Source of the DNA: Eledone cirrhosa
Taxonomy: Eukaryota
Reading direction: 5' to 3'
Assembly (NCBI GenBank): GCA_964016885.1
Contig: OZ024742.1
Coordinates: 146,754,001-146,818,000 of the forward strand
Length of the DNA: 64,000 nt
Translations under genes and position numbers: made by a program
Notes under the pieces: generated by a model
What the model was told of the DNA's origin: nothing
The model's input: only the letters and a program-made list of their open reading frames with translations
Database searches by the model: none
Shown here: positions 1-64,000 of the stretch, in pieces
Position numbering within the stretch: position 1 is the first letter of the stretch
Layout of the letters: each line of letters begins with the position of its first letter

Positions 1-286
1 TCGTGTGCTATATTCTGAGTCCTTACGGGCGTTGGAGGGTTTAGCCTTATCTCCTTGGCAGTTGTATATATCGCTGCCTGTCCTGCCAGCTAAGGGTGGT
101 CTTTGCATGGTAGTTATTCTAGGTGGGCTGTCATCGTCTATGTGCGTTTCTGAGGGTCTGTGCAGGTTTAACGGCATTATGTTTCTCGTCTGGTCATTGT
201 AAGCTATATTCTCATTGTACCCAGCCTTTTCAAATGCAGAGTTATAATATTCTGTGTGCTAGTTTAAGAAAGTTCTGTTCCCTGGA
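1..286 (-). mobile_element. Penelope-like element ORF fragment (post-RT region), degenerate
   Basis: Minus-strand translation SREQNFLN*HTEYYNSAFEKAGYNENIAYND resembles the PLE motif F...YxxAL..xGY...xY; the fragment ends at a (TA)n tract. Confidence 0.45.
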
Positions 287-402
287 TATATATATATATT
301 TAAAATAGGAAAAGAATGACTTCAGTGAAGTCATTCTTTTCCTTTTTTTAAATATACCTAACTGTACCAAGGATTTCACACATTTTCCAATATATATATA
401 TA

Positions 403-775
403 TTGCAATCGAAAGGTTGTGAGTTCAATTCTCAGACCGGGTAATGTGTTGTTTCCTTGAGCAAGAAACTTTATTTCACATTGCCCCAGTTTACTCAGCT
501 GTAGAAATGAGGTGATAGGACTGGGGTCCCTATCATTCCACTGCAAAGTGGTTGTGGAGGTGCCATGGCAAAAAAGCACCCAGCACTGTCTGTAAATGTG
601 GTTGGTGTTAGGAAGGGCATCCAGGTGTTAGGAAGGGCATCCAGCTGTAGAAATCAAGCCAGAATCAGTTCCCATATGAGCAAGACAAGGTAAGCCGACC
701 GGATACTGCCCACAACAGGACAACCCGTCTAACCCATGCTAGCGTGGAAGAACGGACGTAAAAAACGGTGATGAT
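403..775 (+). mobile_element. tRNA-derived SINE (main family, 5'-truncated)
   Basis: B-box-like GAGTTCAATTCT, core CTTGAGCAAGA.ACTTTATTTCACATTG, GTTAGGAAGGGCATCCAGCTGTAGAAA module and (GAT)n tail; near-identical copies at 43.0, 48.4, 50.5, 60.7 and 62.7 kb. Confidence 0.85.
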
Positions 776-877
776 ATATATATGATGCAGCACTCACTTA
801 AGTTACATGTGACATTTTAGATTTTATGTCTTTCCATTTTTTCTTTCCATCCATGTTTTCTTCTATTCCTTCTTCTT

Positions 878-916
878 CACTTTTCAGATGAAGGACTTAC
901 ACCTGAAACATTAAAT
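878..916 (+). ncRNA. Degenerate minimal hammerhead ribozyme (family K)
   Basis: CAGATGAAGGACTTACACCTGAAACATTAA aligns to the copies at 38003 and 62592. Confidence 0.3.
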
Positions 917-2167
917 ACAATTCTATTCTATTTTCTTTAAGCATTAAACTTATATAATTCTCATAACGTTTTGTTTCTGTTTTTTTTATTTAATTTTTGT
1001 TGAGTTTTCATTATATGAGTGTGTGTATGTGCTTGTGTGTGTGTGTGTGTCTGTAATTAATGTATATCAGAAAAAGATTTTCACGACTGCAAGCAAACCA
1101 AAAAGTTGGTACTTTTTTAACAAAATCGTTTGTAATATTTGTTCTTCCCTGAGTTGTAGAAACTCCCTTGAAATATAGTTAATAAACCTTTAGAAACACA
1201 TAGCCAACAATACTATTTTTTCTCAGTTGATGTGAAACATCAATAAATAGATAAGTAGATAAGAAATGTAATTTTTAAATGTATAATCTGATTAATTAGA
1301 TATCTAATCTTGACAAACAAAATTCTGTTTTACTTTCAAGTTACATTGGATTATCTTTAAGAGCGAACGAATTATGTATTCTATCAAAATACTTTTTGTC
1401 CTTGCTATATCTTCTTCCCCTTAAAACATTCTTTGTTTCCTTGTAATTACAAAGCAGAGAAAATCCTATTAGAAGCTACCATCTTTGAGTAATGCCTAAA
1501 CACAGCTGAAGTTATCTTTGAGATTATCATCATTATTAGATCTAGACTTATCTTTGTTGATGGCATTAAACTCTTTCTATTCCATTTGACTTGCCAAAGA
1601 TAAACTCCATTAGTCCATCTATAGTCAGTGGATGACCTTCCAAGACTAGATGTATTTCAGTGTTAACCATTTCATTACTATATTTTTAAGGAAAGACACT
1701 GTCTATAATTCTGAAAACATTTTGAAACTAATGAAGAATTTGTACAGAATTAGTAATATAATTAACGTTCTCTATCTGGGCAACTAAAAGGAAGCAAGCT
1801 TTTAAAAATCTCTTAGCATCTTAGCGACAACTTTCTTAAATACTGTTTGCGTCAGTTTATTTGTTTTGGTTCTCTTTTTCTTTTTTTTTATTGCTGTTTT
1901 TTTTTTCTTCTTTTTTTGTTCCATTTCTGTCTGAATATTTAAATCTCAATAGTTGCAGTTTCAAATCCCAGTGTGTTGCTTTAATGGAATTTTTATCCCC
2001 AAATGGAAGGGAAAAAAAAACCTGTTGACACAATGTAATCAGTGTTGCATTGTTTCATTGAACTGTAAAATCCTTCTTCTTTATTTTCTTTCCTTACCTA
2101 ATCTAGATTTTTCCTGAAATTTCCATTTCAATCATAACTGAATTAGAGAGATTTTCAAGGTCACTTA

Positions 2168-2490
2168 TGCAGTGAATTGGCAGAGTTGTTAAGGTGTCCA
2201 TTTAAATTCCACTGTATATGTTTGGGATCAATCTGCTTTGAGTTCAAATACCACCAAGATCAACTTTACTTTTCAACCTTTCAGAGTTGATAAATAAAAA
2301 ACCAGTCCAGGGCAGTTGACTGGCAGAATTGTTAAAGAGTCAGAGAGAATACTTTGTAGTATCTTATCTCATCTTCTGACAGGAGTTCTGACAGGGAAAT
2401 AGTACCAGCAATGGAAAGACCAATAGAAACATAGTTTCCTTCGTCTGATCTGATGATCAGCTCCTTTTCATCTTTTAGGAGACGGCATCA
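2168..2490 (+). mobile_element. Degenerate SINE fragments
   Basis: GAGTTCAAAT B-box and CTTTCAGAGTTGATAAA; the second half (TAGTACCAGCAATGGAAAGACCAATAGAAAC) also occurs at 21870-21940 and, inverted, at 37690-37770. Confidence 0.55.
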
Positions 2491-2687
2491 ATTGACAAAC
2501 TGGTGGCATCATATTTCTGAAATAATCTTCTGATGGTAGGGAAAATAATTCCATTAAATGATATTTCCTCGTATCTGTTGTTACAGTGTAGTGAATGTTA
2601 AATGGTGTGTTACCGTATAACATCTATTCATGTAGCAAATGTTAGATGACATAAAAAGGCAAATGTTAAAAGTGTCAGATAAAATCG

Positions 2688-5600
2688 CTATCACATCAAT
2701 CCAGTGGTATATACCATGACTATCACATCAATCCAGTGGTATATACCATCACTATCACATCAATCCAGTGGTATATACCATCACTATCACATCAATCCAG
2801 TGGTATATACCATCACTATCACATCAATCCAGTGGTATATATACCATCAATATCATATCAATCCAGTAGTATATACCATCACTATCACATCAATCCAGTG
2901 GTATATACCATCCATCACTATCACATCAATCCAGTGGTATATACCATCACTATCACATCAATCCAGTAGTATATACCATCACTATCATATCAATCCAGTG
3001 GTATATACCATCACTATCACATCAATCCAGTTATATATACCATCACTATCACATCAATCCAGTGGTATATACCATCACTATCACATCAATCCAGTGGTAT
3101 ATACCATCACTATCACATCAATCCAGTGGTATATACCATCACTATCACATCAATCCAGTTATATATACCATCACTATCACATCAATCCAGTGGTATATAC
3201 CATCACTATCACAACAATCCAGTGGTATATACCATCACTATCACATCAATCCAATGGTATATACCATCACTATCAAATCAATCCAGTGGTATATACCATC
3301 ACTATCACATCAATCCAGTGGTATATACCATCACTATCACATCAATCCAATGGTATATATGCCATCAGTCTATCACATCAATCCAGTGGTATATACCACC
3401 ATCACTATCACATCAATCCAATGGTATATACCATCACTATCACATCAATCCAGTGGTATATATGCCATCAGTCTATCACATCAATCCAGTTGTATATACC
3501 ATCACTATCACATTAATCCAGTGGTATATACCATCACTATCACATCAATCCAGTGGTATATATGCCATCAGTCTATCACATCAATCCAGTTGTATATACC
3601 ATCACTATCACATCAATCCAGTGGTATATACCATCACTATCATGTCAATCCAGTCGTATATACCATCACTATCACATCAATCCAGTGGTATATACCATCA
3701 CTATCACATCAATCCAGTAGTATATACCATCACTATCACATCAATCCAGTGGTATATACCATCACTATCACATCAATCCAGTGGTATATACCATCACTAT
3801 CACATCAATCCAGCGGTATATACCATCACTATCACATCAATGCAGTGGTATACACCATCACTATCACATCAATCCAGTGGTATATATACCATCACTATCA
3901 CATCAATCCAGTGGTATATACCATCACTATCACATCAATCCAGTGGTATATACCATCAGTCTATCACATCAATCTAGTAGTATATACCATCACTATCACA
4001 TCAATCCAGTGGTGTATGCCATCACTATCACATCAATCCAGTGGTATATACCATCACTATCACATCAATCCAGTGGTATATACCATCACTATCACATCAA
4101 TCCAGTGGTATATACCATCACTATCACATCAATCCAGTGGTATATATGCCATCAGTCTATCACATCGATCCAGTGGTATATACCATCACTATCACATCAA
4201 TCCAATGGTATATACCATCACTATCAAATCAATCCAGTGGTATATACCATCACTATCACATCAATCCAGTGGTGTATACCATCACTATCACATCAATCCA
4301 GTGGTATATACCATCATTATCACGTCAATCCAGTAGTATATAGCATCACTATCACATCAATCCAGTGGTATATACCATCACTATCACATCAATCCAGTTA
4401 TATATACCATCACTATCACATCAATCCAGTGGTATATACCATCACTATCACAACAATCCAGTGGTATATACCATCACTATCACATCAATCCAGTGGTATA
4501 TACCATCACTATCACATCAATCCAGTGGTATATACCATCACTATCACGTCAATCCAGTAGTATATACCATCACTATCACATCAATCCAGTGGTATATACC
4601 ATCACTATCACATCAATCCAGTTATATATACCATCACTATCACATCAATCCAGTGGTATATACCATCACTATCACATCAATCCAGTGGTATATACCATCA
4701 CTATCACATCAATCCAGTGGTATATACCATCACTATCACATCAATCCAGTGGTATATATGCCATCAGTCTATCACATCAATCCAGTTGTATATACCATCA
4801 CTATCACATCAATCCAGTGGTATATACCATCACTATCATGTCAATCCAGTCGTATATACCATCACTATCACATCAATCCAGTGGTATATACCATCACTAT
4901 CACATCAATCCAGTAGTATATACCATCACTATCACATCAATCCAGTGGTATATACCATCACTATCACATCAATCCAGTGGTATATACCATCACTATCACA
5001 TCAATCCAGCGGTATATACCATCACTATCACATCAATGCAGTGGTATACACCATCACTATCACATCAATCCAGTGGTATATATACCATCACTATCACATC
5101 AATCCAGTGGTATATACCATCACTATCACATCAATCCAGTGGTATATACCATCAGTCTATCACATCAATCTAGTAGTATATACCATCACTATCACATCAA
5201 TCCAGTGGTGTATGCCATCACTATCACATCAATCCAGTGGTATATACCATCACTATCACATCAATCCAGTGGTATATACCATCACTATCACATCAATCCA
5301 GTGGTATATACCATCACTATCACATCAATCCAGTGGTATATATGCCATCAGTCTATCACATCGATCCAGTGGTATATACCATCACTATCACATCAATCCA
5401 ATGGTATATACCATCACTATCAAATCAATCCAGTGGTATATACCATCACTATCACATCAATCCAGTTATATATACCATCACTATCACATCAATCCAGTGG
5501 TATATACCATCACTATCACAACAATCCAGTGGTATATACCATCACTATCACATCAATCCAATGGTATATACCATCACTATCAAATCAATCCAGTGGTATA

Positions 5601-8600
5601 TACCATCACTATCACATCAATCCAGTGGTATATACCATCACTATCACATCAATCCAATGGTATATATGCCATCAGTCTATCACATCAATCCAGTGGTATA
5701 TACCACCATCACTATCACATCAATCCAATGGTATATACCATCACTATCACATCAATCCAGTGGTATATATGCCATCAGTCTATCACATCAATCCAGTTGT
5801 ATATACCATCACTATCACATTAATCCAGTGGTATATACCATCACTATCACATCAATCCAGTGGTATATATGCCATCAGTCTATCACATCAATCCAGTTGT
5901 ATATACCATCACTATCACATCAATCCAGTGGTATATACCATCACTATCATGTCAATCCAGTCGTATATACCATCACTATCACATCAATCCAGTGGTATAT
6001 ACCATCACTATCACATCAATCCAGTAGTATATACCATCACTATCACATCAATCCAGTGGTATATACCATCACTATCACATCAATCCAGTGGTATATACCA
6101 TCACTATCACATCAATCCAGCGGTATATACCATCACTATCACATCAATGCAGTGGTATACACCATCACTATCACATCAATCCAGTGGTATATATACCATC
6201 ACTATCACATCAATCCAGTGGTATATACCATCACTATCACATCAATCCAGTGGTATATACCATCAGTCTATCACATCAATCTAGTAGTATATACCATCAC
6301 TATCACATCAATCCAGTGGTGTATGCCATCACTATCACATCAATCCAGTGGTATATACCATCACTATCACATCAATCCAGTGGTATATACCATCACTATC
6401 ACATCAATCCAGTGGTATATACCATCACTATCACATCAATCCAGTGGTATATATGCCATCAGTCTATCACATCGATCCAGTGGTATATACCATCACTATC
6501 ACATCAATCCAATGGTATATACCATCACTATCAAATCAATCCAGTGGTATATACCATCACTATCACATCAATCCAGTGGTGTATACCATCACTATCACAT
6601 CAATCCAGTGGTATATACCATCATTATCACGTCAATCCAGTAGTATATAGCATCACTATCACATCAATCCAGTGGTATATACCATCACTATCACATCAAT
6701 CCAGTTATATATACCATCACTATCACATCAATCCAGTGGTATATACCATCACTATCACAACAATCCAGTGGTATATACCATCACTATCACATCAATCCAG
6801 TGGTATATACCATCACTATCACATCAATCCAGTGGTATATACCATCACTATCACGTCAATCCAGTAGTATATACCATCACTATCACATCAATCCAGTGGT
6901 ATATACCATCACTATCACATCAATCCAGTTATATATACCATCACTATCACATCAATCCAGTGGTATATACCATCACTATCACATCAATCCAGTGGTATAT
7001 ACCATCACTATCACATCAATCCAGTGGTATATACCATCACTATCACATCAATCCAGTGGTATATATGCCATCAGTCTATCACATCAATCCAGTTGTATAT
7101 ACCATCACTATCACATCAATCCAGTGGTATATACCATCACTATCATGTCAATCCAGTCGTATATACCATCACTATCACATCAATCCAGTGGTATATACCA
7201 TCACTATCACATCAATCCAGTAGTATATACCATCACTATCACATCAATCCAGTGGTATATACCATCACTATCACATCAATCCAGCGGTATATACCATCAC
7301 TATCACATCAATGCAGTGGTATACACCATCACTATCACATCAATCCAGTGGTATATATACCATCACTATCACATCAATCCAGTGGTATATACCATCACTA
7401 TCACATCAATCCAGTGGTATATACCATCAGTCTATCACATCAATCTAGTAGTATATACCATCACTATCACATCAATCCAGTGGTGTATGCCATCACTATC
7501 ACATCAATCCAGTGGTATATACCATCACTATCACATCAATCCAGTGGTATATACCATCACTATCACATCAATCCAGTGGTATATACCATCACTATCACAT
7601 CAATCCAGTGGTATATATGCCATCAGTCTATCACATCGATCCAGTGGTATATACCATCACTATCACATCAATCCAATGGTATATACCATCACTATCAAAT
7701 CAATCCAGTGGTATATACCATCACTATCACATCAATCCAGTGGTGTATACCATCACTATCACATCAATCCAGTGGTATATATACCATCATTATCACGTCA
7801 ATCCAGTAGTATATAGCATCACTATCACATCAATCCAGTGGTATATACCATCACTATCACATCAATCCAGTTATATATACCATCACTATCACATCAATCC
7901 AGTGGTATATACCATCACTATCACAACAATCCAGTGGTATATACCATCACTATCACATCAATCCAGTGGTATATACCATCACTATCACATCAATCCAGTG
8001 GTATATACCATCACTATCACGTCAATCCAGTAGTATATACCATCACTATCACATCAATCCAGTGGTATATACCATCACTATCACATCAATCCAGTTATAT
8101 ATACCATCACTATCACATCAATCCAGTGGTATATACCATCACTATCACATCAATCCAGTGGTATATACCATCACTATCACATCAATCCAGTTATATATAC
8201 CATCACTATCACATCAATCCAGTGGTATATACCATCACTATCACATCAATCCAGTTATATATACCATCACTATCACATCAATCCAGTGGTATATACCATC
8301 ACTATCACATCAATCCAGTTGTATATACCATCACTATCACATCAATCCAGTGGTATATACCATCACTATCATGTCAATCCAGTGGTATATACCATCACTA
8401 TCAAATCAATCCAGTGGTATATACCATCACTATCACATCAATCCAGTGGTATATACCATCACTATCACATCAATCCAGTGGTATATACCATCACTATCAC
8501 ATCAATCCAATGGTATATACCATCACTATCAAATCAATCCAGTGGTATATACCATCACTATCACATCAATCCAGTGGTATATATGCCATCAGTCTATCAC

Positions 8601-10135
8601 ATCAATCCAGTGGTATATACCATCACTATCACGTCAATCCAGTTGTATATACCATCACTATCACATCAATCCAGTGGTATATACCATCACTATCATGTCA
8701 ATCCAGTGGTATATACCATCACTATCAAATCAATCCAGTGGTATATACCATCACTATCACATCAATCCAGTGGTATATACCATCACTATCACATCAATCC
8801 AGTGGTATATACCATCACTATCACATCAATCCAATGGTATATACCATCACTATCAAATCAATCCAGTGGTATATACCATCACTATCACATCAATCCAGTG
8901 GTATATATGCCATCAGTCTATCACATCAATCCAGTGGTATATACCATCACTATCACGTCAATCCAGTGGTATATACCATCACTATCACATCAATCCAATG
9001 GTATATACCATCACTATCACATCAATCCAGTGGTATATATGCCATCAGTCTATCAAATCAATCCAGTGGTATATACCATCACTATCACATCAATCCAGTG
9101 GTATATACCATCACTATCACATCAATCCAGTGGTATATACCATCACTATCACATCAATCCAGTGGTATATACCATCACTATCACGTCAATCCAGTGGTAT
9201 ATACCATCACTATCACATCAATCCAATGGTATATACCATCATTATCACGTCAATCCAGTGGTATATACCATCACTATCACATCAATCCAATAGTATATAC
9301 CATCACTATCACATCAATCCAGTGGTATATATGCCATCAGTCTATCACATCAATCCAGTGGTATATACCATCACTATCACATCAATCCAATGGTATATAC
9401 CATCATTATCACGTCAATCCAGTGGTATATACCATCACTATCACATCAATCCAATAGTATATACCATCACTATCACATCAATCTAGTGGTATATATGCCA
9501 TCAGTCTATCACATCAATCCAGTGGTATATACCATCACTATCACATCAATCCAGTGGTATATACCATCACTATCACATCAATCCAGTGGTATATATGCCA
9601 TCAGTCTATCACATCAATCCAGTGGTATATACCATCACTATCACGTCAATCCAGTGGTATATACCATCACTATCAAATCAATCCAGTGGTATATACCATC
9701 ACTATCACATCAATCCAATGGTATATATGCCATCAGTCTATCACATCAATCCAGTGGTATATATGCCATCAGTCTATCACATCAATCCAGTGGTATATAT
9801 ACCATCACTATCACATCAATCCAGTGGTATATACCATCACTATCACATCAATCCAGTGGTATATACCATCACTATCACATCAATCCAGTGGTATATACTC
9901 TCACTATCACATCAATCCAGTGATATATACTATCAGTCTATCACATCAATCCAGTGGTATATACCCTCACTATCACATCAATCCAGTGGTATATACTCTC
10001 AGTCTATCACATCAATCCAGTGCTATATGCCATCACTATCACATCAATCCAGTGGTATATACCATGACTATCACATCAATCCAGTTATATATGTCATAAT
10101 TTTATCACATCAATCTAGTGGTATATACCATCACA
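2688..10135. repeat. 32-bp satellite array (about 230 units) with higher-order repeats
   Basis: Unit CTATCACATCAATCCAGTGGTATATACCATCA containing the palindrome TGGTATATACCA; diagnostic variants recur every 1.1-1.2 kb. Confidence 0.98.
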
Positions 10136-10282
10136 CTACCACCTTTGGTCACCCCCACTTCTCTCCCTTTATGTAAACTATCTATTGGTAGTTTATAAGC
10201 AAATTTCTTTGTACTCAGTGTATGGAATGTTCTAAACACTCCACAGAAAAATCTCTTTAATGGATAATGCAAGACACCTTAA

Positions 10283-10520
10283 CTCTTTCATTACCATATT
10301 CTTAATGAAATACACTATATTTGAATTAATTAAGGAAGAATTTGTATGGATTTACTAAAATTTTAATTTCATGTATATGATGGTATTTGGAACATAATTT
10401 AACAAAAATTCTTATATCCAATTATTATGTAAGATTTAAATTTAGATTAAAGAAATGTTTAATGTGTGGTTTTGTTTCAATGAATCACATGTGGTTTTGG
10501 ACAGGTTGCTATCAAAAGCG
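10283..10520. mobile_element. piggyBac-like MITE, degenerate
   Basis: Flanked by TTAA on both sides; imperfect termini CTCTTTCATTACC / GCTATCAAAAGCG. Confidence 0.4.
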
Positions 10521-10667
10521 TTAAATAAATGTCAGATTATAAAATATTTGATAAGACATAACTTTACTTGATGAACCAAATATAGAAATATTTGTTATGT
10601 TTCATTAAAGAAAAAGAGAGCTTTTAAATACACTTCTGTACATTTCCACCTTTATCTTTCTTCATAT

Positions 10668-10907
10668 ATCATCATCACCATCATCATCATCATCATCATT
10701 TAACGTCTATTTTTCCACGATAATGTAGGTTATGAGAATTGTCCAGATGTGAGCCTAGCCAGAGCAGAAGAATGTCTCCAGCTCACACTGGACCGATTTG
10801 GGCTTGGTTTCTATGGTTGGATGCCCTTCCTAAGGCCAACCACATTTACAGTGTGTGCTGGGTGCTTTTTGTCATGACACCTACATGACCACTTTACAGT
10901 GTGTGCT
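10668..10907 (-). mobile_element. SINE 3' half
   Basis: (ATC)n tail, GGATGCCCTTCCTAA module, GCTGGGTGCTTTTT. Confidence 0.7.
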
Positions 10908-11349
10908 GTATAAAAAAAGGACAGAGTGTTCAAAGTTTATGGTAGCTATGGAAGAGGAAGACTTAAGAAAGCTTAAGATGAAGTGATAAAAGCTGACCTT
11001 GCACATTTAAACATCTTAAAGGAGATGACATAGGACCAAGATCTCTGGTGTTATGCTGTACCATAGATCTGCCTTTCCATAGGCACAGAATGAAACAAGC
11101 TTGTAGTCAAACACTAGTCTGTACCACGTTTCTCCCTACCCCACTCCTATTCACTCTTCCCAATCATAATACACTGCCCTCACTAATCAAATATCCCACT
11201 CACCTCATCCATGTCCAACTTGCATACTCATTTTCCTCCCCAACTTCTACATTCCTGATGTACCTCTCCTGTCCTGTTCAACCAATGCTTACAAACATGG
11301 AAAGCTGGACACACTTCAAATCTGCTCTCATCTTCCTCCCATAATGCTG

Positions 11350-11935
11350 TTCCATGACAAAGAAGCACTATCCACCCTGTATGGTGATCTGGTGCCACAA
11401 CAAAAGCACCCCGTCCATCTTATAAGGTGGTCATACTGGTAACATGACAATAAGCAGCTCCTAATTCACTCTGTAAGGTTGGTTGTGCTGTTGACACAAC
11501 AAGAGGCCCCCAATCTACCCTGATTAGCAGTCATGCTGGTGACTCGAGAAAAAGTACACAGTCCACTCTACAATGTGGATGTGCTGGTGACATGAGAAAA
11601 AGCATCCAATTCACTCTGTAAGGTAGTAGTGCTGGTGACACAAAAAAAAGTACCCAGTCCACCCTGTAAAATGGTCATGCTATTGACACGGCTAAAAAGC
11701 ACCCAATCCAGCCTGTAAGGTGGTAGTGCTGGTGACACAACAAAAACCACCCAGTCCACATTGTAACATAGTTTTGTGTAGGAAGGTATCCAGTTGTAGA
11801 AACGAAGCCAAAATACAATATGAGGAAGACATGGTCACCTGCCCTGATTTTTCTCATAACATGACAACCCATCTAACCCATGCAAATATGGAAAATGGAT
11901 GTTTAAATGTTGATGATGATGATGATGATGATGAT
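11350..11935 (+). mobile_element. SINE with tandemly amplified internal module
   Basis: About 9 diverged copies of GTGCTGGTGACAC..AAAAAGCACCCAGTCCAC.CTGTAA, then the GGAAGG..ATCCAG module and a (GAT)n tail. Confidence 0.7.
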
Positions 11936-12082
11936 GTATATATTCAAACATTGGTTCTTTTTAATATTTATGTGTAAAGTTTGAACTTATTTCAAATTCC
12001 GTTGAACTTAATATTTTTTAAATTACTTTATTCACTGAGTCGATGTTCTAGAAAACACTGTAGGTTGGGAATACTGCCTTTT

Positions 12083-12114
<32 letters not shown>

Positions 12115-12446
12115 ATTGAATACTACATTCTACATAATCATATTCCTTAAAAAAATTGTTATGAAATATTCTATATTGATTAATAATAAATAAATAAATC
12201 TATTAATGAGTTATACCATTAGAATCGACATAAGATAGTGCTATGTAACTATAATTCAGAATAAATGTTTAATTCTAGGTGACTGACTGTAACTTCCACT
12301 CGTTCTCCCACCATCAGGGAGTCACTCTTCACACATAAGATGCTCCCTTATATTGTACATTGTGAAATATGTTTATCGGAATAGTCATTTATTTCATTGA
12401 ATTTAATAAGAATTAATTAGCAACACAGATGACATTTTTATACTAA

Positions 12447-12650
12447 TAATTGTTTCTACTTTAGGCACAAGGCCAGCAATTTTGGGGGAGGAAAAAGGCA
12501 ATTAAATCGACCCAGTGCATTACTGGTGCTTTATTTTATTGACCCCATAAGGATAAAAGGCAAAGCTAACCTCGGCGGAATTTGAACTCAGATCGTAAAG
12601 GGGAGTAATCCTATGCCATAAAGCATATTGTCCGACGCTCTACCGAATAA
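12447..12650 (-). mobile_element. tRNA-derived SINE with Nin/Deu-like central domain
   Basis: Reverse complement has GAGTTCAAATTCCGCCGAGGTTAGCTTTGCCTTTTATCCTTATGGGGTCAATAAAATAAAG. Confidence 0.8.
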
Positions 12651-13073
12651 TAATACTTATTTGGTGTTGACATTGGATTTCTACTTGGCATTAATTTACA
12701 TTATACATGTAACTGTAACATTTTTTATTTCAACAATTATTTTTCTTATGAATTTGGAATGCCTTCTTGACACACTTGATATTAAAAAAATGATGTGCCC
12801 AATATTTATGTACACAGAATTGGATTAAGTCCTTTTGAGGCCCTGAGCACTTAAAATATTATAGTGCTTCCCATATATAAAATCTCCAAAAACATATTTT
12901 GGAATTACAAATATAATTAATTTAAATAAAACAATGTTTCTCTTCCCTTGATGCCATAACCATGAGCTTATTTTGCTTAATGGTTCATCAACCTCTGTAT
13001 GTATGCTGAAAGATGTTTAAGATTCTTCATTTACTAAAAAAAAAATGTTTAAGATGCTTCATTTACTATACAG

Positions 13074-13314
13074 TAGGTGTGTGGCCTAGTGGTAAGGGTG
13101 TTGGACTTATGATCATAATATCATGGAATGGGTTGTGTGTTGTGTTCTTGAGTAAAACACTTCATTACATGTTGTTCCAGTATACTCAGCTGAAAATGAT
13201 TACTAGCATCCTGTCGAGAGGGGAGTCTTGTACCTTCAATCACTTAACACCATGGAAATCAGGATAAGCACCGTCCTGATGAGCTTCCGGGCTTGAGACA
13301 GACTTTAGACTCAG
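13074..13314 (+). mobile_element. tRNA-derived SINE inserted in the Gypsy element
   Basis: A-box TGGCCTAGTGG; 13-bp target-site duplication ATTTACTATACAG at 13061-13073 and 13315-13327. Confidence 0.85.
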
Positions 13315-14595
13315 ATTTACTATACAGAAGGAAATGCTTTCACAGTCCTTCTATAAAGAAACTGTGCTTTTATATTTGGCAGAATCTGATCTTTCAGAAT
13401 TTTACAAGAATGTGTTTGAAATTGTTGTTTAAAGGCTGAACAATCATTTTGAACCTAAAAAACTGCATGAGAAATATATATTGAGATCACTTTATCAGTT
13501 ATTTGATGGAAATAATGATCAATACTGCAGACACTTTAAACAGCAACCTAAATTTTATGTAATGACCAGATTTGTTGTATCGGAAATATTTCCGTTTCTC
13601 AGATTTTATTCCCTCAGCTTTTCCTGACAAGCTTAATGCATTTACATTACCACCAGTTGACTAAGATAAGCCATATTCTTCAACCTATATTTTAATGGCT
13701 TCCATAGACTTAGCCAGTTTTAAAACTGCTTGCAGATTCAAACCGTTTAGCAAAAATAGCCAGGTGTAATAAATGTCAATTAGTTGGACATTTTTGCTAT
13801 TTGTTGTAAAACAAAATCAAAAGCTAGGGTTAATAATGTAACAAATAATGATAGTTTCACAGCGAATGAATCAAAGCATCATGATTATGTATTTTCTATG
13901 TCAAATGAAATACCAATTAAACATTCTATTCCTTGATAAATAGGCTGTGTCAAACCTGATCTACTGATTGGCTCTGGCGCTTCTGTTAATGTTATTTGTA
14001 AGATTAATTAGGAAATTCTAAAAGCTTCAAAATGTGTTTGTGTTAGTTTGAAAGTTAATGAGAAATAATTTCCATAGAATGGTGGAAAGCCTTTGGAAAT
14101 TATCGGAAAATTCAAAGTGCATACTTTAAGTAAGTTATTAGAATTTCTTGTTAGTGTAGAAAATGGACTGTCAATTTGGGGAAATAATTTAGCACAATAA
14201 TTTCGTATTCTGAAGATCATAGTAAACATTGTATCACTCGATCAGTTTCCATAAATTCAATCAGGTATTGCTTGTTTATAAGACTTCCAAATGCCTCTTC
14301 ACATTGATTCAAGTATCCATCCTGTTATCAGGTATTTATGGCCAATTCTTTATAATCTGAAAAGAAATGTAGATGAATATTTACAAGAATTGCTAGATAT
14401 GGATATTACTGAACATGGGTTAGTCTTATTATGGATATTAAAATAGGCTAGTCTTATTATTATAGTATCAAAGAAGGATGGTTCTGTGTGAATACATGTA
14501 GATATGAATAAACCAAATTTAGCAGTTAAAGAGTAAGACACCCAGTTCCATCCCTCAAAGAGTTAATAGAAAGTATTTTCAAAACTCAGTATTAA

Positions 14596-14818
14596 CCCTT
14601 TAGCATTTACATATTTACTCTATATTTACTATTGTATTTTCATTGTAAAGGTTTTACTTCACATAATTATCTCACATAATATCGAACTATGGGATTTTGA
14701 TATTATTTATTTTGAGAACAATACCTTAACATCAGTATGAGCAGCTGGTTATAGCCAGTTTGAACAGAAAGGAGGGAAAGAATTCTAGCCAGATACAGCT
14801 GGTTTAAATGCTAAAGGG
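14596..14818. mobile_element. piggyBac-type MITE
   Basis: TIR CCCTTTAGCATTTA / TAAATGCTAAAGGG with TTAA TSD on both sides, interrupting the Gypsy RT. Confidence 0.85.
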
Positions 14819-16869
14819 TTAAATGAGTTTTTCATCAGATTGGGTTAGATGAAGCAACACTTTTAATAACTCACAAGAGATTGTTTTGGTGGAGGTACCT
14901 TCAGTATTGGAGGAATTCTGATAAATAATTATTCAAATTTCACACAGAACCATCCTTCTTTGATACTATAATAATAAGACTAGCCTATTTTAATATCCAT
15001 AATAAGACTAACCCATGAGAGACCAAATATTTTAAATTATATTATTGTACATGGATGCAATAAAGCAGAGTATTTAAATGAATAAATAGCTGTGTTAATC
15101 CATTTCAAGAAAAGGGTATTATCTTGAACAAATCAAAATACCTGTTCTTACTGTTAGAAATAGAATTTCTTGATATTTGAGACATTAAACAGGAGTTGAT
15201 ATGGTTGTTTTGTGAAACTCTATTCACCAAGATGATTGGTCTTTGGGGGCCAGCTGAATATAGTGTGGTACATGACAAACTTACTTGTCTTGGAAAACTA
15301 ATTTTATGTAGAAATTCTCTTGTGATTCCTTTAAAATTAGGAAAACAATTTCTAGATTTGGCACACAAAATGCATCAAGGAATTGTGAAGACAAAGCAAA
15401 GGTTGCTAACCAAAGTGTGGTGTTCTGGAATTGATGAAAACTGTGAAGACTTCATAAAAAGATGTAAATGGTTACACCATTATATAATTCCAAACCTGTC
15501 ATTACATCAAGCTTACCCAAACAAACATTATCTCATTTGGATATTGATATTGATAATACTTGAGCCATTGGGGAAAGGGAAAATATAGTATGTGTTTTTT
15601 ACTATTACAGCCATTGGGTAGAGCTGAAAATTCTTAAAGGATTAGCAACATCAAATATATTGGAATCTTTGAAAGAAATTTCTACAAGTAATGGGTATAC
15701 TTAAGTATTTAAACTAACAATGGTCCTCAGTTTACCAATACTAAATTTTAAAATGAGATACAGATTTGTGGAATTTATCATTATTTTGTAAGTCTATATT
15801 GTCTTCAGGCAAATATTGAGAGTAAACTATAGCTTGTTGAAATATTTTAAAATATCATATGAAAAGAGAATGAATTTAACTGATGCCATAAATAACTACT
15901 TAATGGCTTATCGATCTACTCCTCACACTATTGCAAGACAGACACCATCATTTCTTTCAAATAGGAAACAAAACTGTCTGATTAGGAATGTTTGACAGAG
16001 CTACAAATTCCAATATCAGATACAACAACTATAAAGAACATTGTTGAGAAATATGACAATGATACACTACATAAACTAAAAAATAATGATTATATTGATA
16101 ATAGAAGGAATGCAGTTGGATGATATTATAAAGGTGATTCTGTATATGCTAAGAACATTCTTGAACTAGATTATACAAATGATGATTATGCTGGTATTGA
16201 TCAAATGAGGGTTGAAACAGTAAACACCTGATGGAGGAAATGTTTACATGTAACAAAAGTTCCAACTGAGTTCGAACAAGAATTCACAAATAAATCTATG
16301 GAAAAGTCTACAATGATTGAACCTGAATGGCCTATTCAAGAACAGAGACAACCCAAGATGTATGATGATTATATAATTTAAATTGTTTCAGTGATATGTA
16401 TGCCATATCTATGCTCTATTGTTCAATTTAATAGTTCATGTATTCTCTATTAATTTTATTATCAGTTTCTTTCTACATATTGATAAGTGAGATCTGGTGT
16501 TTGTTGATTACTATATTCTGTATATTCATATTCCTTAAATAATTTGTTATAAAATTCTCTATATTGATTAATAAAAAACAATATTCTATATTGATTGATA
16601 AAACACAAATAAATTTATTAATCAGTCATACCATTAAAATTGGCATAAGATAGAATTATGTAACTATAATTCAAAATGAATGTTTAACTCTAGGTGACTG
16701 ACTGTAACTTCCACTCTTTCTCCCACCACCAGGAAGTCACTCTTCACACATAAGATGTTCCCTTATATTGTGATTTTGAAATATGTTTATTAGAATACTC
16801 ATTTATTTCATTAGATTTAACTCTTTCTCTCTTTCTCTCTCAACCAAATTATTTTAGATACTCAAATAA

Positions 16870-17660
16870 ACATAGTTGACCTCAAAGTTAACCAAAACAT
16901 AATTAAATTGAAACAAATTTAAGATGAAACAAAATTTACGCGATACAAATTTAAACTTGAACAAAGTCAACATGAGACAAATTTAACCTCAAAATCAATA
17001 TGAGACAAAGGTAATCTCAGATAAAGTTAACCTCAAATAATGTTAACCCCAGACAATGTTAACCTCAGACAAAGTTAACTTCAGACAAATTTAACCTCAG
17101 GTAAAGTTCACCTCAGACAAAGTTAATCTCAGACAAAGTTAAACTCAGATAAAGTTAACCTCAGATAAAGTTAACCTCAGGTAAAGTTAACCTCAGACAA
17201 AGGTTACCTCAAACAATGTTAACCTCAAACATAATTAACTGCAGAGTTAACTTCAGATAATGTTAACCTGAGGCATAATTAACTGTGGAGTTAACCTCAG
17301 ACAATGATAACCTCACATTTAACCTCAGACAATGATAACCTCACATTTAACCTCAGACAAAGTTAACCTGAAACATTATTAACTACAGATAAAGTTAATC
17401 TCAGACAATGTTAACATGAGACAAGGCTAACTTCAGGCATAACATAAAACTAAGTTAACTTTAGATAAAGTTAGCCCCAAACAAATTAATCCCAGACAAA
17501 GTTAATGTCAGTTTAAATTAACTTCAGACATACCATGTGACAAAGTTATCACAAAATTTTACACGAAATTATTTAAACAGAGTTAACATAAGACATATTT
17601 AAAATATGACAAAGTTGACCCCGAACAAAGTTAACTTCAAAGGTAACCTCTAGTAATTGT
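16870..17660. repeat. 16-bp minisatellite (AACCTCAGACAAAGTT)n, degenerate at the edges
   Basis: Clear 16-bp period at 17060-17230. Confidence 0.9.
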
Positions 17661-17819
17661 AACCTTAAGCTAACCTAATATCTTGTAAAGTTAATATTTG
17701 AACATAGAGTAACATAAATGTTGTAAAGTAGATAATCTGGCAGAGAACCATATCTTAATTACCACTAACTAATCTGCAATATAGTGACATCCTTATTCTG
17801 TTGTAAATAAAACATCTAT

Positions 17820-17880
17820 CTATGTATCTATATATATATATATATATATATATGTATCTATATATGTATCTATATATGTA

Positions 17881-17951
<71 letters not shown>

Positions 17952-17952
17952 C

Positions 17953-18016
<64 letters not shown>

Positions 18017-18187
18017 CACACACACACACATGTATATATACATGCATATATATGTGCGTGTGTGTGTATATATATATGTAAAAGGTAAACAGAAATAACA
18101 ACGCAATCAGTACAGAATATGGTACATTTACACATATATACACACACATATATATATACACATGCACACACACACATATATATACAT

Positions 18188-18220
<33 letters not shown>
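17820..18220. repeat. (TA)n/(CA)n compound microsatellite
   Basis: Read directly; similar tracts at 19384-19465, 19640-19967 and 22240-22440. Confidence 0.95.
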
Positions 18221-18221
<1 letters not shown>

Positions 18222-19056
18222 TACCCGTATGTTTTGTGAAGGTATGTATACCTTCTCGTACGTATATTTGACTGTTATAGCGTATAATTTTTACATATTC
18301 TGGTATTTAGGGTTTGGCTATGTGTATATGGGAGTTTTGCGTCTGCGTGAGTATGCAGGTTCGTACGTATGGTGGGTGTGTGTATATGTGTACTTCTTGT
18401 TTTAGTTGACTTACGTCTCCGAACATTCGTGTATTTATATGTAGGTATGTGTGTGCGCTTGTTATATACGTATTTATTTACTTATATACGTTTATATAAT
18501 TATTTATTTATTTGTACACAAGCATACACAAACACACATATTTATATGTGCGTGGTTTAGTATACCCATGGTAAGGTTTTGCGTATGCTTGTGTATGTAC
18601 GTATCTGTTTGCGTGTATGTATTTATTTGTTTCTATTACTTCTGTATTGTATTTATTTACTTTGTTCTTAACTCTGTAGCGGAGATTCATTTGGTCTCCT
18701 AGTTAGAATTTTAGTCTACGATTTCTGCTATACCATTTACGTGGTTTTGTCTTTGCGTGCTATTGTTCTCCACGCTCCACATATGACTTATTATCTTCGT
18801 TTTTTCGTTCATTGCCAGAGAACGTCTCTATGCACCACCTAAGAGAACATTAGTCTACGACCTCTTTTATACCATAAACGTGGTTTTGTCTTTGCGCGTA
18901 ATTGTTTTTCACCGCTCCTATTAATGACGTATTATTCGTTTTTTCCCGTTCTTTGCCAGCGAACGTTACCACGAACCAAAGTATCGTCTTCCTGTCTTCC
19001 TCCGGTTGCAACGTTTTTTGAAATATCCAGTTCTGCGTTTACAGATTGACTTTGTT

Positions 19057-19107
19057 AGTTTCAGAAGATCCCGTTATGGGTGAAAGCAGCGATTCTTTGC
19101 TTAAACT
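19057..19107 (+). ncRNA. Type I hammerhead ribozyme motif (family F), core U4>A
   Basis: AGTTT-CAGAAGA-TCCC gttat GGGT-GAAA-GCA gcgattctt TGC-TT-AAACT; stems I, II and III all pair; inverted copy at 19486-19530. Confidence 0.6.
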
Positions 19108-19127
19108 TTAATCAGTTATTTTAATAA

Positions 19128-19160
<33 letters not shown>

Positions 19161-19189
19161 CAAATATATATGTATACATATATATCAAC

Positions 19190-19381
19190 ATCATCATCAT
19201 CATTCATTATTTCATTTTACGTCCACTTTTCCCTGCCTGCAAGGGTGGGACGGGAACTGATTCTGGCTTGATTTCTACAGCTGGATGCCTTTCCTAACAC
19301 CAACCTCATTTACAGTGAGTGCTGGGTGCTTTTTTGCCGTGGCACCTCCACGACCACTTTGCAGTCCCTATCATTCCACTG

Positions 19382-19383
<2 letters not shown>
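19190..19383 (-). mobile_element. SINE 3' half
   Basis: Same sequence as the 48310-48652 copy. Confidence 0.8.
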
Positions 19384-19469
<86 letters not shown>

Positions 19470-19686
19470 TAAAATAACAGATTAAAGTTTAAGCAAAGAA
19501 TCGCTGCTTTCACCCTTAACGGGATCTTCTTAAACTTTAATCTGTTATTTCAATAAATATTTGCTCTACAGTCCTTATATATTGATATATATTTATCCTT
19601 ATCGAGCCCTCTTTGGATTTTAGTCTTCAAATTTATTATTATTACTATTATTATTATTCAAATTTATTATTATTACTATATATATA

Positions 19687-19731
<45 letters not shown>

Positions 19732-19752
19732 TACATATATATATATATATAC

Positions 19753-19783
<31 letters not shown>

Positions 19784-19832
19784 CATATACACATATATAT
19801 ATATATATATGAATATATATATATATATATAT

Positions 19833-19941
<109 letters not shown>

Positions 19942-20739
19942 CACACATATATATATATATATATACATTGCCAATTTCTCGGCAAACATCCAACTTTGAT
20001 TGGTTGGGGTGTCATTCAGTCAGTCAATCAATCAATCAATCAATACCCACATTTATCTCTAGTGAATGGGATGAATAAAATTAATTTCTTTAACTTTCCT
20101 TTATTACATGTATCCATTTATGAATAATTATCCCAATTGACTTCAGAAATGCAACTTTTCAATTTAGATGCATTTATGTTCAAAACTGCAAGCAAGAGGA
20201 TAAACATTAACCCTTTTGATATGAAACTGCCTGAAACCAGTCCTTATTTTAAAGTAATTATATTTATCTAAAACTTCCATCTTAATTTTATTTAAGAATC
20301 TTTGTTAAGTTATGCTCTAATCACCAGCTTAAAAATTATTTCTAACATTGGCACAAGGCCACCAATTTAGGGGAAAGGAAGCTCAATGATATCAACCCTA
20401 TTACTTAAATGGTACTTTATTTTATCAACCCTGGAAGAATGAAAGGCAAAGTTGACAGTGTCTTACATTAGATATATGGTAAGGACAGGATTAAACCACA
20501 TATAATCAACCACATCAAATCACAAGAAAATGAGAGGACCACTATGTGGTCACTCACCTTGCAAAAAAAGAGCAAAAAAGAGCAGCCAAATCTCCCTCAG
20601 ATCACACCCATGAATTTTAAATAAGGAAAGGACTCACAGGATAATGTATTTCTAGACACCCTTAAAAAGATGGGGTGACATTGGTTGGAATATTTTTGTT
20701 CATAAGTCTATCATGAATACGGTCATGAATACTATCAGC

Positions 20740-21100
20740 TGACATGGGATTCTTCCAAAGGGTCTTTGGAGTAATGTTACTTGATAGAGTGCATAGCTTG
20801 GAGAGTTACTCCAAGTAGAACCACTACTTCTCCAAATTGAGAGATCACAGCTCAGATATTATCGGCATGTGGTTAGAATGTTTCAGGAACGAATTGCTGG
20901 ACAGATTTTACAAGCACACCCACCAGCAGAAGACCCAGGGGTAGACCCCAAGGAAGATGTGTGGATAACATCCATGAACTCAGCTGATCTCGATTGGGGA
21001 TCCAGTTGGATAAATTTGGAGATGGTTGCTTCTGACAGGACCCATTGGAAGGAGCGTTTGAAGACTCCACAACCCTCTCAGGAATAAATGGGTGGTGAAG
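20740..21100 (+). mobile_element. RTE-clade LINE 3' fragment, degenerate
   Basis: RSQLRYYRHVVRMFQERIAGQIL followed by an RRPRGRP-like end; homologous to 42160-42600 (-) and 61770-62190 (+). Confidence 0.7.
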
Positions 21101-22261
21101 CAGAAGAGAGGAGGAGGAGGACTCTATCAGGGTTGACCTGGATTTAAATAATCATGACAACTGCGATAAATCTCATCTCTGTGGTACATATTTACAATAA
21201 GATATATTAGCTATACCATATTTACAAGATTTCTTAGTTATACCATATCCCTATATGTCATGAAATGTGACTAAAAGGGTTATTGCCAGGAATGGCGTCC
21301 AGCTGTAAAACATTTCCTTTAAAAGAACTCCATGATGTGTATGAAACTGGTTATGGGGCCTTTAAGGCTAACCTCTGCTTTAACAGAAAAAAATGGCCTT
21401 AAAATGATTGTTTTGTTGTTGATGTTGTTGTTGATCATAGATCTACTAGGTTAGAACTGAGCTGGGTCTAAACAATAACAACAACATCAGCAACAATTAA
21501 TGGACTTTCTGATTCAACTCTATATTTAATACATAATAAAAGTTATTGAATTGGAAGAGTTGGAATGTGTTCTGGCTTTCTGAGATCAACATTGCCTTTC
21601 AGTTTAAAGGTAGTGAATTGGCAGAGTTGTTAAGAGTTGGACAGGGGGCTTTGCGGTATCTGATTTGGCTCTATGCATTCAGAGTTCAAATCCCATTGTG
21701 GTCAACTATATCTTTCATGCTTTCATGTTTCATAAATAAAGTAGCAATCCAGGAACAGGGGATTAATGGAATTGCTAAAGAGTCAGAGAGGATCTTTTGC
21801 AGTATCTTATATAGTTCTGTATATTTTGAGTTCAAATCTTGACTCCTTCTGTCAAGAGTTGCAACTGGCAAATAGTATCAGCAATGGCAATGGAAAGACT
21901 AATAGAAACATAACTTCTTTGGTCTGGTCTGACAATCAGTTCCTTTCTTTTCCAGAAGGAGATGAATCAATGCTATCAATCACAGTATAACTATTTTATT
22001 GACTCTGGCAGATAAAAGACAAAACAATGAGATAGCAACCAATTTTACATTAACAAAAACATCCAGTGTGTGTGACCTTTCACAAACAGCCATGACCTAC
22101 ACACTGCATAGATTTGGGTGGTGAATGGATGGCAGGGGAGTGTAATATTGATTGAACTATTGATCAACTCTTAGAATATTACAGGAATTTAGCTTATTGA
22201 ATAGAGACGATGAAAAAATGTAAATTAAATAAGTGAACAGAAACACACACACACACACATT

Positions 22262-22304
<43 letters not shown>

Positions 22305-22893
22305 TTATATATATATTTATTTATTTATACATATATATATATATATTTATAAATTTACACATATATATTTATAAATTTATAAATATATATATACATATAT
22401 ATACATATATATATATATACAAAACTAATGCATGTATATATGTGTATGAGCCGGTAATTATTAACATTTCTCAAAAATACAACATGAACGTATTCTCAAA
22501 GGAGTAAAGCTAGCAAAGAACTCAATCAGTTTAAAGCTTAGAGTAACATATAAATATATAAATTAAAATAAAACTATACAGACAAATTCGATTAAAAACA
22601 ACCCAAAGCATGTATCTCAAAAATATATTTTTATTTGTGTTTCTGGTAACTGAGTGTATTAATGAAAACAAATTGAAATTGAACTAAATATATATTTACA
22701 AGGTGTACTAAGTGCATTGTATCAGGTTATCCTATCCACTGCAGACTAAAATGGAGATCTTTACTTCATGCAGTCACTGGTCTTTCACCACATTTACTTT
22801 TAACATTACTGTGCTTGTAGAACAATTCAGCCACAAGTGGTAATCATAGTGACACTAGGTGTAGTGAGAGATCAGAGATTGCATGGAGTAGAG

Positions 22894-23080
22894 CAGGGTT
22901 TCCCCAAACTTTTTCAAACACAGAAACCTTTTTGGTTCAGAAACTTAGTAGGGAACCCCAAAGTCCAATACTGTTATATGGTCGTAATATAAATATACTC
23001 CTCTACCTTTTTTCACAGAACCCCCAGGCACTCCTTTGCAGACCTCTTTGGTTCTGCAGAACCCACTTTGGGAGACACTG
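22894..23080. mobile_element. hAT-type MITE
   Basis: TIRs CAGGGTTTCCCCAAACT / ACTTTGGGAGACACTG with a perfect 8-bp TSD GAGTAGAG (22886-22893 and 23081-23088). Confidence 0.9.
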
Positions 23081-23759
23081 GAGTAGAGAAATCTCTTTTA
23101 GCCATCTGTGGATGGGATAACTTCACTGGTGTAGGCACAATGAACATGCTTCTTTTGTGACACTCTTAATTTTGGCAACGTATTGCTCCTGGGTGTCTTG
23201 TTTTGTTGTCAAGCAGTGATACAACATAATTATTCTGACAGCTGCTGTCAACACCTTCGATAGGATTGCCAACTAGGCTTTTCTACTCTCTATTTTCACT
23301 AATTTGGCTGTTTGGGTTTTTACACCAGTTTTTGTTGAGGAAGAAGATTCTAAAGAGCTCTTGCAATGCAAGAGAATTTTTGCAGTTGTTGTTGTTGGTG
23401 GTGGTAGTGGTGGTGGTGGTGGGGTAGTGGTGGTTGTAGTGGTGTCTTTGTTTTCTGTTGTAGTGAAGGCTTTATTGTTGATGCTGTTCATAGTGTTGTT
23501 GTTGTTGTTTCTGTCAATATATATATTGTTGCTGTTTAGTGTTGCTATTGCCCTGACTGCTGTTTAACAAAATTATGTCACATCTTGGCTTTAAACTGTC
23601 ATCTGTTTCTAGTGCTGTTGTTGTTGTTATTGGTAATGAAAATGTTACAACTTGTGGGAGCACAAAGCAATTTTCCAGCTCTGACAGCCACTGTCACCTT
23701 GACAGTGGTGACAGTGGCTGTCAGAGCTGGAAAATTGCTTTGTGCTTGGTTGTGTGAAG

Positions 23760-24760
23760 GTGATTGAGTGGGGTTGGTTGAGTAGAGGTGGTGGAGTCGG
23801 ATTGGTCGAATGAGGTTGGTTGAGTGGGAGTTTGTGGAGTGGGGCTGGTTGAGTAAGATTGATTAAGTGGGGTTGATTGAATGAGGTTGGTTGAGTTGGA
23901 TTTTGTTAAGTGGAGCTGGTTGAGTAGGGTTGATTGAGTGGGATTGGTCAAATATGGTTGGTTGAGTAGGGTTTTGTTGAATGGGGCTGGTTGAGTAGAG
24001 TTGGTGGAGTGGGATTGGTCGAATGAGGTTCGTTAAGTGGAGTTAAGTTTAAAAGAAAAATGAGAAACAATTATTACAAACCAAAAAAACAACCCCATTC
24101 AACTAACTTCACCCAAGCAACCTCACTCAACCAGTTTACACAACTAACCTCACAACCAACCCCACTCAACCAACCTTACAAACAACTCCAATCAACTAAT
24201 CTCACTCAGCCAACCTTATTCAACTAGCCCCACTCAACCAACTCCACTCAACCAACCTCATTCAACCATTTCACTTAACCAACCCCAATCAACCAACTCC
24301 ACTCAACCAACTTCACTCAACCAAACCCACTCAACCAACCCCACTTAACCAACCCCAATCAACCAACTCCTCTCAACCAACTTCACTCAACCAACCCCAC
24401 TCAACCAACCCCACTTAATCAACTCCTCTCAACCAACTTCACTCAACCAATCCCACTCAACCAACCCCACTCAATGAACTCCTCTCAACCAACTTCACTT
24501 AACCAACCCCACTCAGCCATAACTACTCAATTATCCCACTTAACCAACCCTAATCAACCAGCTCCTCTCAACCAACTCCACTCAACCAACTTCACTCAAC
24601 CAAACCCACTCAACCAACCCCACTTAACCAACCCCACTTAACCAACCCCACTCAACCAACGCCACTCAACCAATCCCACTCAACCAGCCCCAATCAAAAG
24701 ATCCTACTTAACCAACTACACTTGTCAAGCCTACTTGGCTAACACCACTCAACCAACTCA
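23760..24760. repeat. 14-bp minisatellite (CCCCACTCAACCAA)n in two oppositely oriented blocks
   Basis: G-rich orientation at 23760-24045, C-rich orientation at 24090-24760. Confidence 0.9.
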
Positions 24761-24899
24761 TCCGTAACAACAATATCAGAAACAAACAAAAAATGTTTAT
24801 CTCTATTTCTCAACCAAATCTAATTAGGTTAATGGAATAAATCTTAATTATATTTGTTATTGTTATTGTTGTTGTTGTTGTTGTTATCATCATCACAGC

Positions 24900-25180
24900 A
24901 AACAATGAATACTAGAACTACATTCTCCCAGACTGTGTAGCATGCCTCTGACAGTGCATTAATGATATCTGTTTTGATCTTTTTATATTTCATATTTGGT
25001 ACCATATCTTTCCTTCTTTTCTAACCATGAAAAGTGTATAAATACTGGCTGTAACTTTATTTGAGGGGATTCATAGAAAAACCAATATATAACACAGATA
25101 GGTTGTTAGTTTCTACAGTAACTTTGTATACAATATCTTCAAGCTTACACTTTTGCATGTTAGGCCTATGTTATTTTAAA
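24900..25180 (-). mobile_element. Penelope-like GIY-YIG endonuclease remnant
   Basis: Minus translation KCKLEDIVYKVTVETNNLSVLYIGFSMNPLK*SYSQYLYTF matches the PLE pattern C....VY...V......YIG......K.R...H...F. Confidence 0.7.
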
Positions 25181-25299
25181 CCTGGTGTAGCCTGTCCCCT
25201 ATCCAGTTAATAATAATAATGAAATTATTGTGTAAAGTGCTCAGGTTCACTACAACACAGTGGATTTCTTCTAGAAAAGGCAAGAGTGGGTGATAGAGA

Positions 25300-26110
25300 G
25301 AAAATGAGAAAGAGATATAATGGAAGAATCAACCCCAATACTGGTAATTTTTTATTGATCTCAAAAGGATGAAAGACAAAGTTGACTTTGGTGAATTTTG
25401 CACTCGGAGCATAGAGCTGGAATAAATACCACAAAGCATTTTGTCTGATATTCTAATGACTCTACCAATTCCCTAATTCACATCATACATCCAAATATTC
25501 CATTAAATTACTCCTATATCTTTCCTTTAGCTTCTCTATATCAATTCACCTAAGTGCTAAGTATAATATTTATTTATATCTTTATACTGAACAATTAGTT
25601 TTAAATTTTGGTACAAAGCCAACAATTTCAGGGAAACGAAAATCAATAAAATCGCACCTTAGGACTGGTCCTTTACTTTATTCACCCCAGAAGGATGAAA
25701 GGCAAAGTTGATCTTGGTGGAATTTGAACTCAGAATGTTCTTTACAGAAAAGTTTTGCTGAACTGCCATGAGTCTGCGAATGACTATACAAACCTGGTTC
25801 ATTCCTGCATTCCTTTATAAAGATGTGACACATATAAAGCTTTTGTTTAGTCTAAAATGTAACTTGCTCCTTATACACTTTCATGTGCCAATCCACCACC
25901 TTTAATTATTGCTAAATTTGGAACACGGCCAACAATTTGAAATGAGAGGAAGTAAATCACATCAACCCCAATACATGACTGGTACTTTATTTTATTAACC
26001 ATGATAGGATGAAAGGCAAAGTTGACCTCAGCAGAATTTAAATTCAGAATACAGAAGGCCATAACTATATGCTAAAAAGCATTTTGTCCAAAATTCTAAT
26101 GCTTCTGCCT
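25300..26110 (-). mobile_element. Three degenerate Nin/Deu-domain SINEs
   Basis: Repeated GGATGAAAGGCAAAGTTGA.CT..G..GAATTT.AA.TCAG at about 25370, 25695 and 26010. Confidence 0.75.
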
Positions 26111-27689
26111 ATCCACTGACTTTCATACAGATATGAATATTAATATAATTCTAAGCAAACCATTAATCATTATCCTACATTATAATATATTCACAATATT
26201 ATATATTCTATAGTACTATATCTATAAAATGTTAAAATTATGCATATTACACAATACATATTTTCCATTAAACAAGGTAAATTGACCACATTAGGAAACT
26301 ACTGCATAATTTAAGTTTCTTTCTATTAAATATTATCTATTCAACAAAATTACCAATAATAAATAAATCTTTTATACAATTTCTCTTAAAATAGTCAGCA
26401 TCATCATTTTACACCTGCTTTCCATGCCGACATGGGTTGGATGGATCTTCATAATCCAAAAGAGGATTCAATACCATGCCTTACTCATACATTCCATATT
26501 TTGGCATGGTTGCATAAGTGCGTGCACATGTGTGTTTGTGTGTTTGTGTATGTGTGTTTGTGTATGTGTGCATGTGTGTGTATATGATTGTGTGTGTGTG
26601 TGCATGTGTGTTGTTTAAATGTTTGTTTGTGTGTGCATTTGTGAGTATGTGTGTGTGTGTGCGTGTTGCATGTGTGTGTTTGTGTGTGAGTGGGTGTGTG
26701 CACATGTGTGCAACTCGCTAAATTCACTGCCTTAAACAAACATTAAGGAGTAATGCTTGACAGAACACATTAACGATTCCTTCTGAGAAAATAATGTAAA
26801 GTATCTATAAATATAGAAATGACATTACACTCCAGTAGAAAATATGACATTTTCAAAGGCATCATCATCATCATTTTACGTACACTTTTCCCTGCTTGCA
26901 AGAGTGGAATGGGTCCTATTCAGCACAGCATCTCTCCATTCATCACAGTCCTTTGTCATCTCCTCTGTGAGCTTCAGCGATCTGATGTCACCTGTCTCTG
27001 CCCATCATCTGATCCAATATTTATGCACAAGAAGAGCTTAGCTCACCATTTCCATTGAACTCCCTTTCCATCTTTTGAGACAGGGTCCTAAACCCAGAAT
27101 ATTATAAGGTAAAAGTGAGAAGTGTATAATATTGTTTTGCTTGTTTTAATTTACTCCCATTTTCACTCCTTCATTGCTTACTCTCATTATACTGGTTTTC
27201 CCAAAACAATCTAAACCATCTTTATAATGCTTCATGTAAATCATACTAATAAGCATACATCATGCATACATGGTAACTTCCAAGGCCTTTGGATAGACTC
27301 AAATGTAACTTGCTCCTTATGCACTTTTATGTGCCACTTGATTCATGCAGCTGACACAAGTACCCCACAAGCCTTTCATCATCATAATTGGCCTGAGACT
27401 GTTGATTACTGTGAGCTCGTAAATTACAAAGATGCATACATATTTATTGAGTTAATGTTGTCTAAATTCCAATAAGAGAGTCTTGTGTCTATGTTAGAAA
27501 CCAGCTCTCTTTCTCTATTGGGAAAAACTTATGAAATAATAAAACCAGAAGAACATACATACATATATACATACATGCATGCATGTATTTATGAACCTCG
27601 AAATGTAGGAGCCCATCTATTGAGCAAGTCTATCTGCATAAGACAGATAAGATCATGAGAGTTGGGAAGGAACTCCTTGAAATATATTC

Positions 27690-28420
27690 CCTGCATGACA
27701 ATCAAAAACTCAATCCATAGAAAAGATTGCCCTAACAATAAAGACATTAAAAGCTACAGCAATGTGGAAGACATACATATGCATAATATGAAAGAGTACT
27801 GGTGGAATGTTACAGTAAAAAAACCAATAAAATGCAAGCATAACAGACCAGATATAATGATATGGGACAGGGGAAAGAAGGCATGCACAGTAGTGGAAGT
27901 TAGCTGCCCAACAGATGCCAATATAATATCAAAGATTAGTGAAAAGGAGAATATCTATGTAGAACTAATGAGAAATCTGCAGATACCTCACCCTGACTAT
28001 ACCTTCAGATTTATGCCTGTGATTATTGAGGCACTGGAATATGTTAGTAACTACCTTAATACAAATCTCAAGAAGCTGGGCTTCACAGAAACAGAAAGAA
28101 CATGACTAGTTAGGAAATTACAAGTACAATCCATTAATAGAACAGTAAAAATATGTAAAAAATTCTGCATCTAATTACTGCATATACACTTGAACAGATA
28201 CAAAGCATATGCACCTGCACACATACAACTCAAAACATACACATCCACACATACAATAACATCCATACCTGCACACACATGTATGCATGCATGCAGACAT
28301 GCAGACATATCTACCTGGTTGATGTTGTGTAAATTCCAATGAGAGAGTGTTGTATCTATGTTAGAAACTGACTCTCTCTCTATTGGCAAAAATTTGTGAA
28401 ATTATAAAATCAGAACATAC
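27690..28420 (+). mobile_element. R4/Dong-like LINE 3' fragment (restriction-like endonuclease plus 3' UTR)
   Basis: YWWNV...HNRPDIMIWD....VVEVSCP.D...KENIY..L.....FMPVIIEAL, a REL PD-(D/E)xK domain. Confidence 0.8.
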
Positions 28421-28569
28421 ATACATATATGCATGCATACATACATATATACATACCTACATTCATACAAGCATACATACATACATTATGGCTGCCTCAT
28501 CGTTATCGAGTATGGCCATTGCACAAAAAAATATATATATATATAATAATAACGACAATAATAATAATA

Positions 28570-30620
28570 ATATCCAACTATAGACCTATCACATGTCTGT
28601 CCGTAATGTGGAAACTGTTGACGAGCATTGTGTCTGAGGAAATCTACCATCACCTCCACACAAACAACTTGTTACCGGACGAACAGAAAGGATGCCGAAA
28701 GAAGTCACGTGGTACAAAGGACCAGTTACTTATTGATAAGATGGTAATGGGGAATTGCAGGAGGAGACACACTGATCTTGCCATGGGATGGATAGACTAC
28801 AGAAAGGCATTTGACATGGTGCCTCATTCTTGGATCACCAAAAGCCTGGAGATCTTCAGGGTGGCAGATAACATCAGACAGTTGCTAGGCAGGAGTATGG
28901 GTCCTGGGAGACAGAGTTGACATCAACTGGAGTATCCTTGGGAAGCGTGAAGATCAAGAGAGGTATTTTCCAGGGAGATAGCCTGTCCCCTCTGTTGTTT
29001 GTCCTTGCCCTGATGCCCTTGACCATTATGCTGCGGAGGGTGAGAGCAGGATACAAGTTGGGAAGGGGAGAGCTTACCATCAATCACCTCCTCTTCATGG
29101 ACGATCTTAAGCTCTTCGGGAAAAGTGAGAAGGAGTTGGATGTGCTTGTTGACACTGTCCGTATTTTCAGCAGTGATATATGTATGCAGTTTGGTATTGG
29201 AAAATGTGGAGTCATTGTGATGAGGAGGGGTAGGTTGAGCAGAAGTAACGGGATCCAGATACCAACAGGTGAGATGATAAAGGAAATTGACTCTGAGGAA
29301 GGATACAAGTATTTGGGCGTTCTGGAGGCTGATGGCATAAAGAACAAAAAAATGAAGGAATTGTTAAGAACTGAATACATTCGGAGAGTAAGGAGCGTAT
29401 TGAAGTCACATCTGAACAGCAGAAATGCCATAAGCGCAGTAAATTCCCGAGCTGTGTCTATTATTAGGTACAGTGCGGGAATTCTGAGATGGAATGTTGC
29501 TGAACAAAAAGAAATGGATAGGAAGACTAGGAAGCTATTGACTATCTACAACATGTTCCACAAGAGGAGTGATGTCGATAGACTCTACCTAAGGAGATCT
29601 GAGGGTGGAAGAGGTCTTATCAGCATAGAGGACTGTGTTCAGATGGAGAAAAACAACCTATACAAATACGTGACCTATAGTAAGGAGCCAATGCTCAGAA
29701 CTGTACTGAAGGAGGGGACAGTAGGCCAGGGGATGTCCAAGGAGGAAATAACATCAAGGAGGAAGAGCAGCCTTAAGGGAAAATCCCTTCATAGTACCTT
29801 CTTTGAGAAAACTGAATTTAGAGATCCACAGACATGGAACTGGTTGAGAAGAGGAGACCTCAAAAAGGCTACAGAAGGAATGCTAATGGCTGCGCAGGAG
29901 CAGGCCCTCAAAACGAAGTGGTTGAAGCACCATATTTACAAGGAGGAGGCTAGCCCACTGTGCAGGATCTGTGGAGAGAGAGAGGAGACTGTGGCTCACA
30001 TTGTGTCCGAGTGTAAACACCTAGCCCAGACCCACTATAAGGGCTGGAGACACGATGTGATGGGCAGGGTGATCCACTGGCACCTGTGCAAAGTAAACAA
30101 TTTACCACATTCTGAGAAATGGTATGAGCATAGGCCAGAGGCGGTGATGGAGAACAATCAGGTGAAGGTGCTGTGGGATTTTAGGATACAGACGGACAAA
30201 AAACTGGAACACAATAGACCTGACCTGGTGGTTGTGGACAAAGAAAAAAGATCGTGTCTGATTGTGGATGTGGCCTGCCCGTTCGACACGAGAGTGCAAG
30301 AGAAGGAGAGGGAGAAAATTAACCGATACCAGGACCTAAAGTGGGAGGTGAAAAGGATTTGGAACTGCCATGAAGTCAAAGTGATCCCGATTGTCATAGG
30401 CGCACTGGGGACTATCTCCAAAAGTTTCCAGGGATGGTTAAAGAAAATCGGCCCCTTCACGCTTTTTGGAACGCTTCAAAAGGCATGCTTGCTTGGAACA
30501 GCAAGAACCCTCCGATACGTCCTGAATATCTGAGGCTGCAGGTAGTGGCTTGATATTCAATCCAACGGACTTTCCAGTTAACCAACATCAATGACTGAGA
30601 TTCAAGGAATAACAACAATA
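28570..30620 (+). mobile_element. R4/Dong-clade non-LTR retrotransposon, 5'-truncated, one frameshift near 28905
   Basis: RT motifs [25 protein letters not shown] and LFMDD; CCHC CRICGEREETVAHIVSEC; RHD; REL NRPDLV..D; flanked by (AAT)n. Confidence 0.95.
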
Positions 30621-30679
30621 ATAATATTATATATATGCACACACACACACACATACACATATCTATACACACACACGAT

Positions 30680-32290
30680 AGCAACTAACAGCGCTGCGAT
30701 CGAATGTGGCTTTTTAGCCCAGCCAATGATCTAAAATGTTTTGCACAGAGACGGCAACCAAAACATTCACTGGGATTAGCCGGCTGTGGTTGGAGTTCAT
30801 GTACTTTTGCATGTCGCTTGAGCCCTCCTGCTGATTTACATTCTCTACCACATGCTTGGCAAGCATGATGAGTAGCATCTCCAACAGCAGCCTGGTAGTC
30901 AACCACTGGTCTTACTTTATAACTGCTTTATAAGATGACTTTCGAGTCCAGCTTTGCTTAGGCAGGGTCTTGCACAGACGCTGCATGTCAGCACCATAGG
31001 AGGACCCTCTCCGTCTGGAAGTGCAACAGCAATGCCCTTCCTCACATCCCGCTTTACTTTCTCGTATGCGATTCGAGATGCCTCAAAGGCAACTTTTCCT
31101 TCATATACAATCTTTCTCCATTTATTATGATCAGCAGCAATATTTTCCCATGTATCGGCAGGGATGTTAGCGTCTTTCAAAGGGGCTTTCAAGGAATCCT
31201 TATACCTCTTTTTTGGTTTATGTGGCGGTCGTTTTCCTTTAACCAACTCTCCATAGAAGAGTTGTTTTGGTATTCTAGAATCCTTCATCCTGGCAAGGTG
31301 ACCACTCCAACAGAGTCATTGCTTAAGCACATAGAGCTTTCCAAAATCTCGATACCACTGATGTTGTCCCTCCAGTGAACACCATGGATCCGTCTGAGAC
31401 ACATCTGATGGAAACGCTCCAATTTCTTAAGGTGATGTCGATATGTGACCCAGGTCTCGCAGGCATAAAGAAGAGAAGAGAACACACATGCCTTGTACAC
31501 CTTTACCTTTGTCTTCTTGCATATGTCTCGCCGACCCCAGAGTCGCCTTTCTAGCTTTCCGAAAGCATCACTTGCTTTCCTAATCCTAAGTGAGATTTCA
31601 CTATCAAGGTTGCTGTATCGATTGACAGTGCTTCCCAGGTAGACAAACTGATCAACCACTCCAAGTCGTTTACCACACACATAGATATTTGGTTCAGTGT
31701 ACTGCTTACCAGGGGCAGGTTGGTACATGACGGTTTTCTTGAGACTGACAGTCAATCCTAGGGCAGTGCAAGTGTCAGAAAATTCATTCAAAATGTGCTG
31801 CATATCACTCTCTGTGTGCGCTACAAGATCGCAATCATCTGCATACAAGAGGTCTCTTCTGATTGATGTAAATACTTTTGTCTTTGCAGCAAAGCGCCTG
31901 ATATTAAATATGCTACCTGAGGTTTGATATCGGATGTAAACACCATGCTCACAATTCCTGAATGCAATACAGAAAACCATTGCAAAGTATATGGCAAACA
32001 GGGTCGGTGCTGGAATATCCCCCTGTTTCACTCCACTTTTTACTGAGATAGGCTCCGACATGTTACCTCCGACATTAACCCAAGCCTTCATGTTGTCATG
32101 GAAATACCTAACTAAAGCAAGGAACTTATCAGGGCAACCAAGTTTCTGGAGAACCTTCCATAATGCATTTCTGTTAACAGTATCGAAAGCTTTTGTCAGA
32201 TCGACAAAAACCTGATACAGATCCAAACCTTGTTCCATACACTTCTCCTGGAGCTGTCTAGCTGAAAAGATCATATCAGTAGTGCCGCGT
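30680..32290 (-). mobile_element. RTE (BovB-like) LINE, 5'-truncated and frameshifted
   Basis: RGTTDMIFSARQLQEKC, FVDLTKAFD, GVKQG, LLYADD, FVYLGS, LLYACETW, RIPKQLFYGEL; C-terminal C2H2-like motifs. Confidence 0.93.
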
Positions 32291-33153
32291 TCATACATAC
32301 ATACATACATACATGCATACATACAAGTATAGTGCGAATGCCATGATAAAATGTACCCAGTACACTCTGTAAAGTGATTGACATTAGGAAGGACATCCAA
32401 CCATAGAAAACATGCCAAAATAAGGAATTTATAAACTAGTTATGGCTCCTCTGATATGTCTAGTCTCAATCTAACCCATGCCACCATCAAAAGCAAATGT
32501 AAAATGATGATTATGATGAAACAATGTTAATATATAATTATATATTTGCACGCACACACACATATTAGCATAGTTTCATCACAATCATCATTTTACATTT
32601 GCTTTCCATGCTGGCATGGGTTAGATTGTTAATCACAGTTTCATGTTCTCTAAATTCCAATGAGAGAGTCTTGAGTCTATGTTAGAAACCGGCTCTCTCA
32701 CTATTGGTAAAAATATGTATATATGTATATGTGTGTGTGATGGGATATGATATTCTATTTAATTGAGGAAAAAAATGTATAAATTTGTATATTATTATTA
32801 TTATTATCATTATTATTATTATGATTATTATTATTGATTTATCTCTAATAATTTCCCTATTTTATTGAAGAAGCTTTATTTTCTTGATGATTTTTCTTCA
32901 AATTGTGTTGGAATTTTTTTTCCTCTTAAAGAATTTTTTTTATATTTCTTTTGTGTGTTATTCTTCAGAATCCCAATTTTGAAATCGTTACAATGATATC
33001 ACGATAAATGAAGAGCATTAGAACTTCATCTATAAATCTAGATCATTCTTTATCTAATATAATATTGATATTAGAGATTCTACAATGGTAAATGAATCGG
33101 AACTTTTAATTTTTTATATATATATTGGCTTCTACTATTGTTATCAACATTTC

Positions 33154-33867
33154 TTTAATCTACATCATTATATAGACTCATAATCTATATCATTGTATAT
33201 ATACACACATTCCAACATAATTATATATATTCATGTGTGTGTGTTTGCTTGTGTGTGCACGTGTGTGTGTGTGAAGGCTTCTATTACTATTATTATTATG
33301 AAAAGTCTTTTAACCTACATTATTTACACACACTTTGACGTATAGAGTTACGGCCCTTGCCATTCCGAGTTCAAATCCCGCCAAGGTTAACTTTGCCTTT
33401 CATCCTTACGGGGTCGATAAAATAAAGTACCAGTAATGCACTGGGTAATTGCTGGCCTTGTGCCTAACGTAGAAACAATTATTTACACAAAAACCTATAT
33501 GTGTGTGTGTGTGTGTGTGTTTGTGTGAATGTGCATGCATGCGTGTGAGTGTGTGTGTGTATATGTGTGTGTTGCTAGCAGATAAAATGGACATGTTAAA
33601 TGCTGAGGAGGAGGATTGTGAGAACAATTATATATAAATATATCATCATCATCACATCATCATCACCGTTTTACATCCGTTCTTCCACGCTAGCATGGGT
33701 TAGACGGGTTGTCCTGTTGTGGGTAGTGTCTGGTCGGCTGACAATGCCTTGCTCATACAGGAACTGATTTGGCTTGATTTCTACAGCTGGATGCCCTTCC
33801 TAACACCAACCTCATTTACAGTGAGTGCTGGGTGCTTTTTTGTGGCGCACCCAGCACTCACAGGTGC

Positions 33868-33934
<67 letters not shown>

Positions 33935-34261
33935 GTTCTCACAATCCTCCTCCTCAGCATTTAACATGTACATTTTATCTGCTAGCAACACACACACATA
34001 CACACACACTCACACGCATGCATGCACATTCACACAAACACACATATTCACACAAAGACACACACACACACACACACATATAGGTTTGTGTGTAAATAAT
34101 GTAGGTTAAAAAACTTTTCATAATAATAATAGTAATAGAAGCCTACACACACACGTGCGCACACATGCAAACACACACACACAAATATATATAATTATGT
34201 TGGAATGTGTGTATATATACAATGATATAGATTATGAGTCTATATCATGATGTAGATTAAA
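33154..34261. repeat. Local inverted duplication (about 330 bp arms) with a SINE in the left arm
   Basis: 33154-33332 plus 33480-33635 is the reverse complement of 33925-34261; SINE at about 33333-33477 with TSD ATTATTTACACA. Confidence 0.85.
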
Positions 34262-34599
34262 TCCATTTGTAATGCATTTTATGTAAAGTTTCGAAGCTGG
34301 AGGGAATTTTTTACATGTGGGTATATAACCTTAGATAATAGATACACATATAACAGTTTGTGTATTAATTATAATATACACAGCTATGTACACTCCTAAT
34401 GAGAAAGATAATGAACATTTTAAAGTGTTTGTGTGATGGAGCAAATACTTGGAAGATAACTCATCACTTTTTATTATATAAACACTAATATAAACACATA
34501 ATAAATACAATTAATTATTGCTAGAGACCTCACAAATGTAATGCACAAAAATAAATATATGATCAAGGCGAAAGAAAAAAAAACAATCAATTCACCACC

Positions 34600-34900
34600 A
34601 AGTACAACAATTGACCGCACACCACAATGGTCAACGGGAAATTTTGAGGAAAGCCAATATACTCATAATGTTACTGCAGGTGGTGACAAGACAAAAGTGC
34701 TGAAACAACCAGGTGCTCTCACGAGCATCACCTGACACCTTAGTTAAGTGAGCCACCAACAATGATAAGAACTTGGCTGTCAGTGGCTCAGCTCCACCAA
34801 ATGTCTTGAATGACACAGGTTGGAAAAAATAGATATTATTTGATAGCTCCCTGGATTTTAGGATTTTATTCCATTTGGCAATGGTAGCAGTGGCCATCCG
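34600..34900 (-). mobile_element. CRE-like non-LTR retrotransposon C-terminal fragment
   Basis: K.RELSNNIYFFQPVSFKTFGG..P....FL......L....GDARE..WLFQ..CL....SN..SIL matches the CRE terminal pattern F.PVA.ET.G...GD.RE...L.QR.S.A..RGNA.SIL. Confidence 0.65.
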
Positions 34901-34929
34901 AAAAAGTCCCCAGAGATATTTCCCTTATA

Positions 34930-36546
34930 AAAAAAACAAATAGGCAACATGTGGAATAAAATCCTCAACCTCAGAAAATCTACATTCTGGAACATACTAA
35001 AGAATAACAATGCCTAAGCAATTTATTGAATATCTTATTGAAACCCCTCCTCAAACACAATCAGAGTTTCCTATGAGATGATTTAAATTTTCTCAACTAT
35101 CTACCAGATAATGTAAACCAAAATGTTTACATGATCTCATTAGATGTTGTGAGCCTATACAATAATATTCCACACTATCATGGTATCAAAGCTATCAAAT
35201 ACTGGCTAGACTCATTTTCTTATGAACTACCAGACCACTTCAATAAGAATTTCATTGTAGACGGACTTGAATTATTTTAATAAACAATTATTTCATGTTC
35301 GATGAAATAGCTTAGTGAGTGAAATCAGGAACAGCCATGAGAACAAATGTTATGCCAACATAAGCAAATCTAGTCATGGGATAGTACGAATTACAAATTT
35401 ACCAAAAAAACATGAACAAATTTATGGGAATAATTTTGGTGACAACATAAAAGAAAACTGGAACAGGTACTTGGACAACTGCTTCATATTGCAGAGGAAG
35501 AATCTTGACCAACTAAAGAAATTTAAAACCCCCATCAATGATAAAAACCAGAATATCCAATTCACTATGAATTTTAGCAATACAAACCTTCCATTTTTAG
35601 ATATCCTAGAAACAAAAAGAAACAGAATGTTAGAAACTAACATATATTTCAAGCCTACTGACTCCTGACAATACCTCTTTTCTCCATCACATCCCCAAAC
35701 CAACATCCCTTTTAACTTAGCCAAGCAAATCTATACAATAGTCTCAAACCAACAACCAGAGAACAAAGACTAGATGAAACAAATACTTATCAAGAGAACA
35801 TAACCTCAGAATTTAATCAACAATAGTATTGAAAAAATCAAATCAAATCAATATCCAAACACTCAGAGAAACAAAAAAAAAACAAGAAAAAGGTCATACC
35901 ATAAATTTCAACTTTCAATCCAAAGAACACAGAGATATACAAACAGATACAACTAAACTTACCTATACTATTAAAGGACAAGGAAATGAAAAACATCTTA
36001 CAAAAACACCCATAAAAGTAAATGACAACTAAAATTACTAAAAACGATATTAATGAATGCAAAGCTACAAACCATTATTAAAGAACTGGAAGTGAAAAGG
36101 TGCAATCAACTGCACTGCAGAGTGTGCAATTATCTGTTGGAAGGCAACGAATCTAATTTCAAATACGGTTCCATCTTTAAAATGAAAAATGACTTCTCTT
36201 ACAACTCGGAGAATCTAATATACTTTATAACATGTAAAGGCTACCACAAACATTATATTGGACAAACAGGTACTTCACTCTGAAGACAATTCTCCATCAA
36301 AAAATTAGAGACCCACACACCAAGGTCTTTGCCCATAACTTCTTGTTTGTTTTCATCTCCAGGTCTAACTGGCTCTCTTCTTTATGTTTTGTAGGACTAG
36401 AACTGCTTCATTTGAAGGAAATCATCAGTAAAGGTTTCCTGAAACAATTCTAGTCCCGTAGAAGCCATTTCTATATTAAATATTGTATATACTCTACTAT
36501 GTATTGAGTACCTTACTTACTGTGGTTACCCCCGATTGAACCCGGG
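34930..36546 (+). mobile_element. Degenerate Penelope-like element (RT, C-terminal GIY-YIG and terminal repeat)
   Basis: SLDVVSLYNNIPH, GTAM, WNRYLDNCFI, IQFTM...LPFLDI, IYFKPTD, CxxxxCxxC (RCNQLHCRVC), NLIYFITC...YIGQTG; followed by an HHR-bearing repeat at 36391-36546. Confidence 0.9.
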
Positions 36547-36634
<88 letters not shown>

Positions 36635-37612
36635 TTATATATACAGTAGAGGATTAGCTGAGACTGTGAATGTATGTATAAATATACATTGTGTATATAG
36701 ATTGTGTATAGAGACATGTAAACATTGTGTATATACATTGTGTATATAGATTGTGTATATAGATTGTGTATATAGACATGTCCAATTGTGTATATAGACA
36801 TATCTAATTTATTTATTTATTTATTTCCTTGTAAATTGAAAACCTGATGAACATACTTTATTGGTTTTCAAACCTCATTGGGGTCTCATCAAAGGATACC
36901 TAAATCACTAAACAACTACAAGGAAATATCATCATGAACACCATCAACATCATCATCATCATCATTATTGCCACCATCATCATCTCCATCCTAATCATCA
37001 CCATCCCCAACAGCACCACCATCACTATAATCACTATTGTCACCATCACTACCACCATTATCATCACCATAAACTACATTTCCTCAGATGTAAATCACCA
37101 CCTTATATCTTCAGATTTAAAACACCATCACCATATTTGCTCAGGTGTAAAATATCCATTTATATTTTTATTAAGGTGTAAAATCTCGTCTGGTAATAAA
37201 ATATTGTTTTGTTCTATTTTGTTTGCTGGGGTTATTTTGTTGTTTTGTTTTTACATTTCTCATGGGCTTACTAAAACAGGGGGAAAATACTTTTATAACA
37301 AAAAGTGAAAGCAGGTTGTTCTTCATGTGGTTGTTGTTGTTGTTGGTGGTGGTGGTGGTGGTGGTGGTGGTGGTGGTGGTGGTGGTATGGCGTGTGTGTC
37401 TGTGTGCACATGTATGTGAGTATCCTTCTACTTTTTTAATAGTTTCAGTCATTATACTTCAGCCATGCTCGGGCACCACCTTCAAGAGATTTAGTCAATC
37501 ATATTAACTCTAGTACTTCTTTTCTTTTTTCAAATCAGCTATTTATTCTATCGATCTCTCTTTGTCAAACCTTTAGACTATGAGATATAAACAAACAGTA
37601 AACATAAGCTAT

Positions 37613-37684
<72 letters not shown>

Positions 37685-37688
<4 letters not shown>

Positions 37689-37900
37689 CGACTTTCGTCA
37701 AATTGGACCGAGGAAACAATGTTTCCGTTGGTCTTTCCAATTGCTAATACTATCTATCGGTCGCAACTCCAGGTAGAAGGAGCAACGTGAAATAAAGTGT
37801 CTTGCTCAAGGACATAACGCATCGCCTGGTTCAGGAATCGAACTCACAACCTTACGATTGCGAATCCAATTCTCTAACCACTCAGCCACACGCCTTCACT
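37685..37900 (-). mobile_element. tRNA-derived SINE
   Basis: Reverse complement GGCGTGTGGCTGAGTGGTTAGAG...GTGAGTTCGATTCC followed by CTTGAGCAAGACACTTTATTTCAC. Confidence 0.85.
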
Positions 37901-38002
37901 TTGACACATATATAGCCTACTGAATACGCACGTATATGTTTCTTTTCTCCCCATTTTTTTCTCATCATTCTTTACTTTCTATTTATCTTCTGTTTCTAAC
38001 TA

Positions 38003-38038
38003 TCTGTTGATGAAGGACTAGTGTCCGAAACATTAAGA
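38003..38038 (+). ncRNA. Minimal hammerhead ribozyme motif (family K)
   Basis: TTGATGA-A-GGAC tagt GTCC-GAAAC-ATT-AAGA; C3>U. Confidence 0.5.
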
Positions 38039-38104
38039 CTCCTTTCCTTCTATTTCAAGCGTTAAACTAATATTGGCGTAGCAGCATCACCATTAACTGC
38101 TACA

Positions 38105-38480
38105 AGTGTATTGTGTGCAGAGGATCTGCGCAGACTGGATAGGAACGAAGCTTGCATACTCCGTTGGATGTGTAATAGTAATATACATGAACGGCAAAGC
38201 ATAAATGAACTAAGTGAGAAATTAGGAATAAGAGGGATCAGATGCTGTTTACTCGAGAGAAGACTACGTTGGTATGGTCACGTGATGCGCATGAAAGATG
38301 ACAGCTGTATAAAAAAGTGCAGGGTCATCAAAATTGATGGAACCTATAGAGTAGGCAGACCCAGAAAAACCTAGGACGATTTGATAAATTCCGACCTTAC
38401 ACACTTACACCTCTACAAGACAATGTCACTGGACCGAGATCTTTGGCGCTACGCAATAATACAGAAGACCCGCCTTGTCT
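38105..38480 (+). mobile_element. RTE-clade LINE 3' end
   Basis: LRRLDRNE..ILRWMC...RRLRWYGHVMRM....IKKC....GRPRKT; related fragments at 10915-11090 (+) and 49086-49290 (-). Confidence 0.85.
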
Positions 38481-38982
38481 AAGTACAAAGCGAAACCTAC
38501 AGTCAATAGGCACCGCTTAACCAAAAATACACCTTCATCCCACTACCCCTACCCCCACCCCCATCTACACCACCCTTTCTCTGTAAAGTTATGTTAGGGC
38601 CACAACATCCAGTCCTAAATAAATGAAGTCGTGTAGGTGTCACAACAAAAAAACACACAGTCCACGCTGTAATGTGGCCATGTAGGTAACACGGTAAAAA
38701 CCTCCCAGTCCACACTGTAAACGTGTTTGGTGTTAGGAAGGGCATCCAGCCGTAGAAAACCTGCCAGATAGTCCTATACGAGCAAGACAACCAATCTTGC
38801 TTCAAGTGGGACAATTCCCATCTAAACCCATGGAAGATAGACGTTAAACGATGATGATGATGACTTCTTCCATGTACTGTGCCGTTTGTTTTGTTATTTT
38901 TTTGTTATTTTTATTATTACTTATACTTACATATATGTGTGTGTGTGTGTGTGTGTATGAGTGTGTTTGTGTGTGTGTGTGT

Positions 38983-39018
<36 letters not shown>

Positions 39019-39029
39019 GTGTGTGTGTG

Positions 39030-39216
39030 TTCTGGGTTCAATTGAGGGTAACCACAGTAAGTAAGGTACTCAATACATAGCAGAGTATAAATTTTTAATA
39101 TAGAAATGGCTTCTACAGGAACTGTTTCTTTTGAAGGAAATCATCAGGAAAGCCCTTTCCTGATGATATCCTTCAAATGAAACAGTTCTAGTCCTGTAGA
39201 AGCCATTTGTATATTA

Positions 39217-39218
<2 letters not shown>
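39030..39218. mobile_element. PLE terminal-repeat fold-back with hammerhead (family E)
   Basis: Arms about 39094-39152 and 39155-39218; TTTC-CTGATGA-TATCCTTCAAAT-GAAACAG ttctagtc CTGTA-GAAG at 39156-39202. Confidence 0.7.
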
Positions 39219-39248
<30 letters not shown>

Positions 39249-39541
39249 CTAGCATTAAAGCCCGGCGTTGCTCGGGGTCAGTAAGTTACCAAAGTTAGGT
39301 TGCACCACCCATTTTATGGCAGCACTTTTTTGTCTGCCAGGCACTGGGTGAATGAATTGCAGACCTGGACTGCCGAAGCAGGAGCTGCGCCAGCAGTGAC
39401 AATTGTAGTTTCGCCTATGGATATTATCTCTGTGCAAAGAAGTGTTGAAATTTATTGTTTCACAGTACTTGCACAACACGCGCGTAGACGGTGCCAGCCG
39501 AACAACAGAGCTGCGATGGAGTTGTTCTGCATGGTTGTCTA

Positions 39542-40277
39542 ATGTGTGTTTTCTAAATTTAAGACAGTAGGGGGGGGGTGATATGGGGGAGAGTTAGCTG
39601 TTGTTTCTAGCAGGTTTAGTGACCTCATAGAGGATATGTGTTTTCTAAATTTAAGACAGTAGGGAGTGGTGTGATATGGGGGAGAGTTAGCTGCTGTTTC
39701 TAGCAGGTTTAGTGACCTCATAGAGGATATGTGTTTTCTAAATTTAAGACAGTAGGGAGGGGTGTGATATGGGGGAGAGTTAGCTGCTGTTTCTAGCAGG
39801 TTAGTGACCTCATAGAGGATATGTTTTCTAAATTTAAGACAGTAGGGAGTGGTGTGATATGGGGGAGAGTTAGCTTCTGTTTCTAGCAGGTTTAGTGACC
39901 TCATAGAGGATATGTTTTCTAAATTTAAGACAGTAAGGAGGGGTGTGATATGGGGGAGAGTTAGCTGCTGTTTTTAGCAGGTTTAGTGACCTCATGGAGG
40001 ATATGTGTTTTCTAAATTTAAGACAGTAGGGAGGGGTGTGATATGGGGGAGAGTTAGCTGCTGTTTCTAGCAGGTTAGTGACCTCATAGAGGATATGTTT
40101 TCTAAATTTAAGACAGTAGGGAGTGGTGTGATATGGGGGAGAGTTAGCTTCTGTTTCTAGCAGGTTTAGTGACCTCATAGAGGATATGTTTTCTAAATTT
40201 AAGACAGTAAGGAGGGGTGTGATATGGGGGAGAGTTAGCTGCTGTTTTTAGCAGGTTTAGTGACCTCATATAGGATA
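39542..40277. repeat. 90-93 bp minisatellite, 8 units
   Basis: Unit TTTTCTAAATTTAAGACAGTAGGGAG...GTGACCTCATAGAGGATATG; units 3-5 are repeated as units 6-8 (274 bp). Confidence 0.97.
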
Positions 40278-40929
40278 TTATTGTGTATAGTAAATAAACT
40301 GATACTTCTTTCTTCAACGTTCGTTGAGAGGTTTTAAAAAAGATTTATCGCTATTTTTTTTGTTGTTGAATAAATTTATCTGTTGCTTTTGAATAATTGT
40401 TGTTTCGTATGAAATGTAATAAGTTCTCTTTGTCATTGAAGTAAATAAATGTTTGACCGTTCCACACTCAAAAACAAACGCTCTCTCTCTCACTCTTCGG
40501 CGTTCCTAAAGGAAGTTTGTAAGCATGTATGTAGTTTTATCGAATTTGAAGGGGAGTAGAGAGAGGTAATCAGATAGTATTAGGGGGGGGGGTAAAGCGT
40601 CATGTATTTAGTTTTATCGATTACTAGCAGTAAAGCCCGGCGTTGCTCGGGGTCGCTCAGTAGCTGTGTTAAAGTTACAATGTTAAGTTTCTTTTTTGGC
40701 TTAAAAACTGTAGTGTCTACTGTGCAGACTTGCATGTGGTGTTTTTGATTAATATTCCCTCAACCAACAATATGCCTTATGAAGTTAAGAAAACATAACG
40801 ATAACCCGAATGTTATAACAAAAGAGGATGCTGGGGATAAAAACTGCACTGGTTATTTATTAACAAAGATCGAAAATGTAAACACTGCAACGCAGAGAAA
40901 AACATTAGCGTAACCAAATTATCAGTTAT

Positions 40930-41130
40930 GTCTGTCTGCACGCCTATATCACCTCTCGGCACGACTGCCTGTCTGCACGCCTATATCACCTCTCTGCACG
41001 ACTGTCTGTCTGCACGCCTATATCACCTCTCTGCACGACTGTCTGTCTGCACGCCTATATCACCTCTCTGCACGACTATCTGTCTGCACGCGTATATCAC
41101 CTCTCTGCACGACTGTCTGTCTGCACGCCT
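40930..41130. repeat. 37-bp minisatellite, about 5.4 units
   Basis: GTCTGTCTGCACGCCTATATCACCTCTCTGCACGACT. Confidence 0.97.
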
Positions 41131-41744
41131 AACGACGAAATATTTGCTTGTTTTACGTAGTCTTTAAATAGACTTGTTTTCAAGTAAAAATATTGTTTTA
41201 AAATGCTTTTAAATGGAAATGAAGCAAAACGGAAGCTTAGTGTTCGAACTGATGAATTTTGCAGGTCAATATTTTGTTGGCTCGACAACTGTTAAAGCCA
41301 GCGTAATTTTTTACGTAAGACGCTCAATGTAAACAGAACAATAACTGATAACAGAAATAACTGATAACTTACGCTCAAAAATCGATACATTATATTCGAT
41401 TTCGTCACATAGGGTGGGTCAATTTGAAATTTTTTTTTCCGATGTCTTTGCTAGGGCTCAATGTACAAGTATAGCAATTTGGGTGCAATTCCGTGAGAGA
41501 TTCTAAGAGGAGATGTGTGCCAAAAATCGATAGACAGACAGACAACCACAGTTTTATATATATAGATTTCCGTAATTGTGGGTGAGTTTGAATAAAATAA
41601 ATAGTCGTTGACCTAAGTTAGACCATTTACAACATTCTTACAGACTTTGAGTCGAATCGGTTTGAAATTGTGCAAATGTATAAACATGGAATATGCACAC
41701 ACACACACAACAACAACAATCTGCCTTTTATAGATAATGATATA

Positions 41745-42150
41745 ATCGTTTCTACTTTAGGCACAAGGCCAGCAATTACCCAGTACATTACTGGTACTTT
41801 ATTTTATCGACCCCGTAAGGATGAAAGGCAAAGTTAACCTCGAAAGGGATTTCAACTCAAACCGTAAAGAGACGTATCTATGCTAGAAAGAATGGCGTCG
41901 AACCCTCTACTGATACTGCCAATTCACCGCCCTCGGTGAATATATATATATAATATTATTATTATCTTATTGGCAGTATTGGTAGAGGGTCGGACGCCAT
42001 GCTTTGACGTATAGAGTTACGGCCCTTGCAATTCTGAGTTCAAATCCCGCCGAGGTTAACTTTGCCTTTCATCCTTACGGGGTCGATAAAATAAAGTACC
42101 AGTAATGCACTGGGTGATTGCTGGCCTTGTGCCAAAAGTAGAAACAATTA
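41745..42150. mobile_element. Head-to-head pair of Nin/Deu-domain SINEs
   Basis: 41745-41935 (-) and 41970-42150 (+) share CGAGGTTAACTTTGCCTTTCATCCTTACGGGGTCGATAAAATAAAGTACCAG. Confidence 0.85.
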
Positions 42151-42159
42151 TTATTATCT

Positions 42160-42600
42160 TCCCCCACTTACACCTGAGAAGGTTGTGGGGGCAGAGTCCC
42201 CAAACACGCCTTCCAGCGGGTCCTGTCAGAAGCAACGATCTGCAACTGATCTGGCTGGATCTCCAAGTGAGACCAGCCAAGCTCATGGATGTTATCAGGG
42301 TCTGCTTCTGGGTCTCCTGCTCTTTGGTTTTGCCCATAAAATCTATCCAGCGATTCTTTCCTGAGACATTCTAACCACATGCCTATAGTACTGAAGCTGT
42401 GATTTTTCAATTTGGAGAAGTAGTGGCTCTACCTGGAGTGACTCTCTGATCTCCAAGCTATGCATTCTGTCGAGTAACATTACTCCAGAAACTCTTTGGA
42501 TGAACCCCATTTTGAAAAATATCTTGCAGTCTTCATTTCATGCCACAAAAACTGGCAATGGGCCTGCAACCTGTCCTGTGAGGCATGGGATGGACGCACA
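42160..42600 (-). mobile_element. RTE-clade LINE 3' fragment
   Basis: Reverse complement is homologous to 20740-21100; (TAA)n tail. Confidence 0.7.
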
Positions 42601-42924
42601 AAGATTGCATATCCTGAGACCCCAAAGAAGGTTTGGTAGGGAGCAAACCTTGATATACATGGGTGCATCTATGTATATAGTATAGGTGATTCAGTGGTGA
42701 ATTATTGATGGCGGTACCAATATGAGCATTCAATGCCCAGGCAGAGTGTATATATTAAACGTCATCGTTTTTTCTTTATATATATGCAAGCGAGAAACAA
42801 CGTTGTTGGTTGCTTCCCCTTGCTTTTACTGTAACTAGGATGTGTGACAACGGTCACAACCTTAAAAAAAATTCATAGCAGAAGGCTGAAAATTTTTTTT
42901 CATAAATATCCTGTATACAACACA

Positions 42925-43265
42925 TACATCATCATTATCATTTCATTTTACGTCCGCTTTTTCCCTGCTTGTAAGGGTGGGATGGGAACTGATTCTGGCT
43001 TGATTTCTACAGCTGGATTTCTACAGCCAACCTCATTTACAGTGAGTGCTGGGTGCTTTTTTGCCGTGGCACCTCCACGACCACTTTGCAGTGGAATGAT
43101 ATGGACCCCCAGTCCCTATCATCTCATTTCTACAGCTGAGTAAACTGGAGCAATGTGAAATAAAGTGTCTTACTCAAGGAAACAACACATCACCCGGTCT
43201 GAGAATTGAACTCACAACCTTTTGATTGCAAGGCCAATGCTCTAACCACTAAGCCATGTGCCTCC
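42925..43265 (-). mobile_element. Full-length tRNA-derived SINE
   Basis: Head GGAGGCACATGGCTTAGTGGTTAGAGCATTGGCCTTGCAATCAAAAGGTTGTGAGTTCAATTCTC; (GAT)n tail. Confidence 0.88.
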
Positions 43266-43509
43266 ATATACATATATATGTATAATGTTATGTTGGACCA
43301 CCATAACTAATTTTTTTAATTTAAGCCTTGCTTGCTACCCCTCTGTCTCAGTGGAAACTAGGTGGATATGCAGCCTTGACAATCATCAACAAGTGAAAAA
43401 CAATGCTGTTGGTTGCTTCCGATTGTTTTTGCTGACACTAAATGGTGGTCACAACCTTAAAAATTCAGAGCAGAAAGCTGTAAAAATGTTTTTCATAAAC
43501 ATCTTATAA

Positions 43510-43560
<51 letters not shown>

Positions 43561-43830
43561 GTGTATGTGTGCTGGCATTAGGGAGGGCATCCAGCTGTAG
43601 AAACCAAGTTAAAATCAATTCTGTATGAGCAAAACACGGTTATCCGACCTCGCTTGTCTCACAACGGGATATCTCGTCTAACCCATGCTAGCATGGAAAA
43701 TGGACATTAAACAGTGATGCAGATGATGATAGGGATATATATATATGTATGTATGTATTTATGTATGTATTTATTTTTTTATGTATGTATGTACGTATGT
43801 ATGTATGGGTATATATGTGTGTGTGCATAC

Positions 43831-43970
43831 ATATGTAGCAGGTGCTTCACTCTGTTGATACACAAAGTTTCCTGCTCTTCACATACATTCAAGTGAAATA
43901 TGTACTATATTTCGCCTCAATGAACATAAACTGTGGAAAATTGTTATTCACAACTGAGTGAGGCACCTGC

Positions 43971-43978
<8 letters not shown>
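43831..43978. mobile_element. MITE-like inverted-repeat element
   Basis: About 27-bp imperfect TIRs ATATGTAGCAGGTGCTTCACTCTGTTG / CAACTGAGTGAGGCACCTGCTGCATAT in a TA context. Confidence 0.6.
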
Positions 43979-44007
<29 letters not shown>

Positions 44008-44008
44008 T

Positions 44009-44367
44009 CAATGATATTAAATAAATGGAAACTATATTTATAAAACCATATTTATTTTATTATATATATTTCAAGGGTACCAAGACACATTGGTACGCTT
44101 TCATCAGATAAAATACAAAGTTTGTTTTATAAATAGAGACATACCCATGAAAATCATACCTTATCGGTTGGATATTCTCTGGATATATTCTTCACTATCC
44201 AGAGAATATCCAACCGATAAGGTATGATTTTCATGGGTATGTCTCTATTTATAAAACAAACTTTGTATTTTATCTGATGAAAGCATACCAATGTGTCTTG
44301 GTACCCTTGAAATATATATAATAAAATAAATATGGTTTTATAAATATAGTTTCCATTTATTTAATAT

Positions 44368-44372
<5 letters not shown>
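44009..44372. mobile_element. Fold-back element A (177-bp arms, 10-nt loop), one hammerhead per arm
   Basis: Arms 44009-44185 and 44196-44372 with one mismatch seen; flanked by (TA)n. Confidence 0.9.
44266..44328 (+). ncRNA. Type I hammerhead ribozyme (element A); mirror copy on the - strand at about 44053-44115
   Basis: TATTTTAT-CTGATGA-AAGCATACCA atgtgtct TGGTACCCTT-GAAA-TATATA-TA-ATAAAATA; 8-bp stem I and palindromic stem III. Confidence 0.8.
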
Positions 44373-44439
<67 letters not shown>

Positions 44440-44483
44440 TATAGATAACAAGGAATCAGTAATACATCAAAACACAATTTATT

Positions 44484-44577
44484 AATACATTACATATGTT
44501 TCTCCGTAGATCAGCTCAAGGCAGGATCTGTTACAGATTGAACCCGACTCTGCATTCACAAGTTCCTCAGATGTATT
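44484..44577 (-). ncRNA. Type I hammerhead ribozyme with extended stem II
   Basis: Reverse complement AATACAT-CTGAGGA-(about 60 nt)-GAAAC ATAT GTA-ATGTATT; 7-bp stem I, palindromic stem III, GUA site. Confidence 0.7.
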
Positions 44578-44620
44578 GTGTATTCAAAGTATCAAGTATC
44601 AAAATATCAAGTATATATAT

Positions 44621-44984
44621 ATATACGATATTAACAAATGGAAACTATATTTATAAAACCATATTTATTTCATTATACATATTTCAAGGAGACCAAGTTA
44701 AATTATGGTGTGCTTTCATCAGACAAAATATAATATAGATCAGTTTTATAAATAAAAATTGACATACCCTTAAAAAATGCAACCATTACTGTTTTGTCTG
44801 ATGAAAGCACACCATAATTTAACTTGGTGTCCTTGAAATATGTATAATGAAATAAATATGGTTTTATAAATATAGTTTCCATTTGTTAATATCGTATATC
44901 TACTCCAAATACTTGTTGAGTGCTTTATATCAGTTATAAAAATATTTGCTTGTTGTATCCCAACAATTTAAATAGAACTTTTGC
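44621..44984 (+). mobile_element. Fold-back element B (108-bp arms plus 3' tail) with hammerheads
   Basis: Arms 44621-44728 and 44792-44899; TTTTGT-CTGATGA-AAGCACACCA taatttaact TGGTGTCCTT-GAAA-TATGTA-TA-ATGAAA at 44792-44852. Confidence 0.85.
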
Positions 44985-45023
<39 letters not shown>

Positions 45024-45100
45024 GTTGACGGCTGAGAGAAAGGAGTATTCAATGCCGAAGTAGAGTTTCAATATTCATTTTATTAAGGCTAAATAGTGAG

Positions 45101-45150
45101 TCTTGTTACTCTGGAGTTTTTCCTGTGTATCATAGGGTCATCAGACAAGA
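45101..45150 (-). ncRNA. Degenerate type I hammerhead
   Basis: Reverse complement TCTTGT-CTGATGA-CCCT atgatacac AGG-AAAAA-CTC ca GAG-TA-ACAAGA; perfect 6-bp stem I, GAAA register disturbed. Confidence 0.55.
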
Positions 45151-45579
45151 ACTATCATCATCATCATCATCACTGTCCAGTTTGCTATGCTAGCATGAGT
45201 TAGACAGGTTGTCCTGTTGTGAGTAATGCCAGATCAGATGACCATGTCTTGCTCCAACAAAACTAATTTTGGCTTGGTTTCCACAGCTGGATGCCCTTCC
45301 TAATGCCAAACACATTTACACTGAGTACTGGTGTTTTTTGTTGTGACACTTACATGACCACTTTATAGTGTGTGTGTGTGTGTGTAATAAAAATAACAAC
45401 TTCATGTATATATATATTTATATACACACCCCATTTATGTTGGATAATTTAACTAATGGATAGATCAAGTCATTCTACTTACCAGATTGTGATGTAATAA
45501 GCAAAAACCCTCAATATTATTTGTCTCATTCATCATTGATGTAGATTCCCATGTTTAATGCAGAAATAAAGTTAAGTAC

Positions 45580-46013
45580 TTCAATGAAAATAGAAAGCTG
45601 GATTCCAAGTATTCCTTTAATTTTGAATAAATACACAATACGTATTTCAATGGTCAGCTTACCTCATCAGATCATGGCATAAGACATCTAGCTATGTCAT
45701 AAGATGTAATTAACATAAAAGATTTAGCAATCATCCACTGGAATACAGCAAAATATAATCAAATGATTGATAAGGAGGCAGTCTATTGATTGATGTGATC
45801 TCATAAATCGACAGACTACCTCCATACTAATCCTTTGGTTATAATAGGTGTAATCCAATAGTTGATTACTAAATCTTTAAAATGGTTTATATTAGTTATA
45901 CCTGATGATGTTGCTGGATGCTTTACTTCATGATCTGATGACATAAGTGGCCATTGCGTATTTATGCAACATTAAAGGAATACTTGGAACCCAGCCTTTT
46001 TTTTTCCATTGAA
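45580..46013. mobile_element. Diverged fold-back element G (about 215-bp arms, centre near 45798)
   Basis: For example GCTGGATTCCAAGTATTCCTTTAAT / ATTAAAGGAATACTTGGAACCCAGC and GGAGGCAGTCT / AGACTACCTCC; CTGATGA on both strands. Confidence 0.75.
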
Positions 46014-46049
46014 ATATATATATGTGTGTGTGTATATATATATATATAT

Positions 46050-46624
46050 ATGATTCGTTTTTGAATTGGTTTTGTGAGATTTCTTATCTGAAAATGTGTG
46101 TTGGAACCGATATTGTTATACTTTGGGAGGGTCATGTTGCCAATAAGAAACACACGCACCAGTTGCTTTCACTTCAATTTATTATAATAAATTTATAAAT
46201 TTCCGGTTGGTTGGTTGGTTCCACAACCAGATGATTGTTTATATATTGTCAAAGTTCTTTCGTCACACATTCTGTGACCTCTTCGGTGACTGGGGATTCT
46301 TTTCTTTGTTTTTGTGCCTCTCCTTTGTTCTGTCCTACGCCATCTTGTTTTTCTTTGATGTTGAATCAAAGAAGATGGATGGCGTAGGACAGAACAAAGG
46401 AGAGGCACAAAAACAAAGAAAAGAATCCCCAGTCACTGAAGAGGTCACAGAATGTGTGACGAAAGAACTTTGACAATATATAAACAATCATCTGGTTGTG
46501 GAACCAACCAACCGGAAATTTATAAATTCCTAAATTTATAAATTTATTATAATAAATTGAAGTGAAAGCAACTGGTGCGTGTGTTTCTTATTGGCAACAT
46601 GACCCTCCCAAAGTATAACAATAT
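46050..46624 (-). mobile_element. Fold-back element D (about 240-bp arms) with hammerhead
   Basis: Arms 46110-46344 and 46378-46624; + strand GTCA-CTGAAGA-G-GTCACA gaatg TGTGAC-GAAAG aa CTT-TGAC at 46432-46474. Confidence 0.85.
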
Positions 46625-46704
46625 ATATATATATACATTTAATTATATTATAGAGTAAAATGACAGGAGGTCAGGCAGGTTGAATTCCCTCAATTATTTA
46701 TTTC

Positions 46705-46775
46705 TGCAAACACTATGCATATTTCAGTGGCCAGGTTATGTATGAACCTGGGGACATCATCAGGTGTATATTGCA
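46705..46775 (-). ncRNA. Type I hammerhead ribozyme
   Basis: Reverse complement TGCAA tat ACAC-CTGATGA-TGTCC CCAGGTT catacat AACCTGG CCACT-GAAA-TATGCA-TA-GTGT TTGCA. Confidence 0.75.
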
Positions 46776-47167
46776 TGATAGTTGTATACCAAAGGAATGA
46801 TGCTAAGCACATTTCAAGAGGTTTTAAGGAAAAAAGCAGAAAAGAAAAAACAGAAGAAAAAAGTTTTTTTTTTTTTTTTTTTTACTCCAAGGTGATCGTA
46901 GTAGCCAGTTGGCTTGTCGCCTATAATATAATATTTAACTCAGTTCCCACAACACCAGCAGGATTCAACATCAAAGATGGATGAGTGGCGTAATGTTCAG
47001 TGCTTTCCTATTATTACATCATGGTTAACATTGCAGAATGACCAATTCTACCCAGTGGTGAACCACCAAATTTCTGTATATATATATATATGTATCATCA
47101 TCATCATCATCATCATTTTACGTCCGCTTTTCCCTGCTGGCAAGGGTGGGACGGTATATATATATAT

Positions 47168-47610
47168 ATATTATTCAAAATATTAACAAATGAAAGATAT
47201 TCACATAATCAAAATATATGCTTTATTATATATATTTCAAAGGTACTGTGTTGTTTTCTTTCAGTACGTCTTCATCAGATAAAATATATGATTTGATATA
47301 TGACATACCGCTACGGTCTTGATTATACAATTCCAGTATTAGCAGTCAATACTGGAATTGTATAATCAAGACTGTAGCGGTATGTCATATATCAAATCAT
47401 ATATTTTATCTGATGAAGACGTACTGAAAGAAAACAACACAGTACCTTTGAAATATATATAATAAAGCATATATTTTGATTATGTGAATATCTTTCATTT
47501 GTTAATATTTTGAATAATATTAAAAACTCCAGGAAAACTTTTTGTTGAGTGCTTTTAATCTATTGTAAAATTGTATTCATTGAGTAATCAACGAACTTTA
47601 TTAGAAGTTA
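47168..47610 (+). mobile_element. Fold-back element C (173-bp arms, 7-nt loop, 3' tail) with hammerheads
   Basis: Arms 47168-47340 and 47348-47520; TTTTAT-CTGATGA-AGACGTACTG (13 nt) CAGTACCTTT-GAAA-TATATA-TA-ATAAAG at 47404-47467. Confidence 0.9.
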
Positions 47611-47739
47611 GTTATCTGTTGTCTCTCTCACATATTTGAAGTTCATAAAATACAGGTACACCCGTTCAGAAGCTCCTGTATGTATTATGATTTCTTCACA
47701 TTTTTATAGCGAAACATAATATTATATATCTTATGTCCA

Positions 47740-48310
47740 GATGTATACTGCACAATAGTCTGAAACCAAACAAGAGAAATAACCTCTAAATCTAATCAAT
47801 AACAGAATACAAAATCAAGGCAAATTAACACCCATTAACACTGAGAAACAACAACAAAAACAGTAAAAAGGTCACACAATATATATTTAACCTTTAACTC
47901 AAAGAACACTGAAATCTCTATACAAATCCAACTAAACTTACAAGAATATATTAGGAACATCTTGGAGAAATATTTGATCATAAAAAGTAAAAGAGTGACA
48001 AAATGTTTTTAAAAAAAATAGTGAGGAATGCAAACTTGTTTAACATAACTAAACTTCTTGAACTAAGCCGACTAAACTGCCAATTATGTAGCTATCTATT
48101 AGGTCCAAAATTTCACTTCAAATTAAAAATATTTTGTGTCAAAGGTTTCCATGAACACCACATTGGTCAAATAGTTATATCACTCTGACAAAGGATGACA
48201 GTGCACCATCAGTAAATTATAGAATAGTGTAAGAGAAAAATGGACTCGGGTCAAAATATTTAGAGTTACAGAGAATGAACCATGCCGAATTTCAGCATTT
48301 TCCCATTCTA
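47740..48310 (+). mobile_element. Second degenerate Penelope-like ORF fragment
   Basis: Nucleotide similarity to 35730-36300; CQLCSY...VKGFHEHHIGQ..SL*QRMTVH is a GIY-YIG remnant. Confidence 0.7.
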
Positions 48311-49395
48311 TCATCATCATCATCATTTCATTTTACGTCCGCTTCTCCCTGCTTGCAAGGGTGGGACGTGAACTGATTCTGGCTTGATTTCTACAGCTGG
48401 AGGCCCTTCCTAACACCAATTTCATTTACAGTGAGTGCTGGGTGCTTTTTTACCGTGGCACCTCTATGACCACTTTGCAGTGGAATGATAGGGACCCCGG
48501 TCCCTATCATCTCATTTCTACAGCTGAGTAAACTGGAGCAATGTGAAATAAAGTGTCTTGCTCAAGGAAACAACACATCACTCGGTCTGAGAATTGAACT
48601 CACAACCTTTGGATTGCAAGGCCAATGCTCAAACCACTAAGCCATGTGCCTCCATCTGTTGTCTCTCTCACATATATATGAATATAGCAATTTAGCAATA
48701 GATCAGCAACATATCAATAAAGAAATTATTTTATATTCAAATACAAACCGAAATTGGTCTTGTGCTTCAGCTTACATACAATCATCATCATCATCATCAT
48801 CACCGTTTTACGTCCGTTCTTCCACGCTAGCATGGGTTAGACGGGTTGTCCTGTTGTGTGCAGTGTCTGGTCGGCTGACCATGCCTTGCTCATACAGGAA
48901 CTGATCTGGCTTGATTTCTACAGCTGGATGCCCTTCCTAACACCAACCTCATTTACAGTGAGTGCTGGGTGCTTTTTCGTGGCGCCTACACGTCCACTTT
49001 ACAGTGTGGGCTGGGTGCTTTTTTGCCGTGGCACCTCCATGACCACCTTGCGGTGGGGGGTGTGGGGGCATATTGTTTATATGCTTCAGCATGTACCCAT
49101 GGGAGGTCGGGTACTCTGTATTACTGCGTGACGCCAGAAGTCACGGTCGTGTGTCATTGTCTTTGAGAGGTGTACTTGGGTAAGGTCGGCTTTTATCACC
49201 TCATCCCAGGTCATCTTGGGTCTCCCCACTCCGCGGTTTCCATCAACTTCTAGTGCTCTGCACCTTTTTATGCAGCTGTCATCCTTCATATATCCTACAA
49301 TATAGAATCCTATTCATATTGAAACCAGAGTTGTGACCCGTGGTACATGTATAAAAGAAAACATTCAGTACATCATCATCATCCCTTTATTATTA

Positions 49396-49433
<38 letters not shown>

Positions 49434-50157
49434 TCATCATCATCATCATCATCATCATCGTTTAATGTCTATCTTCCACGCTAGCATGGGTTGGACAAGA
49501 ATTGTCCCACTTGAGGCAAGATTGGTCAGGTGACCGTGTCTCGCTCGTATGGGACTATCTGGCAGGTTTACTACAGCTGGATGCCCTTCCTAACACCAAC
49601 CACATTTACAGTGTGGGGCTGGGAGCTTTTTACCGTGTTAGCTACACGGTAAAAATATGTGTATATATATGTATGTATATATATATATGTATATATATAT
49701 GTATATATATGTCATCATCATCATCATCATCATCGTTTAACGTCCATATTCCACGCTTGCATGGGTTTGGACGGGAGTTTTCCCACTTGAGGCAAGAGTG
49801 GTTGTCTTGCTTGCATAGGACTGTCTGGCGGGTTTTCTACGGCTGGATGCCCTTCCTAACACCAACCACATTTACAGTGTGGGACTGGGAGGTTTTTACC
49901 GTGTTGCCTACATGGCCACATTACAGCGTGGACTGTATGTTTTTTTGTTGTGACACCTACACGACCTCATTTGTTTCGGCCTGGATGTTGTGGCACCAAC
50001 ATAACTTTACATTGAAAGGGGCGGTGTGGATGGGGTGGTGGTGGTGAGACGGGGGTGTATTTTGTTAGAGGTGCCTACTGACTGCAGTAGGTTTCACTTT
50101 GTATTTAGGTAAGGCGGGTCTTCTCTATTACTGAGTACCGCCAAAGATCTCGGTATG

Positions 50158-50188
<31 letters not shown>

Positions 50189-50858
50189 ATGTGTGTGTTT
50201 GTGTGGCGAGTTCAATTGGGGTAACCACAGGTAAGTAAGGTACATAGCAGGGTATAAATATTTAATATAGAAATGGCTTCTACAGGACTAGAACTGTTTC
50301 CTTCAAATGAAACAATTCTAGTCCTGTAGAAGCCATTCATATATATATATATATATATATATATGGTCACCTGATATATATATATATATATATATATATA
50401 CATGGTCACCTGACCTAGCATTGCCCACAAGACAACCTGCCTAACCCATGCTAGCGTGGAAAAATTTACGTAAAATGGTGATGATGATGATGATGATATA
50501 TATATATAGTTGTGAATTCAATCTCAGACCGGGGTGATGTGTTGTTTCCTTGAGCAAGACACTTTATTTCACATTGCTCCAGTTTACTCAGCTGTAGAAA
50601 TGAGATGATAGAGACTGGGGTCCCTATCATTCCACTGCAAAGTGGTCGTGGAGGTGCCACGGCAAAAAAGCACCCACCACTCACTGTAAATGAGGTTGGT
50701 GTTAGGAAGGGCATCCTGCTGTAGAAATCAAGCCAGAATCAGTTCCCGTATGAGCAAGAGAAGGTCAGCTGACCGGACACTGCCCACAACAGGACAACCC
50801 GTCTAGCCCATGCTAGCGTGGAAGAACGGACGTAAAACGGTGATGATGATGATGAGGA

Positions 50859-50860
<2 letters not shown>
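48310..50860. mobile_element. Dense SINE cluster (about 6 copies or fragments), an RTE 3' fragment and a family E fold-back at 50210-50338
   Basis: Repeated GGATGCCCTTCCTAACACCAAC modules with (ATC)n tails; MKDDSCIKRC..GRPKMTW ORF at 49086-49289. Confidence 0.85.
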
Positions 50861-50908
<48 letters not shown>

Positions 50909-51191
50909 CCATAAAGATTTCTAGTTAATCATATCATCTTCAGTATATTATATATAATATATATAATAGTAGATGGACTATATTTGTAATTCAAAGTTCC
51001 AACATTATCACGCACTGTCATGCAGAATTTCCCTAAGGATTATATTAAAATTCTTTATATTAATCCACCCAAAACCACCAGAAATGATGTTTTCATAACC
51101 AAAGAGAACAGACTTCGGCGATGTAATCATCATTTTGTTTGTTCCCTTGTCTTTAGATGGGATTGCCTCGGAAACGTAGCCTTATTACATA

Positions 51192-51279
51192 AAATGCTGT
51201 CTGATGATATTGTGTGACTGGTTGTATAACAGAACAATCACATAGGCATGATCATCATTGAAATAAGTATCACTGCTTT
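51192..51279 (+). ncRNA. Possible degenerate hammerhead with long stem II
   Basis: GCTGT-CTGATGA-(about 50 nt hairpin)-GAAA-TAAGTA-TC-ACTGC. Confidence 0.35.
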
Positions 51280-51678
51280 ATTAATAAAAGACTTTTTAAC
51301 ATCTAAACCAAACCTTGTATTTTCCTTAGCCTACATATACATATATATACATGAGCCAATTTAAAATTTGTATTTATTGTATATAACATTGTATGTATGT
51401 AGTATTATATAATATATATAATACAATGTCTTAAAACAATTTAGGACATCAAAAATATACTTAGGAATTAAAAACAAGAGCAGCAACTACAACAACAAAA
51501 CAAACAACCTCCCCTTGTCAAACACCAAGTAGAAATACACACACACAAACACACACGTACACACACTTATATACATGTATACACACACTCACACATACAC
51601 ATATACATATATCGACATATACATACTCATACACGCACACTAACACACAGATATATAGACACATATACACTCACAAGC

Positions 51679-51738
<60 letters not shown>

Positions 51739-51989
51739 ATATATACACTCAAATAAAAATACATACATACATGCAAACACATATACATGCATAAATACAT
51801 ACATAAATACATACATACATACATATATACATACATACATATATACATCTTTGAACACACACACACAACACTAAGTAATGTGTAGTAGCTTTAAAATGAT
51901 AAAAAAAGGTTGCATTAGTTATAAATGATGCATTTAATGCACATCATTGCACATTCACTGATTGATTTCATTAAAACACCAATTTACTG

Positions 51990-52101
51990 CAATTACCAAC
52001 CTCTCTACATCTTCTCCCCCTCCTTAGTCACCTTCCCTCGCTCCATTCTCTACATCTTTCTCTCCTCCATTTTCTTCTCTCCATCTCTCACTCCGTCTCC
52101 C

Positions 52102-52148
<47 letters not shown>

Positions 52149-52209
52149 TCACTCTCATACTTTCTTCATTCTCTCTCCATCTCTCCATTCACTCCATCTT
52201 TCTCTCCTC

Positions 52210-52284
<75 letters not shown>

Positions 52285-52361
52285 CATTCCATCTTTCTCT
52301 CCACCATTTTCTTCTCTCTCTCTCTCTCTCTATTCTCTCAATCTCTCTCTCCCTTCTCTTC

Positions 52362-52402
<41 letters not shown>

Positions 52403-52445
52403 TCTCTCTCTCTCTCTCTCTCTACTCACTTCTATCCTCTCCTTT
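51990..52445. repeat. (CT)n polypyrimidine tract
   Basis: Read directly. Confidence 0.95.
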
Positions 52446-52534
52446 CCCTCAACTATCCAATCGCTCTTCCCACAACTCCCTTCCATTCAATCCATATACA
52501 TCTACTCCCACTATATTTTCCTACTTTCATCACT

Positions 52535-55500
52535 GATTCTACCACTACTGCCAACACCACCACTACCACTACCACCACCACTGCCACTACTGCCAACACC
52601 ACCACTACCACTACCACCACCACTGCCACTACTGCCAACACCACCACTACCACTACCACTAACACCACCACTACCACCAACACCAACACTAGCACCAACC
52701 CCACCACTAGCACCGACACCATCACTACCACTAACACCACCACTACCACCAACACCATCACTACCACCAACACCACCACTACCACTACCACCACCACTGC
52801 CACTACCACCAACACCACCACTACCACTACCACCACCACTACCACTACCACTACCACCACCACTACCACCAACACTGCCACTACCACCAACAACACCACT
52901 ACCACCAACACCATCACTACCACCAACACCACCACTACCACCAACACCACCACTAACACCAACATCATCACTACCACCAACACCATCACTACCACCAACA
53001 CCATCACTACCACTACCATCAACACCATCACTACCACCAACACCATCACTAACACCAACACCACCAACACCACCACTAACACCAACATCATCACTACCAC
53101 CAACACCATCACTACCACCAACACCATCACTACCACTACCATCAACACCATCACTACCACCAACACCATCACTAACACCAACACCATCACTACCACCAAC
53201 ACCACCACTACCACCAACACCATCACTACCACCAACACCAGCACTACCACCAACACCATCACTACCACCAACACCACCACTACCACCAACACCACCACTA
53301 CCACCAACACCACCACAACCACCAACACCACCACTACCACTACCACTACCACTACCACTACCACCACCACTGCCAATACCACCAACACCACCACTACCAC
53401 CAACACTACCACCAACACTGCCACTACCACCAATACCACCACTACCACCAACACCACCCCTACCACCAACACCACCACTACCACCAACACCACCACTACC
53501 ACCACCAACACCATCACTACCACCAACACCATTACTACCACCACCAACACCATCACTACCACCCCACCACCATTACCACCAACACCATCACTACCACTAC
53601 CACCAACACCCTCACTACCACCAACACCATCACTACCACCAACACCACCATTACCACCAACACCACCACTACCACCACCAACACCCTCACTACCACCACC
53701 AACACCACCATTACCACCAACACCATCACTACCACCCCACCACCATTACCACCATAACCATCACTACCACCACCAACACCATCACTACCACCACCAACAC
53801 CATCACTACCACCAACACCATGACTACCACCACCAACACCACCACCATCACTACCACTACCACCAACACCATCACTACCACCACCAACACCACCACTACC
53901 ACCAACACCACCACTACCACCAATACCACCACCAACACCAACACCACCACTACCACCACCAACACCATCACTACCACCACCAACACCATCACTACCACCA
54001 ACACCATTACTACCACCACCAACACCATCACTACCACCCCACCACCACTACCACCAACACCATCACTACCACCAACACCACCACTACCACCACGAACACC
54101 ACCACCACCACCAACACCACCACTACCACCAACACCATCACTACCACCACCAACACCACCACTACCACCAACACCACCACTACCACCAACACCATCACTA
54201 CCACCAACACCATCACTACCACCAACACCATCACTACCACCAACACCATCACTACCACCAACACCACCACTACCACCAACACCATCACTACCACCAACAC
54301 CACCACTACCACCAACACCACTACTACCACCAACACCATCACTACCACCAACACCATCACTACCACCAACACCACCACTACCACCAACACCATCACTACC
54401 ACCAACACCATCACTACCACCAACACCACCACTACCACCAACACCATCACTACCACCAACACCACCACTACCACCAACACCACCACTACCACCAACACCA
54501 TCACTACCACCAACACCATCACTACCACCAACACCACCACTACCACCAACACCACCACTACCACCAACACCACCACTACCACCAACACCACCACTACCAC
54601 CAACACCATCACTACCACTACCACCAACACTGCCACTACCACCAACACCACCACTACCACCAACACCATCACTACCACCAACACCATCACTACCACCAAC
54701 ACCATCACTACCACCAACACCACCACTACCACCAACACCATCACTACCACCAACACCATCACTACCACCAACACCATCACTACCACCAACACCATCACTA
54801 CCACCAACACCACCACTACCACCAACACCATCACTACCACCAACACCACCACTACCACCAACACCACCACTACCACCAACACCATCACTACCACCAACAC
54901 CATCACTACCACCAACACCATCACTACCACCAACACCACCACTACCACCAACACGATCACCTCCACCAACACCATCACTACCACCAACACCACCACCACC
55001 AACACCATCACTACCACCAACACCACCACTACCACCAACACCACCACTACCACCAACACCATCACTACCACCAACACCATCACTACCACCAACACCACCA
55101 CTACCACCAACACCATCAATACCACCAACACCATCACTACCACCAACACCACCACTACCACCAACACCACCACTACCACCAACACCATCACTACCACCAA
55201 CACCATCACTACCACCAACACCACCACTACCACCAACACCATCACCTCCACCAACACCATCACTACCACCAACACCATCACCACCACCACCAACACCATC
55301 ACTACCACCAACACCACCACTACCACCAACACCACCACTACCACCAACACCATCACTACCACCAACACCATCACTACCACCAACACCACCACTACCACCA
55401 ACACCATCACTACCACCAACACCATCACTACCACCAACACCATCACTACCACCACCAACACCATCACTACCACCAACACCACCACTACCACCAACACCAC

Positions 55501-56860
55501 CACCACCAACACCACCACTACCACCAACACCATCACTACCACCAACACCACCATTACCACCAACACCATCACTACCACCAACACCACCATTACCACCAAC
55601 ACCATCACTACCACCAACACCATCAATACCACCAACACCACCACTACCACCAACACCACCACTACCACCAACACCATCACTACCACCAACACCATCACTA
55701 CCACCAACACCATCACTACCACCAACACCATCACTACCACCAACACCACCACTACCACCCACCACCATTACCACCAACACCATCACTACCACCAACACCA
55801 TCACTACCACCACCAACACCACCACTACCACCAACACCATCACTACCACCAACACCATCACTACCACCCACCACCATTACCACCAACACCATCACTACCA
55901 CCAACACCACCACTACCACCCACCACCACTACCACCAACACCATCACTACCACCAACACCATCACTACCACCACCAACACCACCACTACCACCAACACCA
56001 TCACTACCACCAACACCACCACTACCACCCACCACCATTACCACCAACACCATCACTACCACCAACACCATCACTACCACCACCAACACCACCACTACCA
56101 CCAACACCATCACTACCACCAACACCACCATTACCACCAACACCATCACTACCACCAACACCATCACTACCACCAACACCATCACTACCACCAACACCAT
56201 CACTACCAGCAACACCATCACTACCACCACCAACACCACCACTACCACCCACCACCATTACCACCAACACCATCACTACCACCAACACCATCACTACCAC
56301 CACCAACACCACCACTACCACCAACACCATCACTACCACCAACACCACCACTACCACCAACACCATCACTACCACCAACACCACCATTACCACCAACACC
56401 ATCACTACCACCAACACCATCACTACCACCAACACCATCACTACCACCAACACCATCACTACCACCAACACCATCACTACCACCAACACCATCACTACCA
56501 CCAGCACCATCACTACCACCAACACCACCACTACCACCAACACCATCACTACCACCAACACCACCATTACCACCAACACCATCACTACCACCAACACCAT
56601 CACTACCACCAACACCATCACTACCACCAACACCATCACTACCACCAACACCATCACTACCACCAACACCATCACTACCAGCAACACCATCACTACCACC
56701 AACACCACCACTACCACCCACCACCATTACCAACAACACCATCACTACCACCAACACCATCACTACCACCACTAACACCACCACTACCACCCCACCACCA
56801 ACACCATCACTACTACCATCACCAACACACACACCCCTCACCACCACCACCACCACGGCA
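52535..56860. repeat. (ACC)n-derived 18-bp minisatellite ACCACCAACACCA(T/C)CACT, 4.3 kb
   Basis: Read directly; source of the PPTPSL, poly-T and HHHYHQ pseudo-ORFs. Confidence 0.97.
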
Positions 56861-56929
56861 TACATTCTCACATGCTGCAGCTTACTATCAACACGCTCCA
56901 CCACACCTCTACCCTACACACATGGTCAT

Positions 56930-59460
56930 ACACACACCAGAGACACACATATATACATACACACATACATACAACACATACATACACACACACATACAAC
57001 ACATACATACACACATACATAGACACATACATACACACATACATACAACATATACATACACACATACATAAAACATATACATACACATATACATACAACA
57101 TATACATACAACACATACATACAACACATACATACAACATATACATACACATATACATACAACACATACATACAACACATACATACACACATTCATACAA
57201 CACATACATACACACATACATACAACATATACATATACATACAACACATACATAGAACACATACATACAACACATACATACAACACATACATACAACACA
57301 TACATACAACACATACATACAACACATACATACAACACATACATACACACACATACATACAACACATACATACAACACATACATATGCACACATACATAC
57401 AACACATACATACAACACATACATACACACACATACATGCACACACATACATACAACACATACATATGCACACATACATACAACACATCCATACAACACA
57501 TACATACAACACATACATACAACACATACATACAACACATACATACAACACATACATACAACACATACATACAACACATACATACAACACATACATACAA
57601 CACATACATACACACACATACATACAACACATACATATGCACACATACATACAACACATACATACAACACATACATACACACACATACATGCACACACAT
57701 ACATACAACACATACATATGCACACATACATACAACACATCCATACAACACATACATACAACACATACATACAACACATACATACAACACATACATACAA
57801 CACATACATACAACACATACATACAACACATACATACAACACATACATACAACACATACATACACACACATACATACAACACATACATACAACACATACA
57901 TACACACACATACATACAACACATACATACGACACATACATACACACACATACATACAACACATACATACAACACATACATACAACACATACATACAACA
58001 CATACATACAACACATACATACAACACATACATACAACACATACATACACACACATACATACAACACATACATACAACACATACATACAACACATACATA
58101 CACACACATACATACACACATATACATACAACACATACATACAACACATACATACAACACATACATACAACACATACATACACACACATACATACAACAC
58201 ATACATACAACACATACATACAACACATACATACAACATATACATACAACACATACATACAACACATACATACAACACATACATACACACATACATACAA
58301 CATATACATACACACATACATACAACACATACATACAACACATACATACACACACATACATACAACACATACATACAACACATACATACACACACATACA
58401 TACAACACATACGTACACACATACATACAACACATACATACAACACATACATACAACACATACATACACACACATACATACAACACATACATACAACACA
58501 TACATACACACATACATACAACACATACATACAACACATACATACAACATATACATACACACACATACATACATACAACACATACATACAACACATACAT
58601 ACACACACATACATACAACACATACATACACACACATACATACAACATATACATACACACATACATACACACATACATACACACATACATACAACACATA
58701 CATACAACACATACATACACACACATACATACAATATATACATACAACACATACAACACATACATACAACACATACATACAACACATACATACACACACA
58801 CATACATACAACATATACATACACACATACATACACACATACATACAACATATACATATACATACAACACATACATGCAACACATACAACACATACATAC
58901 AACACATACATGCATACACTTACACATACACTTACTTTTTCTCTCTGTCATACACACTCACACATATATGCCACACATATACACCACACACATGTACACA
59001 TACACACGCCACAAACCTGAACTTACACACGCACACACATGAACACACATGAACACATACACACACACATCCACACATAACTCATACACGCCACACATGT
59101 GAACATATACACACATGCACATATACACACATACACACATAATGCATACACACAACACATGTGAACATGCACACATATACACACACATGTAAACACTTAT
59201 ATGTACACAAACACGCATGTATCACACACACACACACACACGTACAAACGCACATACACATACACATACACACACACTCACATGTATACGCGAACACACA
59301 CACACACACATACAGTAACTACACACACGCACAAACACACATATACACATGCACACACACACATACAGCAACTACACACACGCACAAACACACATATACA
59401 CACGCACACACACACACATGTATACACACCCACATGTACACACACACACACACACAGCAA
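56930..59460. repeat. 13-bp (ACATACATACAAC)n minisatellite grading into (CA)n
   Basis: Read directly. Confidence 0.96.
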
Positions 59461-59529
59461 CCACATCTAACTAGAACTAGGTTGTCTGAAGGAAACACTT
59501 GCATATTTAATTGAATTATTTCCAGATAA

Positions 59530-60065
59530 TCTCCTCTTCTTCTTCTTCTTCTTCTTCTTCTTCTTCTTCTTCTTCTTCTTCTTCTTCTTTGTCCTTCTTT
59601 TTCTTCTTTATCCTTCTTCTTTTTCTTCTTCTGCTCCTCCTCCCACTCTTTCTTCATACTTCTTTTTCATCTCCTCCTACTCCTTCATACTTCTTCATAC
59701 TTCTTCCTCCCCCTCCTCATCCTCCTCCTCTTCTTCTCCATTGCACAAGATAGTAACTTCTTCTTCTTTATCCTTCTTCTTCTTTTTCTTTTTCTTCTTC
59801 ATCCCTCTTCTTCTTTTTCTTCTTCTCCTCCTACTCCTTCATACTTCTTTGTACTTCTTCCTCCCCTCCTCATCCTCCTCCTCTTCTTCTCCATTGCACA
59901 AGATAGTAACTTCTTCTTCTTCTTTATCCTTCTTCTTCTTTTTCTTCTTCTTCTTCATCCTTCTTCTTTTTCTTCTCCTCCTCCTACTCCTTCATACTTC
60001 TTTGTACTTCTTACTCCTCCTCCACCTCTTCCTCCTCTTCTTCTCCATTGCACAAGATAGTAACT
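59530..60065. repeat. (CTT)n/(CCT)n tract with three ~150-bp units
   Basis: TTCTCCATTGCACAAGATAGTAACTT at about 59734, 59887 and 60041. Confidence 0.9.
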
Positions 60066-60583
60066 TAGTGATAGAAGGTGGAGGTGAGTTGAAGTGCAAT
60101 GCCTTCAAGCAGTTTATTGCTACCTTACTACACATGAACTTGATAAGGTCAGTCTTAACACACTCATTATATATAGTCCTAAAGATTTTAATTACCTTAC
60201 ATACTCATGTAGGCAGTGAAATGGTGAAATTGTTAGAACGTCAGATACAATGCCTTGTAGCATTTGTTCTGGCTCCCTATCCTCTCAGTTCAAACCCCGC
60301 TGAGGTCAACTTTGCCTTTCATCCTTTCGAGGTCAATAACAAAAGTACCAATCAGGCACTGGGGTCAATTTTTCTTCTATACATCTTTTTCACTTCCTTA
60401 TCACTGTCTTAACTTCTCTGAAAGAAATTGGCTGTGTTTAGTTCCAAAGAAGGATGAGTTCCATAAGATCTAAAATGTCTACAACATGCTGTTTGCCACT
60501 ATGGTGATCTAACTCCATCAGGAATCCATACATTCACTCATATATGTAAGTAACACCTTTATATATATAAAGATATATATATT

Positions 60584-60616
<33 letters not shown>

Positions 60617-60676
60617 TTTACGTCCGCTTTTCCCTGCTTGCAATAGTTATGCATAAGTCATTATTACATATATATA

Positions 60677-60706
<30 letters not shown>

Positions 60707-60708
<2 letters not shown>

Positions 60709-61270
60709 GGAGGCACATGGCTTAGTGGTTAGAACATTGGCCTTGCAATCAAAAGGTTGTGAGTTCAATTCTCAGACTGGCTGATGTGTTGTTTCCTTGA
60801 GCAAGACACTTTATTTCACATTGCTCCAGTTTACTCAGCTGTAGAAATGAGATGATAGGGACTGGGGTCCATATCACTCCACTGCAAAGTGGTCGTGTAA
60901 GCGCCATGGCAAAAAAGCACCCAGCACTCACTGTAAATGAGGTTGGTGTTAGGAAGGGCATCCAGCTGTAGAAATCAAGCCAGAATCAGTTCCCGTCCCA
61001 CCCTTGCAAGCAGGGAAAAAGCGGACGTAAAATTATGATGATGATGATGATGAATGATGAATGATATATATATATATATATATATATATATCCACACTGT
61101 AAATGTGGTTGGTGTTAGGATGGGCATCCAGCCGTAGAAAACCTTCCAGATAGTCCTGTATGAGCAAGACACGGTCACCCGACCAATCTTGGCTCAAGTG
61201 GGACAACTCCTGCCTAACCCATGCTAGCGTGGAAGATGGACGTTAAACGATGATGATGATGATGATGATA
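60707..61270 (+). mobile_element. Full-length SINE plus a second SINE 3' half
   Basis: tRNA-like head at 60709; (GAT)n tails at 61035 and 61250. Confidence 0.88.
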
Positions 61271-61539
61271 TATACATATATATATAGAGAGAGAGAGTGA
61301 GGGGGAAATTGGAAATAGCACGGAAAATATATTTAAGGGTCTGTTTTTCTTTTTTTTTTCTTTCTTTCTTTGATTCGTCAAAGTGACATAATTGAAAAAA
61401 ATGAGAGGAACAATTATTTTAAAAAAGAGTTTTATAAAGTATATAAAGTATATAAAGTATATAAAGTATATAAAGTATAACCGATTTCAATATATTAGTA
61501 AAATTCATCTTAACAAATGTTGAGTATTACAATTAAAAA

Positions 61540-62190
61540 GAATTAATAAGAATACAAACTTCTTCAAATGTCCAGAGGGCTCTGTAGAAGTAGTGGATAG
61601 TTTCTGATACCTGGGTGACCAAATAAGCATTGGCAGAGGGAGTTCTGAAAGCACAGTAGCCAGAGTGAGGAGAAGATGGAAAAAGTTCAGGGATGAGGTG
61701 ATAATGGGACCACCCAGTTCCACACTGTATATGTGGCTGGTGTTGCAGGAGCTGGTGCAATAATGCACCGGCTTAGCATTCAGCAATCAGAAGGGAGCTA
61801 GGTGTAAAAGCCAAACCTGCTACCTTCAGTTTGGTATTAGTGCCAACCCTTACCTATGGTCATGAATCTTGGGTAATGACCGAAAGAATATGACCATGAA
61901 TACAAACAACCAAAATGGTGTTCCTCTTAAGGGTCTTTGGAGTAACATTACTTGATAGAGTGCTCAGCTCAAAGATCAGAGAGTCACTCCAGGTAGAGCC
62001 CCTACTTCCCTGAATTGAGGGATCTCAGCTCTGATGCTATGGATATGTGGTTAGAATATCTCAGGAAAGAATTGCTAGACAGATTTTACGGCCAATACCA
62101 ACCAATAGGAGACCCAAGGGTAGACCCCGAGCAAGATGGTTGGATAACATCCATGAGCTCAGCTGGTCTCACTTTGGGGATCCAGTCATG
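61540..62190 (+). mobile_element. RTE-clade LINE fragments
   Basis: LKCPEGSVEVVDSF*YLGDQIS...; VPTLTYGHESWVMTERI; homology to 20740-21100. Confidence 0.7.
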
Positions 62191-62341
62191 CAGAAGGTAC
62201 AAATCTATTCTATATGATGATTTCAAATAAATTAAACAGTTCTAGTCCTGTAGAAGTTACGTATTTCTATGTGAAATGTATATATATAATTATATGTGTA
62301 TGTATATACATATATATATGTGTGTGTGTGTCTGTCTGTGC

Positions 62342-62418
<77 letters not shown>

Positions 62419-62591
62419 TAGACGCGCTCCATCATCCACTTTTCTAAAAAAAAGTATATCATACACAAAAAGCCAGCATCAACAATTTTCCAAGAGATGA
62501 CAACATGAATGGACCTGCTATTTTTACTTTAAAAACATTTTTTCAGATTCCGCCCTGCCCATCCCTTCAATCTTTCTAATTTATCATTCTT

Positions 62592-62627
62592 TCTTCTGAT
62601 GAATGACTAATAGCCAAAACGTTAAGA
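62592..62627 (+). ncRNA. Degenerate minimal hammerhead (family K)
   Basis: TCTT-CTGATGA-ATGACTAATAGCC-AAAAC-GTT-AAGA. Confidence 0.4.
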
Positions 62628-63019
62628 CCCTCTCCCTGCTATTTTAAGCATTAATCTAATATATTCCTCCCACATACTGTACCTAGTGTTCTTATTTCTG
62701 TTTACCTTTTACATATATAGATATATATATATAAAAGGTGATGTGTTGTTTCCTTGAGCAAGACACTTTATTTCACATTGCTCCAGTTTACTCAGCTGTA
62801 GAAATGAGATGATAGGGAATATAAAGTGGTCGTGGAGGTGCCACAGCAAAAAAGCACCCAGCCCTCACTGTAAATGAGGTTGGTGTTAGGAAGGGCATCC
62901 AGCTGTAGAAATCAAGCCAGAATCAGTTCCCGTTCCACCCTTGCAAGCAGGGAAAAAGCAGACGTAAAATGAAATGATGATGATTATAAGAACAGATTAA
63001 AGTTTAATAAATAATAATG

Positions 63020-63810
63020 AAAATATTGTGTACAGTGCTCAGGTGCACTACAACTCATCAAAAAGTGTATGTAATGTACAAACGTCAGGAAAATGAACAG
63101 TGCATGAGTCATGATATACATGTGTGCATGTGTATGGAAGGGGGACATCAGGTGTAGTTTTGGCGAATTTCGGGAAGCATGAGGGTTTTAAAGGATGCAG
63201 TGTCTCGGCAGCTAACAACTGACGCAGGCAGTTTGTTCCATGCTTCAGCAACTCTGAGCGTGAAAAATAGTTTCCGAAAGTCATGGGAGCTGTGTTGTTT
63301 TCTGATTTTGTAGGCATGTCCACGTGTGTTAGACACATGGAAATCAAAAAGGTGCTCAGGGTTGTTGTTGGCGAGATGGTTAATAACTTTGTGGGTGTTT
63401 ACCAAGTCCATTGCCAGACGTCAGAGCTTCAATGAATCCATGCCCAGGGAAGCAAGGCATTCAGAGTATGGTAGGTGTCTGATGGAGGGTAGGCGCTTGG
63501 TTGCACGTCTCTGAACAATTTCCAGGAGGTCAATGTTCTGAGCAAGATAGGGGTTCCAGACTGATGATGGGAATTCCAAGTGTGGTCGTACCATAACTGC
63601 ATACAGCTTTAAATAGATGGCTGGAGAGCGGCTAACAAAGGTCTTGCTGAGTGATGCCAAGACACCCTCAGCCTTCTTGACAATCTTAGAGACATGCTTT
63701 GTCCAACGCAAATCGCTGCTGACAGTAATGCCCAGGTCACGTTCACAAGAGGACTTCTTGATATCAGTGTTGTGGAGGGAGTATGTGGACGCTGGATTTT
63801 TCCTCCCACA
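63020..63810 (-). mobile_element. CR1-clade LINE 3' fragment
   Basis: ERDLGI, LYAVMVRPHLEF.SSVWNPY, LEIVQRRATK, TRGH.YK, FFTLRVAEAWNKLP. Confidence 0.92.
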
Positions 63811-63900
63811 GCCAGCTTCAGTTGCCAGTCTATATATGTATCATATTTATATATATATAATCCTTATCGAGCCCTCTTCGGATTTTAGTCTTCACATTTT

Positions 63901-63947
<47 letters not shown>

Positions 63948-64000
63948 AATATAGAAAAGCTTCTACAGGACTAGAACTGTTTCATTTGTGAGAAATAATC

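Follow-up and report, generated by a model that had tools for sequence, protein, structure and literature searches.

Palindromic Penelope-like element ends in Eledone cirrhosa carry predicted type I hammerhead motifs with a covarying stem II and an unpaired C10.4

A 64,000-nt stretch of the Eledone cirrhosa genome (contig OZ024742.1, positions 146,754,001 to 146,818,000; hereafter the window, with positions counted from its first letter) holds three palindromic elements, A, B and C, whose hammerhead ribozyme (HHR) motifs place a C opposite a C at the fourth pair of stem II. What kind of element carries these motifs, has selection shaped their structure, and why is the mismatch kept? The original prediction saw in them direct evidence of selection on RNA structure, and in an invariant C-C a possible tertiary or protein contact of an undescribed HHR subtype.

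RESULTS

The core CUGANGA...GAAA...UH is found in all six arms of A to C (Table 1), surrounded by stems I, II and III and open at stem I, which is the type I arrangement; stem III is only a self-complementary hexamer. The stem II strands, the loops of 8, 10 and 13 nt and the C opposite C at pair 4 are present exactly as first described, as is GAAA-TAT(A/G)TA-TA followed by an AU-rich stem I. A type I hammerhead fold is supported for A to C, with predicted cleavage sites; stem III is absent from the MFE of the single-strand monomer, and stem I is mispaired in several monomers. An Rfam search returned no hammerhead match at the gathering score or at E <= 10 for these motifs. Its only output was sub-threshold miRNA-like hairpin matches and one tRNA-like match.

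TABLE 1 Positions of the palindromic elements and their hammerhead motifs in the window
Feature	Coordinates	Strand	Description
Element A	44008..44372	.	two 5'-truncated pLTR ends, head to head, junction ~44186
Hammerhead A-left	44053..44115	-	intact; predicted cleavage after 44061; core start 44107
Hammerhead A-right	44266..44328	+	C10.4 = 44284, C11.4 = 44305; predicted cleavage after 44320
Element B	44625..44984	.	head-to-head pLTR ends
Hammerhead B-left	44666..44730	-	pair 6 broken (C.C)
Hammerhead B-right	44790..44854	+	intact; core start 44798; C10.4 = 44808, C11.4 = 44831; predicted cleavage after 44846
PLE tail of element B	44896..44984	+	~89 nt, spans short to long 3' end
Element D	46052..46620 (approximate)	.	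fourth palindrome
Element D minimal hammerhead	46432-46474	+	extra base after A9; stem II fully paired
Element C	47168..47602 (end approximate)	.	head-to-head pLTR ends, arms 47168-47340 and 47348-47520
Hammerhead C-left	47219..47286	-	intact; core start 47278
Hammerhead C-right	47402..47467	+	core start 47410; C10.4 = 47420, C11.4 = 47446; predicted cleavage after 47461

In direct repeats 3.3 to 4.2 kb apart, the same pLTR sequence brackets frames with a reverse transcriptase (RT) and GIY-YIG; the hammerhead lies upstream, with 190 to 220 nt between the cleavage site and the start codon. Element A, whose arms are 99% complementary, aligns to the pLTR of L031, a full-length pLTR-ORF-pLTR copy, while L094 has a B-type stem in an inverted pLTR + pLTR + ORF + pLTR arrangement. 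Such pLTR-flanked ORFs are found in L031, L094, L098, L099 and L100, and the open frames of L092 and L098 span 743 and 808 aa. RWR/RWI and DKT motifs are present in the latter two, and the CxCX5C linker, C-terminal GIY-YIG, CxxC and CxH in L031, L098 and L099; L092 lacks part of the linker. Pfam scored GIY-YIG at 22.4 bits (cut-off 22.6; E 1.5e-4) and matched no RT family in its scan of the ORF, which has 36 homologues at E <= 1e-20. No CCHH motif was evident in EN on inspection by eye. A metagenome scan with a single protein query retrieved no relative; an alignment-based scan found relatives.

Copies stop at two fixed points, ~+50 and ~+140 past the cleavage site, adjoining (TA)n, and 170 of 202 have (TA)4+ at +35 to +170, a raw count in a genome where (TA)n is common. 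5' truncation, the inverted 5' copy and a one-end tail (~85 to 95 nt) are all present. Both arms of A stop at the short 3' end, with (TA)n runs on either side. B and C each combine one short and one long 3' end: the left arm of B has the short end and its right arm, truncated ~8 nt 5' of the core, carries the tail, which in C also continues from the right arm. A, B and C are thus almost certainly head-to-head, 5'-truncated pLTR ends of a Hydra-type Penelope-like element (PLE), with Hydra motifs that match the published description (PMC8557442). They are related transposon copies and not independent host ribozymes; the original prediction had missed the PLE, a known home of such hammerheads.

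The family pattern matched 20,232 times in the source genome (G000) and never in its reversed control, which argues against chance, and the ~21,000 family matches are accompanied by ~20,000 matches to a sister pattern. Copies with a mutated catalytic G8 number 293, against the 20,232 of the family pattern. Mutation in copies amounts to 3.7% at 11.4, 5.3% at 10.4 and 1.4% at G8; CpG context may account for the fast change at 10.4 but not clearly for that at 11.4. Decay is also visible in the window, where a broken pair 5 in A-right (A.C, a CpG-type change) and the broken pair of B-left show damage in 2 of the 6 copies.

Read directly from A, B and C, both sides change at 5 of the 10 stem II positions (3, 5, 6, 9 and 10) and one side only at position 2 (A-U to G.U). 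The proposal that paired changes maintain the stem holds across 24 subfamily representatives, in which both sides vary at 8 of 9 stem II pairs. The covariation score of these 24 rows (0.414) was reached by 0 of 500 shuffles, and slid controls did not exceed 0.138. RNAalifold recovers the same stems with pair 4 left open, and the self-complementarity of loop III is kept at its inner pair in 23 of 24 rows and at the next pair in all 24. The paired fraction of the alignment is raised by the omission of 7 of the 28 representatives, 4 of which have a bulged or broken stem; all subfamilies descend from one ancestor, so that the alignment's cells are not independent events. The covariation comes from differences between source subfamilies and reflects selection on past source elements, whose inserted copies decay. 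Stem II was very probably under selection in those elements, and the maintenance of stems I to III by compensatory change in ~15 subfamilies is an argument for the importance of the fold to elements that were active. The covariation seen in the original prediction is real, but three related transposon copies are no direct evidence of present-day selection, and genomic copies decay.

C10.4 is present in 25 of 25 recurrent stem types, opposite C (20), U (4) or A (1) and never G, and position 4 is unpaired in all 24 alignment rows, a constancy that applies within this lineage only. C.C accounts for 19,168 of 21,005 matches, and C10.4-G11.4 for only 82, scattered across many subfamily backgrounds. 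The partner is the variable side: 11.4 is U in 26 of 26 parsed sister-family copies and A in 5 of 5 of another subfamily, so the C-C itself is not invariant. Of 50 Hydra hammerheads from marine metagenomes, 47 pair position 4, which makes its unpaired state lineage-specific and not a need of Hydra PLEs generally. A natural C-G stem folds at -7.0 kcal/mol versus -2.2 kcal/mol for its C.C sibling. L293 has C-G in both arms though these differ at other sites; a C-G RNA may thus have been copied once, or the arms converted. The C-G pair of two copies 7.5 kb apart, considered as a transposed pLTR pair, turned out to stem from a duplication in the host, with 1,800 nt identical.

DISCUSSION

A tertiary or protein contact, as first suggested for the C-C, is plausible for C10.4 alone, and we regard a functional contact of this base as about an even call. 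Its main competitor is that stem II was selected while C10.4 is an ancestral mismatch, without a role of its own, that stayed unchanged by luck, which is possible but the less probable course. On a flank-based tree, 10.4 has 0 changes, its neighbors 6, 3, 2, 5, 4 and 1, and N7 has 7. Against the neighbors' mean, zero changes has a Poisson probability of 0.03, or ~0.19 for some zero-change position once corrected for seven positions, so that the result is only moderately unlikely by chance. The single ancestor, the lone change at position 7, the pairing of this site in other Hydra families and the C-G of L293 all fit such an accident. However, a neutral unpaired base should change as N7 does, at whose rate the probability falls to 0.001, and C-to-U, the commonest 10.4 change among 100 listed copies inspected by eye, is fixed in no recurrent type.

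Alternatively, any mismatch near the core may suffice, a weak stem II keeping the RNA uncut until it is reverse transcribed. The avoidance of G as partner in recurrent types, the ~5 kcal/mol cost of the mismatch and the need of copies for an uncut junction agree with this, as do U.U at pair 1 in 26 of 50 metagenomic Hydra hammerheads and the U.U published at the base of stem II (PMC3088659 and PMC7229834). Pure attenuation nevertheless leaves both the constant 5' C and the constant location at pair 4 unexplained, and we consider it unlikely. A conformational switch, in which C10.4 pairs with a G in the upstream pLTR segment (-22 to -36) and the alternative helix blocks the ribozyme, appears more doubtful still. 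In 7 of 15 subfamilies, among them the A- and C-types and the sister family, C10.4 could take part in a 7- to 9-bp helix, and the mean helix (5.96) exceeds that with shuffled upstream sequence (4.33; 0/1000). Yet no more than 3 to 4 bp form in S1 and B, both of them abundant subfamilies; the same region pairs nearly as well with the 3' strand (5.3 versus 5.9); and covariation is lacking (matched versus mismatched pairs, p = 0.27, 0.059 and 0.32). Among the 28 representatives, no constant long-range Watson-Crick partner for C10.4 was found. Three other readings, namely ribozymes domesticated by the host and selected today, a non-LTR retrozyme, and a MITE/foldback DNA element, would accommodate long near-perfect inverted arms and three copies within 3.5 kb, but are highly improbable, since a third of the local copies are broken and tens of thousands decay, the unequal arms are pLTR pieces, the short head-to-tail non-coding tandem units of retrozymes are absent, and read-through of the palindromes would yield long dsRNA (83 to 98% paired) that buries the hammerhead.

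The explanation that we judge probable as a whole joins PLE origin, selection on stem II in source elements and a C10.4 held as a base. Within the transcript of the element itself, the type I hammerhead motif of each pLTR end is likely to be a slow, dimeric ribozyme: in a tandem transcript, two of them would pair via the self-complementary loop III and release unit-length RNA. The element's protein would nick (TA)n DNA and start reverse transcription at two internal sites, running back through the uncut hammerhead, and each palindrome would arise from a pair of these cDNAs made on opposite strands. Stem II would owe its maintenance to selection that acted on one source element after another and not on the inserted copies, and C10.4 would be held with its partner free among C, U and A. 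Most probably this base makes a specific contact, either with stem I or with the protein of the element, through which cleavage is gated; the pair-4 mismatch in addition weakens the inner stem II. More tentatively, this lineage may have a hammerhead subtype of its own in which the unpaired C10.4 acts as a base-specific switch. Read by stem I or the RT-endonuclease, it would hold back cleavage while the RNA serves internal reverse transcription, and permit it only within the dimer or RNP. If so, the natural subfamily series would be a ready mutational scan of PLE hammerhead function.

Neither the ribozyme nor the element class is new, and published work already describes PLE hammerheads with a long helix II, a palindromic loop III and covarying families. 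In Craig et al. 2021 (PMC8557442), Hydra-clade PLEs share the single ORF, RW and DKT motifs, CxCX5C linker, C-terminal GIY-YIG, CxxC and CxH, as well as the pLTR hammerhead, (TA)n targets, inverted 5'-truncated copies and one-end tail. The unit is longer here (3.3 to 4.2 kb versus 'generally <3 kb'), as is the tail (~85 to 95 nt versus 30 to 40 bp). The published passage on Hydra-1_Obim gives the same RW/DKT motifs but represents a different family. By eye, none of the 26 Hydra rows in File S2 of that paper, a table built from canonical descriptors, combines such a long stem II with an unpaired pair 4.

Metazoan PLEs carry minimal and variant type I hammerheads (Cervera and de la Pena 2014, PMC4209133). 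The min-HHR consensus given there shares the palindromic 15.2-16.2 and loop III; the 8-bp stem I and fixed unpaired C10.4 are unlike it, and its G10.1-C11.1 is A-U in A, B and C and G-C in 6 of 28 representatives. The D. virilis variant in that text has a helix II bulge, not a pair-4 mismatch. In the literature searched, no C.C or C.H mismatch at 10.4 is described; the variants of Lunse et al. (PLE hammerhead dimers) and the figures and supplements of PMC4209133 fall outside this scope and could include one.

For the anole PLE (Poseidon, Anolis), Frangieh et al. 2024 (PMC11167929) report internal RT initiation and protein-dependent cleavage. Two internal RT starts that define the tail (proposed ones in our family), an AT-rich target and an intact hammerhead in the copied RNA are common to both systems. 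The Poseidon hammerhead overlaps the ORF start and its tail is short, in contrast to an ORF well past the cleavage site here, and its protein-assisted cleavage is experimental, whereas our hammerhead is known from sequence. Non-LTR retrozymes (PMC7229834; bioRxiv 10.64898/2026.07.22.740005) resemble our family, as these accounts portray them, in their type I hammerhead, PLE relationship and high copy number, and an axolotl family has a U.U mismatch at the helix II base; they form head-to-tail tandem units, unlike the head-to-head truncated pLTR ends of coding elements.

PMC8557442 calls the role of the hammerhead in PLEs unclear, and PMC11167929 reports that insertion in vitro can do without cleavage. 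The subfamilies single out one base to mutate, C10.4. In addition, ~40,000 hammerhead motifs of one animal genome are missed by Rfam, and in the ~90-nt tail a second PLE clade shows a feature consistent with RT initiation at two internal sites.

The family of element D is unrelated to A to C. The min-HHR consensus in PMC4209133 has an extra nucleotide between 9 and 10.1, which D shares and A to C lack. The left copy of D has U4C, and its motif recurs in L003, L022 and L083.

Elements A, B and C are predicted to fold as hammerheads

Elements A, B and C are each palindromic, with one hammerhead per arm directed from the centre to the outside. The features from which the original prediction set out are present in the sequence: the stem II strands, loops of 8, 10 and 13 nt with C facing C at pair 4, the GAAA-TAT(A/G)TA-TA segment and an AU-rich stem I. 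The arms would adopt a type I fold with an 8-bp stem I, the core CUGAUGA, a 10-position stem II and GAAA, in which stem/loop III is a self-complementary hexamer and U16.1 and A17 are present; an Rfam search did not detect these hammerheads. Stem II differs among the three elements by two-sided changes at 5 of 10 positions and one-sided changes at 1, and among the six local copies A-right (pair 5) and B-left (pair 6) are damaged. Since RNA read through an entire palindrome is predicted to be 83-98% paired, ribozyme activity of the inserted copies is improbable except with transcription from the centre.

Stem II covaries at every pair except pair 4

Fetched loci and the window yielded 202 distinct hammerhead copies, a non-random sample because loci were picked by pattern or hand; 25 stem types recurred at two or more loci, together making 142 copies. 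We aligned 24 natural copies (21 of 28 cluster representatives plus A-left, B-right and L258), leaving out repeats of a stem already included (L094, L030, L264) and bulged or broken stems (L027, L003, L222, L019), the latter omission raising the paired fraction. The compensatory covariation proposed from three elements holds in this larger alignment, with two-sided changes at eight of nine stem II pairs; the ninth, pair 4, is unpaired in 24/24 copies. The covariation score of 0.414 was equalled in 0/500 shuffles and slid controls reached at most 0.138, with cell counts inflated by relatedness of the copies. RNAalifold independently returned the same stems. Loop III keeps its self-complementarity across the forms UAUAUA, UAUGUA, UACGUA and UGCGCA, as expected for dimer cleavage, and on a flank-only tree pairs 1-3, 5 and 6 each changed two to six times per side. 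Of the "direct evidence of selection" initially claimed, what is supported is selection on past source elements and not on inserted copies, which mutate even at the catalytic G8 (293 versus 20,232 matches). Compensatory families of Penelope-like element (PLE) hammerheads have been reported previously (PMC4209133).

The constant feature is C10.4

The supposedly invariant C-C is refuted: over the 25 recurrent types, the opposite base (11.4) is C in 20, U in 4 and A in 1, while the 5' base, C10.4, is constant in all. In the main family, C.C accounts for 19,168 of 21,005 matches; 1,064 lack C10.4 and 773 lack C11.4, in many backgrounds, and among the 100 matches listed of each the changes are, by eye, mostly C-to-T. 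C10.4-G11.4 occurs in 82 matches and forms no expanded subfamily. The sister pattern (20,287 matches in the genome) has C.U in 26/26 parsed copies, and a further subfamily has C.A in 5/5. An additional stem II type with C.U occurs once among the matches listed (G000:C1:335248444-335248504).

The tree has no changes at 10.4, against a neighbour mean of 3.5 (Poisson 0.03; 0.19 after allowing for seven positions) and seven at core position N7 (0.001; corrected 0.006), which is moderate evidence for constraint. A frozen accident, leaving C10.4 constant with no role of its own, is possible, if doubtful. Locus L293, with C-G in both arms, counts against a strict need for an unpaired pair 4. The mismatch costs ~5 kcal/mol between natural C-G and C.C stems whose loops differ by one base, and plain attenuation, the mismatch simply weakening stem II, is an unlikely account. 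As base identity is fixed at 10.4 and free at 11.4, the sequences point to a contact made by C10.4 itself. No constant Watson-Crick partner was found among the 28 representatives. An upstream 7-9 bp helix through C10.4, possible in 7/15 subfamilies, is unlikely, being without covariation (p 0.27, 0.059, 0.32) and absent from two abundant subfamilies. We favour a non-canonical contact between C10.4 and either the element's protein or the conserved U-A run in stem I; combined with a weak inner stem, this contact might render cleavage slow or protein-gated.

Of 498 related loci in an alignment scan of metagenomes, 80 were retained, 55 of these with a hammerhead. Among 50 distinct stem II strings, filtered for paired positions 2-3, position 4 is paired in 47 and unpaired in three (C.A, A.C, G.G), none being C.C; 26 have U.U at pair 1. 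Because position 4 is mostly paired there and inspection by eye found this stem II in none of the Hydra rows of PMC8557442 (File S2, 26 rows), the unpaired C10.4 is, on these comparisons, lineage-specific. A mismatch near the stem II base is a known theme (PMC3088659, PMC7229834). The literature already describes hammerheads of PLEs and the dimeric design that they have, as well as opposite-strand pairs and Hydra elements. Our literature search found neither this family nor the unpaired C10.4, which Lunse et al., or the figures and supplements of PMC4209133, could contain; the structural peculiarity appears new and is testable.

The parent is probably a Hydra-type PLE

Across the 3.0-Gb genome the motif pattern matched 20,232 times, against 0 for a reversed control; each arm was counted separately, so that these are pattern matches and not numbers of insertions. 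Locus L031 has two direct hammerheads 3,676 nt apart, on either side of a frameshifted reading frame for RT and GIY-YIG; all three window elements, A, B and C, align to the direct repeat of this locus. L094, with a B-type stem, shows the textbook order of inverted pseudo-LTR (pLTR), pLTR, ORF and pLTR. Open frames in L092 (743 aa) and L098 (808 aa) are 53% identical. The proteins carry RWR/RWI, DKT, a CxCX5C linker, C-terminal GIY-YIG, CxxC and CxH, the features that PMC8557442 (section 11) gives for PLEs of the Hydra clade. Pfam support for GIY-YIG is marginal (22.4 bits, cut-off 22.6), and the scan of these proteins matched no RT family. Judged by sequence, the hammerhead family is genuine and of an ordinary kind, borne by a transposon, and has one structural peculiarity that appears to be new.

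Copies have two end points 3' of the predicted cleavage site, with positions possibly running a few bases over into TA: +48-53 (14/26) and +135-138 (9/26) in the sister family, +46-53 (12/23) and +144-146 (10/23) in the B cluster, and +47-58 (14/29) and +116-151 (10/29) in S1; the remainder continue towards the ORF, which starts at +190, +194 or +219. (TA)4+ lies between +35 and +170 in 170/202 copies. The 5' ends vary, many lying 65-80 nt upstream of the core. The two end points match what was shown in vitro for an anole PLE, whose tail is set by two internal sites of RT initiation; there the template is uncut RNA and hammerhead cleavage occurs only with protein (PMC11167929). Two cDNAs primed from opposite strands and joined at truncated 5' ends could generate a palindrome; in B and C the two ends differ, one being short and one long, and in A both are short.

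The tail in L031, L092, L094 and L098 (pLTR to ORF) spans ~85-95 nt, which exceeds the published length of 30-40 bp two- to threefold, and begins with a conserved ACTC...GAGT hairpin-like motif. In the main family, the bases next to both 3' ends are UA-rich and might base-pair with (TA)n target DNA once it is nicked. In 16 main-family copies (e.g., L016, L095, L096, L292), ATTTGCAT, which we take to be octamer-like, lies 112-151 nt upstream of the core and upstream of the point where many 5' ends gather; it is a possible pLTR promoter. In L094, pair 4 is C.U in both direct pLTRs and C.C in the inverted one, which suggests that the inverted arm derived from another RNA molecule.

Other features

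Features of the window and of locus L012
Feature	Location	Strand	Remarks
Fourth long palindrome	window 46052-46620		Other family; between B and C
Classic minimal hammerhead	window 46432-46474		In fourth palindrome; extra base after A9, stem II paired
Tandem array, 9/12 nt, long	window 52000-60000		Strand composition extremely skewed (GC skew near -0.99)
313-nt repeat	window 48343-48655, 60707-61019		Two inverted copies
tRNA-like Rfam match	window 48587-48644		Inside 313-nt repeat
Open frame, 553 aa	window 28872-30533	+	
Open frame, 384 aa	window 31285-32439	-	
Different hammerhead-like motif	L012:2045-2108, 2528-2591	-	Two direct copies; long stem II insert

The 313-nt repeat is probably a tRNA-derived SINE, and by eye the two open frames look like non-LTR retrotransposon RT remnants. 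The left hammerhead copy of the fourth palindrome carries U4C; the palindrome's minimal hammerhead motif recurs in L003, L022 and L083. The tandem array has stop-free frames of up to 1,698 aa. The L012 copies lie 483 nt apart, a retrozyme-like spacing.
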